Part shown: piece after piece, positions 1 through 64,000 of the stretch
How positions within the stretch are numbered: position 1 is the stretch's first letter
Layout: each line of letters opens with the position of its first letter
NCBI RefSeq assembly: GCF_964204865.1
Contig: NC_135252.1
Coordinates: forward strand, 14,322,001 to 14,386,000
Origin: Styela clava
Lineage: Eukaryota
Direction: 5' to 3'
DNA: 64,000 nucleotides
Translations under genes and position numbers: made by a program
The notes under the pieces: model-generated
The model's database searches: none
The model's input: only the letters and a program-made list of their open reading frames with translations
Told to the model about the DNA's origin: nothing

Positions 1-66
1 CTACAGAGATTACATATATATATGTTATATATATGTTATATATATAATATATATATTATATATATG
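1..66. repeat. (TA)n-rich microsatellite
   Basis: Run of tatata/tatgt units at the window start. Confidence 0.8.
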
Positions 67-1744
67 CACTCACAGGTTAAGTGCACGGTCCTAAAACAAC
101 TCAGGCAAGCAAGATTTCAGATCCAAAAAATCCGGGGGTAGATAGGTCTTACAGCGTATGTCAATGAAATCGGGAAATTTGGTTTGGTTGAAGTCATCAA
201 CGACGGCTTAGACATATCTATTATACCACCCGCGTGTTTTTTAAAGATATTTTAATCCGGATAATCTGCTTAACAGTCCGCTTCTACAGGAATGCCCCGA
301 ACACTGATACGTGTACCGGGGCCACGCGATAGAGAAAAGCGAATTTGGCCAAGTGGGAAATCGATCGGGTTTACTAGGGCTGACAAAAACCTATCACGAT
401 TCGCACCATTCGCAGACATGAAAGTTACATTCCAGAGTCCTTACCTAATGGAAAATAGTCCTTCGACGATGGGTTCAAAGGGGCAAAGCTGCTCCACAGA
501 TGGAAAAAGGTCGTAAAAAGCTGACGCCGTGGGAATGTCCTGCGAAGTAGTCGCATCTACCGACTCACCACTATGTATCTTCCTATTTCCTCTTATTCAA
601 TTGCAACCTCCGGGAGCGACGCCGCAACACTTGGAAAAAGATGGCTTGAGCGTCGACGCAGAGGTGTGAGTGAGTAGAAGGCCCAACTGCCATCAGTTTG
701 CCAGAAACCCTCTGGCTTGAGTCAGTGCCGAGAGGCAAATATGTTCTTGCAGACGTGAAGAAGTACTGCTGCTTACTCCGGTTGTAAAAATTAGAATTGT
801 GAAGGAAACTTAGGACTATCAAGTAAACAAGACAAACAAAAGCGGCAACAATTTATTTATAACAAAATTGTTGCAGAAACGCCAGGGGTGGCCTCTAATA
901 AAATTCCCGAACGGGAGAGGCCACTCCCAATACACCTATTTGGATCGGGCTGGTAAAGCCCTGGAATGGCAGAAATGAATAACGCCTAACGCTCCATGAT
1001 ATTGATTAAGGCTCGAGTTCTCACCGTAATCAAATAGCGAATTGATACGATCGTACTGAACAACCACAATACGTTGCTTTTTTACGCATTTACTAATTTT
1101 TACGTAACTTTCCATATAAGTTATCCAAAAACAATGTTAAATGATTAACGATCTGGCAGAAAATATTATGAAGTCCGATGGTTTATTTATCACAACAGCT
1201 ACCTGCAAACCCTGCCTTACATAAGCAAGCGATATATATGCCTCAAAGTGTTATTTGCAGAGCCGCAATAATTCTATTCATTGTACTCGAATAACCTGAA
1301 TCATAATGTGTGACCGCAATGGGATGTTCTTATGTACAATACATGAAATACAATGATAACGTAGCAGACTATACATACGTATCTGCATTGAAGCAAAACG
1401 AATGAGTGTGCTCGTTGTTTTTGACTGTGCTGGCGACTTGTTGTATTGTCCAGCTGGAATCTGTGGACCACCCTCTATTGTCGTTGAATATAACTTTACC
1501 TGGCCTGTAGTGTCAAACTTAGATCGACTAAACAGATGGGGCGAACAAAATGAGTGTTAACGATGTGACACTTTCCGGCGGCCCATCTGTGCTTTCGAAT
1601 ATAAGTCGGGGAATCGCCGGTTAGGAAAATGGGGAAGAGAAGACTGTGAGTTAATATTGACTTAATATTATACTGTTAATAAATATCTCAGAATTTAAAG
1701 ACTGTGGCACTTTATCTGACTTGAAAAAAGTATAGCACACCATA

Positions 1745-2061
1745 CTCAGACGTTGATAAAGGAAAAAAAGAACGATGGGCGCCGGTACGGTCCCTGCATT
1801 TGGTGAACCGACGTGTATCTAACACATGCTGATTTCAACTTGCAGACTTTCCATCTTTCTTTATGTTTGTGAACTTAATTACTGTACATGTCTTTCACTT
1901 ATCTATGATTATCTTTCGGGTCCTTGACTACAATCAGTGTTTGTTGAATAATCTGGTATGATCTGACTCCAATCAGATAGCGGTTCTTTTTGTCATAGGG
2001 TCACCAAATGCAGGGACCGTACAGGCGGCTATCGCTCTTTTTCTCTTTTTTAACGTCTCAG
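1745..2061. mobile_element. MITE with ~60-bp imperfect terminal inverted repeats and TA target duplication (Tc1/mariner-type non-autonomous element)
   Basis: The left end ta|ctcagacgtt...gtacggtccctgcattttggtga mirrors the right end tcaccaaatgcagggaccgtac...aacgtctcag|ta. Confidence 0.65.
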
Positions 2062-3188
2062 TAGTAGATAAGACCAACTCAATTGAAATTTGCTTGAATC
2101 ATTTATGAAGATTTTTATTAACATAAGAAATTACAAAAACTTTATAATATTCAGTATTTATTTTGGTAACGCCTTTTAGGCGCCCAATATAATATCACAA
2201 CGTTTAGAAATTGTAGTTGTGTAGTATGTAATACATATATACATTCCATCTTTGAAATTGGGTGCCAATTGATGTTGATTGCCTTCAAAATCCATTTTAT
2301 AATCAGACCTTAGCAAGCAACATATTCTGCAATTAAAATTCCAAAACGTTTTTCAGGCTATAAATCATAGATTTTATGCTTTTCCTATGTTCATAAGTCT
2401 TCAAAAGTATATGTAATAATAATAATGCCAAACAAGTGATTATTCATGAATATATAATTGCATTGAAAGGTGTCAAGAGAATGAGTTGTCACAGTCAGGT
2501 GGTTTATTGGACATGAAGTGTACGTATGGATGGATTGATATTATGTTGCTGTTGATCATGTGGTTAGTATTCTTTTTTATTCAATATTGTTGTGTACTAC
2601 TCACTACTGGACCAATTGCTTCGGAAATTTCAATGATTAAAGATTGTTGTTGTCGCTAGAAGGCTATTATTTTTATTTATTCCTGAATTGTCTATGGATC
2701 CTATGAGATTTGATATTTTTTAGAAATTTGGCTGTACTATTTTTTATTCGTGGAAACGCGGTTTTTAATCTGCTAATCATGAATTTTTTCGATACCGACG
2801 ACCTGACGCAGTGTAGGTAGGTAAGACACGGCAAGTGACTGTAAAAGGTAAAGTACTTAAGTTGTGTGTTGAATCAGTTATCATTTGAATTCACGTTGGC
2901 CTAAGAAGTATGAATCATCATTGACATAGGACCTGGTAAAGTTAGGGCAGTCCGGTAACGCTTCTAATTAGTCACGGTGGTCCTTAGTTTCGGTTTTGTC
3001 CAGCATATTATTGATGGCAAAATTGTGGTTAAAACATTTCATTTTGTTTTCGTGCCCATATGTTTGAGCATTGTTCTCTTTTTATTTCTGTAGTGCTTTT
3101 TTTGGGACGAATTTGAAACTCTTGCTTGCTATACTCGTCAGCAAAAAAAGTCCTGTAAACATTTGTGGATTGTACCATACGGAATGGC

Positions 3189-6100
3189 TTATTCAATACT
3201 TTCTCTATTTTTCAGTTTAACATAAACGCCATCCATAGGTCTCAAAACTAAATTCCCGGTTCTTCGTATATCTTCCAATTTGTCACGAGATTCAACGTCA
3301 AACTTCCTTAAAATGTGTGCAAGTACAACTTTTTCTTCCATTAAAGCAAACTTCTGACCAATGCAATTTCTTGGGCCGGCGGAAAATGGAATATAAGAAT
3401 ACGGATGTCGACTTTCAAACTGCTCGGTCTTAAATCTGGATCAAATCTATTAAAAATATTAATTAGTTACATTTTTAAATTCGTATGTACAAAGCCTAAA
3501 AATAAAATGATATTCTTGTTATTCCCATCGAATAAAAATTTTGTTAATGTGTATTTCCCATTTAATCCAAGCTCAAAATAACAAATTTTAAGATTTGTAT
3601 ATGTAAAATAATCTTTTTTTGTTGTACATTGTTAACAATCAATAACAGTGTAAGATAAAAGGCATGGCTGAAATCTTCAACTTGGAATGCCAACAAAATT
3701 AATTCCGATGCTTCAACTGCTTGACTATCGCGCCAATGTATGATAAATAATATTAATAATTAATCCTCACTTTTCTGGATTGGTCCAACATTCCGGATTG
3801 CTGTTGATCAATTGGATGAAGATCATGCAAAAGGTTCCTTTAGGTACGTCATATCCATCAATCCTGAAATACGTTTTGATTATTGAGTGAAGTCTCCTCT
3901 AATACTTAAAATTATAGATATATATCTCTAGAGCAGTGATCTCCAAAGTTGATTTACTGGGGGCCAAAATTAGAAGCGGGAGGATATTCGCGGGCGGGAG
4001 ATAGGAGCGCCCAAGGGGCGGATACCGGCACCGATACATATAATAATAAGAAACCAGTACAATTGAATTGTTACGAATATACACTGCTTAAACTGTAATA
4101 ATGACGTAACAATAGGCATTATTTAGAACTTAAAAAGGTGAAAACAAAAAGTTGAACTCTTCCACTCAAGTTTGGCGGGCCATATTAAATCGTTACGCGG
4201 GCCGTAATTGGCCGCCTGCCGCGATTTCGGAACCACCGCTCTGGAGAAACTTGTGTTTTTTTGTTTCGAGTTTCCGATAAAAATCAATCTGAAACTGAAC
4301 TTCATGAAATTAAAAGACTAGTCAATATTTTTAAACTTTCAACTGCATCAAATATTGTATTTTATATGTAAAACAATTTTCTATTCTATAATTATGGTTA
4401 GTTAATAAAAGATATTTGTTCGAATCGGCGAATAGTTGAAAAAAAAATTGCACAAACACCGAAACTTTTAGTATATTTAGTTGTGACTTATTTTTTAACG
4501 AATATATTTCATCTGATAAATATTGTAGATTGTTTTAAGTGAAACTGTTTTCTGTTGTCTTGTTGAAACAGAAAATTTCGTGGAATATTTTCTTATAGCC
4601 AAGTGATTTAGATATATTTTTGGTTTGTACTGAGGCTGAATTCATAAAACAGATGAAAAGTTTGACACGTTTTTTAAGCTTTAATTTTATTTGTTCAACG
4701 GTCAGTTAGACTAGTGCGCTAGTTCTACGCGCTGTTGGGCATTACTCTAAATTACTTGTCATATATATGATGAATAACATTTTCATGATATTTTCAATAT
4801 CGACATTCATTGTGATACTTACTTGCAATCATGAGCTGTATTTCTACTGACTATTGGGACAGGTGGAAGGAATCGATGAGATTCTTTGATGACCATTTCT
4901 AGATATTGAAGTTTCCGAAGATCTTCAAATGTTATTTTGCGATCAACATCGTCGACAAAAATATTGTCCAATTCCTCTTGAATTCGACGTTGAACATCGG
5001 GATAAGTACCTAATTAATTTAATTTATAAACTACAAATAAAGCATTTCTATTGAAAATTACGAACAGATACGCGTTGTAACTACATATCATTATTATTAT
5101 AATATTATCAATACATTACATATTTCTAAGACGTTTAAAATATAAAAAAAGTATGTTTTAGTATAGCCTACTTTGCACATTCGGAAAATATTATGTTACC
5201 AATAAGATAAAGAGTCCATGTCATTCCTGCAGACGACGTGTCATGACCTATAAATAATGAGAACAAAAATGTGTTTCAAATAAAAAAGAATTTGTATTTT
5301 GTCATATTTCAAATTTTTTTATTAAATAGTTGTATTACGAATGAGAACAATTTTACGAAAAGAAAAGACACGGCAACAAACATGTTTTGTGGGAATGTTA
5401 AATTTGAGGGGTGATCAAGTTAATTTATGATCGGCCGAGTTAATTACATTATATCGCAGCGTAAAACAAGAGGTGCTCAAAAATAGGAACACGATGGCCA
5501 AAACGAAGTAGCATCAAATATTTTACAGTGCCGGTAAGTAGTAGTAGGGTAGTTGAACTATGTATGTCTGAAGAAGTCTGACCTTGGTCAGACGAAACGG
5601 TACAGAAATATATTTGTGTTAGTGTGCAGCAAGACTCTTGAATCACTTAGACTAGTACCGGTAGTCCTCTTTATCAATAAAATTCTGACTTTGCTGACCA
5701 AGAGATCGATGAAATGTTGCCGCAGAACCGCCACAAGACGCGATTTTTATTTTGATGAGGTCATCACAAAACACTTCAATATAAAAAAAAACTTCCACGG
5801 AGCTCACAAAAAAATGAAGGTAATATCCTTCTATAGAGACAACAATAATGTTCAGCCTATAAAAATTTCAAAGCGATTGGCTCAGTAGTTAAAAGAGATC
5901 TTTATCCTAAAAAACAAGAATACGAAGAACATAAACAAATCAACGAAACGATCAATAGTGTCCAATAATTGCAAGCTTTGTTACCTCCAAACATGAATGT
6001 ATCAACTTCCTCTCGAATGTCTTCTATAGAAAGGTGTTTTCCTCCTTCTGAAACTTTTATTAACAGATCTAAGAATGCATGACGTCTATGGTTCCAAGTT

Positions 6101-9100
6101 TCGTCTTCTTTTTTGAATTTCGACATACGATCTCTGATAACTGATTTTGTGAATGTGTGAATAACGTTCAGCACCTTCCTATATTCTTTTCCCATTTTTG
6201 TTAAATTATAAGTTACATCGGGCCACATCCATGGATATTTAAATCGTTTCATTAGCAAATGAGTGATTCTGATTTAAAAATAAAAAAAATTTCAACTGTT
6301 TATCCATGTACATGAAGCACTCACAATTTAAAGCAATTCCTACACTGATTGTTTAAATATGCATGTAACTGCTTTTCGTGTTGTAGTTGAACTATGTATG
6401 TCTGAAGAAGTCTGACCTTGGTCAGACGAAACGTTACATAAAAATATATTTGTGTTAGTGTGCAGCAAGACTCTTGAATCACTTATAATTCGTATGTTTG
6501 TTTTTGTTTAGACACGATTGAGATGCATAGATAAGATACAGAATAAAATTGCAAGACACGGGAAAGATTTGATATAAAATTTGATATCGATTATAATCGA
6601 TAATTGATAATTATCAATTGAATCTATTAAATTTGAGTTGGGTTGCGCGAGACTAACTTCCTATCTTTTCTCTATGCCTTTATGCTAGTGGATCCGTATG
6701 CGTATACTGCAAGGAAGTCTGACTCTAGTCGGACGAAACGTTACAGAAATACATTTGTGTTAGTGTGCAGCTGGACTCTTTAACACTTTCGATGCCAAGA
6801 TCAGTTTTTTCAATTTTACCGTTCCGTGCCAAGGTGAAAACGAGAGAGTTCTCTCCTATTCATTCTCTCTCGTATTTAGTTTTTGATTCATCGGGAAAGG
6901 GGCGAACCCAGCGGTGTCATCAGTTATCGTTCACTCCGACACTTCAGTCGTAGGTGAAAGAACTCACCTACACACGCGTATCTTGTCGGAATTGCTCTCT
7001 CATGCTATTATAACATAAGTTGATGATAACTTGTCTTGATCTCTCATTGCGATAAAGATTCAATTCGAACATTTTATTCAGCAATCAGAATCATTTTATT
7101 ATACGAAAATATCAAATTTGAACAAAAAAAACAAAATCGTTTACTAGCATAAAAATATATCCTTCATTCGCTATATATTCCAATAACATTAATAATGGCC
7201 AATTATTGTCACTCACAAGGATAACATATTGCAAAATAAACAAAGTAGTCACATTGCATATTCATACAACTGTAACACATATGTATCTCTATGACCTCGT
7301 CACCATTACAATACGTCGAAAGTATTGAAATCGGCCTCTTATCTTGCCATAGTAGTGCGAGTAATTGTCCTTTTCGTAGTGAGATGATTTCCCCTTTCTT
7401 TAGTTTTGTTTTTATTTCTGCTGGAAGTCCCTTCCGGTTTGCCATGACTGTTCCCGTTATCGATGTTTTCCTTCGCTGCAATTCCTCGGCTAATGCGACA
7501 GAGTTATAGAGTCTAAATTAAAAATGAATATTATTAAAAATTGGTTGTGATAAAACAGTTTATGCAATTGATTGATATATCCGACAATGATTCGTTATCT
7601 AAAATAGAACGCAGTATGGCGCCGAGACGTAAATTATCTAATTTGTCTTATCAATACCGAATAATCAACATACCTATCAACAAATACGTGATATCCTCTA
7701 TCCAGATGACTTTCCATTAGTTGCAAAACTAAATTCGAAGTTTTTGTGACGCCGGGTGGAAGTTGTTCCAAGTTTGGATTACCATAATCTATTTTTACAT
7801 TGAAAATGTATCCAGTTGTTGAATCACTCGCACTACTATGGCAAGATAAGAGGCCGATTTCAATACTTTCGACGTATTGTAATGGTGACGAGGTCATAGA
7901 GATACATATGTGTTACAGTTGTATGAATATGCAATGTGACTACTTTGTTTATTTTGCAATATGTTATCCTTGTGAGTGACAATAATTGGCCATTATTAAT
8001 GTTATTGGAATATATAGCGAATGGAGGATATATTTTTATGCTAGTAAACGATTTTGTTTTCTTTGCTCGAATTTGATATTTTCGTATAATAAAATGATTC
8101 TGATTGCTGAATAACATGTTCGAATTGAATCTTTATCGCAATGAGAGATCAAGACAAGTTATCTCCAACTTATGTTATAATAGCATGAGAGAGCAATTCC
8201 GACAAGATACGCATGTGTAGGTGAGTTCTTTCACCTACGACTGATGTGTCGGATAATACCGAAACATGCGTAATACATTTCAGGTGCGTTTGTATCTTAG
8301 TATTGCTCCTGAGTTTTCGTCGGGCGCTTCTATATTTGGTGGGTTCAGTCAGTAAACGATGAAATTCGAAGTCTTTACTTGCCTCGGCAAACATTTCATT
8401 CAATCTGGTATTTATAGCGAGCAAATACTTATTTGTGTGGATATTTGAACTAATATTGGCGTGCAAATGAAGTATTTCCAAATGCAATTTCAATATTCAT
8501 TATACGCATCCGGTGTCTCTAAGTTGACATAATAAAAAGGTTTAAAGCTTCATCGAAATTCGTCAGTTGATCTGTCAAGAACACGATTTTCCGAAATTGT
8601 CATCTCACGCAATTTGCTACGCAAGTCGTCTCGACTGCACGTAGTCCCGTCTTCGTGGCGCCAGACACGTGATCGCTATTGCGTAGCTACGTAATCAGTA
8701 CGCCATGGCTGCTTATTGAACTTGTTCATCCGACACAAAGTCGTAGGATTGCATATTTTGCTATAATTATGGTTATACAATAGCTACGGAAGTAATTCAA
8801 TATGAGCTGAAAGCATACGAGGGGCTCTGTGTTATTGGTAATATATTTCCCGCTAAATTACCATATCTCGGATCATATCTCACTGACAAGTAGAAAAATA
8901 TATGTTCCGAATAATATCAATTTCTCACTTTATTATTTCAAAATGTAACATTTCACCTCTCAGGACGATAAAATTTGCTTTCGTTGCAGATGTCCGTCAA
9001 TCCGTTACCCAAAAATGATAAAAAATTAAAAAAACGTTCAAAAATACCAACATTTTGAATCATTTCATCGTCCTGCCAATAAGACGACGATCATGCATAT

Positions 9101-12011
9101 AAAAATATTCGAATTATTTCCCGGTTTAGTAATGTTTTTCTACATCTTCGTAACATGATTGATAATATTATCATCTCTCCTCACACCTTTCAATCATTTC
9201 ACCGTAAAAAGTTGAAACCGTGTGTTGGCGTCAGTCGGTCTCGTACAAATTTTTGATGATAATTTGCGGCTAATATGTACCTCGGCCATGCTAAATAAGT
9301 TGATAATTTACTTCATGGCAGACCCTCCTTCCATCTTGGTATTTCTTGAATGACGCGATTGGCTGACGACGTCATTCTTTCTCCCCAACTTGACAACAAG
9401 AGAGAGAGAGAGAGAGAAGAAAAAATACGGCAAATACCTGAACTCGACCTTCTTCTATCTATTAAACTTTTTCCTTTTCGAATGACGTATATATACGTCA
9501 TTTTGCATTGATGGCACGGAACGGTTGGCGCCAAATGACGTATATATACGTTCTTGGCATCGAAAGTGTTAATTGAATAGAATAGTCATGTTTATTCCAG
9601 CTACAGTATCCTTGCAGTATACGCATACGGATCCACTAGCATAAAGGCATAGAGAAAAGATAGGAAGTTAGTCTCGCGCAACCCAACTCAAATTTATGTT
9701 ATTGTATTCGTGGGACTTCTGTATCCATAATGGATCCTTCTAACTCTGGACTCGACAACAATTGCAAGAAAGAAATATACAAATACCACAAGAAAGAATT
9801 CGATATTTCAAATTCATTTAGCAAATTTATTTCTTGCCATTGTTGTAAACTGCTTGTCTGAGGAAGTCTGACTCTGGTCGGACGAAACGTTACAGAAATA
9901 CATTTGTGTTAGTGTGCAGCTGGACTCTTTAATTGAATAGAATAGTCATGTTTATTCCAGCTACAGTATCCTTGCAGTATACGCATACGGATCCACTAGC
10001 ATAAAGGCATAGAGAAAAGATAGGAAGTTAGTCTCGCGCAACCCAACTCAAATTTATGTTATTGTATTCGTGGGACTTCTGTATCCATAATGGATCCTTC
10101 TAACTCTGGACTCGACAACAATTGCAAGAAAGAAATATACAAATACCACAAGAAAGAATTCGATATTTCAAATTCATTTAGCAAATTTATTTCTTGCCAT
10201 TGTTGTAAACTGCTTGTCTGAGGAAGTCTGACTCTGGTCGGACGAAACGTTACAGAAATACATTTGTGTTAGTGTGCAGCTGGACTCTTTAATTGAATAG
10301 AATAGTCATGTTTATTCCAGCTACAGTATCCTTGCAGTATACGCATACGGATCCACTAGCATAAAGGCATAGAGAAAAGATAGGAAGTTAGTCTCGCGCA
10401 ACCCAACTCAAATTTATGTTATTGTATTCGTGGGACTTCTGTATCCATAATGGATCCTTCTAACTCTGGACTCGACAACAATTGCAAGAAAGAAATATAC
10501 AAATACCACAAGAAAGAATTCGATATTTCAAATTCATTTAGCAAATTTATTTCTTGCCATTGTTGTAAACTGCTTGTCTGAGGAAGTCTGACTCTGGTCG
10601 GACGAAACGTTACAGAAATACATTTGTGTTAGTGTGCAGCTGGACTCTTTAATTGAATAGATGAATCTATTAACCTGTGAATTGACGTAACATATTCTGA
10701 TCCCTCGTCAACTTGAGCATTTACATTTTCTCCCATTGCTGTTTCACATATGATGTCCAAAGCACATAGACCAACATGTTCCAATAGTTCAAAATATTTG
10801 TCCGAATTTGCAAGTTTTTGTAATCTTTCCGTGAATATCTCGCACTTATCATTCATACTTGGCAAAAAATCTTTCAGTATACTAAAAAAAAGCCATATAG
10901 GTAAAGACAGTTCTGAAATTTGATGGCCAGATTTTCTAGTTGATTGACAAGTATATAATGCCCATTCAGTTTGTTGGTAAGACTAAATTTAAATCAAAAT
11001 GTTATTAAGATTATCTGATTGCTTCTTTCTGATACCCAAATATCAATCTTTGTGAAAGAATTATAAAATCAAACTACTGGTAATATTTTTGAAGGAATCA
11101 ATTGCTTTTAATTCTGTAGACATTTATCTGCTGTTATATGCACTTATTAAGATTTTTGTAATTTGATCAACATTTTCCAACGCGACACTGGACAAATTCA
11201 GCGAAATTTATTCTATAGACTACATCTCTAATGGCAAAATTTCAAAAATTATCTGATTGCTTCTTTCTGATACCCAAATATCAATCTTTGTGAAAGAATT
11301 ATAAAATAAAACTACTGGTAATATTTTTGAAGGAATCAATTGCTTTTTATTCTGTAGACATTTATCTGCTGTTATATGCACTTATTAAGATTTTTGTAAT
11401 TTGATCAACATTCTCCAACGCGACACTGGACAAATTCAGCGAAATTTATTCTATAGACTACATCTCTAATGGCAAAATTTCAGGATTGAATTACTTGACA
11501 TTGTTTTATTCCTATAATATTTGATTATATCATAATATTATATATAGCTTGGAAAGTAAACTCAATACTTGAAGTGGAACGCAGGTGTAAGTAATTTTCT
11601 TCTAGATTTCCATTTTTCGCCTGTTGCTGTTAATAATCCAGTTCCAAGCCAGTCATGGAAAAACTTGTAGAAATACGATTTGTCCAAGTGTTCAGAACTT
11701 TTTAAAATCTCTTCTGCTGCTTTTGGACCAGTGATAAACAGAACAGGCATTGGCCCCCACCATATGCATCCTACATTGCTTTTGCAGGGTACTATGTAAT
11801 CATTGATTATCTTTATTCTGCTTGCGTATATATTGTCAGGGTAGAAATTCAAAAGCTTGATGTGTCCGACAGGTGGATACGATGTGGGTGGACCAGGAAT
11901 CTTTGAGTAAATTTTCCATTTTGTTACGAAGTTTTTGAAGAATGAAAAAGTTTTTATTATTAGCCAAGCCAGCACAACCGTAAACACTATTGCAGAAATG
12001 CTAAATGCCAT
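3189..12011 (-). CDS. Cytochrome P450, CYP4 clan (CYP4V-like), 7 coding exons; apparent frameshift in the last exon (null allele, pseudogene or assembly error)
   Basis: Coding exons (minus): 12011-11569, 10881-10675, 6268-5985, 5247-5200, 5009-4823, 3863-3771, 3446-3189, all GT-AG with matching phases. Motifs: N-terminal TM plus PGPP hinge, WLGTGLL..WKSRRKLLTPAFHF, LDIICETAMG, EEVDTFMFGGHDTS (I-helix), KESHR (ExxR), PFSAGPRNCIGQKFA (heme Cys). The summed CDS is 1520 nt, not a multiple of 3; adding 4 nt gives 507 aa. Confidence 0.93.
3934..4238. mobile_element. hAT-type MITE in CYP intron 5
   Basis: Ends cagtgatctccaaa...ttcggaaccaccg, flanked by a near-identical 8-bp duplication ctctagag/ctctggag. 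Confidence 0.65.
5550..5648 (+). ncRNA. Solo/older hammerhead-ribozyme-bearing repeat (copy A, CYP intron 3)
   Basis: tgtatgt-CTGAAGA-a-GTCTGAC-cttg-GTCAGAC-GAAAC-ggt-aca, followed by the same tail (atttgtgttagtgtgcagc) as the 360-bp units. Confidence 0.65.
6385..6484 (+). ncRNA. Solo/older hammerhead-ribozyme-bearing repeat (copy B, CYP intron 2)
   Basis: tatgt-CTGAAGA-a-GTCTGAC-cttg-GTCAGAC-GAAACGTT-acata. Helix I is tatgt/acata and helix II is 7 bp. Confidence 0.72.
6935..8253. repeat. 428-bp inverted repeat (arms 6935-7362 and 7826-8253) inside the piggyBac
   Basis: The arms are near-perfect reverse complements, for example ttgccatagtagtgcgagt vs actcgcactactatggcaa. This explains the mirrored ORFs 7291..7509(+) and 7634..7897(-). 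Confidence 0.93.
7280..7825 (-). pseudogene. piggyBac (DDE_Tnp_1_7 / PGBD-like) transposase fragment, two exons
   Basis: DSTTGYIFNVKIDYG..TSNLVLQLMESHLDRGYHVFVDR | intron 7673-7513 | LYNSVALAEELQRRKTSITGTVMANRKGLP..LKKGE..LLALLWQDKRPISILST matches the piggyBac DNxxxS, GT.R.NR and W.D.K/R.V.LST motifs. Confidence 0.88.
9854..9895 (+). ncRNA. Minimal type I hammerhead ribozyme motif (unit 1)
   Basis: ttgt-CTGAGGA-a-GTCTGAC-tctg-GTCGGAC-GAAACGTT-acag: CUGANGA and GAAA core, 7-bp helix II with one U-G pair, palindromic AACGTT helix III. Confidence 0.75.
10214..10255 (+). ncRNA. Minimal type I hammerhead ribozyme motif (unit 2)
   Basis: Same sequence as the unit 1 motif, 360 bp downstream. Confidence 0.75.
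10574..10615 (+). ncRNA. Minimal type I hammerhead ribozyme motif (unit 3)
   Basis: Same sequence as the unit 1 motif, 720 bp downstream. Confidence 0.75.
11010..11482. repeat. Tandem duplication, 2 x ~238 bp, in CYP intron 1
   Basis: attatctgattgcttctttctgatacccaaatatc...ggcaaaatttca is repeated at ~11010 and ~11248. Confidence 0.93.
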
Positions 12012-14012
12012 CTCTTACGATCAGATATTGTAATTCTTTGTAATGGAATGAACAGTTCGGATTTCTGAATATCTGAAAAATGCAAGACTTCGGTTTATAA
12101 TATAATTACGGTGACAAATCTTTATGATCTCAATTAGAACCGATCCAAAATAACATTATTGTTAATGCTATATATCAATACTAGAAAAAATTCCAGAATT
12201 TTAAAAGTTATATCTGACTTGTACATTTTAAATATGTTTGTAAATGATTTTAATTAATTAACGAATGGTCCTTCAGACATTTCAAACTCGTTGATACAAA
12301 ATTTATCCTGTATACGATTAACTGGCATTCACCTCCCGACGGATATGGTACCAATTTTACCAAAAAAATAAAAAAAATTGAATTGAAAATATTTAAATTG
12401 AATCGTAATATAATATTATGGTTTTGTGCTATATACAATTCTGTATAACTTTGTATAGAAAATCTGGCTATACCCCGACAATAATTGGGAGCCCAAGCAA
12501 ATACTTCGACATTTAAATCAAGCCTAAAACTCGAATAGCAGTCGAATAGCGTTGCCTAAGGCGTTTTCCCTCGTAATGTGTCTGAGATATATTTGTGTTG
12601 GTTTCACTTATGAACGATTGCCTGGTATGTAGATATTTTTTATAAAGTAATAAAAGTCAGGCATTGAACTCCGGCTTTATCAATAAAATATAAATAAACT
12701 ATTGTCTCAAATACTCAATAGGTTACCTGGGTATACATACTTGACAACGCATAACTTTACAACCATTTTTAATCTGATGCAAAATCTATCAAATCCGGGG
12801 GGACTTGTCTAACACTTCTCTTGAAACACTTGTTCGGCGTAGCGTAACATCGCGTGCAACGTTATTTTTGACTTTACGGGAATCAGACAGCAATGACTTT
12901 ATTATAAGTATTAGATATGACAATGAATATCCGTATTTCCTCGTTGAATTTATGACATTTTGGGTGACTCTGTTGCGACAGCGCTATTATTTTTTCTTGA
13001 AACAGAATTTAAAATTAAATTGGTTAAACATCCATTTGTCGCAAGTAGATATCGTAACAAACATATTTTCTGAATTTCGGAAAGAAAGTATATAGAAATT
13101 TATACGCAATATACCCACCGACCTGTGTACAATGACGCTTACTTAGAAGTGCCATTTGCGAGCTATGTAAAACACAATCGAAAAAACTTATCAAGCAATG
13201 AAGTTGCTGTCTGTTGCAATTCATTCATCTTGAACTATGCTACATAAAACATTTTTAAACTCGAAATTACGAGAAACATGTCGTAAAGCAATAGACGTTT
13301 GTACAACATACTTCTTGAAACACATAAAAAGTCATGATTTCATGAATTCTATTTTCTATTCCAAGAGTACAACTACTGTAATAAGTGCAGTAATTTGATT
13401 GTGTAAAACGTTTTGAAAGATAAATCATATACAAAGTAACAAATATTACAAAATTTGATTGAATGACGTCACGTGTTACCACGACTATAAGCTGAGTTTG
13501 AAATGCTATTGCTAATCCTAATACCATATACATCAAACACAAGTCTTCTACATAGTTTACATGAATACGCAAAATTTTGTTCCGTGGCGGGGCATGTGTT
13601 TGGTTCAAACACGACTCGATGTACTCGAGCTGACATTCGAATCAAGCGTAACAAAAAATACGTCATATATGGCATTGATTCTAAAAGCTCGATAAGGTGA
13701 CATTGGTTAAATTTTTTTTATTCATTTTGAACATTTACGGCAGAGATTATTATATATGTTATTCATTCAAATATTGTTGAAAAAAATATCTACTCAAAGC
13801 TAAGGTTACACAAATACTCACATAGACTACGTATTACAAGACTACTTTTCAAATTCAAGCGTGTGCGAATAGTTTATAACATACAATGATCAAATTATAA
13901 TTAGGTTTGCTTGGTGATCCTATGTCATACATAGAGATATATAAGTACCCTTATAAGTCATTTTGTATTTTAACTAAGCTTAGAAGGAATTATTTGTCCT
14001 GTATATAGAGAA

Positions 14013-17000
14013 CTAAAATCTGCAACGCGGTTTGAAAGACAGGCGACCATACATTCGTTTTCTTGCAGACTTTCGCTTTCTATCATTGTAGCGGATTATC
14101 TGCAAACTTGGGAAAGCCATGTTGCTTCTGTACATTTTCAGTAACAAATATGGAGGTTTTGTTTGCTCGTTGGAACTTGTCGTTGTTGTCGAAGCCGGTG
14201 CGATAGACGTAGTTGTAGAAGCCGGTTCGGTAGTCGTAGTTATTGCAGCTTAGAATAGTAAAATATTATCAGATAAAAAACACAAAATTTCATAATAATC
14301 ATGAGTGCATTCACATTAGACACATGTTGATGGCTAATTTAAAAAACCAAAAAAATAAAACTGAATTAAGCATAAAAATCGACTTGAATTCGAATCTAAT
14401 ACGTATTTGTCGACAAATACGAAAGTCCAATTTTGTATATAGAACATATGTTTAATGCTTCGAACCTTCATACTAAAAAAATGAATAAAATTATTCTCCA
14501 AACCAAAATCAACCAAACTAAAAAGTTTGAAATTTTGTAATAAAGACCCATCAGCATAAAACCCTCCAAACAGATACAACTAAAACCTCATCTTGCTATC
14601 ACGTCGCTATGAAACGGGTATTTAGGACGCATCCTTACATTATCACCTGACAGAATGGCAGAGATTAATAAAAATTTCACATATAAATAACTTGTTTCAT
14701 CGCTTCCATAAAGTTTGTTTGATTTTCCGACAGTGGGATTAATGATTTTATTGAAATACCTTCACAAGATATTCCATCTCCTTGAAACCCATCTTTACAA
14801 GCACATGTAAAGCTTCCTTCTGTATTCTCACACTCCGCATTTAAATGACAATTGCCATGTCCCAATGTACATTCATCAATGTCTGTAATGTTAAAATATG
14901 ATAATAAAACATATTCGATTTCTGAAATTTCAAAAGAAAGAAAAAAACTAAAGAGCTGATTGACAAATCATTACCTACGCATAGTTTTCCTTCGCTTGAG
15001 AATCCAGTGCTACAAGTGCATTCGTATGTTCCGTCGAGATTGTTACATTCTCCGTTTGCACATATTCCGGCTGCTGCACATTCATCAATGTCTAAAAATA
15101 ATATTATAGTGCAATTCTAATTGTAGCATAGTATATACGTAAGCACAGAATTTGCAACTTATGATATAAATGTGATAATTGTTATTGGACTTATGAACAG
15201 TATCAATTATGCAGACTTCCGCACCTGTACACGATGTTTTACCATCACCGGTATAGCCGTCCAAGCAGGAACATTCAAAGCCGCCTTCAATATTGATACA
15301 TCCAGCATTATCCATCGCGCAATCATGAGTACCCATGGTGCATTCGTCAACATCTTAAAAAAAGAAAACATCTTCTTGAATTTTCATAAAAATACCGACA
15401 CAATGAGGAGACTGGATTAAGAGTAGGTGTTCCTTGCGGCGCTCATTGCGTGGATATGGTAGAATACAGTTTGGGAAAAGTCCAAACGCTCATAGGCGGT
15501 CGACAGATATGATGCGGGTTATTTTTGTCGCGGCCAAAATTACAGAAATTCGTCCGGTGTAGTAACCCCGATCTATTCAGTTAATGAAGTCGTTCAAATA
15601 ATGATATCAAACACGACAAGCTCTTTTCTAAGCTCTAATTGAATTGGGGTAGCGAGCAATCGATGTTTAACGTGATTAAAGAAACAATCTTTCCTATGTT
15701 TTTCTGCTCTACACATATATATAGTCTGCTGTTACATTTTTTTTCATTGTTGGACGTATATACATTACCTGCGCAGTTTGTTCCATCCAATTCATATCCA
15801 GCTTTACATGTGCATGTATATGACATAAACGTGTTGGTACATACTTCGTTAACTGCGCATACATTTGGATCCTCACATTCATCAATATCTGTATATTTAA
15901 AATGTTTAAATAGTTTATTAGTAATGTGACAATTTTGTGGAATTTCTGCAATACTATTCCACCAGTTTCAAAATGCAAACATGATGAAAAGTTGCGATTC
16001 CTTCTTAATACTGTAAAATATTCAAACGATTTCTAGCAATATTAATATTTGAAAATGGGAATTGGGTAAGAATAAAAGACCGGATTTTAAAGTAAATAAT
16101 CCCATTTAAACAATAAAAATTTTGAAGTACTCTTTACATGAGATTAAATGATAGCTTTAAATAACAGTAATTTATATGTTTATCCGTTCTTCTTTAAGAC
16201 CGAATAGAGAGAACTTACGAATCAATTACATTGCAATACTCAACATACATGGTGTATACTCTGACTTCATACGGATGTCTTCCTTACGAAATTTTAAATA
16301 ACGGTAATATTTCAAATGAGTTTTAGCCCTTTATGTGTCATATAATTAAAAATACACTTCAGGGTCTTTATTGGAATCAAACAGACCGTACGGTCGTGCC
16401 TAATTCTCACCCACCGCAAATTGCGTGACCCCATTGCCTATTAAATGACATTATGTATATAAATATATAAAGTGCCTCAATACAAAATACAATCACTGCC
16501 AGATTGACTGGAAAAAATTCTGAATGATGTGTATTTAATGTATTTTTAATTTGAACCAGAATTATAAAAATATATTGACCAGAAAAAATGTTCGAATCTT
16601 ATGTAACTGTATATAATGTATATATATTGTATACTGTAATGTATAAGTCTATTGTACTTATCTATGTAATTATACTGTTTTTTGTGATGTATTTGGAATG
16701 AAACAACGTTAAAAAACATAAATGAAAACAATACGTGTGAATGTGATTAAATACGGCAGGAAATCTTGGATTATGACGTATATGGGACTCGTATATATTG
16801 TTCCTATATTTGATGATTTTTATGCGATAACAATATTGATAAAACTGAGTCCGAGTTAATGTAGTTCCAAATTACCTTCGCATGTGTCTCCATTGCTTGC
16901 GAATCCATCATTGCAGACGCAAATATAACTGCCTGGATTATTCGAACAAAAACCAACGATAAACCCACTGATAACACGTTTATCACAGCCATCACTTCCA

Positions 17001-20000
17001 ATCGAACATTCATCGATATCTTTAAAACATAAAACATAGGAAAATAATTTAGGTTAGTTTCAAAATTTTGTTTCTGGTGTGAGATATGTTGCAAAAATGC
17101 GTATATTTTCCTCACAGATTAATATTTATATATCAACTGTTCTTCGGCATATTTGCAAAGTACAGTACTACCATTTCTGTTTGGCGGTTAAGGTAAAGTC
17201 TTTGGAGCTTATTTACCATATTAACATTTGATCGCATTCGAACTGCATCAGGCTTTCGATTTATTACTGATTTATAAAGCTATTTCGTCTGATCACACTC
17301 AATCAATTTCATTCGATCCACTAGGTTTGTATAAGTTTTATAAATTCAATTTAAATTTTCGTAGCGAAGATATCCGAGTAAACGAAACTTGGTGTGGTGT
17401 GAAGAAGTAAATAACGATGACTTGAAGTCAGAAAATTATTAATGGTAATACCTAAACAACGTGGCACAGACATGTCCGAATCTAGTTGATATCCTTCTTT
17501 ACAGCTGCAAATATATGAACCGTCGGTGTTTTCGCAGAAAGAATTCTCCATCGTACAAATTCCTTCTGTAGTGCATTCGTCAAAGTCTGACAAAAATAAG
17601 GTTAAGACTAAGGTTGTGCATGAGGTAGTATTTTCTACAAAGTTTAATGTTTACTTACGGTATTGTGTGATAATTCTCTGTGATACTATGTTATATTTTT
17701 ATTGTACTGCTGATTTCGAAGGCCACTTGGTACACACAAATTGTTTGACAACATAAAATCATCAATTCTAACCGATGATGGGCCTACAGGTCTGCATCTG
17801 TGTATTTTCGACACGTTTCTGGGACGTGGGTCGTTTTGCCTCAAACATATTAAACCTATAAACCACACGTTTATATATAATATATATTCTATTTTTCATA
17901 CCTTCACAAGTTAGTCCGTTCCACGCGTATCCGGTAGTAAGGCAATTGCATTGAAAGGATCCTGGTGTATTCTCACAGACCGATGTTGAATCACAGTTGT
18001 CAGTTTCAAGTTTACATTCATCAATGTCTACGAGAAAGATAAATGCATTTTTTAACCAGAGAGCTTTGATAGGTATGAAGGTGAATAAATAACTGTAATC
18101 TTGTAATCATAAATCAAATGTGTAAAGCAGGGACCTTCAAGTGTACACAGCGCGATTGCGTAGGGAGGAATGCATAGATAAAGTGCTAATCATATAAATG
18201 AGTGTATTTTATTGAAGTTGTTTCAATTTTCATATGTTGTTGGATAAACTGAAATAAACAATAGGAGCAATCTATGTCATTTGTCTTATGGTTATGAGAA
18301 AGGAAATATTTGAATAAACCTACCATAGCTTTACTAATTGAAGTGCTTTGACCACAGAATATTCAAAATTGGAATTGAAATGAATATGCAAACCTAGTAC
18401 CCGAACCAAACGAAATACGTTCCTGGCAGTTTAAAATTGAATACGGTAATAATACTGAGCACACTAAAATTGAATACTGCAGTGCCAATAAGGCAGCAAG
18501 TGATTTACTTTCGATATCTGCAATAAACACTTGAGGTCACACTACTTCAAATTAAAATTTAGGATCCACGGCGAAAAAAGGTTGAGAAGCCCTGGTGTAA
18601 AGCAATAATTTCAGTATGGGTTTTTGCAACCATTCAATGTCTGTCATGCTTACACAGTAAACAGAAAACTGCGAAAACAACGAACATTGACCACTCTTCC
18701 TTTGCTGAGGACCGTGCATGAAGCCGACTATTAAACTGCTACATTTCTTCGTGAAATGTTATCAATGATATTAAAAAGATTTCAAAATAAGTAAAACATT
18801 TAAATTTCTTTCTCAATTTTAACATCCGCCATGTTCAGTGTTATACCCTTTTTGACGACTGAATGTTACATGTAAAAATATTGTGGCTAAATTTATTTTT
18901 CTCACCGGTGCAGGTATATTTTGTTTCTGTCCTGGTTTCATTGAGATCTCCAGCAATACAATTACATAAATAATAGTCTGAGTCAGGGTCCGCTGTACAA
19001 ACGGAATTTTCACCACAGGCAATATCACGATACGTGTTGCATGCATCAATCCCGTTTGGAGCTTTAATATTAATTTGTTGTGTTAATTTTTCGAACAGAT
19101 AATATTTTTTAAGAAGATAGGAAAATAATGTATTACAACATATTGCTTGAGAAATCAACAAAAGTGGTTGAAAAAAGTTTTCAAAACAATCATAGTTGTG
19201 TTAAGAGTTGAGAATCAAACACTATAGCTTTACAGCACATAAAAAACTACATTGGGCTCTTGTTCAACTAATACCGCAAATTATTACAAATTTTAAAATG
19301 ACTTTCCGAAATGTAATATAACATGTCATTATTATTTTAATGTTTTGGTATTAGAGTCATAACATTTAAAATAACAATATTCCAACTCTAATTTTGATAT
19401 AGATTTTTTTTTTATTTGATAGAAAATAGTCATACTTAAAAAACCCAAACTCGTAAATTGTGCACGCTTTGTTTCGGCTATCTCCGGAGTTGAAAATCCA
19501 CGTTGGAATGAACCTGAATTCATAATGTATATTTTACTTAAACACAATGGAATAAATTCGAAATCTATAATGTAATGAATGTTCAGTGGTTACTATTTAG
19601 CATAAAACTCTGTAAAAATTGCCTATTCTACTTCAAATGCTGTTTATGATTTATTCCCAATAGAAATTTCTTTTTTAATATCCTTCAGAGCAGAGACGAA
19701 TGAACAATTCAGAATTATTTTTGAGAGATAGTAAGATTATAACAAAATTTGATAAAACAAATATGCGACTTTCAATATATGCTCAAAATTGTTTAATAGT
19801 TTTATTTAACACTGAACAGTTTGTGCATCAAAGATTTTGATAAATAATAAATGAATAAAGCTTTCGCTATGTATTATTTTCAAGTTTTGTTCGTGTAAAA
19901 TTCATTCTAATTTTACTATACCTGATGTATCTATTGCCAATACATAATATTGACAGTCAGCACAGTTTTCTTGTGCTTGTACCGTTGGGTGAAAGAAAGT

Positions 20001-20048
20001 CAGAGACATCAGTAATGATACTGAAAATAGTTTCAAATTTTTTTCCAT
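14013..20048 (-). CDS. Secreted protein: signal peptide, family-specific N-terminal module, 7 calcium-binding EGF domains and Thr-rich tail (paralog 1)
   Basis: Exons (minus): 20048-19922, 19513-19436, 19061-18906, 18027-17902, 17586-17452, 17019-16876, 15888-15769, 15353-15225, 15091-14975, 14882-14760, 14248-14013, all phase 1. Seven exons begin D[IFV]DEC and have C.N..G[ST][FY].C.C-type consensus. The C-terminal end of the last exon is less certain. Confidence 0.9.
18128..18594. mobile_element. hAT-type MITE
   Basis: caggg...ccctg termini with a perfect 8-bp TSD gtgtaaag (18120-18127 and 18595-18602). Confidence 0.8.
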
Positions 20049-22005
20049 CGTGTTACATTTAAATGTACCGAACTGCAAAACAATAATTGTATTTAAATAT
20101 ATTTTATAGATGTCCGAGAATTCTATGTTATAAAGATACACCTTTATATAATAAGATCTCAAACTATTCCGATATTCTTCCATCAAATTTTAACAATCCT
20201 CTAGCCTTTTTTGGTATAAAAACGAACTTGTTATTGTTTAAAATTAATTGTTTATAGCTAGCTAAAGATATTTTGCATATTCCACCTTCAAAATATACTT
20301 CTAGCACAATTTTACTTCGTACCGTTGTATCAAAAATTTCACGAAACATAGAAAATTTTTCACGATAAAATTACTAGATAAATTCAGTTGACAAACACAA
20401 CCTAAATACACAAAGAACAAAATCTAACAGGCAGACAAGCCAGAAATATTTCAATGCTATGGCTTGCTTCGATTTTGAAATATTTCAATATGATCTTGTC
20501 GTCAAAAAAACTTAGCCACACCTTTACCAATTGAGAGCGGAAGTTATGAGAAAGCTTTTGGGGTTTTATGCTTTTTATGGTCACTTAACTGTGACAGTTT
20601 CTGTAGCCCTCTCAACAAAGATCACGCACGTCATTAGGGTAACAAGAAAACATCATTGATCTATTTTAAATAAAATAGATTCATCTTACAGTTACGTTAA
20701 GGAATTACGTTCCAAGCAGAACGCAATTCTACTGAAATAATCTGCACTATTTCATAAAGTTATTGAACTTTTGTCACAAAATCTATTTTATATACTCATA
20801 AATCTCCTCAATCTACTCATCACTCTCGTATTCTTTACTTTTTTGATCAGACCTCATGATCACGACGATATGGCAGCATCATAAAATGTTCTTATAATCG
20901 ATAACTCGAGACTTCCGTGAGCGAAGCTACTTAACAAATTAGATGTAGAATCAATGCAATAGCAATGAACTATAATAAAAGACAATGAGCGTAATTGCCT
21001 CGCCCCTTTTCAAAACTTAACTTCGTGATATAGTTCAGTCATGAACGAGAAGCTGGGGAAATGGTTCAAATTTTCTACTTACCTTTATGATTTGTCAGTA
21101 ACTTCAATATTTTGGAACCCTAATTGAACTGAAGTGAATTTTATTGTATTCAAGTCCCAAAGCATGGATTTCTGAAGATTAGTTTGAATATATTTTGAAA
21201 GCTGATAAAATTGAAATTCAGATGAACTGAATCATGTCTACTAAATCTCTGCATTACATGTTGATCTCAAATTTATTCAATGTGAAAGCCTCATTTTTTT
21301 TATCTTTATTTTTTGTGATGCCTAAAAACCGCTTGCTGCAAATACAAAACTTTTTTTAAATTATTCTATAACTTTATTTATTGTTGATGTAACCCTTTAA
21401 ATATACAAATTTGGCGGCACGATTGCATAATTTAAGAAGATTTTCTAACAATTTCCCATATTGTTTATTGTATTCACTATTTAGTATATTTTGATGTTGA
21501 TATTGACGAGCTGCGGAAATTCAATAATTTATATCAAACTACTTTTAACAGCAACAAATGTATGACAGACATTAAGGAATTGGTCACATATATGACCACA
21601 AATAATAAACGATCCAAATGGCCACTGTACAGCCAGCAAACTTATAGGGTGTTTGGCAAAATAGTTTTTTTTACCGCCCGAATTTTCTTTGCGTTCAATG
21701 AACCATTTGTAATCAAAGTGAGTTTCTCAATACCATATACACGGGCATTTTTCAATATTGAGTAAGACGTGTTCATATTAGTAGACGTATACGGAATTAT
21801 AATACACAGATTCAGGTGAGTTGTTACTTTCTATCTGGAGGTATAAACCTGTTGTATATTTTGTCTGGCGTGTATTATATATAGAACCCGGTATGAAATG
21901 TTTTGTTTGATTATAATTTTTGTATTGATTGCCCTATATCAAATTCACGATTAAATTTCGTGATTTACTAATTTAGATTCGGCAAGGTACCTGAAAACGT
22001 TTACA

Positions 22006-22831
22006 ATGATTGTTGGCACTTGGCAGATATTTCTCCTCATGCTTCTTATTGTTGTAAACAAAACCCAATCCATCTCGATGAAATGCCCCAACTGCAACTT
22101 TTATGTTTTTATCATCACTGATGATTCCACTGGTACTGGAATTCAACGGGGAGCAAGGAATGAGAACGAAGCCATTAGAATACAGCAAACCGCTAAATCT
22201 GTAGAATTACATGGTGAGCTTACTGCAAAATGACTATTTTATTGCTTAAATTTCAATATTCTTTAGTCGAGTGAATTATTTCAACAAATTATGAAGAATT
22301 AAACAAAAGTTATATTTTCGACCCACAACGGCAAACTCGATAGAACATACAATTTGAACCTAATTTACCTTTTATAACATATATATATATATAATAAATA
22401 TGTTTCTAGTTATTACAGGCAAAGAGGCATGCAGTTCATACCCTAAATTAGCTTGTGGAAAAAATTCCAAATGCGATCCAGTAGAAGACGAAGTTCCGTA
22501 TTATAAATGTTCATGTATAGAGGGAAATTACAAAGAAGTACGAGAAACTGAAAGATTTACTTGCTCAGGTACATACTCATATGCACTCAATATTTTATAA
22601 CATGTGATTATATAATATTAGAATGGGAAAAATTAAAAAATAACGTATTGAATGTTTTGGGTATTAAAAAAAAAATTCCACCCTTGCTCCCATTTTCATA
22701 TCAAATATTTTTCACTTTACAAAAGTCTCCACTAATAGCATATTTTCTTAGTTTATAGCCTTCATTTTTATGAAGCTCGTGGTAAATAGTCCATTTTTTA
22801 TTTCATTTCAGAAATTGATCGGGATCTGTAA
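22006..22831 (+). CDS. Small secreted protein (~128 aa), N-terminal module plus one EGF-like domain only (paralog 2)
   Basis: Exons 22006-22213, 22410-22568, 22812-22831. MIVGTWQIFLLMLLIVV..CPNCNFYVF..GIQRG..ACSSYPKLACGKNSKC..YYKCSC..EVRETERFTCS-EIDRDL*. Confidence 0.82.
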
Positions 22832-24737
22832 TCGTTGTACGAGGAAGAACATTTGGGGAATTATACATAGCCATGGAAGATTAATAACAACAACCTAAAA
22901 ATATAAAACTGCAATGCTATTATTTATTTAGTGAATGCACTCATATTGATTTAATGCATTTCTTGTAATGAATTGTTTTCATAAAAACTTATATCCGATT
23001 GCTTGTGCTTAAAAATGCTATTGCGCGGTATGGTAGTTGATTAAAATCCAACATATCAAGCATATCACATTTTATACTTTACCTAGGATCGTTTTAAAAC
23101 TAATTTAACAATATAAAGAATATTCATTGGGAGTTTAAATGTTCGCAACATTTTAGAAGATACGGGATGACGTTTTCAAACATTTTCTAATGTGGTGATT
23201 AACGTCCTAAATTAAGAATAAAAATTGAAACTCAAACATTGTAATTTTGAGCATAAAATATGAATAACAAAGTAAAATTTCGACATTTGTATACATGGAA
23301 AAATATCTAATATTGTAATTTTTAAACTGCAAAAGCTTCTAGTTGTTGGTGTACAATTGTGTTTAATTCAACATCTGATTTGCAACGTTATGTGTTAGGG
23401 CAACAAAGAGAATTGAACAAAAAATTAAACTCTGATGTATTATGATATTCAGGAAATATTTCTGTGTGAACCAGATAATTTTCATTCACAACATAAATCA
23501 GATTTCGAAACAGCAAATAAAATCCTATTATGCTTCAATTGCAATTTTATTTATTTACTTTAATTTATTGTCATTGTACATCACAACAAGAACAAAATTC
23601 GGGCATTTGACACGATCATATTACAATGAAGTGATCTGGTCTAACATTTTTATTGTTGAATTGGATTTTACATTCAAGAAAGACGTAAATTTTAACAACT
23701 TCAATTTGATCGCCTTTATTTAGTCAGGCATTCATGAAAAAGATAAAGGTTTAACCTAGGTAGCATAGTTTTTATACCTGAGATTAATTTAGCTGAAAGA
23801 CTAATTTATTGATCATCAGTTATTATTTTGAAATGTTAGTAAAAATAAATAGGACAAAAAGATTTCATGATACCATAATAAATTACACCTAGTTGACAAT
23901 AATCTAGACTAAATACGATATATATATATATATATATAGTAACCACACAACGTAACTCGGTTCGTGATTACGAAAAGATTTTATTACCAAATCATGGCCC
24001 AACCCCGGATAGGAAGGTTAGGCTTTTTTACGCCTGATCGCAAATGTTAAAATATAAACACACCTAGGCACTCCAACGTTGATCAAAACCAATTTGTGGG
24101 TATTGGCAAAAACGAAATGACATATTCGAAAAAGCAAAAAGTGGAAACAGAAAGCTTTCATGGAAATGTTGTGATAAAATGTTTATTTGATAGTAGTCTT
24201 TTCTTTGTAAATAAAGGATTAGTTTTGAAGTATAAGGACTTTTAATTTCTCTAAATTACATATCAATATGTTACAAATCATAAACAATGCAATGTTGTGC
24301 AGTATAGGAAGATCAGTATTCACAACAATGCCATTTATATCTTGAATATTATTTCTTTTGAGCTCGATTATTAATAGGTTAGCGCAGTTAGTTATTCTGT
24401 TTGTATAATGTTTTCATATTCAACATTCTATAATAACACCTTATAGCTAATTCATAAAATAAGGGAAATATATAGATAAAAACGATCCTTTGATGGGTTA
24501 GTGGTGAAGAACTTGAGACATTTAAATGCCATTTTCGTTAGCTGTTTTGATATTATGTTCAATGAATAAACCCTTCTCACAAGGTCCTGTATACTGTTTA
24601 TTGTTGTCTTCGTGTTTCTCCCGATACGACACTGGTCTTTGGTGCGATGAAACTTTTTGCAATCATTTTTTTTTTTACAAAAACAGCTATATCTGCAGGC
24701 AGTAAGATTATTTACTTTTGTGCTTCATTAGATTGAT

Positions 24738-27700
24738 ATGTTTCAAATTACAATACAATTATTGACGGATCTCGTCATTTTAGCTTTGATATCTCGAGGA
24801 CAATGTGCTTCAGTAACATGTCCTGATTGCGAGTATTATATATTAATGTTAACTGCCGATAATGAAGGTGAGTGGCTTATTTGACTTTTGTTATCACAAA
24901 AAAACTGACACATGCGTTTGGCGATATTATAATCAACCTAATGAAATGAATAATAACATTTTGTTGCAGGTATTCAACGTGGTACAAATACCTCAGAATC
25001 AGTAATAAATATGTGGAACTTGTTTGAAACGTTCAATTCTAAAAGTGAGTTGAATATAATTTAGTTGATACTTCAACCCCTTTTCCTAAATATTATAGCC
25101 TCACATTTTCGATGCTGCTCAGACGTCAAAAACATAAACTCCAAAAGGATCCAAATCATGACATAGATGAAAAAATGTGAGTTCCTGTCCAGAGATGGAA
25201 AACCCGTGACCAGCGAGTGACAAAGTGACCCATCATCTTTTTTGTGACCCACCAAGTCACTAACTAATAAAAGAAACCTACCAACATTTCAAAGTTAAAA
25301 ACTGATAATAAATTAGTATAGGCAATAATTCAATCCAACAATAAGTGAATTACTATAGTATATCAGTATATTACATTGTTAAAACTTTTGTATTGTTATT
25401 TTTTTGCAAAACTTTTTACAGCGGTTATCCTTCGAAAATGCAAAAAACAAAGGAGGCCACAGCATATTTTGGGGAGTAGGGAAGAACTAGATGCTACTTT
25501 TCAGTTTATGTTTTTCTTACACACAATCCCGTTTAGTAAACAAAGCTTATTACACTTAATTCACGACTACAGGATTCTTAAATAATAATGGAGCTGGATG
25601 ATAGTGAATTCAATACGGTCGAAAAATATAATTCTTTCAAAGTGTAATACCCTTCCATACAATTTTCAACCATAATGTTTTTTAGTGATTCATACATGCG
25701 AAGCCGTGTTTTCGCTCATGAATTTCGTAAAATATTTTACCAGCCCACTGTTCTGATGTAAATACTGCATGAGTTAATATTCAAATACACAATATCAAGC
25801 AAGAATTGTAAGACTATCAGAAAAATGCAACAGCATGACCCATATTTATGACCCACAATTTTCTTTTCTATATCGAAAATATAGTTTTTAACCCATTTAT
25901 TAAAAAACTTCCACCAATATTGCCGTGGTTAACCGCGTCTAGGGCACCATTCTGTTTTTTAATATGACCGTGAAACAATAAAGATGTGTCAGCTACAATA
26001 AAGAAAACTTCTTTGTCGAAGTTGCTATCCTTTTGCATTTTTCAATAAAAGTGTAACATTGATTTGAAATGCACAGACTACAGTGATGAATTTTAACCTA
26101 CTCAGGGCATGGTGACCCCCCCCCAACAAAAAAAACTTAACTTATACAATATGTTCCAAATAAGCTGGTTTCCGCTTTTTGTGTCACTCTATACCAGCGT
26201 TTCACAAACTTCTTAGGCCACAGAACACTTACGATTTTTATCTCGTCTCGCGGAACACCAACAAATGAAAGGATAAAATTGATAAAGAACACTCGGAAGA
26301 CGCCAGTGGAACACTAGTGTTTCACGGAACACAGTTTGGGAAACGCTGCTCTATAGTATACTTTCTTATAAAAATCACTAGTATTTTGGTATAGGCTAGC
26401 TACTCCATTCAATCCAAGAATGTTTCATAAATTAAAAAACGATTAAATTGAAGTGTGAATCCCAAATTTGTGCTAGTTTAGCCACACCAAATTGCTTGAT
26501 ACGAGACAGTTGAAAATTTGATTATTAAAAAGATGTTCTATTCAGTGACAACGGGAAACGAAGCTTGTACTTCGTATCAAGATAAAGCATGTGGGTCAAC
26601 CTCAGCAATCTGTTCTCCAGGATCAGATGGTGCTGTTTATTTTCATTGCCAATGTGTCCCTGGATTTACGGAAACACGAGAAACCCAAATATATTATTGT
26701 ACAGGTTGCAAAATTTTGATTTATCTCTGTATATTTTTACTTTTATTGGGCTTAATCTTGAACGATTCCTTTAATATATTTTTGAATTTACTGCCATCTC
26801 GTGGCTTTTAGAAAAATGCTTCACTCGAACTTATACTGATGATTATCAAATATCTTCCCTTGTAATATTTTAAGGTCTTGATATCATACTTTTCATATGA
26901 TTGAAAAACGTTACATAGCTGTTTTGAGGTTATAAACGTGAACTGAACGTAATACGTCTTACAGAAAAAAACATTTAAAAAAAGTTGAAAAAAATTGCAG
27001 CAAAATTACTTACAGAGTCTTCGACAATAGATACTGCAATGTCTTCATCAGTTCCAACAACAACAACTATTGCTCAATATGAGAGAAACGCAACAATGAC
27101 AACACTTAACTCAGGTCTGACATGTCATTCTTGCACGTGTACAACTAAATGCAGACTTTTATTCCTGGGAACGACCAAATCAATAAATTGAAATTCAAGA
27201 TGAAAAAATTGCTTACAAAACATTACTACTATGTATGATTGTATAAAGGACATATCCTGCCTGAGCCGTGCAATTTTTTATTCACAAAATTAAGCGAAAT
27301 TGTAATTCATTCCTGTTTTTCGTATGTCAAGTATTGTGGTCTAGTCTAGACTTCAAATGATTCAATAAGATAACATGTAAAGAGTATTTGTTTCATAATT
27401 GTCTTCTTATTGGAATTACCAACATTTTCAACAACTCTATACAGCAGGCATTAGTCAAGAGTATAATGTGATCTATTATTTGTTCATATTCGATATAAAA
27501 GTTTTAACCGCAGTTTTTCCATCCCGTCCACAGACACATTATGAGGGTGATGCGTTAATCTGGCACTGAACATAAAATTGTAAAACCTGGTAATTTTAAA
27601 CACTGCAAGATCATCACACAACTAACGATATCATTTATTCAGATTTTCTCACCACAACTACAACAGAGGGGTCGACTTCACCTACCAGATTGTCAACAAT

Positions 27701-29686
27701 GACTATTTCCGCAGAACTGATATCCAATAGTAGTTTTACAAGTAACTTAAATTTGCAAATGTTACATTTATATTACTATCATAATTATATTCAATTTATA
27801 TATAATCCTCATACGCATTTACACGTCGGGCATCAATCACTTCACGGGTTAACAAAGACTGAATCCCAATTCAGTCATATTTTTTCATAATCTTTAGTCA
27901 GAATTGTTTTTAAATTCCCATATTTATCCTTCTAATTAGTTATTGAGCTTTCTCAATTTCAAGTACTAGTCTGATTCCGAACGATAGCTATATAGATTAT
28001 TGCCAAATTGCACCTTTGATCCTAGAAGGATTGCTAGAAGATGTTCATCTTTTTATAATCTCATCGGATCTATTCAGTGATAATTATAGTGATTTTGAAT
28101 TCACTTTGAAGTGGAAAAATTGAATTTTATCAGCTGAGGCAGCAACAAATAAAGCCTCACCGGCCGATAACATAGATTTACATGCTACTTCGAGTTCAAT
28201 TACGACTTCCACAACAACATCATCAGCAACAACAACTTCAAGTAGGTTTCCACTCCTTGATATATTTTTGGGGGATTAAGTCGTAACATAATCTGAAAAT
28301 TATCAAAAATGGCTTCCATCCCTGCAAGAAATATATGCTACGGAAGCAATTATTGAAAAAGAAATACAATCATAAATATTCAATATTTTGCTACATGAAT
28401 TTCGTTTCATACTTACTACTTTGGTATTCTAGAGCAGGGCTACCCAACTATTTTACCGAAGATCTGCATTGAAAACTTCAAAATTATTTGGGTCCGGCGT
28501 TTCCAGAAATTATATTTCGGCATCCGTAAACGCGCACTTCCTCGACCGGCTAATGATTATCAGCTAATCAAGATTGTTTATTATGGTGTTATAGTTCTTT
28601 TCATATATATTCAAAACAATAAAAGTCATTTTATAATATGAAAATTAAAAGTGGGGCTAATGATCCAAAATAAAGAATTAGGTGCGGTCCGAATCAAATA
28701 CTTAAAAGGTCCGGATTCGGACCATGGTCCGTCAGTTTAGTAGCCCTGTTCTAGAGTAGTATTATTATCTTAATTAAATTTTTATCTAAGTAGTCCGAAT
28801 GAATTCACAGGTATCATACCAGGACAGAGTTCACATACCAGCAATAACATGGCATTGAATTCAACTTCGATCTCCACCGCGACCTCCACAACAACACCAC
28901 CAACAACTGCAACTTCGAGTAGGTTTTAGATTCATGATATAGTTGTTAATTAAATTATTCTGCTACCTTTGGAGAAAAGCTGACTTAAAAAGAAAGACAT
29001 CTCACAAAATGAAAGGATTTTTGTAAATATCTGCGTGATTTTGATACCATATCGTTTTGGTACTTATATATACTTTTTATTTCGTTTTATACATATATAT
29101 ATATATGGCCACCTACGACCATACGCTATAAAAGGTACTCCCGTAGTATGTGAACCACGATGGCGAGCACCGGAACGTAGTATGTGTACCAGGTTAGGGT
29201 TAGGCCATAAGTTTATTCCATTTTTCCTTATTTTAGTTCTATTACAAGTTCGAGGACCAGCCAAGTGACTCCCGTAGTATTTGTACCTGAAATTATGGCC
29301 CAATTAATTATTATAATAAATTATTTGGTTCATATACTACGGGAGCACCCTATAATACATATATATATGCCCACCTATGACCATACGAGATAAAATCTGC
29401 TACCAACGTACCAATGCCACATAAATAGTCTATTCTTGGTAATTATAGGGCAAACGTGAATTGGATAAACAAGTTTAACCTCCATCTGAACCCAACGGCA
29501 TATATGCATTTAATAAATTGTAGCCCTGGTTATCAGTGCAAATAAACATACGAGGTTGATCTATGTGCTTTTGATATTTTACAAATATATTTAAACATTT
29601 CAGCATCAAAGAGCGGAGCAGAGAAGTGCGTCACAGGAACCAAAATGCTTTTAATAAGTCTTGTTTTTTATCGATTTTTGGTGTAA
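24738..29686 (+). CDS. Predicted GPI-anchored protein (~286 aa): N-terminal module, EGF-like domain and Ser/Thr mucin stalk (paralog 3)
   Basis: Exons 24738-24867, 24970-25044, 26546-26704, 27016-27114, 27643-27741, 28134-28241, 28811-28918, 29604-29686, all phase 1. The protein ends SKSGAEKCVTGTKMLLISLVFYRFLV*, a small omega region followed by a hydrophobic C-terminus. Confidence 0.83.
26195..26348. mobile_element. hAT-type MITE
   Basis: cagcgtttcacaaac...gtttgggaaacgctg with TSD ctctatac/ctctatag. Confidence 0.8.
28435..28748. mobile_element. hAT-type MITE
   Basis: cagggctac...gtagccctg with a perfect 8-bp TSD ttctagag. Confidence 0.88.
29134..29349. mobile_element. GG..CC-ended MITE with 8-bp TSD (Merlin-like) carrying TTAGGG motifs
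   Basis: TIR ggtactcccgtagtatgtgaacca / tggttcatatactacgggagcacc, TSD ctataaaa/ctataata, internal ggttagggttagg. Confidence 0.78.
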
Positions 29687-31957
29687 TCATTTATCATAAT
29701 TCAAATAAATAAATAAATTTGTTGATAAAGGTTGCCGTCAATTTGGGCGATATTTGTTTGGAAAGCATAAGATAAAATTATTTAGAACAGCGTGCGATTT
29801 CCAAAAAATGCAATTCGAGCGTAAATTAACTGTATTGAAAATGAGGAAAGCATTTACTATATTATACAAATACAAATATAAACGGTATACCTGAAACAGT
29901 GCAAGTTCGAAAATACCGCGACAAAACGGCATTCTTTAACAGAAACCAGACCATGTTCGAGAAGGCATGAGAAACGACGTTATCCCTTTTCGTTCTACAC
30001 AACTCAAAACGAATGTGGTTGTCGATACAAACTTTAACAAATCGAAGAAAAAGATAGTGTGGAAAAACTAAAAATGCGTATAATTTTACTGTTTTTATTC
30101 ACACCGTCACTTTTTAAATTAAAACAGATCAAATTATAATAGAGTATCAAATATAATAGTATCAGTATTGGCTCTTGCGCTAATAAATGCTATCTTTTTT
30201 AAATAAATCGTTTTTTTTTTTTTGGTGACTTGATTGGATTTTCCAGTAATAAAAAATCTTTGAAGAATGTTTGCCTCCAAGTCAGCGATTTTTTGACGAC
30301 TCAACTTACGGAATGTACAGTAAAACCGTTTTAGAATAACACAACGTTAGGGTTAGGAACTATATTCAAAATAACTTTAAGATCTAGATTAAAAAAGCCA
30401 AGAATCCCGTGATCCCGGGATCGCAACACTAAAAGAGAATTATTCATAAAATAAATTAATAGTTATTTTGTACTTTGAACTCATCATTGAACATACGTGT
30501 TTCAATGAATCTGAATCGATAATTTGAGCTGAGAATTCAAAATTGTTGTTGCACCAAATACTTATATTTTACACAAATACTCAAATTCTACTTCATGAGA
30601 TGTTAATTTCTGCATTACATTTCACTATTCTTTACATTTGTAATAAAGTTAAAAAAACAAACGATGCACACTGATGATAACAGGATATCTTGTTTTGTAT
30701 TTTTGAACTCCGCTTGAGGCAAATTCTGACATGAGACGTTACGGGCGACACATGCGTCATTCAATTTAATGAATTTCGTATGCGCTTCCATTTATTATAT
30801 TGTTTCAAATAAAAAACAATTCAAAAAACATGAACATTACCCAAAATTGGATATAAAATAATAGAAGGCGTTGAAATACATTTTCAATGCGAGTAGATTT
30901 TAGCATTGAAGAAAATTTGTTTCAACAAAATTTTTATTCGAAAATCTGCATTATTGAAAAAAAAAAAATTGGGCAAAGAAATGACTACATGTCGTTTGCA
31001 TGTGGGAAGCGTCAATTTGCTATTTGGCATTAAGGAATGGCATTTCAAAATGAGGCATTACTAGACATCAAAACTACAACTTATGAACTGATTTGTTTGC
31101 TATTTTTTTTATCTTGTTGTTATTGTTGTCATAGAAAATCGTTCATATTAAATAGTTGTTTTTAAAATAGAACTCCTATATGTTATTTTAGTTCAGTCAT
31201 TTATTTTATTTGGTATAAAAAAATTTTGGTGCACTAAATTAAACAGAAATTATTTACTTGAAATGAGGAAGTACCTATGCGATACTCTGCTACATAGCCT
31301 ATAATTTGACTGTTAATTTATACTTCCACGAGGAAAGTAATAAAATCTCGTAACGCTGTCTAGTACGTTTTGTATTTTGTTTTGAAGCATTTTGAAATAA
31401 AAATTAATATAATGCTAATGTTATTGAGATACTCACCAAAACATATATACCTATCTTTCAATTCTAACTTCGTTTTGTATTTTACTCAATAAAACTTACT
31501 ATTCATCTACATTAATTAATAACTTTTTATATCTATAGATTGCGTACTATGTACTTTATTTTAAGCATATGGCAAATATTCACAAACATGACGTTATGCT
31601 ATTTTATGGTTCACATTCAAAATAATTTAAACTGGTTCTAAGGAACAGGTAATGTCACTATGGGTTGTTTGCGTTTCTACGTGCTCAGATGCTTTTAAAA
31701 TAAACTAAATTAATTCTAAATTAGGTGCTGATTTAGATAAAATACAATAAAAAGTTACCTTCAGGGCATAACTTCGCACTATATTATCTGATTAAAAAGA
31801 ATAAATCGTGAAGACCGTACCGGGGTATTTATGGCACTTGTGGCATTGCATAAACATTGAAAATCTTTCTGTGTGTCAGTCAGGCAGAATGAATGGTGAT
31901 GTTCTCATGAATAAAAATGATTATTTTCAAATTTTTTTTTAGTTTAAAATTTACAAC

Positions 31958-34900
31958 ATGTTATACGCTATAAAAATATTGTTTATACTTGGAGTATGTT
32001 TCTCTGTTTCGTGTTTGGCAAAGCCGGGTGAGTCATTTTAATATTATATATGTTAAAGGGCTCTCTAACGATGAAATTTTGAGAAAGAATATCATATAAC
32101 GAGAAATTTACTTTAAATGTATATTCGATGGAGCGAGTCAAATGAGTTTTTTCATTTTTGACAATATACACTATTTGAAGAAAATATCTTTTATGTATAC
32201 GGCTGTGGTTTTTAGTTGGGATTCCGCCAGTCCAGTTCAGGGGGTTCCACAATTTTCATATAAATCTGCAAGTTTCATTCAAAAATTCGAGTCTATATTA
32301 TTATTAATATTAATACGTTAATACGTTTATTAAGTTTATAACCAAATACCTATTGGGCTTACCCTATTTTAAGCTTGCTATACTTTAACGATAATTTTGT
32401 TTTGTCAGTATAAGGTTTGATTTCATGTATGTATTCGTGGTTAAAAATATCAGACAATAAAAGACAATTAAAGTGTGGAGCAGGGGTTTCTCAAGTCTCT
32501 GGAATGTTTCAAAAAGATTGAAAGCCATCGGTATACGGAATAGAAAACCGCAAATATTTATTTCCACTTACTTCGCATAAAAATAAAAGTTTTGTTGCTC
32601 ACTTCATATAGAGTAATAAATCAAATTGTTTTTCACCGAGAATGAAAACAATGCATTTTCATAGACTAGTAATAAAACTCATTTCATTTAAGGAAAAGGA
32701 AAGAGTAAAGGAAAGGGAAAGCATTGTCTCTACAATCCATGTCCGCGAGGCAAAATATGCCACATAAACGGAAAATGCATCGGTTCGTATTGTTTGTGTT
32801 ATAGTTTAGTTTGAATTCACAGGTTTAGAAACAAGCGAGACTTGTGATTTGTACAAATAAATTGACCTACATAACAAATGGAAGTAAATATCACTACAGA
32901 TATATGTAATATATTCATTTAGTAAGTCTCATACATGGCACTTCTTAGTAAATTGTATACGATATTCTATAAAGCGATTGGGAACTTAGGATTTTGCTAA
33001 GACAATTAAAGCTAAGACACTTTCGGAAATTAGAGATTCTTTAACTGCTTTTTTAATTTGAGGTTTTAAAACCTGTTATTTTTTTTATAAAGCGGGATAA
33101 CGGTATAGTTGTATATTAAATTTTACTTGATTTTTTTATAAATCGTTCCATATTCTGCAGGTAAACCTTTTCCTTTGCCGCATCCTTGCGCAAACAAATA
33201 CTGCCCACCTAAAAAAGTTTGCAAACTTGGGAAATGCGTTTGCAAAACAGGTGTGGAAATCGCTGGAAAATGCTTGCGTGAGTATTTTACAACTTAATTT
33301 TTAATGTGTTAATTTTACCTATTATAATTTCGAAAAAGATTTTTAAATTCAATCAAGACTGTATGGGCTGGATACCGAATTGAGATAATGTACATTGAAA
33401 AATTATATATACTGAAATTATTATGCGCTAAAATAATGTTTAAGCTGTTTTGATCGCGTTATTACTCATTTTAAGCCCATTTCTGATTAAAAAATCAAAA
33501 AATATCAATTTGTGTAGGGCAGCTATTAAGCTGGACTGATTAATCCTAAAATGCCCTTGGGCGACATGCGTGCATTCACGTGTTTGTTGTTGCATTATAA
33601 ATGTCAAACCCAAGATATGAGTGAAAAAAAATAGATTTAGATTTAACAGCATACGTCATTAAAATCTTGATGATATTTACTCGTATAGGTCATACTACGA
33701 AATCATTTTTTTTAATCAAAGCTCGCTTATCATTAACATCTAACTATTATAACTAACTATTTATAACGTAAAATTTTGTCACGACTGGAAGGATTAAGAA
33801 TTCGCACTGGCTTTAGCTTCCAAACTTTGTCGTTACCTAATCTACGAGACTGTCTAATATAGGAAAATGTAGAACAAAAAGTCGTGTGAGAGTTAATCTC
33901 GTTTACACGATCCGATTTCCTAAAATAGGTGAGTTAAAATTCTGTTTAAAACAGGGAAATCGAAAATTAACGCACTTTATAGAGCCGTTCGTAAATATTG
34001 TAGTTAAAATTAACTAAAGGATCCATTATATTAAAAGTAAAAAGGAAAAAGTTGAACAATATTCTGTTTTGGCATAATTAGCAGTATAATAAGAAGAATA
34101 AAGTACTTTTAAGCAGAATGGCTAGCAAATAATCTGAATGCGGCAAACAATTAAAAAACCGAATCTGTACTGTTATCTGTTCTTTATTACAGAAATGCTT
34201 AAACTTCATACCCTGAAATTGTTTTGCACTGGTTTCATGATCACTTTGTTAGGTTTACTCTTAACAATCAAGCTTTATTGGCATAACAACACTCATTGTT
34301 CGATATGATCAAATATTTGTGCCAACGATTAATATTAACATTTGTCTTGCCTGTCCATTTATTTTTATTCAATAGTTTTAATTAAAGTCCATTTTTTGAT
34401 GAACCCTTAAAATTGATTTTTAACGAACTAACAAACACAACCATTTTCAGTACTGCCAAGGTATTGCCCGTATGTTCCTTGTGGAAAAGGGAAAAAATGT
34501 TTCAATGGAAAGTGCATTGGTAAGTAGCGGTCATATCATGGCCCTTGTCATAGTTTCTAGGCATTACTGAAACTAGTTTTGAATACTCCATGTTTTTGAA
34601 ATATAAGTATTTGCTTAATTGAAAAAAATCTTTTTTGTTCTTGTGTCGGAGACTTGTATCTCTATAATCTTTACGAATTTTGTCTTTTCAAACATCTGAA
34701 TTAAGACACGAACGAAACTCCTCCGTGTTTACCGTTTTCTATTAATAAATTTGGCCGTAAACAATATTGGTGTACAGTTGCAACAACTAGAAACAATGAT
34801 TCATCAAAAACACATCAGTATAGCAGACGAGGACACTTTTTCAAATGTACAGACATTTCATTGTAGGATATGCTTTTGAGCAAAATTGAAACGATATAAA

Positions 34901-37900
34901 TTTAAAGTGTAATGCGAGAAAGCATATAAAATATTGAACTCTTGTCAGCTCTTTTGTTTTCAAAAGTACGAGTACACAAATTTTTCGCGAAAAAAATGTC
35001 CACTTTATTGAAAAAACTACAATTTATTACTGATTATTCTGTATATGCTGATTGCGAACCCAATTACAATATAACATTTAACGTTTTGCCCAATGAAAGA
35101 TCTATTCAATGGAAAACATGCAAGTTAAAGTGAAGTATATAAAAAGTCTGATGTCCTAGGCCTCTTTTCCAATAGCGGTGCGTTTTTATTCTACACGTGT
35201 TTCCTAATTGGTATTTTAATTTGTGTAGATAAATTATACGAAAAATCATCATTAATAAACTCACTAGCAAGTTAGCGTCAAAGCAAATTCTTTATAAGAA
35301 TATTCAAACAGCATGCCGCAGGATTCTATATTTTTTATATCACCTCTATATATATTCATTAGTGTCCAAGTCTACTTTCATTTGTATCGAACAATTAATT
35401 GCTTACACTGTTAAGCAATTATAAAATGTATCTTATTTTAGCACTGAGTTTGCGGTGTCCGTTTATTCCCTGTGGAATTGGAAAAAGATGTTTGAATGGG
35501 AAATGCATACGTTAGTATGCATTATATATCTTTAATCTGTAATTATAAACTCCCTAGCAATTTATCGTCAAAGAAAATTCTTTATAAGAATATTCAAACA
35601 GCATGCCGCAAGATTTTATATTTTTTATATCACCTCTATGTATATTCATTAGTATCCAAGTCTACTTTCATTTGTATTGAACAATTAATTGCTTACACTG
35701 TTAAGCAATTATAAAATGTATCTTATTTTAGCACTGAGTTTACGGTGTCCGTTTATTCCCTGTGGAATTGGAAAAAGATGTTCGAATGGGAAATGCATAC
35801 GTTAGTATGCATAATATATCTTTCATTCGTAAATATATATTTGTAATCTTCCAAGGAAAATATTTTCTATTCCACCCAAATTTGACAATATTAGTTCATG
35901 GAAAAAGACAATATGATATTCGTTGAAGTGAGAAAAACTTATTCGCCCAATTACGAGATTTGTCGGAAGAAATCTTGCGTTCAATAACGTTTGCCAAACA
36001 GTTTGTTTGTTTTTGAATGGTATTTTATTGGACACGAAAAGGGAATATTGATAGTTTTTTTAAATTATTGTTGTTTTTGAAGTGATAGTTGTTTTGAAAA
36101 AAAAATTGATTTCCTTCTCAACCAATGTATCAATCGTATCAAGTTTTAGTTTGAGAGGAGATCGCTAAAAAGGCATTACGTTTATTTTTTAATGTCCCAA
36201 GTCCTGTGAAGCCTCTAAATTTCACAAACATTTCGCTGCTTTTTAAAAAAAATTTAAGTCTTAAACGCTTCCATCTTGCTTACCTGTCCATATTTCAGCA
36301 CACGGTGTTGTTATATTTCTTGAGACTTACCGTAAACCGTTACAAGTAGGTGATATTCGTGCTTGTTTATTTGAGCATTGCTCTTTTGTATTCAGATTCT
36401 GACTCGTGTTATATTCACGGATGCAACCCAGGCAAAGTTTGCAAAAACAATGTGTGCGTATGCAGAACTGGATATGACTACAACGGAAGATGTTCTCGTG
36501 AGTGTATATCCCATAATAAAATCACATACTCCAATGTTGTCAAATACACCCAAATTGATTATTAAAATTGAAAAGTGACTAATTCAATTCAAGTTACCAA
36601 AAATGCCCTTTTTCAATTTTCCTTAACTAAATTCTTAACTACTTAAGTAACTTTATTTACTTAATTCCATTGTATCAGATTTAAAGCACGATTCCAAATA
36701 AGTTACAATTGTCAGCTGTAAACCATATAGCACGATTTATTTCATATAGCTTTACCACATGTAACAACAAGATCTTTCATTGTATTTGCATCGAAACTTA
36801 TGTTGCTTAGTAATTTTTGTGTAAGCGAGCTTATTGACGTATATATATATATATATATATATATTCCTCAAGCAGGCTTATGTTGTATGTCAGTAACCCA
36901 ATTAAAGAAAATTGGAAATATCTGAACTATTCATGATATTTCTATAAAGTATTTTCAAATAAAATCCCCATATAATATTCTCACTTAAGTCTTCAGAACC
37001 TCATCTTTATTCCAGGATGCCCAGCTCCGAAAATTCCCAAGCGATGCCCAACGAGTTGCCCGGCGACTTGTAAAAACCCAAAACCTTCATATTGCACAAA
37101 AGAATGTGACCTCAGCAGAAAATGTGTATGTCCTCCCGGTTTGGTACAAATCAGCAAAACTAATGATAAATGCGTTCGACCAAGCAGTTGCAAAAGAAGT
37201 GAGTATAAGTAGTTTCGAAAAATTAATATTGGTTAATGTTTATAATGATATGATCTCAAATTAGTGGAAAATATTAGAAGCATTCAAAATGTATCAGTAT
37301 TCATTGCGAAAGGTTTTTTAGAAGATAATTGCATAATTCACTTAAATATTTTAAGATTGTGGCAACAAAATTTGCCCCGCCGGTTTCAAATGTCTTGCTG
37401 GATTATGTGCACGTCTTGTAGTTTCATTATGTCCATATAGCTGTCCGACAAATAAACACTGCGTTGGTGGACTTTGCGTATGCTTGCCTCCTTACTTCTC
37501 GTATAACGGACGGTGCATAAGTAAGTATTGTTTTGATTTTTGTTATGAGTTTTTTTGACTAGCGCAGCAGCAAACTAGCACACAAAACTGGAAATAGATC
37601 GTATCCTTCCTTTCCTTGAATTTTGAAAGAAGTCTCATTAGTTGTTAGTTCCACAAAAGTAATATGAACCAGTCGCTATATTGTCGTTCATGTAGATTGT
37701 ATAGATCCAAATATTATCACTGACAACGATTTATTTCATAACAACACAATTTGGTGTTATAGTACAATTATTGGAGAAAAAAAGTTCATGTTGAAACCAG
37801 ATAGGCAAATAGTCAAAATATCTGCTCCTGAGAATATAATATAAATAAAATACATCAGAAAAAGACGGTCTATGTAACATAATTTAGTTAAAATGAGGCG

Positions 37901-40900
37901 TAAATAGTTACTGTATTTTGTGTTTTGTGCAATTAAGTCATTTCGCATTGTTCTTAACAAATTTACTTTGTTCTCATCAGAACCTTGTTGGAACAATCAC
38001 TGTCCTCTGCACAGTTCTTGCTACAACGGAAAGTGTGTTTGTCACGCTGGATACATGAAACATGAAGGAAGATGTTATGGTAATGAATGAAATTATCATT
38101 TATTTTTTATAGATAGTGGAAGAGTAAAGCAATTGTAAATTGATGATATTTAAACTTTCGTGGTTCCTAAGTTCATCGTTTTTGTTTTCGAAGAAATTCC
38201 CAGGACCAAGAAACTGTTTAATTTCACAACTGTACTCAATGATTCAATTTTTAAATTAAATTCAATTACCTCGTGATTTTTATAAAACATGTATATCTAA
38301 ATAATTTAATATTCTCACAATTAATAATATTCCGTTTCGCTTACAGCTATACCAACATGTGACAGAATCCATTGCCCATATGGATACTATTGCACAAAGG
38401 GAAAATGCATACGTATGTATAAGAATCATTTAAAAAAAGAACTTATCTCAAAATTTTGAAATTAATAACAAAATACTAGGTTTGACCAGGGCTAAGAACA
38501 AAGTTAAAACTATTTTTAATACATTATCTTGTTAACTGCTTGTATTAAACAACATATTTGTTTGTAAAAAACACTACATATCGTCACGCTAATAACCGAA
38601 TTGCGTAAGTCATTTTTGACGATTTTGAGTTTTTTATAAAATAGGTATTTATGTAATGCTGCGCACCTGTCTGTTAACTCAGATTTTATTTTAAGAATTC
38701 TAAAACCCATAAAAATGGAGATTTAGTATGACATGCACATTTGTGCAATTGTTTCGTCATAATGAATTATCATTGTTATCGCAGGACTATTGTGACGTCA
38801 CAAAGGTAAAATAACCTCGGTGAAGTATTTTCGAATTTTTTCATCTTGGATTCTAGCTTAGCGCGTATTAATTTGAATTTATACTACAGTATAGGAAGAC
38901 GTGCACTTGTGATATTCACTGTCCGAGTCCAATTCACCTTGGTTGGCTTTTATATTGGGTGCCATGTTTTTTTTTATTCTTTATATTTAATCTTAGTCTT
39001 ATTTCGGAGGGTGTGCAGAACGTGTTATAATGATGAAATATATATTTTTAAACATAAAAAGTAATGTAATTGAAACTGATTAGCTATTTTGGAGATTAGA
39101 CATTGTAGATACTGAGAATTACATTTGTTTTTGGAATGTTTAGTTTCCAGGACTGGTTCATATAGTGAGGTTGACAAATTGCGTATGTCCCAAAGTCATA
39201 GACACATTTCTGCCTAAGTCACAGTGCGCCATTATGACGTCACCTAACTGCGTCATACAAATTAACTTAAATCCGGCCACGATCAAAAAGTTCAACCATG
39301 GCAAATTATTGACTCTCAATGGCATAACAATATCATTAGGAAGTTTTTTACGTTTTTCTCAAAACTGCTAAAAATGACTTACGCAATTCGGTTATTAGCG
39401 TGACGATATTTTTATTGTGAGAATTTGGTTACAACATCTTATTAATATTGGTAATACTGTAATATTATTTAACAGCAAGCTGTACAGCAGTCCACTGTCC
39501 ACATGGGCATTCTTGCAAAAATGGAAAGTGCATACGTGAGTAAATTAATTATCAATTAGAACATTTGATGAGAAATGTATTTTCAGTTCATTTTTCATAA
39601 TTTTTTTTAACTAATTCTACGTTTGCAAGCAAATGAAGTTGTTCAATTAATTTGTCAAATAATATAAGTGATTCTCCTAACCTACTGATATGGTTTCTAT
39701 ATTATTCAATCTGGCTAACTGTGACAAACAAAAAATTCACCGTGTTATGTCTACAATATGTTACATGATTGTGAAACATTTATACTTTTACAGCGGTGAG
39801 TTGCGACACAATAAGCTGCCCACATGGACACATCTGTGAATATGGACATTGCAAACGTAAGTTTCTATTCCTATTGTTGTGTGTATATCCTGATGAGAAA
39901 ACTTTAAATTAACCAATCCTAGTTTTAGTTATTAAATTCTACGTTTACTTGCAATTGAAGTTGTTCAGTTTATTTGACAAATAATATGGGTGACTATGCC
40001 AAACTATTGGTAGGGTTTTATATTATTCTATTTGGACAGCCAAGACACACATAAAAATTCTCGTGTTGTGTCTACAAAAAGTTAAATGATTGTGAAACAT
40101 TTATACTTTTCCAGCGGTAACTTGCGACACAATAAGCTGCCCACATGGACACATCTGTGAATATGGACAATGCAAACGTGAGTTTCGGTTCTTATCATTG
40201 CGTAACTTTTGATAAGAAAACTTAACCAAGTTAGATTAGACCAGGGCTCAGAACAAATTAAAACTATTTTCAGTACATTATTTTGATAACTGCTTGCATT
40301 GACAACATATTAGTATGTTGAAACACTGCATATTTTTATTGTGGGAATTTTCTTACTGCATCCTATTATCATTGTTGATACTATAATATTATTTGACAGC
40401 AAGCTGCTCAGCAATTCACTGTTCATACGGGCATACTTGCAAAAATGGAAAGTGCATACGTGAGTAAATTAATCATCAATTAGAACATTTGATAAAAAAT
40501 GTATTTTCAGTTGTAAACATTTTTTCTAATTTTGTTTATCTAATTTTACTTTTGCATGCAATTGAGGTTGTTCATTTTATTCGTCAAATAATATATATGA
40601 GTGATTATCCCAAACTACTGGTATGGTTTCTATATTATTCCACTTGGAGATCTATGGCAAACAAAAAGTTCACCGTGTTATGTCACAAAATGTTACATGA
40701 TTGTGAAACATTTATACTTTTCCAGCGGTAACTTGCGACACAATAAGCTGTCCACATGGACACATCTGTGAATATGGACAATGCAAACGTGAGTTTCGGT
40801 TCCTATCATTGCGTAACTCCTGATTAGAAAACTTTAAAAAAATTCAGTAGCACACGACAATCCGCCGTAATCGAGCTATAATTTGCGCTTCAAAGCCACA

Positions 40901-41966
40901 AAACACTATTGGATAGCAAATTTATTTGTTGCTTTCATTCAATAAACAAACCTTGGTCAAATGCAGTTTAATAGTAATGGCGGCAAATAAAGAAATTTGA
41001 TATTACAACAACAGAGGAATTCTTAACTTATAAATCAAGGATCGATTACCAGACACATTTGGAACATAATCTTGAGAAATTTTGCATTTTTATCTTTGTG
41101 GCGGAGAAAACTCTTACGAGGCAGCGGCCATTTAAAAAGGCATTAATGAATTTTAAAGTCATTTCTCATATTTTTTGTTATCTCAGATTGAGCAAAGTAA
41201 TTTTAAATTATTTTGCGTGGTATTTCGACTGAAACGTTTTCACATCAATTTCTAGTTATTTCCGTTTACCAACAATTTTTACCAAGTCTCGAATAAATCA
41301 ATTTATCAGTTAGTGTTTGATTTGTTCAGGAATCTGTCCGAGCTTCAAGTTGTACACTGATTGCGCAACCAGTTGCCCGAAAACTTGTGATAATCCTAAT
41401 CCATCAATTTGTACGACTGTATGCCGACCAGGCGTACAGTGTGTTTGTCCTGATGATATGTATGAAAAGGGCGGTTCAACAGGAATTTGCGTTGCAAAGA
41501 CCCAATGTAAAAGTAAGATTTTTGAAGATTTTAACATATATATAATTTTGACCTGGAATCAAAATCAATCATAATATAAAAAGAAAAATAGGTAATTTAG
41601 AAACCTATGGATGTTTCCCCGCGCATCGACATCCTTGTTAACTTCCGTAAAATTGGCTATCAGCAAGATGCAAAAAGTGACGTAACAATAGACGTTGTAG
41701 CAGCCGCTCAGATAATTTTGTCAGTCAGACAGATTTTTAGGCAACTCGCAAAACCATTCTTAAAAAACGCAACAAAATTTTGCAATCGTAAAGTATAGGA
41801 AGAATTTAACAGGGGTCAAAAGTCGTGGAAACATCTATTGTTTTGAATATGCAATTTTGTTTTTTCAGGATACTGTGGATGGAAATGGTGTCCCCCACAC
41901 AGCATATGTGCTGGTGATCGTTGTATATGCACTGGTCAGGGACCACATTTTGGGTGTGAATATTGA
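31958..41966 (+). CDS. Secreted Cys/Lys-rich modular protein A: 4-Cys and 6-Cys EGF/EB-like mini-modules plus 2 TIL protease-inhibitor domains
   Basis: Exons: 31958-32027 (signal MLYAIKILFILGVCFSVSCLAKP), 32693-32782, 33161-33277, 34451-34519, 35442-35510, 35732-35800, 36396-36497, 37016-37198 (TIL), 37356-37520, 37981-38079, 38347-38412, 39476-39535, 39794-39856, 40115-40177, 40400-40459, 40726-40788, 41330-41512 (TIL), 41869-41966 (stop). All internal exons are phase 1-1 and multiples of 3. Confidence 0.88.
35265..35822 (+). repeat. Recent ~290-bp tandem duplication of an intron+exon unit
   Basis: Near-identical blocks, each containing the exon LSLRCPFIPCGIGKRC[L/S]NGKCI. Confidence 0.92.
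38581..39406. mobile_element. TA-target MITE (~826 bp)
   Basis: ~38-bp TIR tcgtcacgctaataaccgaattgcgtaagtcattttt, flanked by TA. The empty site is visible in the paralogous intron at ~40321-40345. Confidence 0.88.
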
Positions 41967-42716
41967 TCAATTTGTGAAGCAAACAATTTCAAGGATGATT
42001 GTGGCATACCCATTGACTATAACTACTTTAGTTATAGATTCTGTATTTTGTGTCCGATGCTTAATTCCTTATGAACTTCTTTTTGAAAGCTGATTAATTT
42101 TTTCTGTGTGATTTACAGTTTGAATTTGGATAAATGTACCACTAAATAAATTCTGAGAGCGCATGTGTTTCTAGTATTACATGTATTCAAAGTCTGATAG
42201 TGTATTTTATTATGGTAGGCGATATGTATTTTCGACAACAACTCTACACCTGATGACGGTTTCGGCTATACCTTTGCTCGTGAGTGGCTTCTCTTCTAGT
42301 TATATATGCAAAAAAATTCTTGTAATTTAGTTTTAATAAGATATTTAAAATCTGTGTCTCGCTGTGAAAGACCCAGTTTTCAAACTAATTACATTGATGA
42401 TAAACGAATTTCATCACAAGAAAGATTCTAATGGCATGAAAAAAAAGAATATGCTCTTATTTGAGTAACTGTGGAAAAAAGAGTTAATAACATTGTATCT
42501 CAAAAATCTCTCACTCTGGCATGTCAGAATGAAGTAGTTCTCAAAAAATATATCCTTCCTGTTTGCTTATTTTCAGTTGTCAATAAAAAATACAATGTAG
42601 CTTAATATACCACGGCCTCTTAAAATTTTTTTAACACAACACACACCAGCATAAACTTAGTTACCAATTACATTATTGCAACAATATACCAAACAGCACA
42701 TAAAATAGCAATCACT

Positions 42717-43302
42717 TCAAAGTCGATGAAAACATCCTTCACAAGCGCACAGTTGTGGATCACAAGTACAATTCGTACAGCAGTCAGACCTGCTTGATGA
42801 GACTTTAGTGGAAGATAGAGAATGACAACCCTCAGATTTTGAGTTGCTAACTTTTGAACAACTGCATGACTTTGTAGCTGAAACAAATACGAAGTAGTCA
42901 CCATTGGATTTTTTTTTGTCAAAAAAAGTAACTAATTTTATGTGAATTATCATAACACAAAGGCCGAATAAAATTTGCAATTTTATGGAAATGAAAAAAA
43001 ATCATGATATTCACAAGCTGACCCCTAATGTCTTTCAAGAGCCTACATTAATTGTTGGTTAACGCTACAAGTAAAATCTCATCATCAATCTGCATGAGTG
43101 ATACATGCGCGATATCTTCTTTCTCTTTCAATCCCACCGACGAAATATGAACATAATCCTATTCAGCTGAATGTTTTATAAACTAAAAAGGCAAGAGATT
43201 ACATCCAGTCATACTGAGAATTAAACACAACCATGCATTCATTACAGTTACACCAACTTACATACCTGCGCATTTGCAAACTTGGTATCTTTTTGTGCTT
43301 TC
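42717..43302 (-). CDS. Metallothionein-like protein (ascidian-type 12-Cys pattern), last two exons; 5' exon(s) uncertain
   Basis: Exons 43302-43266 and 42877-42717 splice to ESTKRYQVCKCAATKSCSCSKVSNSKSEGCHSLSSTKVSSSRSDCCTNCTCDPQLCACEGCFHRL*. This has 12 Cys with CxC-x5-CxC and C-x2-CxC-DP-x2-CxC. Confidence 0.7.
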
Positions 43303-43932
43303 CTGTGGAATTTTTTTGTCCGACGAAGACTCCATTGTTTGAAAATAATGTTGTAACTTCAACAAAAATATCTATGCCAGTCCTCTGTAACGTGAAGCGC
43401 TTTCACTTTGATATGCTGATTCAGATAGTTAAATAAAGTTTCAAGTGTTCCGATTGCCAATGTCTGTTTTGCAAACATGCTTGTATTAAGTTTGGCAACG
43501 CTTACAAAAATATGTCAAAGGTAAAACCTATGTTTGGTTTGATGTATTTTGTGTTTGTGCAAGCTATATTATCCTACATACGTGAATTAAAAAGGCCTGT
43601 GTTTTATACGATTCATGCCAGTTCTGAATGCGTAACGTTTATCTTCGTATCACATATATTTACTAGGTAAATATGCTTGATAAGTCTGTTGACTTTTTGT
43701 GTGCTCGACTCCTTTCAAAAGCTCACCCTGGTCACATCTAGTGAATTTAAGCCACGATGATACATGATTATGGGTCATTTTCGATCTACTATCCGATGCG
43801 AGTGATTTTTGCCTAGTACGATATTGGATCTTGATTGTGGTATTTTTCTCGTGTAGCATACCAATCCACTATATGCATAAAAAGTAATCTTAAATAAACA
43901 GAAACAATAAAACATCAGCATGTTGCTTATAA

Positions 43933-45186
43933 CAGTGGTCGGCAACCTTTTTCAAGTGACGGACCGCTAATGCGTGACCAAAATTGTGGCGGACCACATT
44001 TATACAAATGGACTAAGCCTATGCAATAAATTATACGCATTAGGAAATTTATGTTGACAATATACTTAAACGACTGTGATGCTATTTAATGCGATATCTG
44101 TATTTGTTTGATGGTCATTAACTGTTCCCATATTAGAGATATGGTCGACATTGACACACGTAACCTGTTTCTTACATCGAGCCAACTTCGATATTTCGTT
44201 TTTGAAGTTATCAATATTGAGAACCAGGCCTCATGTTAATAAGAAAGTTTCAGGAAAGTTAACAATGCCTGTATCATTTTGTTGGGGAGATCTTTTTCGG
44301 ACTGATGAGAGACATTCTTTTACGGGCGTAGAGAAAACAATTGACCCAACTTTATTGCGACATACTGACATGACAATTGTTTATGAAGCCAGACATGCTG
44401 CTTAATAGTGTTGTGCAGTGGTCGGCAAACTTCATGTACTTGCGGGCCAAATACACATATTTCCGGTAGCGCGCGGGCCGTAATATTTACGCGGTCGAAC
44501 AATCGTTACATTGTTTAAACCTCAAATTATGGCGCATTCGCATTGCTGTCCTTCTATTGCTGTGTTGAAAGCCCGTCCCAAGGAAATGTCTATGTGGCGT
44601 TTTATATATATTATGTTTTATATATATTATCCAACAATACATTGTTTTTATTTACTTAATATTATCAATGTGAAAGATGATGTTTTTATGGCAACTTGTC
44701 GTCCAAATGATGATCTGACAAGCGAGTACGAAATTTAATCTAAGTACGGTAAGCGTAATGCATTTTAGATAAAGCTGCTCGAGGCCATATGTTCTTGTGA
44801 ACGTGCACATTACACGTTTTGAACTGTCGCACAGATGAGCTGTGGCGCAGTCCCGGGGTCCTCAGGGTCGAATTTTAGACGACTCGTTTCGTAACGAGTT
44901 TAACATTGAAACCCTTAACAACTGCATGGCTGACAGGGCATATCGAGTAAACCGTTTTTGGAATGCGTAAGAGATGAAAATATTTTTTTGTTCAAGCACT
45001 TTGGAATGCTCGACCCTCGTCGCCCCGGTTTACTGTTGGGTGCTGTTTTTTAAACGTAGGGTTTGTGGGTGAGATTGTAGAGGTTTTATTACGACCTTGT
45101 CCGTTTTTGTGTCACCTCTCTGCGGACCGGCAGTAACCTTTCTGCGGACCGGCGATGGGCCGCGGCCCGGTGGTTGCCGACCACTG
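43933..45186. mobile_element. Non-autonomous hAT element (1254 bp) with an internal second left end
   Basis: 15-bp TIR cagtggtcggcaacc / ggttgccgaccactg, perfect TSD gcttataa, and an extra cagtggtcggcaaac at ~44416. Confidence 0.9.
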
Positions 45187-45551
45187 GCTTATAACATAAA
45201 GCCGGTAGACATGAGCGCATTGAATAAGGTATAAAAGAATATTTACGACAACACGTCGGTTGCAAAGATTTGTTGACTTTAAACAGCTCATCACTCTTCA
45301 GCATCGTTTGATATACTTCTCGATAATTATTATTTATTGATGATTTCATATCAAAAATTAGGTTGGATGTTGTAAGACTTTGACATTGATGCAATCTTTC
45401 GTCTCCCAACCTGATCCTTGTATTAGATTTCAGACTCTTTACAACGGAGAAAGTGCTTTCCTAAATGAAGTGCTCTCGAACATCGATAACATACCGTTTT
45501 AAATTATATTCTTTTGGCACCGACATAACTTGCAGACATAGCCTAATATTT

Positions 45552-45747
45552 GGTGACCATACATTTGAACCCAGCACGTAAATTTGAACCCATACATTTG
45601 CACCCGTATATCCGCAGATTTGATCTATATGAGGGTGCTAAAATCCATGGGTTAGGGTTAGTATGGGTTCAAATATCTGTAAAAAAAATTTTCATAGGTG
45701 CAATAGTATGCAGGTGCAATTGTCGTGGGTTCAAATGTAATGGAACC
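45552..45747. mobile_element. GG..CC-ended MITE with 8-bp TSD (Merlin-like) carrying TTAGGG motifs
   Basis: ggtgaccatacatttgaaccc...gggttcaaatgtaatggaacc, TSD taatattt on both sides, internal gggttagggttag. Confidence 0.78.
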
Positions 45748-46372
45748 TAATATTTATTTGTCTACGTAACCTATTGGAATATTGTTAACGAATATTCACG
45801 AAGGAAGAGATAGAATCAATTTGTGGAACTTTAATTCAAGAGTGTCATAATCGAGTAACTGACTTTTAAATCAGTTTAAGCTGGCCAAGCACACTATTCA
45901 ATTACCCTACCGAAGTCACTTTTGTCCACTGACTGTCTCAGCTATCCATGTCCCTAATAAATTCAACGACGTTAGTGATGAGACAATGTGTCAAAGGATT
46001 TTCCGGTTGTTTTTATGACGAAACAGTAACAAAATGCTATTTTATGGTTATCACCAGTTGTTGCGTATATCAGAAAATGTAACGTGGGCCACTGTAAATG
46101 GCCCGCGGGCCTGGGTTTGGACCACCCTAGGATAGATAGTGAAGTGAAAATGTGAGGATTTTGATATCCATACCCATGAGTGCAATGTCTTATGAACAAA
46201 CCTATGACATCCAAGTCGTAAAAAAACAAATGCTATATTTATTTACTAAAAAATATTCCTCAACGAAGTTATAATTACCACCAGGTTTCAAGTGTGGTGG
46301 TATGTATGTCTGTTGTCATGAAATAGGGCATTGAATATGAATTCTGTGGTATCAACCCATTCACAATAAGTG

Positions 46373-46787
46373 GAAAACGTGAAGATGAATGTCAGCAGAT
46401 CTTTCTGAACTAATTGCAATTATTAATAAAAAAAGAAATATCATATCATGTTTAAATAAACCATAAATTAGCTGAACTTATTTGCTCAAATAAATAATTT
46501 CACAAATTGCAGTATACCAAGACCTTTTGTAAAGTTATGTCATCACATTGTATTTACAGCCGTATACCAACAAAAAAAACTGAAAACGTGAAGATGAATG
46601 TCAGCAGATCTTTCTGAACTAATTGCAATTATTAATAAAAAAAGAAATATCATATCATGTTTAAATAAACCATAAATTAGCTGAACTTATTTGCTCAAAT
46701 AAATAATTTCACAAATTGCAGTATACCAAGACCTTTTGTAAAGTTATGTCATCACATTGTATTTACAGCCGTATACCAACAAAAAAG
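46373..46787. repeat. Tandem duplication, 2 x ~209 bp
   Basis: gaaaacgtgaagatgaatgtcagcagatc...gtataccaacaaaaaa at 46373 and 46582. Confidence 0.93.
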
Positions 46788-47293
46788 TAAATAATAACTA
46801 TGTATACCGTGATAATTTTTGTTAGAAATGCCGAGCAACAGGAAACATTTTATTTTGTGTTTCGTTATTTTTAGCGCTAATAAAGTTTAAATTTATAACA
46901 GATGACAAAATGATTTATTTTGTGTTGGGTTTATTTCTACAATCTCAAAACCGTATTGTAAAATTATTTTGAATAAATAATGTAAATTTTGCTTACTCAT
47001 GGTGATTCCTCTATTTTGAAACCTGTCAGAGTGAAATGATTTGACCAATTATTTATTGAACAATAAAAAAATCCAAGTTTTTTTTTTCTTTAAAACATTA
47101 AATTTTTATCACCAGATCACGGAAATTGCAGTGATGAAAGAATAGAACAGTTTTTAGTGGTATGCTATAAAATAATTAGTAATATTACTCAATTTGCCAG
47201 TGTATCGTTCAATTATTCAAGATAAATTCCTGATGATGAAAAATATGAATACCTTAGTCATATACAGAAATACAGATATATTGTGAGTCAAAT

Positions 47294-47580
47294 TATTAGT
47301 CATTTATAAACGGTTTGGAAATCCTAATAAACGAGCGTGCGCTTGTGTGCTGATTTAAATCAACGCTTCCGTATTTGCGGAAAGTAGTTGTGTTCGTGAT
47401 TTTAGGCATTAGACCAGCCTGGTAGCATTTGCAAAAAAAACTAAAATTTATTTGGATTTAACTTCTAAATACATTGTGACGTACTTTATTAGTCATTTAT
47501 AAACTGTTTGGAAATCCTAATAAACGAGCGTGCGCTTGTCTGATTTTAATCAACGCTTGCGTACTTGCGAAAAGTGGTTG
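47294..47580. repeat. Dispersed direct repeat (~95 bp x 2) upstream of the lectin gene
   Basis: ttattagtcatttataaac..ggaaatcctaataaacgagcgtgcgcttg..aatcaacgctt at ~47294 and ~47486. Confidence 0.8.
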
Positions 47581-47727
47581 CATTATCAATTGCAAAAAAT
47601 ACCTACAATGTAATAGGTAATTATTCAGAACGTATAGAAGTATACAAGCGATAGTTTTAAGAGATATATCAGAGGTCTTTTCGAATTGCTTAGTATATTT
47701 GGTTTGGTATGATTGAATTTTTAAAAG

Positions 47728-49949
47728 ATGAAGAAGATGAAAGTATACGGCGTAATTATTTTTAGGATATGTGTGACATTTGCTGCTAAAGGTAAGTTGT
47801 TGATAAGTGTTTAAGCGTTATCTCTAGTGCTGGATCAATCTACAGAAATGGGAAGTAATATATAAAAATCGATGAAAAATTTTCTAATTTTTTTAATTTC
47901 AGCTTAATTGGTATTCTGTTAATTAACAACTCCAACAATATTCGAAATCGTGGGGTATGAAGACAAGTTACTTATTTTTTTTACTACAGGTGACAAATGC
48001 TTTTCACCTGCTATTTGTCTAAAAAATGAACAAGTAACACCGAGCTGGATTCAAGTTCGTCCTATTGAACAATGCCACTGGTCTGTGTCCAAAGGTAAGA
48101 GCATGTAAAGAAACTTGCTAATAAATCAAAGCCTGTATATGTTATATAAGTACGTCGAGATATGGCTCTTTTTACCAACGTCGTACTTAGGATTACAGGT
48201 TATCAGGTAACAAGTTGTAAACGCGTTTCATTCTTTTTTATTCCAAACGCAATAGACTTATTAAATTATTATGAATTAATGAACACGAAAAGAACCCTGG
48301 AATTTTTTTTTTTAATTTTACCTTCTGGTCTATATATCTTAGCATTGTTCTCTTGTTACTCCAGGAAATATTTCTCTTCAAAATGAAAACAGTAGAATGA
48401 ACAAAACTATTGAAGAATTACAATTAAGTAAGCAATAGATATTTTTTAAAAAAAAGAGATAAAATTCTGAGAATATTGAAAATGATTATTTTGTAAGAAC
48501 TGATTTGTTAAAGTAATCCAGATATTTGAATTTGTCACAAAGTTTTTTGTTTTCTATATTTAATATAAACATATATAAATAATAAGCATTTATGTAAATA
48601 AACAAAAAAAAAACGTTCTATGAATATTATTTACGTAGAAACTATTCATTTTCAGCAATTCAGCTACATGAAACAAAAATGGAGAAAATGAAAGTGGAAT
48701 TTGGAGAGATACTTGAGAAATTTAATGCATCCATGCTCTTGCTACAGAAATATCATTCAGGTTGGTAGAGAAAAATTGGAAAAGCACCTTATCATCATTT
48801 TCAATTATATAAATAATAAAATACTATTAAAATAATAATATTCACGTATAGTAGGGGTCTTAAACCACGGGAACCTTTTAGGTACGAAGCAGTAAACAAA
48901 TAAGTACGAAATTATTGTTAACTTATATACATTTATATATATATATAAATTCATTTATTATTACCCAGAAACAACAATTAACAAATTGTTGATTTATTGA
49001 TTATCTTTTGAAAAGCTATTGTAGGTACGGTGTTGGGTAAAATTTCAATACAGCTCAAGCAGTGCGTCTTTAAAAAGTGTCCACGTTGTCATTTTTCTGC
49101 GTTGTTAATATATTTTCAATATTGCATCTTACCCTTAAGAAATTCTTGTTTTTGTTTGCCTTTCCTAACCTTCTCTATTTCCAAATAATGTTATATAGAC
49201 AAATCCGGAATGTTAGTCTGTGATATCGATATTCTTCTTACTCTTCAGACATGTTGTAGTGTAGTGTTTGATATAAACCAGAACAGGTTGCAATATCAAC
49301 GTTTGAAATTATATTACCTGAAATTCGGGTCTTATTTACTTTGATATTAGATCACGCGTAATCTTAATTTCCTCCATCGTAAATCAATATCTTGCCAATA
49401 ACGGTTAAACGAATTTTCAAAAAAACAATTCATTTTTTCAGATTGTGACGTTTACTACAGCGGAATGTGCTTCAAAATTCCTTTAAATAAACTGCCCACG
49501 AAAAAAAACTTCAACTTAACTCACGCTGTGGAATTTTGCAAAAAAATTGGATGGAAGCTCGCAAGCGTATATTCCGTTGATCATTACAATTTGATTGCAT
49601 CGTATGTTCGTACCAAGATATCGTCATCAATGTCTTGGACGATGATTTGGCTTGGAATGACTTGGGATTCCAATGTGCGTAAAATTAAGTAGCACGTTTC
49701 TTAACTTTTTGTTTCTACTGGTTAATATTATTATTAGTAAATATTGATTCAATTGCATTTTAGGCGGAAACTATGCATTTGTCAAACGGGGAATTGGCTC
49801 CAGAACTTCCATGGCGTGAAACTAATTCTTCCAAAAACATGGGATGGGATAAAATTGGGATGCTCGTCAAACTGGACGAAAACGCTATACAAGGAATAGT
49901 GACCGTGCAATCGGATAACATGAGACACGGAGCATTGTGCGAGAAATGA
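47728..49949 (+). CDS. Secreted C-type lectin-like protein: signal peptide, Cys N-terminus, coiled-coil neck and atypical CTLD
   Basis: Exons 47728-47791, 47990-48094, 48365-48427, 48656-48760, 49442-49674, 49764-49949. CDVYYSGMCFK..AVEFCKKIGWKLASV..IWLGM..GALCEK*, with a heptad-like neck (MNKTIEELQLTIQLHETKMEKMKVEF). Confidence 0.87.
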
Positions 49950-52900
49950 ATGAATTACAATGCTAGAATAGATGTTCAATTTTTTTTTGTGTATAAGAAA
50001 CTTGATATAAAAATGTGACACTTACATTGTTATTGAATTGTTTATTAGCAAAAGTATATAGAATGGCAGGAATCAAAAATTTAAATAATTTTCGTTATTT
50101 TTGACTACAGGGAGCAGGATCATCCTTGTACAGTGATGAATTTTGAACACTATTTTTCGATAGAAGTTTTAGATTTCAATTTGATGGCGAGCGATAACGT
50201 GAACAAGTTTTTATTAACGACTAACTATTATGTATTATTTACTCTAAAAATGTCTAAATTTTACTTTTCTAGTGTACATTTATTATATGATTCTAAGCTA
50301 AATTACTGGGAGTTAGAAATAGAGGGGTCAAAATTACATCAATTCTAAAACAGAGAAGTCCAGCACCTCGACGAGAAGATATCTGTATTTTCCCCTTTCC
50401 TCTCAATACATTTGTGCTATTGCACAAATTGCATGACGGTCTTCAATCAACGATTTTAATCAATATTTGTATTCCAATATCTGTCTGTAAAATGAACAAT
50501 CTGACAAGATAATAAAGATTTTTGAATTTATTTTATCTTCTATCTTTTTACGATTTACGTGTTATTATCATTTTTGGTGAAATTACATTTTTCTCTGTAG
50601 ACGCCATGATTTCATAATTATTTGTGGAAATAAATTTATTGTTCAAAAAGGCAACGTCAACAATTATGAGAATAAAATACAAATCCGATAGAACAAATTT
50701 ACAAACCTTATCAGGAAAATAAATAATTCATAGGGCCAGTTGCTTGTTTTATAAACTATTATGGCTATGGACAATTTTAGGTGTTTGTGAATGAGAACGA
50801 TCGCTACACAAGGTAATTAAACCATTTTAAATATGAATGTCATGATCTGTTTCCACGAAATAGCAAGTAAGTTTTTTCAGGCAAAACAAGATACAATTGC
50901 AAATATGAAAAAACAGAATAATGGTCATTTTAAGTTATTACAATAAATTTTTAATATGATAGAGATGGGTACAAATATACTTGCTATTTTGTGTGAAGAG
51001 ATTAAGCTATATACCTATTTATCTCTATACTACTAACTCGTTCGGGCATGCTTGAAGCAACTGGATCAGAAGTAGGAGGTAAGCAAAGTGAAAAGACTTA
51101 CAGTTCAGTATAAACAAAACCTATTATCCTAGTAGTAGTCTCTACTTTTATGAAGTTTATTGACCAAATTACTAATATTTTCAACATCTGCATTTTAAGT
51201 AACATTCTCACAATTCTTGCTTGTAAATAAATGTCGAAAAACTAAGAATTGCAATTGCGTTACAATCTATTATGCACTTTTTGCGAACTTACCTCGAAGA
51301 AATTGTTGGAAAAGTCAAAGACAGATGACCTGGGCTTAGTAATTTGAGTAAAATCCGAGACTAGAATGATCTGTGTCCACGTCGAATGGTAGTTTTACGC
51401 ATAATGAACCTGTAACAAACGTCTGAAAATCTGTGATTCAGACGAAGCTTCAACATGAAAATTATGGATTGCTGGCAACTATTAAATTGTCAATGATTGT
51501 CACCAGGCATGAATAAAATTCTCTGATACGCTAAACATTTTGAAGCATGTTTGCAGAAATTCTTTTTTCATAAATACCTACTGGAATAAACTTTCACCTC
51601 ATTTCCTGAAGTAAGTGCAAAAATCACAGTGGCATCACATTCGTGGCAAAAGAGAACTGCTTCACAATACGTACTTGTAACTGTTGTAATATCTACCCTA
51701 TTTTTCTATTTTACTCACCCAGAACAACATGCCTGAGTCCTTGTTTATCTATGCGTTGCTTGGTGGTAGCGCATCACTTTGCAAGCAAAATGGAGGCTGC
51801 CATTTTTTTTTATTAGATTCGTGATGATATACTAACTGGTCGCTGTTACCATTGAGCACCATCTCATTTATTTTAAGGCAGACTGTCTCAATGTCGATAT
51901 GGGTGGGACCGCCACATGTTATTGCTCAAAGGTTACAAAACAATTGTGATTAGTTAAAAATTTAGAAAGTCTGTCAGTTACACTGGAACTGTGTGAAGTC
52001 GACTATATATATAACATCTTGCTTTATATTGCTGAAAACTACAATCTTAAAATTTTGAAAATTTCAACGCATTTGGTAAGTAGTTAATGAGAAAAGCATT
52101 TGTTCGTAACAACAATAATGAGAATGAAAAAAAGAATTCTAACAACAACAACAACAACAGCATAATGACGACAAGAATCATGTGTGCATTTCGCGTCCAA
52201 TAAAAGCAAACTAAATATTTGCAAGCAAATCAACTCAAAAGTGAAATTTGAATTTAGAAACTGTTTCGGAAATTCGTGTTAAAATAAATTATCTCATTAT
52301 TTTATTAATACGAAATTCGAATGTAAAATCCATATAAAGTTTGTTTGCGTCAATTGCTTTTTTCACTGATCTAACAGGAGACAAGGATAGCTTTAATTTC
52401 GTTTCGTGTTGTTCGATACAACTTTTATTTTTGGCAACTTTATTTTTTGATTTAGTGATAAGAATGCCAACAAGCAAGTTTTTCAAAGTATTTCAAGTTT
52501 GATAAATGTACAGTATATTAAGTAAAATCTATCCTACGGGCAAAATTAATCGTGATTATTATTACTCGGTAATCTACTATATTAAACCGGGTCTTTTTAT
52601 GAAAAATAGATTATATGGGCAATTTTTAATAGGCTCACGTTTTTGTTTACAGCAGTTTACATCGAAATTGTTCGTTAAGTTCTGCATGATGATTCACGGT
52701 GTAACATTTTGCAAATTTGAATGTGCAAGTATACGAAATAAAATGAGTTGATCATTGATACAGACACCCCTATATGTCCAAATAATATGATTATTAATCA
52801 AGTTCACAGGCAAAATAGAGTAAAAGCATCACATTGGTTGCACTTCGGAAAATGAAAATAGAGGCAGGCAGTACATGCCGCGGCGATAAACAACTTTTCG

Positions 52901-52982
52901 AGAAAAAATGATGATAAACTTTTTAATTAAATTCTTTGCGGATTGCAGCTCATACTTGCACTGCTTGCGGGCAAAAAACATT

Positions 52983-55900
52983 ATGGCTGCCTTAGTAAAA
53001 TGTTTGATTGTTGTTACGCTAGTTTTTGCGCTTTTTGATGTGACATCGGGATTTAGTAAGTTATTTGACTTTATTAGATATAGAACATTTTACATACAGT
53101 AATATATTAATAGTCATATTTCGAATTTTCCCTGTCGTTGTGACTCAACTAAAATCACGATGCAAAATAAATTTGTCAAAATATTATAGATTCTAGCATC
53201 AATATTTTGCATTAAAACAACTGATTAAGACTGATTAATGCTACTATTGTTGCAATTCTGTTTTTTTCACGTTGACCGTGAATAATGCGTTCAGGCAATA
53301 TCACATTTGGGGGTACACCATTTTGTACTTTCTGGTCAGTTTTTTGTGAATAAATTTGATGAAACATTTTCCTAATATTATTATATTATTCTGTTTAGCT
53401 TTCGGATGTTTTTTTGTGCGATGCAAAAATGGAAAAGTTTGTAAATCTGGAAAATGTGTTGGTATGTATACAAAACAGATGCATGATACTTTTTAATTTA
53501 TTTTCATAAAGATTTTCAGTTGGCTGGTACTTCACAAATGTTTTGTAGATTTCATTTTATTTTGTGCTTGACGCCATTGTGTGTAGAAGAATGATTTTAT
53601 CATATCCGATTCAAAACCTGACAAGGTTTTGCATACGTGATCTGGGTTGAAGATGAGGTAGAAAATTTAACGTTATTCCCAATAAGCTAACAATACTGTA
53701 TGAAATATATCAAAATCTCTGTAGGATATGAACTCGTAAGTTTGAATTCAGACAAAGATCCGTGTTCGGCAAAACATTGTGGAACGGGCAAAATTTGCAG
53801 AAACGGGGAATGTGTGTGTAATAGAGGACAAGAAAAAAACGGAAAATGCGTTGGTAAGTATCATTCATTAACAGAACAGTTTGACTATGACTGATTTCAA
53901 ACTTATTGAAAAACCAACTAATCGTTGTTCTATATTTTACGTTTTGATTTCCTTCTCATTGTGCCCATTGATTAACAGAATCGTTTTATGGTTTTCAACA
54001 ACCTTGAACATAATATTCTTACGCAAAAAGAAATTTCCGGATTATACTTGGTAATGGTTAAAATGCTGTATTTATATTAAATATTATTTCAAGAAAAAGT
54101 TAAATCTGATTAACTTTTTTATTTTTTGTTGTTACCCTGTTTAATACAAAAAATTCTATTTTTAATTCTAATTTTTCTAATTCAATTTTCACGTTTCGAT
54201 ACAGAGGATGATGACAAATGCCCAGCAAAGCCGTGCAGTAGAGATAAGATTTGCAAACGTGGAAAGTGTGTATGTGAATCTGGGATTCAATTTGGAAGCA
54301 AATGCTACGGCGGTATTGATTTAATATCAATATAATAATAATAGCCAGTGCCACTCTCTTTTCTCTGGTCACATATATATGGACTTAACTAATCAAAGCG
54401 TCGACTTGCATTTACTGACAAGTGCAGAATAATGCCTTTGTATGGTTATGTTAAATTTTCTTCATTCAATTGTTGACAGTTTCTTTGCTCAGACACAGTT
54501 TTGCTTTACTTCAAAGTGATTACGCGGCATCTTCCCTTAAGCACATTTAAAAAAAAACATATCCGAGACTTATTCTGGGTTTTAAATGAGAGTAAACCTT
54601 ATGAATGAAACACATTATTATACATCTTGATATGTTGAGCCTTTATATGTTGCGTCAAACAAAATTTAAAGACGACGCAACTATAACAAACAATACTTGT
54701 TGATAGTTTAAATATAATTGTGATCATATACCGCCCTCTTATTTAATATCGTAATTAATAAACTTTAAATTTTATATAATCATTTCAAGTGCAATCTAGC
54801 ATTAGCAATAAAAGCAAAGAAACCAATATATAAGACCTGAAGATACAAAAATTAATCAAGAAATTTTCCTAAAAATATTTATTTTGTACATTAACTGTAC
54901 GCACCTTGCTATTCTAAACATATACAAACTGACATTATCTTGGTTTATATTTCGATTTTCGGTGGTGCCAGGCTGTACTGTACGGCTGTGGTGTAAAGTA
55001 CAAATAAATTTATATATTAACAATTACCACGCCTGCATTCACTTCAAAAATTCATATTTGTAATATAAAACAAAAAGATATTTTTGAAAATGCGTTTTCT
55101 GTGTCAAGAAATAATTGCAGAGGATGAAATTATTGATTACATACTTTATTGATATATATACCTACATTATCTTATTGATTACAAAAAGAAAAACAAAATG
55201 AATTTGACCCTTGAGTTGTTCATATCCCACTACCAATAGTATATATTTAGGCATAAACTTTAGTGCAAACAAGTATAGTTGTGATTACGGAAGGGTTTGT
55301 AAAAAGGGAAATTGCAGTTGTAGATCTGATATACTATGTTCAGCTGTGAATACTTGATAATACAGCTAGTTATAAATTTCATTTTTATCAAGATATTAGA
55401 TAAAATATGTAGTTTCATTGCCAATTAGCTATTTCCTGAGGCGTAAATCACCAACATAATTATGATAAATAATCTTCGGACCAAAGCAAAATATTATTAA
55501 CAATTGACTATAACCTGGTTTGAACTGTGGTGTTCTAAACATACATTATAACTACTTGTTGTTTTTATAAAAAAAACATTCATAAGCCCACACAGTCAGT
55601 TTGTATACAAAATATTCAAAACATCTGACGAATTTGGTAGACTTGAATTTTAAAATTATTTTAAAATGCGACCATATAATTAATCGCAAGCACAGCAAAT
55701 AAACAATCCAAGTTTTAGGTCCTAATTAATAGATACGAATAAGCAAATTTTTAAAAAAAGTTTAATATATGCATTATCAGTATACACTCTGACAACATGA
55801 ACGTATACAATCTGTCCTTATCTTTGTATAATTTTCGATTTCGGTCGTAAAAATAAATATTCATTTGTAATGTTCCCCACACCTTACATCCGCTTGAGAA

Positions 55901-58900
55901 AATTTATGTTTATGATATATATCAACAAGGTTCTGCTCAGCCTTGTTGTTGTTGTAAATATTTTTGCTGCTGAATATTGGCATATTTTAAAATCTTATAT
56001 GTATTATTTTTTTTTTTTTTTTATATTTTCATCATGCGTTTTTCTCATGTTAAGAAATAATTAATATTACATTCATATGTTTTAAAACAATAAACTCATG
56101 GCTTACAAAAATACCAAACTAACAGAGCAACAACAGATAAGACTCAACCCTAGTCATAGAACACTATTAATCTTTTTTTAGGTGTAGACAAATGCAAAGG
56201 AGTTGATTGTGATCATGGAAGGGTTTGTAAAAATGGAAAATGCATTTGTAAGTACGGATATCATGAATTTGGCAGCAAGTGTGTAGGTAAGTTGGAAATT
56301 GTCATGAAAAAATATTTTTTAAGTGTATGCCCAAGATCCAGTACCATTTAAAAAATATATATATATTCAAATTCAATCTCAAACTACTATAAGATTCATA
56401 GTATATATAAGTACTGCAAGGTGCAATATAAATTTTTCCTCCGGTTAATAAATTGGTATCGCAAAAAAAGAAAAAAGTTAAACAAGATAAATCGACGTAA
56501 AATATAAGTTATTAATCATATAAATAATATTTTTAACCTCACGGATAAATAATCTTCAGAATATATCTATGTATTGTGTCTTACATGAAAAGTACAAATT
56601 TTTATCACAATCTGTTTTTCATATGATCTTAGTATGTAAAGATCCGAAAAAGTTTGACGATTGTGCAACAAAATGTCCACCAACTTGTGGCGATTTTCAC
56701 CCCTACTGCATCAAATCTTGTGATTCAAGCAAATACTGCGTTTGTCCTCGTGGATACGTTGAACACGGTAATTCCTGTGTCAAGCCGGATCAATGTCCAG
56801 GATGTAAGTTTTTCCTTCGCGATATTACTGATCAAAAAATTCAAGTGTTGTTGCCACTTTCTTTCAAATGTGATTCAATATCTTGTTTTTAAGCAACCAT
56901 TGAATTTTATTCACCTTATTTAAATTTTTTATTATGGTCAATCATACACATCAAGAAATCATACAACCCAATCGCTAACACGGCATAGTGACGATATTTG
57001 ATATAAACGAAACTTGGACCTCCTGAAGTATGCGCACCAAGATGGCGCACAACCTGAACTCAGGTTGTGTACCAGATTAAGGTTCAGGTTGGTGCGCATA
57101 CTTCAGGAGTACCCGAAACTTAACCATATCATCAGTTTTAATATAAATGATAAAATATAAGAGATAAGTGAAGAACAGTGAGAGATTAGTCACATAACAA
57201 TTGTACGAGGGAAAATTATGGAATACCATAGAGCACACAAAAAGCACGATGCGATCTATGTGAAATAAATAAAAAATTGTATTATTTGTTCATAACTATG
57301 AAAAAAATTGACAACAGGTAAACAAAAATTGAAACATATAAATATTAAAAATGTCAAAGGTATGCAAAATATGAAATACGTCAGCAATAAACTTGATATA
57401 CAACTTGAATTTATTAAACTTCCAATTCGACAAACAATACATGCTTTGTAATTTAGATTGTCACGGAAAGATTTGCCCCCCGGGTTATAAATGCTATGGT
57501 TCCAAATGTGTCAAATCAGGTACGTACTTGAACGATTGCATACGAGTAAGATACATTTTTAATCAGAAATTGCGTATAGCCTAGATCCTAAAAGTTACAG
57601 AAGTTTATTTATGTTGCAGTGAATTGAGCGGGTTGCACCATGTTGGAAATGTTTTAAACCATTAACCTAGAACATTGATACAATTGAATAACTTTATGGT
57701 AGAAAAAATCAACTAACAGATAGTGCTAATAAAGTATTTAAGTCATGACGTAAACCATTGGTATTTGGTTTCGAAAGAAATTCAGCTATAAGATGTTATG
57801 GATTCATGCTAAAACCTTAAAATAAATGTGAAAAGCTATCATACAGTCGCCACCTTATTACTACATTTTTAATTTAACTTAATCAATTCATTTACTTTAA
57901 CAATTTTTTGAAATGGTATATTTCCTTATTAACAGATCCATGTTACATGGTAAAATGCGAAAAGGGGAAAGTATGCAAATATGGAAAATGTGTTTGTGCA
58001 CATGGTTACGAGGACTTTCGGGGAAAGTGTGTTAGTGAGTATGATCGTTAATGTGCAATGTGAATTTTATAACCATACTAGTACTTTTCTGAAAAGTCCC
58101 CAGTACATAGCCACAAGTAAGCACCTATACATTATGGTATTCTTATTCTAGAGTCAAATCATTTCACAATAAGGAAGTCTTTTGTCCAACATCTTCTGTT
58201 TATTGGCAATGCATTGTTTTAAACGTTCAGATGAAAATTGCAATAATATTGTACGATTAAACACAATAAATAATGTGGAAAATACCCATCGATTTCATAT
58301 TCAGAATGTCATCTACCGAAGGTATTCAACGACTGCGCAACAAACTGCCCAGCATCTTGCGAAAATTTGCATCCGTCGTGTACAAAAGATTGTTCCCGTG
58401 ACAGATATTGCGTATGCCCGAAGGGAAAGGTTTTGAAAACAAAAAGTGACAACAGCTATTGCGTATATCCGAAGGAATGTCCACGTTGTTAGTAAAAAAA
58501 TCTTTTTGTTTAATATTGAGCATGTTTTGTACGAACATTGTAAGAATTTTAATCCTAACATAGACATCAATTATTTTATATTAATTGACAAATTGCATTA
58601 GGAAATAGTATTAGATGTCGTCTGGATGGAAGTATAATCGAATGTATTGTGGGTAGTTATTCTCGTTTGCTCATATGTTTTCAACTTTTATACATTAGGT
58701 ATCTGTAAATGTATAATCCCAAACTTTCATAATTTTCAGACTGCTATGGAATAATTTGTCCACACGGTTACAAATGCTACAATCGAAAATGCGTTCTATT
58801 TTGGTTTCTTTATAGCTTTTATTTTTTGTCACTTTCTTCTAGTTTGTTAAGCTGAACAGATATCCTCACCAAGTAATAGGTATTCAGTCAATATTCAGTA

Positions 58901-61900
58901 ATGAGTCACGATTTTGAAACATAGAAATTGTTCCAATTTCCAGAACGTTACACGTTCCAGTCGTAGTCATTAACGGTTTTGAACTTAAACTTTAATAACA
59001 GATGCTTGCTACAACATAGAATGTCCAAAGCACAGTTATTGTAAAGATGGAAAATGTATTTGTGATGAAAATTACGTCTGGAAAGGTGATAAGTGTGTTG
59101 GTAAGTAATCTGTAAATATAACGAGCAATATCATTTAAAACAAAATATTAGCATTCATGATGTTGTGAGCAATAGCATATTAATTTCCGCGGAATGCTAT
59201 TCTACTTACAATTATGTTTTATTTGTTATTCAAAAATGACACAAGTTGTGATTGAAAATATTTTTCACAGATCCATGCCAATGGATAAAATGCGGATTTG
59301 GGAAAGAATGCAAATGGGGGAAATGTGTTTGCAAAAAAGGTTTCAACGAATTTCATGGAAAATGCGTTCGTAAGTGGCAGATTAAAACTACTACTATTAA
59401 TATTATGTAAACGTAATAACAGTGTTCAACATTAGTCAGGTATTTTTAATATTTATTTTTAGTAAAATCTGTCAGAATTATTATATGTATTGTAATACGC
59501 GTTGTTGGTATAATATAAGGAATATAAAAAATTGACGAATCTCCCGGTTCCTATTTCGTATCTGTGAAAGCACTTATTATACTTTGAAAAGATTACCTGA
59601 AAGTGAAACTAACAGCTTACTGTTTATGATATAAATATCATAGCTACAAGCAGCTGAAAACCGTATCCTACATACAATTATAACAACGTGCTATTATCAT
59701 TATGTTGTTAGTGGTATTATTTCTAGGCAAAATTAGCAACTCAAGCACGATTAAAACTGGTTGTCATTAAAAACATAATAGGACAAGATACAAAACACGT
59801 TAACTGCGAACTAACTGATAAACAGCCACTTGGAATTATTTCTCATAAAAACAATTCACGGAGATCGCCGATAAACGTTACATTATTGGTTGAACTTGAT
59901 CACAAAGAACTTAATTGCTGCTTCCATTGTGCCACTTTTTTAACTTGCCGTCACAAATGGACTAGAATTTATTATAACAAAATTTAGGATCATCCGAAAT
60001 GTTTTTCAGAGTGTCTTCCACCAAAAGTATTCAAATCATGCGCAACGAGATGCCCGGCATCTTGTGAAAATCTATACCCGTTCTGCACCAAAGACTGTTC
60101 TCGTGATAGATATTGCGTTTGTCCCGATGGAACAGTTTTGAAAACTAAAGACGATAGTAGCAGTTGTATCAGCCCGGAAGAATGCCCTCGTTGTGAGTAC
60201 ATTGTATACCATATTATAAATATATTATTTTAGTGATTCGTATATATCATTGAATCATATGTTCATACTTCTTCCAATTAAATGCCTCGTAGTTACAACA
60301 CTGTTGATTTTTTCTAGGCGGTAATTTTCGTATTGCAATAACGTATAGGGTTGTCTGTAATAATGTGATCGTTTATTACTCAATAAAATTATTTTCTCAT
60401 TTTTCAGTTCTATAGAATTCCAAATTGTTGCTAATGTTTAACCTTTGAAATATAATGTATTTACAGATTGCTATGGAAAGATATGTCCACATGATCACAA
60501 ATGCTACGATAAGAAATGTGTTAAATCAGGTACATAAATTATACGAATCCACGACGAGAAAAAAAGGGTGATGTAACAATTTACAACACCACGATGCGCA
60601 CATCGCAATGCGTGCAACCGTGAATCTTCATCTGTTTTTTTTTACACTTTTTAGATCCATGTAAAAAGGTAGTATGTCCGGATCACAGCAAATGTGAAAA
60701 CGGAGAATGTGTATGTGATGAAGGATATCAATGGAAAGATCATAAATGCGTGGGTTAGTGTTTGTTTAATTGATGAAAATTAATTTCTGTGATGAAATGC
60801 AGTATATACCGTCGTTGTTTGAGTGTCGCCTCAGATTATAAATCCCTACAGTGATGTCAATTCTGGTAAACACCAATGCTGTCATAATTTAAGCAGTGAT
60901 TTCTGATCAATGAACAAAAATATTTATCATGTACAGAATATCTTTCGGACGTTTGGTATTCGTTCAAAGTAAACTCATAAATTTGGAGATATTTAGTGAC
61001 GCTAAATGTTCAACATAATTTCTGCTATAATTTTAAGCTCACGTTAATTCATTTTTTTACAAGCCATCTGCTTTCATCCGAAGATTTATGAAGACTGTCC
61101 AACAGCGTGTCCACCAACGTGTGATGATTTGAATCCTAGTTTCTGTACGGATAATTGTAGGCCTGGAGTAAATTGCATTTGTAAACATGGTTATGTAGAA
61201 AAAAGCAAAACAAACAACCGATGTGTTAGAAAAGAAAGCTGCCCAGGATGTAAGTTCTACGTCATTGATTACAAATGATGAAACAACCATTTGGAAAAAA
61301 CAAACAAAGCCTAGTTTTTTATGACAGAGCACTATTGAGTTGTATTTGACAGGATAACAAAAATAGTTAAATTGTTTTAATTCTTTTTCACACTTATGAA
61401 AAGTAGAGAAATTGACTTCTTTTATAGAAAATAATTAGATATTGCCCACATTGCATATTACATTTTTTTTTTATTTAAAAACGTATTTATGATATAATTT
61501 GTGAATCTAATTCTACATAAATTGAAATGTGTTGAAAAAATATGTGGGTATATAATGTGAAATCCAAACTACCGATACGTGTATTAAAACCTTTTTAATA
61601 AAAAGTACTCCATTACAGTTACAGTCATTTACAGTTTTTGTGTTTTACTTGAAATAAGAAAATATTTTTGTATATTTGTACAATATATATTAAACTCTAA
61701 TATGATACAAAACAGATTGCGATGGAAAAATATGTGCTCATGAATACAAATGCTACAAAGATAAATGTGTACCAGAGGGTGAGTTTGCTGTCCAACATAA
61801 ATTATGCTCTTTTCCATATTTTTTAATTATAGCATAGTAATCTTAATAATCAAATGAGTATTGATCCCCAGAAAAACTGATTTATTTTTACATTTTATGT

Positions 61901-62751
61901 GTTATGCTGAATACAATTTCATTTATTTGTAAATGTTCGTTATTGTCACTCACTAACAAAATTATTTTCTAGATCCATGTAAAAATGTTGAATGTCCAGA
62001 TTACAGTGAATGTAAAAATGGAAAATGTGTATGTGATAGAGGATATCAACGGAAACACGATAAATGCGTGGGTTAGTGTTTTTATGATCAGCGAAAACTA
62101 AAATTGAATCAAATTGTGTTGATGTTTGACTATCGGATTGAAGAGTGAAAATTATATTAGTTTACTATGATTTATGATTATTGTTAGTTCATCCTTTTCG
62201 AATTTGCCGCAATGATTATGAATTAGTTTCGCACTGCAAATTTTTTCTAGCAATTTGCTCTCATCCAAAACAATATGATGAATGTCCAACAGCTTGTCCG
62301 CCAAGTTGTGACGGTTCGAATACAAGATTTTGTACCACCGTTTGTAGGCCAGGTGTAAATTGTGTTTGCAAGCCAGGATACGTTGAGAAAAGCAAAAAAG
62401 ACAGTCGATGTACTAGGAAAGAAAATTGTCCAAGATGTAAGTAATCATTCGCCTTACATATCCACGTATTATATTTAATTTACACTCTTTGATTGGTTTA
62501 ATTATTCACTAATGTAAAGTATTATTGATGTGTGTAAGCAGTGTTTTGACCTGTACAATACAGAGTGGCTTTTGCTAAAATTTAATATCGTTTTCTATAA
62601 CGCATTAAAAAATTGACTTTAATTCTGATTAGCATATTGTGTCAATAAAAATTAATGCAATATTTAATTCCTCGAAATCAAATTACAGATTGTGATGGGA
62701 AAATTTGTGATTATGGATACAAATGCTACAAAAATAAATGTGTACCAGACG
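52983..62751 (+). CDS. Secreted Cys/Lys-rich modular protein B (paralog of A) with at least 5 TIL domains; 3' end not found in the window
   Basis: Exons: 52983-53055 (signal MAALVKCLIVVTLVFALFDVTSGF), 53399-53461, 53752-53853, 54205-54312, 56182-56286, 56633-56803 (TIL), 57457-57519, 57936-58034, 58305-58487 (TIL), 58740-58803 (64 nt, anomalous), 59002-59100, 59271-59369, 60010-60192 (TIL), 60467-60529, 60655-60753, 61064-61249 (TIL), 61716-61778, 61973-62071, 62251-62436 (TIL), 62689-62751. Confidence 0.88.
55250..55350 (+). pseudogene. Degenerate (dead) copy of the 56182-56286 exon
   Basis: ttgtgattacggaagggtttgtaaaaagggaaattgcagttgtag resembles ttgtgatcatggaagggtttgtaaaaatggaaaatgcatttgtaag, but the later Cys and the donor site are lost. 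Confidence 0.65.
57016..57113. mobile_element. 98-bp GG..CC-ended MITE with 8-bp TSD (Merlin-like)
   Basis: ggacctcctgaagtatgcgcacca / tggtgcgcatacttcaggagtacc with perfect TSD cgaaactt. Confidence 0.85.
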
Positions 62752-63899
62752 GTGAGTTACAAATAATGAGCAAACGATTGTATACCATAACGGCGTAACA
62801 ATTCTAATCTAATCAAACAAACTTCCAGTCAACATCGAAAATTTTAAATTATATATTTTTGATGACACAAACTTTGGTTAAAATGCATGGAAATATTTAC
62901 TCTCGAATATTGTGTCAATGTGGAATGAATTTATATGATGTTATATATATATATGAAGCTATATATTATGTTATATATATGTAATATATATATATGATTT
63001 TTACAATACATTGCATCAATCAATTAATCTAATCGTGTTGCCATAATTGCAACCTTTAAATTTCTGGGAGTAAAAAGCAAAGGCATTCGGCTCCATAATT
63101 AAATCCAAAATAGTCTTCATGATTTTCTTAATTTTTCATCATATCAACGTTACAAATTAAGACCATCTTGTTTATGTAAAGAAAAAGTTCTCTGAATGAC
63201 CATTTATCAGATAACCATCAGTTCTTTAATGAACAACAAATAACATTCTAATTCGGTGATGGCAAACCGCTGAGCCGTGTTTTTTCAACGAGCGCTAGGT
63301 CACGAATTGCTGTAAAATTCAACTCTCTGTAGGATAAGTGCGCTTTAGGGTATAGCACTTCCCACTACGGCTCTAAGTACAGCATGTAACTGAAGTTGTG
63401 ACCTGTTGTTTGGACCTCCAAATAAATGTCTTCAATTCATCAACAACTGACAGTACAAGAATACTATAACAATCATACCGATGCCCACAAGCGCAGCACG
63501 CTACTGACCATACACTTGTGTCGAAAGAAACATTAATCTGTTCACAACTCAAGAGGTGTGTGCATTGAGAAGAAGCCATAAGACGAAGGCTTAAATACAA
63601 CTAGTTTTGATGTCGTTGTTACTGTTAGAGTACTGTCTTCGTTGTAGAGATAAATAGGCTGTTTTGACATGGTCTTAATCAACTGCCGCTAGTATGCTAC
63701 AATATGAATGAAACAACAATAAACAATCGAATTAAATCGATTCGTCAAAGTACAGTTATCTACAAAACCCCGCAGGCCAACAGATGAACAATCCCGACAA
63801 GATTCTAAGTATAAACTCACAAGAAGCTATGGGCCGCGGCCCCGTCAGGAAAAATTCAATTATCTTACCAAAATTTTCAATTTTTACAAAATTGTCAAT

Positions 63900-64000
63900 A
63901 TTCGAACCAAAAAATAAACTCCTGTAGGATGTGTACCAGGTTAGGGTTAGGGCAAAATTTTGTTCAGATTTTTTACATTATAGTTCTATTATGAGTTTGG
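63900..64000. mobile_element. Partial MITE of the same TTAGGG-bearing family (runs off the window)
   Basis: ctcctgtaggatgtgtaccaggttagggttaggg...ttatagttctatt resembles 29176-29245. Confidence 0.55.

Follow-up and report, generated by a model that had tools for sequence, protein, structure and literature searches.

A target-site duplication (TSD), a 5' inversion and microhomology at the junctions together form the signature of L1 twin priming, a mechanism reportedly set out by Ostertag and Kazazian in 2001. For Penelope-like elements (PLEs), published features include truncation at the 5' end, partial tandems, a tail that is often confined to one end, and a neighbouring copy that is inverted and itself 5'-truncated; multi-copy head-to-tail insertions have been reported for their non-autonomous forms (PMC8557442). 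In vitro, a purified PLE protein cuts both strands of the target and extends them, and reverse transcription begins at two internal RNA sites whose spacing corresponds to the tail (PMC11167929). The locus described here resembles the metazoan non-LTR retrozymes (PMC7229834); on the basis of phylogeny, the preprint of Li, Clavereau and Pollet (2026) argues that retrozymes arose from the pseudo-LTRs of PLEs and multiply by local amplification. The proposals made so far on how the hammerhead retrozyme arrays of animals originate from PLEs come from phylogeny and co-occurrence.

We analysed a block of repeats in the 64-kb stretch of DNA presented above (the window), located in the intron that follows exon 2 of a cytochrome P450 (CYP) gene. 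A preliminary description of the window had interpreted this block as a ribozyme array inserted by a single retrotransposition event. Its features and those of its surroundings are listed below by window position; "unit" refers to the 360-nt repeat.

6335 to 6485, plus strand: older, separate hammerhead element of a second PLE-related family (151 bp, 64% repeat match, pattern search)
6619 to 6630, no strand assigned: left TSD copy, TGAATCTATTAA, its last 3 nt (TAA) common to the inverted arm
6628 to 6715, minus strand: inverted arm, reverse complement of unit 41-128 (100%), with unit 128 as its outer end
6712 to 6783, plus strand: start of the direct arm, unit 293-360 plus TTAA (unit 1-4)
6784 to 9568, no strand assigned: nested piggyBac-family DNA transposon (terminal inverted repeats (TIRs), TTAA duplication, DDE_Tnp_1_7)
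9569 to 10661, plus strand: main direct arm, three complete 360-nt units and unit 1-13, 100% identical
9730 to 9801, plus strand: first 24 codons of the PLE ORF, MDPSNSGLDNNCKKEIYKYHKKEF, with repeats at +360 and +720
9858 to 9893, plus strand: predicted minimal type I hammerhead motif (pattern search), with repeats at 10218-10253 and 10578-10613
10662 to 10673, no strand assigned: right TSD copy, 12 bp, which on the minus strand occupies intron positions +2 to +13
10675 to 10865, minus strand: CYP exon 2 (5' coordinate provisional), from an X5 contig and a paralog exon that is 97% identical

The exact 12-mer TGAATCTATTAA was present twice in the window, at both positions given in the preliminary description, and flanked the block. 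From base composition, a flank of this kind is expected by chance at 2.4e-7 per offset; when random pairs of window positions 4031 nt apart were drawn, 32 of 200,000 had a 12-mer flank. The same description had proposed an inverted 5' end that overlaps the TSD by TAA and is joined to the direct array through AGGA, and each of these details was borne out. The inverted arm, 88 nt long, covers unit 41-128 (39-125 in that description, whose unit origin lies 2 nt further on), its TAA at 6628-6630 belongs also to the TSD, and AGGA at 6712-6715 is common to the inverted arm and to the direct arm, which begins at unit 293. The leftmost partial unit carries the only mismatch of the direct arm start (6727, A here and G in the other units) and a truncated hammerhead from which the core CTG is absent. 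Tandem Repeats Finder reported the 360-nt unit in 3.0 copies as assembled over 9569-10661, at 100% identity, and there were no runs of Ns in the region. On the right, the array stops at unit 13, the "short" canonical PLE 3' end, and reads ...TTAATTGAATAGA followed by TGAATC, without an A-tract; an L1-type poly(A) 3' end at a TTTT/A-like nick was not found at this right end. A TIR transposon comprising the whole block was ruled out, its termini not being inverted repeats of each other.

The array itself is real, but the label of ribozyme array does not suit the whole block, since 6784-9568 is a nested piggyBac element. This piece takes up 2,785 of the 4,031 nt that separate the two TSD copies, and the PLE-derived part of the block amounts to only 1,246 nt. 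The piggyBac element has 17-bp TIRs (CACTTTCGATGCCAAGA; 6784-6800 and 9552-9568) bordered by a TTAA duplication (6780-6783 and 9569-9572), and contains transposase remnants (DDE_Tnp_1_7) as well as an internal inverted duplication of 432 nt (6935-7366 and 7822-8253). At least 40 genomic copies have ends that are 99-100% identical. The piggyBac insertion is recent, is later than the array and went into the first TTAA of the array.

The host gene lies on the minus strand and is CYP4-like; Pfam p450 was found on the ORFs of exon 1 and exon 3, which were searched separately. Exon 2 ends at 10675 and is followed by a GT donor at 10674-10673. Consistently with a spliced mRNA, a 1,044-nt X5 contig aligns over 10675-10881 and departs from the window exactly at 10675. 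The right TSD (10662-10673) does overlap this donor, as had been proposed, and the acceptor AG is at 6270-6269. The intron now measures 4,406 nt, and 363 nt minus the insertion, in agreement with the ~360 bp estimated earlier. A composite insertion of ~4 kb sits 13 nt from the splice donor of a CYP4-like gene and leaves the first 13 intron bases unaltered. The separate hammerhead element at 6335-6485 lies in the same intron, outside the insertion and 134 bp away from it, and is missing from the intron of the paralog described next.

The next CYP paralog lies ~10 kb upstream (C3:14318264-14318601). Its identity is 81% to the left flank and 97% to the exon 2 side, and this second match opens precisely with the first base of the right 12-mer. 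The paralog reads ttatcaatTGAATTTATTAAcctgtg, with a single 12-mer joining both flanks, in the context ...ttatcaatTGAATTTATTAAcctgtgtattgacg..., where the lone 12-mer differs by one mismatch. This paralogous empty site indicates that the 12-mer was single before the insertion. The preliminary description had anticipated an empty site with one 12-mer and not both, and this is what was found, in a paralog and not in an orthologous allele. The Logan contigs (runs X5, X6, X7 and X18) were short and mostly repeat copies, and none spans either junction, the empty allele or the unit junction.

To what the unit belongs was apparent from its own 377-Mb genome, in which a search with the unit gave about 90 scored matches from 2,291 candidates. 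Among these scored matches there was no other complete unit; the pieces corresponded to 1-233, 230-360 and 1 to ~130. At C18:15.23 Mb (locus L032), unit pieces flank a 938-aa ORF that starts with MDPSNSGLDNNCKKEIYKYHKKEF and contains RVT_1 (1.4e-9) and GIY-YIG (4e-5), the closest named protein being 99% identical and from Styela clava. On these domain matches, L032 is an autonomous PLE coding for a reverse transcriptase and a GIY-YIG endonuclease. When rotated to start at 234, the unit equals L032:695-1054, contiguously and at 100% over 360 nt; this stretch runs from the final 127 nt of the 3'UTR, where the hammerhead lies, through the pseudo-LTR into the ORF, of which it takes in the first 24 codons. 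The closure or deletion junction of the unit, C233/G234 (window 9801/9802), falls where these 24 codons end. By this comparison the unit is a piece of the autonomous PLE and not an independent ribozyme element, and the earlier reading, of a 360-nt circle, has to be corrected in this respect. Moreover, the array is very young: its three units differ neither among themselves nor from the C18 copy, and the one mismatch is confined to the leftmost partial unit. It is a nascent, non-autonomous PLE derivative, present at a single locus, with the look of a metazoan non-LTR retrozyme.

The hammerhead motif consists of CUGAGGA, a bulged A, a 7-bp helix II, GAAA, CG and UU, together with a 4-bp helix I and a palindromic 15.2-16.2 pair, on the strand antisense to the CYP gene. 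The pattern CTGANGA...GAAACGTTAC was found four times, versus 0 expected, and cleavage is predicted at 9891/9892, that is, unit 323/324. Rfam reported no hammerhead, either at gathering thresholds over the whole window or at E up to 10 over 6300-10750, and folding of one unit gave a weak signal (z = -1.8). The features of the motif agree with the published description of the minimal PLE hammerhead (min-HHR, PMC4209133), and it is these minimal PLE-type features that would make the Rfam models miss it. The motif is a predicted minimal PLE-type hammerhead.

Other PLE copies of the genome were surveyed as a sample of the best-scoring loci. They end at unit 10-17 or 126-134, the 10-17 end being used by full-length and truncated copies; the 3' ends thus cluster at two start sites, while the inner ends vary. 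Many 5' ends coincide with a likely start of transcription, and some with the site at which the ribozyme is predicted to cleave. All the other independent head-to-head complexes (16/16) have one short end (~10-17) and one long end (~126-134), and most of the 16 lie within an AT-rich TSD of 8-15 bp (for example TAAAATGTTAGT, TATGCAAATTTAA, TATTGTAACTGT, CTATAATTTATT and TGTAGACAGACA). Among the complexes examined, L074 had no clear duplication and the candidate duplication of L030 is doubtful. An 8.5-kb complex of the parent family (C18:15230552-15239025) is bracketed by a single 13-bp duplication, TAAAATGCAAAGA. It has an inverted arm and more than two tandem copies, its components being a truncated copy in inverted orientation, part of a pseudo-LTR, one copy with an internal deletion and one of full length; it also shows a one-off internal jump that joins unit 192 to ORF position 1530. 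The sampled loci contained no further short tandem array derived from a PLE. The preliminary description had expected other copies to show TSDs, 5' inversions and variability, and TSDs in most of them, inverted arms and variable inner ends were indeed seen; it had set against its reading copies with fixed ends and TIRs, and the survey found instead two clusters of 3' ends and varying inner ends.

With its end at unit 128, which is the "long", tail-bearing PLE 3' end shared with the 16 other complexes, its end at unit 13 and its 12-bp duplication, the block in the window follows this common PLE pattern. A target duplication, an inverted piece at the 5' end and copies in tandem are what PLE insertions normally show, and this architecture is published. 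The block was very probably produced in a single event, as one integration by a PLE reverse transcriptase and GIY-YIG endonuclease, and PLE integration is likewise the likely explanation of the block as a whole. The inverted 5' arm and the junction microhomologies argue for target-primed reverse transcription from both nicked strands. Of the twin priming claimed earlier, target-primed reverse transcription with inversion stands; its LINE-type form does not, as the architecture is standard for PLEs and poly(A) is lacking.

In the mechanism that we propose, the AT-rich target 13 nt into the intron after CYP exon 2 would have received a nick in each strand, the two 12 bp apart, and cDNA synthesis on PLE RNA would have been primed from each 3'-OH end; that both nicks served as primers we infer by analogy with the in vitro results cited above. 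The first strand would start near unit 13, the usual internal PLE start, and give the direct arm (293-360, three full units, 1-13). The second would start near unit 128, the second usual start, through the TAA microhomology, and give the 88-nt inverted arm (128 to 41). The two cDNA ends would then be joined at the AGGA microhomology, repair leaving the 12-bp duplication, and an active piggyBac would later have entered the first TTAA of the array. The template would be a 360-nt stretch of the PLE tandem-junction region, closed on itself at 233/234.

The origin of this closure bears on the number of units made at once. A 36-mer across 233/234, searched with up to 3 mismatches in the 377-Mb assembly, occurred three times, always in this array. 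There is thus no documented donor locus or 360-nt family, and a concatemer made in one step is harder to explain without a documented template that bears the junction. A splicing or back-splicing origin of 233/234 was rejected, as there is no GT or AG at the unit boundaries, and so was a recurrent RNA 5' end at unit 234, as no other surveyed insertion has that boundary. On the other hand, the 8.5-kb complex, with its several copies inside one duplication, makes a multi-copy insertion in one event plausible. We consider the chance that three or more units were made at once to be about even or marginally better, and the same holds jointly for the two routes by which this may have happened: either the reverse transcriptase would have jumped repeatedly from end to end of a single 360-nt RNA fragment serving as template, or it would have copied a circle closed in some other manner (route a), or it would have used the transcript of a donor missing from the haploid assembly (route b). 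A narrower and more tentative version is the birth of a retrozyme, in which a donorless 360-nt PLE RNA fragment would have become a tandem ribozyme array in one integration, the PLE reverse transcriptase performing processive end-to-end template jumping or copying a circle closed without the ribozyme.

The alternative that survives best is local growth (route c), in which a PLE insertion of ~1.2 units would have been expanded to 3.2 units by unequal exchange or slippage. The initial form would have been the inverted arm followed by 293-360, 1-360 and 1-13, requiring one non-homologous template jump, from 234 to 233. The confinement of the junction to this locus favours such growth, in that no multimeric or circular template is documented, and one-off internal jumps occur in this PLE family, as in the C18 complex (unit 192 to ORF 1530). 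The next CYP intron contains a 238-bp x2 tandem duplication, and the 2026 preprint proposes local amplification as the source of retrozyme arrays. However, local growth needs two further rearrangements while the three units stay 100% identical, and PLE machinery makes multi-copy head-to-tail insertions within one TSD, both in the C18 complex and in the literature (PMC8557442). We regard both the initial one-jump form and its subsequent expansion as possible but rather unlikely. The earlier claim that more than three units were integrated at once therefore stands in part: it has an analogue in the multi-copy C18 complex, whereas unequal crossover after the insertion of one unit, which it had set aside, retains that lesser but appreciable chance.

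Less probable still is an established 360-nt retrozyme, whose hammerhead-processed circular RNA would have undergone rolling-circle reverse transcription, as the preliminary description had supposed. Identical tandem units, each with a hammerhead, are what such an element would leave, and animal tandem type I hammerhead repeats that give rise to circRNAs and are probably mobilised by PLEs are known (PMC7229834). Yet the closure at 233/234 is 90 nt from the predicted cleavage at 323/324, so that hammerhead cleavage and ligation could not have created the circle from the parent PLE; with closure away from the cleavage site and without splice signals, a hammerhead-processed circle cannot explain the junction. 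In addition, the junction 36-mer leaves this scenario with no donor or family in the assembly, and among the RNA contigs listed, which cannot show circularity, none passes over 9801/9802. We judge this alternative improbable, and the rolling-circle part of the earlier claim is unsupported as it stands, on account of the closure point and the uniqueness of the junction.

LINE-type twin priming, with an L1-like endonuclease and reverse transcriptase mobilising the RNA in trans, would account for the TSD, the 5' inversion and the junction microhomology, but is very improbable given a 3' end that is neither poly(A) nor A-rich, outer ends that are the two PLE-specific internal start sites of all sampled complexes, and an inserted sequence that is itself PLE. 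Equally remote are separate origins of the inverted piece and the array, by two insertions, a DNA-level rearrangement or a TIR transposon: the great abundance of PLE fragments and a second hammerhead element 134 bp off in the same intron speak for them, but both arms lie inside a single 12-bp TSD, the block does not end in inverted repeats, and 16 further complexes have the two-arm layout, in most cases bounded by one TSD.

The favoured reading, one PLE integration, matters in two respects. Parent and derivative are identical, the boundaries are intact, the empty site is preserved in a paralog and the closure point is visible, and the first step from PLE to array can thus be examined at single-nucleotide resolution. 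Moreover, the regular features of PLE insertions in this genome constrain an integration mechanism that is poorly understood. If the birth of a retrozyme were the true course of events, the array could found a new non-autonomous family, since each unit keeps the pseudo-LTR transcription start, the hammerhead and both reverse-transcription starts.

Compared with L1 twin priming, the block is similar in that both nicked strands prime, that a microhomology links the inverted segment to the direct one, and that a TSD surrounds the two. It differs in having no poly(A) and in involving another enzyme family. In L1, priming takes place at the 3' end and at a random internal site, whereas here each of the two priming sites is a fixed position inside the RNA; inversion is occasional in L1 and a common outcome in this PLE family.

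The likeness to canonical endonuclease-bearing (EN+) PLEs of the Penelope/Poseidon/Neptune type is closer. It includes a minimal type I hammerhead (predicted here) in the pseudo-LTR, tandem copies (partial or multiple) beside an inverted copy truncated at its 5' end, a tail at one end only, an AT-rich TSD of variable length, and two internal reverse-transcription starts, represented here by the ends at unit 13 and unit 128. In contrast to those elements, the insert is a 360-nt mini-version (UTRs and 24 codons) and not a coding copy. The tail is ~115 nt in this PLE family versus 30-40 nt elsewhere, and the starts lie upstream of the ORF, whereas those of the Anolis PLE studied in vitro are 111-118 nt inside it.

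Finally, the array differs from metazoan non-LTR retrozymes (Cervera and de la Pena 2020; 2026 preprint) in being confined to one locus instead of forming a dispersed family, in having a unit that is 100% identical to the parent PLE and holds the start of its ORF, and in its intronic position, introns being depleted of retrozymes according to the 2026 preprint. It shares with them tandem units of ~170-400 bp with type I hammerheads, the lack of LTR, PBS and PPT, a TSD longer than 4 bp, and a derivation from PLE terminal sequence, presumably mobilised by PLE proteins.

The inner junction of PLE (Penelope-like element) insertions, at which the inverted arm meets the direct arm, proved identical in four insertions that are independent of one another and belong to two PLE families; no two of them have the same target-site duplication (TSD). 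In unit coordinates, which number the bases of the 360-nt repeat of the window array, the first base of their direct arm is exactly the one that follows the cleavage site predicted for the hammerhead (GAAACGUU|A, unit 324). The four insertions are:

C18:17564078, insertion with the unit-324 junction (L070/L089)
C5:7288467, insertion with the unit-324 junction (L081/L088)
C2:21016875, insertion with the unit-324 junction (L090)
C3:18038041, insertion with the unit-324 junction (L091)

This common start looks like a genomic footprint of template RNA cut by the ribozyme.

Many PLE insertions start 20 nt before the hammerhead core, at unit 270/271; inner boundaries at unit 270-272 were found in L016, L021, L082, L025, L026, L008 and L030, and L021 carries repeated abortive restarts at the unit 270/271 base, with short filler. 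Transcription probably begins at this position of the pseudo-LTR, with jumps between templates at the 5' end of the RNA. In the 8.5-kb complex L031/L032 (G000:C18:15230552-15239025), enclosed by a single 13-bp TSD, the break in the inverted arm falls at ORF position 1530 (period coordinates), as does that in the first direct copy, after which the direct arm jumps to unit 192; the common break point suggests a truncated RNA 5' end shared by both arms.

Other elements and gene copies accompany the array in and near the window:

Window 6335-6485 and about 5553-5650, short elements that carry a hammerhead and belong to a second PLE-related family
Window 6784-9568, piggyBac-family element with TTAA duplication, 17-bp TIRs and transposase remnants
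G000:C3:14318264-14318601 and C3:14309225-14309428, tandem CYP paralogs just upstream of the window

The second family (at least 1,777 candidate copies, boundaries fixed at ~151 bp) shares ~64% identity with the array across the 72-nt ribozyme region, and one of its elements lies in the same 363-bp ancestral CYP intron as the array and is missing from the paralog. The nearer CYP paralog is 97% identical to the window gene in exon 2 and only 81% in the intron flank; a third copy is 79% identical. Together they make up a local cluster of CYP4-like genes. A tandem duplication (11010-11482, 238 bp x 2.0, 98% identical) lies on the upstream side of CYP exon 2, apparently within the intron that precedes it. 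The piggyBac element contains a 432-nt inverted duplication (6935-7366 and 7822-8253), and its family was active very recently, since at least 40 genomic copies have ends 99-100% identical. Contigs from sequencing runs X6, X7 and X18, whose labels name three other organisms, also match it closely.

All 17 head-to-head PLE complexes examined (L011, L013, L016, L021, L024, L027, L029, L030, L070, L074, L079, L081, L082, which is also L083-L085, L086, L087, L031/L032 and window 6628-10661) have one arm ending at unit ~10-17 and the other at ~126-134, and none of the 17 has two arms with like ends. The two start sites in Styela clava complexes look coupled, each strand or each template having one of them. 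A PLE protein in vitro showed no difference in start site between strands (PMC11167929). The tail measures ~115 nt in this Styela clava PLE family, compared with the 30-40 nt described for other PLEs.

Follow-up and report, generated by a model that had tools for sequence, protein, structure and literature searches.

What is a short tandem array in an intron, each unit of which carries a hammerhead ribozyme motif: a retrozyme family in its own right, or the product of some other mobile element? The question is raised by a stretch of 64,000 nucleotides from Styela clava (the window), in which three 360-bp units interrupt a CYP4-like P450 gene. A reading made from the sequence alone had taken them for a retrozyme-like family whose multimeric transcript self-cleaves into circular or linear monomers. 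Our analysis makes it highly probable that the array instead consists of head-to-tail copies of a Penelope-like element (PLE) that has lost its interior and its autonomy, and that this multimer is young and confined to a single locus. It clearly exemplifies a kind of element already known and founds no new class: ribozyme, element class and tandem layout have each been described before.

The array and its hammerhead motif

TRF, run on the window, reports the array (Table 1) with a period of 360, 3.0 copies, 100% matches and no indels, and each unit (360 bp, 36.9% GC) contains one hammerhead motif. This bears out the three identical ribozyme-bearing units of the sequence-only reading. The retrozyme-like layout that it proposed is likewise supported, the tandem units being non-coding, with 37% GC, and the insertion having a target-site duplication; the units had been said to lack an ORF, and the longest ATG ORF across the array is indeed 43 aa. 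The P450 exons lie on the minus strand, so that the array is intronic and the ribozyme strand antisense to the CYP4-like gene, again as proposed. The CYP donor, CACAG/GTTAAT, is read on the minus strand beside the array, and the insertion sits 13 nt into the CYP4 intron. The array occupies 1.1 kb within a 25.6-Mb contig, and the count of three units is that of the assembly.

The motif CTGAGGA-A-GTCTGAC-TCTG-GTCGGAC-GAAAC-GTT/ACAG (the slash marks the predicted cleavage site) occurs on the plus strand at 9858-9895, 10218-10255 and 10578-10615, and the pattern CTGANGA..GAAACGT matches four times in the window where 0.02 matches are expected. All three units possess the catalytic core, comprising CUGAGGA, GAAA and the N-U-H triplet GUU preceding the scissile bond. 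The extra A at 9865 and the G9866-C9883 pair fit the criteria for minimal hammerheads (min-HHRs; PMC4209133), and so does the combination of a long helix II (7 bp, the criterion being 7-8 bp) with a short open helix I (4 bp, the criterion being 4-5 bp). The helix III loop is absent; its place is taken by GAA-ACGU-U, in which the self-complementary ACGU could permit dimers. These features support the assignment, made in the sequence-only reading, of a predicted minimal type I hammerhead of the Penelope type, whose helix III is replaced by a palindromic ACGU. The Rfam search that had been suggested alongside it gave no hammerhead match at the gathering threshold and none on 5000-11500 at E<=10. 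As the curated models call for a helix III, the lack of a Hammerhead_1 match is the expected outcome for a motif without one. The minimum free energy (MFE) structure of a 60-nt dimer is just an extended helix II duplex and is uninformative about the hammerhead core.

A 21-bp imperfect stem had also been noted 5' of the ribozyme. Its arms are complementary at 19 of 21 positions and pair with each other in the MFE fold of the 360-nt monomer; in the unit they enclose the deletion junction, and in the full-length PLE described below they lie about 3.3 kb apart. With an MFE of -83.1 kcal/mol (z = -1.73; 4 of 100 shuffles equally stable) the monomer, as modelled, is not a strikingly rod-like RNA.

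Table 1. Positions of the array, its hammerheads and the surrounding features, numbered from the first nucleotide of the window
Feature	Position	Strand	Details
5'-truncated tail, sister PLE subfamily	5565-5656	+	hammerhead with U16.1 to G
5'-truncated tail, same sister PLE subfamily	6399-6484	+	hammerhead motif intact
Target-site duplication, left, 12 bp (TGAATCTATTAA)	6619-6630	.	direct repeat
Inverted 5'-truncated PLE segment	6631-6715	-	unit 41 to about 125; 3' end abuts left duplication
First, partial forward unit	6712-6783	+	unit 293-360 plus TTAA; 71/72 identical to array units
Nested non-autonomous piggyBac-like element	6784-9568	.	in TTAA at unit boundary
Three complete 360-bp units plus 13 bp (3.04 units)	9569-10661	+	TRF; match to PLE head and tail
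Imperfect stem, 19/21 bp complementary	arms 9756-9776 and 9825-9845	+	spans deletion junction; recurs at +360, +720
Deletion junctions	9801/9802, 10161/10162, 10521/10522	+	genome-wide probe
Minimal hammerhead, unit 1	9854-9895	+	predicted cleavage after U9891
Helix I, unit 1	9854-9857/9892-9895	+	UUGU/ACAG, 4 bp
CUGAGGA, unpaired A and GAAAC, unit 1	9858-9864, 9865 and 9884-9888	+	sequence
Helix II, unit 1	9866-9872/9877-9883	+	7 bp, one G.U included
Minimal hammerhead, unit 2	10214-10255	+	identical to unit 1; predicted cleavage after 10251
Minimal hammerhead, unit 3	10574-10615	+	identical to unit 1; predicted cleavage after 10611
Target-site duplication, right, 12 bp	10662-10673	.	CYP (minus-strand gene) intron positions +2 to +13
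P450 exons, CYP4-like gene	11562-12011, 10629-10865, 5902-6258, 4819-4971	-	array intronic

A Penelope-like parent and the anatomy of the insertion

The unit can be divided into two parts, both of which are found in PLE copies elsewhere in the genome. Positions 230-360 of the unit match a 3' tail about 300 bp beyond an 805-aa ORF with RVT_1 and GIY-YIG domains, and the same hammerhead-bearing tail stands behind an RVT_1 plus GIY-YIG ORF in loci L031 and L033; positions 1-233 match what comes next after the tail where PLE copies stand in tandem. Identity is 97-100% for unit 1-233 against these tandem copies, and likewise for both parts against copies L004-L007 and L033. The PLE start codon falls at unit 162, so that unit 1-233 corresponds to the 5'UTR and the first 24 codons, while unit 234-360, which holds the ribozyme, is the terminal 127 bp of that element's 3' tail. 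Relative to the autonomous element about 3.3 kb, encoding the reverse transcriptase (RT) and GIY-YIG, is missing. The autonomous Penelope sharing the ribozyme, for which the sequence-only reading had proposed to look, thus exists in this genome, with at least six intact copies whose RT and GIY-YIG ORF encodes proteins 98-100% identical to one another, next to further PLE lineages at 62-67% identity. By sequence comparison the 360-bp unit is a non-autonomous derivative of this autonomous PLE by internal deletion and no separate family. A 30-nt probe across the deletion junction, with up to two mismatches allowed, matches three times in the 377-Mb genome, each time inside the array, and the claim that the unit constitutes a retrozyme family does not survive this confinement. 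There is no microhomology at the exact junction, and splicing was rejected as the source of the deletion: the lost segment has AACAAC at its start and GATTT at its end, where an intron would have GT..AG. Dispersed copies of a related 588-bp unit, made of head plus tail, occupy at least eight loci, often in multimeric form. The 5' truncations of genomic copies have a hot spot at unit 270-276, at the 3' edge of the second stem arm.

The full insertion extends from 6631 to 10661 and is composed of an inverted piece, 3.2 forward units and a nested element, with a 12-bp target duplication. The adjacent CYP paralogue contains a single uninterrupted copy of the site and aligns colinearly across the junction, and as such provides the empty site. 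The inverted segment matches unit 41-128 at 100%, its last 3 nt being common with the target duplication, and the partial forward unit, which overlaps it by 4 nt, carries a hammerhead without the CUGA half. The piggyBac-like element has a 17-bp terminal inverted repeat with TTAA on either side, harbours DDE_Tnp_1_7 fragments at 7209-7481 and 7634-7897, and is represented by five more full-length copies at 98-99% identity; it landed later and split off the first partial unit. Published PLE insertions include 5' truncations, partial tandems, an inverted 5'-truncated copy and multicopy head-to-tail insertions of non-autonomous elements (PMC8557442), and the anatomy of 6631-10661, as read from the assembled sequence, matches them.

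Two solitary hammerhead copies, at 5568 and 6402, had been interpreted as diverged copies of the array unit that vary in a structure-preserving manner. They are actually 5'-truncated tails of a sister PLE subfamily. The core is kept, as had been said, in the 6402 copy, where the motif is intact, but not in the 5568 copy, which reads GAAACGG and has lost both the A15.1-U16.1 pair and the ACGU palindrome. The uaugu/acaua version of helix I, ascribed to both, is present only at 6402; the 5568 copy has an A.G mismatch in this helix. Every change occurs in a single copy and the sister copies are mismatched, which makes the variation weak evidence for a preserved structure, and we discarded both copies as evidence for covariation. 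The 6399-6484 tail does not align to the neighbouring CYP paralogue.

Genome-wide evidence and competing explanations

Genome-wide, the hammerhead motif occurs 1076 times, compared to eight occurrences of a reversed control, and GAAACGU is found in 34 of 37 motif instances. Helix pairs were counted with an anchored parser, a MAFFT alignment having put a loop-length gap inside helix II; across 32 distinct genomic variants 315 of 352 helix cells are paired, and the first helix II pair is G-C in 29 variants and a compensated A-U in two. The covariation in helices I and II that the sequence-only reading had called for among genomic copies is provided by family e, a second family elsewhere in this genome that shares the architecture of the array motif and whose helices differ in sequence and still pair. 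Here helix I reads UGCC/GGCA instead of UUGU/ACAG, with all four pairs changed and the pairing retained; pairs 5 and 6 of helix II are compensated, and two U.U pairs are a blemish. The cleavage triplet is GUC in family e and GUU in the array. A covariance model built from family e alone returns the five window sites as its top five matches (E 0.002-0.13). No match to the PLE protein was found by tblastn in four 10-kb loci around family e copies.

The ends of genomic copies give a hint of how the ribozyme may be put to use. About ten copies have a 5' break exactly at the predicted cleavage site, whereas three control positions have 3-5, 1 and 1 (binomial P about 0.001-0.004, on small counts sorted by eye). 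None of the family-a copies has its 3' end there; their 3' ends lie 50 or about 165 nt past the predicted site, which implies that the retrotransposition templates carried an uncut 3' hammerhead. With 5' ends in excess at the predicted scissile bond and 3' ends lacking there, it may be that in vivo the PLE hammerhead trims retrotransposition templates at their 5' side and leaves the 3' hammerhead uncut, an idea that bears on the question of the role of PLE hammerheads.

The array itself probably arose when a multimeric (or circular) RNA of the deleted element was copied by PLE RT and endonuclease acting in trans; an inversion resembling twin priming would have occurred at the 5' end during copying. 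Were the plus strand transcribed, double hammerheads might form between motifs 360 nt apart through pairing of the ACGU palindromes; in vitro, cleavage by PLE min-HHRs is poor even in the dimer (PMC4209133). The genome holds no second copy of the junction, and hence there is no known master for such a multimeric template. How the three units came about admits several other accounts. A deleted PLE copy of about 1.2 units may have inserted, and unequal crossing-over or replication slippage may then have expanded it to 3.2 units, with the ribozyme as a passenger that has no role at this locus. We regard this as possible but somewhat unlikely: a partial tandem of about 1.2 units is a standard product of PLE insertion (PMC8557442), a single deletion event suffices, consistent with the unique junction, direct repeats of 81 bp and later 360 bp favour unequal exchange, and neither the target duplication nor the inverted piece conflicts with it; it requires, however, two more rare events in quick succession, since the units remain 100% identical, and the multimeric state of related non-autonomous units at several loci suggests that multimers form at insertion. 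That the assembly mis-expanded a single unit to three is very improbable. The perfect identity of the units and the trouble that PLE structures cause in assemblies (Craig et al. 2021, PMC8557442) would be in keeping with such an artefact, but the array is 1.1 kb inside a 25.6-Mb contig and its boundaries, marked by target duplication, inverted piece and nested element, are distinct and sensible.

We further consider it improbable that the array is a true retrozyme, in which a 360-nt RNA excised by the hammerheads was circularised and reverse-transcribed by rolling circle in one step, to become the founder of a propagating family. The units are 100% identical down to the deletion junction, the array stops at unit 13 rather than at the ribozyme site, as if priming could occur anywhere on a circle, the unit resembles published non-LTR retrozymes in size, GC content and lack of coding sequence (PMC7229834), and the related 588-bp unit at at least eight loci is often multimeric. 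Yet the junction exists at a single locus, which indicates no propagation; the circle would require an earlier DNA or RNA molecule in which two hammerheads flank the deletion, and none was found; the deletion is not a splice (no GT..AG); and ordinary linear PLE copies end at the same point (unit 11-16). We deem it likewise improbable that a retrozyme was born here at copy number one, the RNA of the deleted PLE having been cut by its own hammerheads, circularised and copied by rolling-circle reverse transcription into three identical units in one event; if true, it would supply a base-pair-resolved example of non-LTR retrozymes arising from Penelope-like elements. The role of the motif is a separate matter, and it is rather doubtful that it is kept for a function other than cutting RNA in vivo, for instance so that the PLE reverse transcriptase can recognise its structure. 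The very low in vitro activity of PLE min-HHRs (PMC4209133), the successful proliferation of PLE clades without hammerheads (PMC8557442) and the fact that no genomic copy ends at the cleavage site speak for such a role; against it, the catalytic core is conserved at every position in more than 1000 copies and across two families whose helices differ, and copies start in excess precisely at the scissile bond and not at the base of the hairpin. The multimer of a deleted PLE remains our preferred explanation of the array. Autonomous PLE and derivative array reside in one genome at 97-100% identity, and the breakpoints, target duplication, empty site and inversion junction are all readable, which makes the locus a clean worked example of how such an array originates.

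Comparison with known systems

Newt satellite 2 and Schistosoma Sm-alpha are short tandem or dispersed repeats bearing type I hammerheads with a weak helix III, which form double hammerheads in multimeric transcripts. Unlike the array they form high-copy families, and the loops of their helices I and II are canonical; judged by Rfam Hammerhead_1, which does not match the array, no sequence similarity was found. The closest counterparts of the motif are the PLE min-HHRs (Cervera & de la Pena 2014, PMC4209133), which share the type I topology, the CUGANGA and GAAA core, the 7-bp helix II, the 4-bp open helix I and the palindromic ACGU without a helix III loop, sit in the PLE 3' tail (pseudo-LTR) and number thousands of copies per genome. 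Every hallmark published for them is present in the array motif, and in sequence and predicted fold nothing structural sets it apart. Dimeric action of min-HHRs is attributed to Lunse et al. 2017, as cited in PMC6765202.

As regards the element, non-autonomous PLE derivatives such as MRC1/Chlamys (Craig et al. 2021, PMC8557442) likewise combine an internal deletion with a 3' end common to the autonomous PLE, and insert as multimers, head to tail, accompanied by pseudo-LTRs and by inverted partners truncated at the 5' end. Chlamys and Naiad elements are without canonical hammerheads, whereas the array derives from a canonical PLE with a C-terminal endonuclease and a hammerhead. Metazoan non-LTR retrozymes (Cervera & de la Pena 2020, PMC7229834) resemble the array in several ways: their tandem units, of 150-450 bp, are AT-rich and non-coding and carry one type I hammerhead apiece, they have target duplications, and they co-occur with PLE pseudo-LTRs and are related to them in sequence. 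A proposal that they derive from PLEs as non-autonomous elements comes from Li, Clavereau & Pollet (2026, 10.64898/2026.07.22.740005). According to the latter authors retrozymes are depleted from introns (10.64898/2026.07.22.740005), in contrast to the intronic array. Published retrozymes mostly possess canonical hammerheads with loop-loop contacts and form multi-locus families with demonstrated circRNAs, whereas the array unit carries the minimal PLE variant and occupies one locus known from DNA; what sets the array apart from them is that its parent PLE and the exact deletion breakpoints can be identified, and that the PLE start codon is retained.

The array and the insertion that carries it

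The window, which contains 0 N, holds one tandem array of 3.0 copies with a period of 360 bp, 100% matches and 0 indels (Tandem Repeats Finder), and direct reading recovers uugu-CUGAGGA-A-GUCUGAC-ucug-GUCGGAC-GAAAC-GUU-acag on the plus strand of every unit. For the pattern CTGANGA..GAAACGT the window yields four matches where shuffles predict 0.02, namely the three units and the solo copy at 6402, a separate 5'-truncated tail of a sister subfamily; a second solo copy at 5568 carries GAAACGG and is missed. Two 21-nt arms (9756-9776 / 9825-9845) are complementary at 19 of 21 positions and pair with each other in the predicted fold of the unit, and no ATG ORF of the array exceeds 43 aa. The positions and strand of the Pfam P450 exons (see table) place the array within an intron, the one that follows the exon at 10629-10865, with the ribozyme strand antisense to the CYP gene. 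The sequence-only reading had described three identical hammerhead-bearing units with an imperfect 21-bp stem near the ribozyme and no ORF, antisense in a P450 intron, and all of this is borne out. Elsewhere in the window there are three more tandem duplications, each of two copies (11010-11482, 35255-35837 and 46373-46786; periods 238, 290 and 209 bp; identity 94-100%), and several short minus-strand ORFs at 14677-15826 with EGF-like cysteine patterns (e.g. CxCxxGYxGDG) that probably represent exons of a multi-EGF gene.

Features of the insertion and of the surrounding P450 exons, in window coordinates
Feature	Position	Strand	Detail
P450 exon	4819-4971	minus	Pfam, profile 310-351
P450 exon	5902-6258	minus	Pfam, profile 188-274
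Inverted segment, adjoining the left 12-mer repeat by its 3' end	right of 6630	minus	100% identical to unit 41-128
Forward partial unit	6712-6783	plus	unit 293-360 + TTAA; 71/72 identical to array
Foreign sequence, 2785 bp	6784-9568		piggyBac-like
Array	9569-10661	plus	stops at unit position 13
P450 exon	10629-10865	minus	Pfam, profile 117-182
P450 exon	11562-12011	minus	Pfam, profile 1-109

The whole insertion is bracketed by the 12-mer TGAATCTATTAA at 6619-6630 and 10662-10673, and minus the foreign 2785 bp it originally comprised an inverted 85-nt piece and 3.2 forward units. A probe joining the left flank, a single 12-mer and the right flank has one genomic match, with 2 mismatches, 3.6 kb ahead of the window start in the adjacent CYP paralogue, and in alignment the insertion-free window sequence is colinear with this paralogue across the junction. 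This empty site confirms both the insertion boundaries and the 12-bp duplication. The paralogue (L054, G000:C3:14314000-14322000, on a contig of the same genome) is a tandem CYP4-like gene 79-92% identical to that of the window; it is free of the PLE (Penelope-like element) insertion, its empty site lies at C3:14318365-14318396, and the window stretch with the solo tail 6399-6484 does not align to it. Since the exon ends on the minus strand as CACAG|GTTAAT, the insertion lies 13 nt into the intron, which has grown from ~385 bp to ~4.4 kb, an offset and enlargement that rest on our reading of the sequence and the Pfam exons.

The foreign sequence has 17-bp terminal inverted repeats (CACTTTCGATGCCAAGA) with TTAA at either flank, fragments of a piggyBac-type transposase (DDE_Tnp_1_7) and an internal inverted repeat of 432 bp (6935-7366 / 7822-8253). 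Five other full-length copies, 98-99% identical, and many variants occur in the genome. It is a separate, young and non-autonomous piggyBac-like transposon that was inserted later into the TTAA at a unit boundary. Within its subterminal region the palindromic AATGACGTATATATACGT occurs twice, 53 bp apart (9481-9551), making a 22-bp inverted repeat; weak Rfam matches to miRNA models there are at chance level.

Derivation of the unit from a Penelope-like element

Searching the 377-Mb genome with a single unit yielded 2291 first-look candidates, among which complete 1-360 matches are confined to the window. Outside it, 230-360 either runs straight on into 1-130 or 1-233 or stands alone, and the lone 230-360 pieces are preceded by a common long repeat. 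At locus L031 an 805-aa ORF with RVT_1 and GIY-YIG domains stops ~300 bp ahead of such a piece, which identifies unit 230-360, ribozyme included, as the 3' tail of an autonomous PLE; the autonomous Penelope element that the sequence-only reading suggested looking for thus exists. Where PLE copies stand in tandem (L004-L007, L033), unit 1-233 comes next after the tail and leads on into the PLE body ("...GAATTC|aacaac..."), and the start codon of the PLE is at unit 162. These placements resolve the unit into the PLE 5'UTR and first 24 codons (1-233), fused to the final 127 bp of the PLE tail (234-360), with ~3.3 kb deleted; it is 97-100% identical to the PLE copies. The parent PLE persists in at least 6 intact full-length copies (protein identity 98-100%), and further PLE lineages in the genome are 62-67% identical.

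A 30-nt probe spanning the deletion junction, with up to 2 mismatches allowed, has no match in the genome outside the three window units, so that the 360-bp unit is a derivative at one locus and not a dispersed family. A dispersed retrozyme-like family is instead formed by a 588-bp head-plus-tail PLE derivative from a sister subfamily, represented by L037 (G000:C1:6693000-6698000) and by at least 8 further loci; at several chromosomal sites it forms multimers, both tandem and inverted (identity 93-100%).

PLE insertions are known for 5' truncation, partial or multiple tandems and a neighbouring inverted 5'-truncated copy, and non-autonomous PLEs yield multicopy head-to-tail insertions (Craig et al., PMC8557442). 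The window insertion has the same anatomy, and other genomic copies of the family likewise show 5' truncation and inverted partners, and their 3' ends fall at unit 125-134 or at 11-16. The array is a deletion derivative of a PLE, inserted in PLE fashion at one locus.

Class of the ribozyme

The minimal hammerhead ribozymes of PLEs have five defining features, including a helix II of 7-8 bp, an open helix I of 4-5 bp, a conserved G10.1-C11.1 pair and palindromic positions 15.2-16.2 in place of the helix III loop; the "extra A" after CUGANGA is a hallmark of the class (Cervera and de la Pena, PMC4209133). The window motif has 5/5 of these features. An Rfam search gave no hammerhead match up to an E-value of 10, as expected of a motif without helix III. 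Genome-wide the motif occurs 1076 times versus 8 for a reversed control, and among 32 distinct variants from fetched loci 315/352 helix cells pair.

The fold is further supported by a second family (family e; L041-L048, e.g. G000:C1:1618645-1618679), which has the core CUGAUGA-A and whose copies often lie in inverted pairs; a search within 10 kb at four of its loci recovered no PLE ORF. Its helix I is UGCC/GGCA as against UUGU/ACAG, with 4/4 pairs changed and pairing kept; helix II contains compensated pairs and two U.U pairs, the unpaired A and ACGU are the same, and the cleavage triplet is GUC. Ranked by a covariance model built from family e alone, the five motif sites of the window (rough E 0.002 to 0.13) come ahead of all other matches in the 64 kb. 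The structure-preserving variation claimed for the solo copies is weak: at 5568 U16.1 has become G, and 6402 alone carries the altered helix I. All sequence and structure criteria assign the predicted ribozyme to the published PLE class.

Formation of the array and relation to known elements

Three identical units may have been copied from a multimeric read-through RNA or, by rolling circle, from a 360-nt circle; alternatively ~1.2 units may have been inserted and then multiplied by unequal exchange. Multimers made at insertion are favoured by the 588-bp unit, often multimeric and in inverted pairs at its loci. The lack of any master copy with the 360-bp junction in the genome speaks against a multimeric or circular template that already existed.

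Self-cleavage to 360-nt monomers via double hammerheads is plausible by analogy and draws support from the 5' ends of copies of the array's own family (family a). Published PLE ribozymes are slow in vitro (PMC4209133). Copies whose sequence breaks off just 5' of a fixed 23-nt anchor were classified by eye, in small numbers: unrelated or inverted sequence lies upstream in ~10 copies at 323|324, the predicted scissile bond, compared with 3-5 at the control break 315|316 and 1 each at the controls 329|330 and 337|338 (binomial P ~0.001-0.004, corrected for differing detection fractions). Such an excess would be expected if some template RNAs started at the 5'-OH product end of the ribozyme, and is suggestive only. 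No family-a copy stopping at 323 was found in the genome search and 3' ends lie 50 or ~165 nt beyond the cleavage site, which indicates that the templates bore an uncut 3' hammerhead.

Genome-wide, the 5' truncations of family-a copies have another hot spot at unit 270-276, which coincides with the 3' edge of the 19/21-bp stem; the arms of this stem belong to the 5' coding region and to the 3' UTR of the PLE. These truncations fit a reverse transcriptase stalling at the stem in RNA; the cluster suggests long-range 5'-3' pairing in PLE RNA, and the deletion junction would fall within the loop that the stem closes.

With metazoan non-LTR retrozymes (PMC7229834) the window element has its layout in common; these are multi-locus elements, however, whereas the window unit occupies a single locus and has a minimal instead of a canonical hammerhead. 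As a non-autonomous PLE derivative, the element agrees with the proposal of Li et al. 2026 that animal retrozymes derive from PLEs, which it illustrates at base-pair resolution: a real, well-resolved, yet ordinary example of an already known element type.
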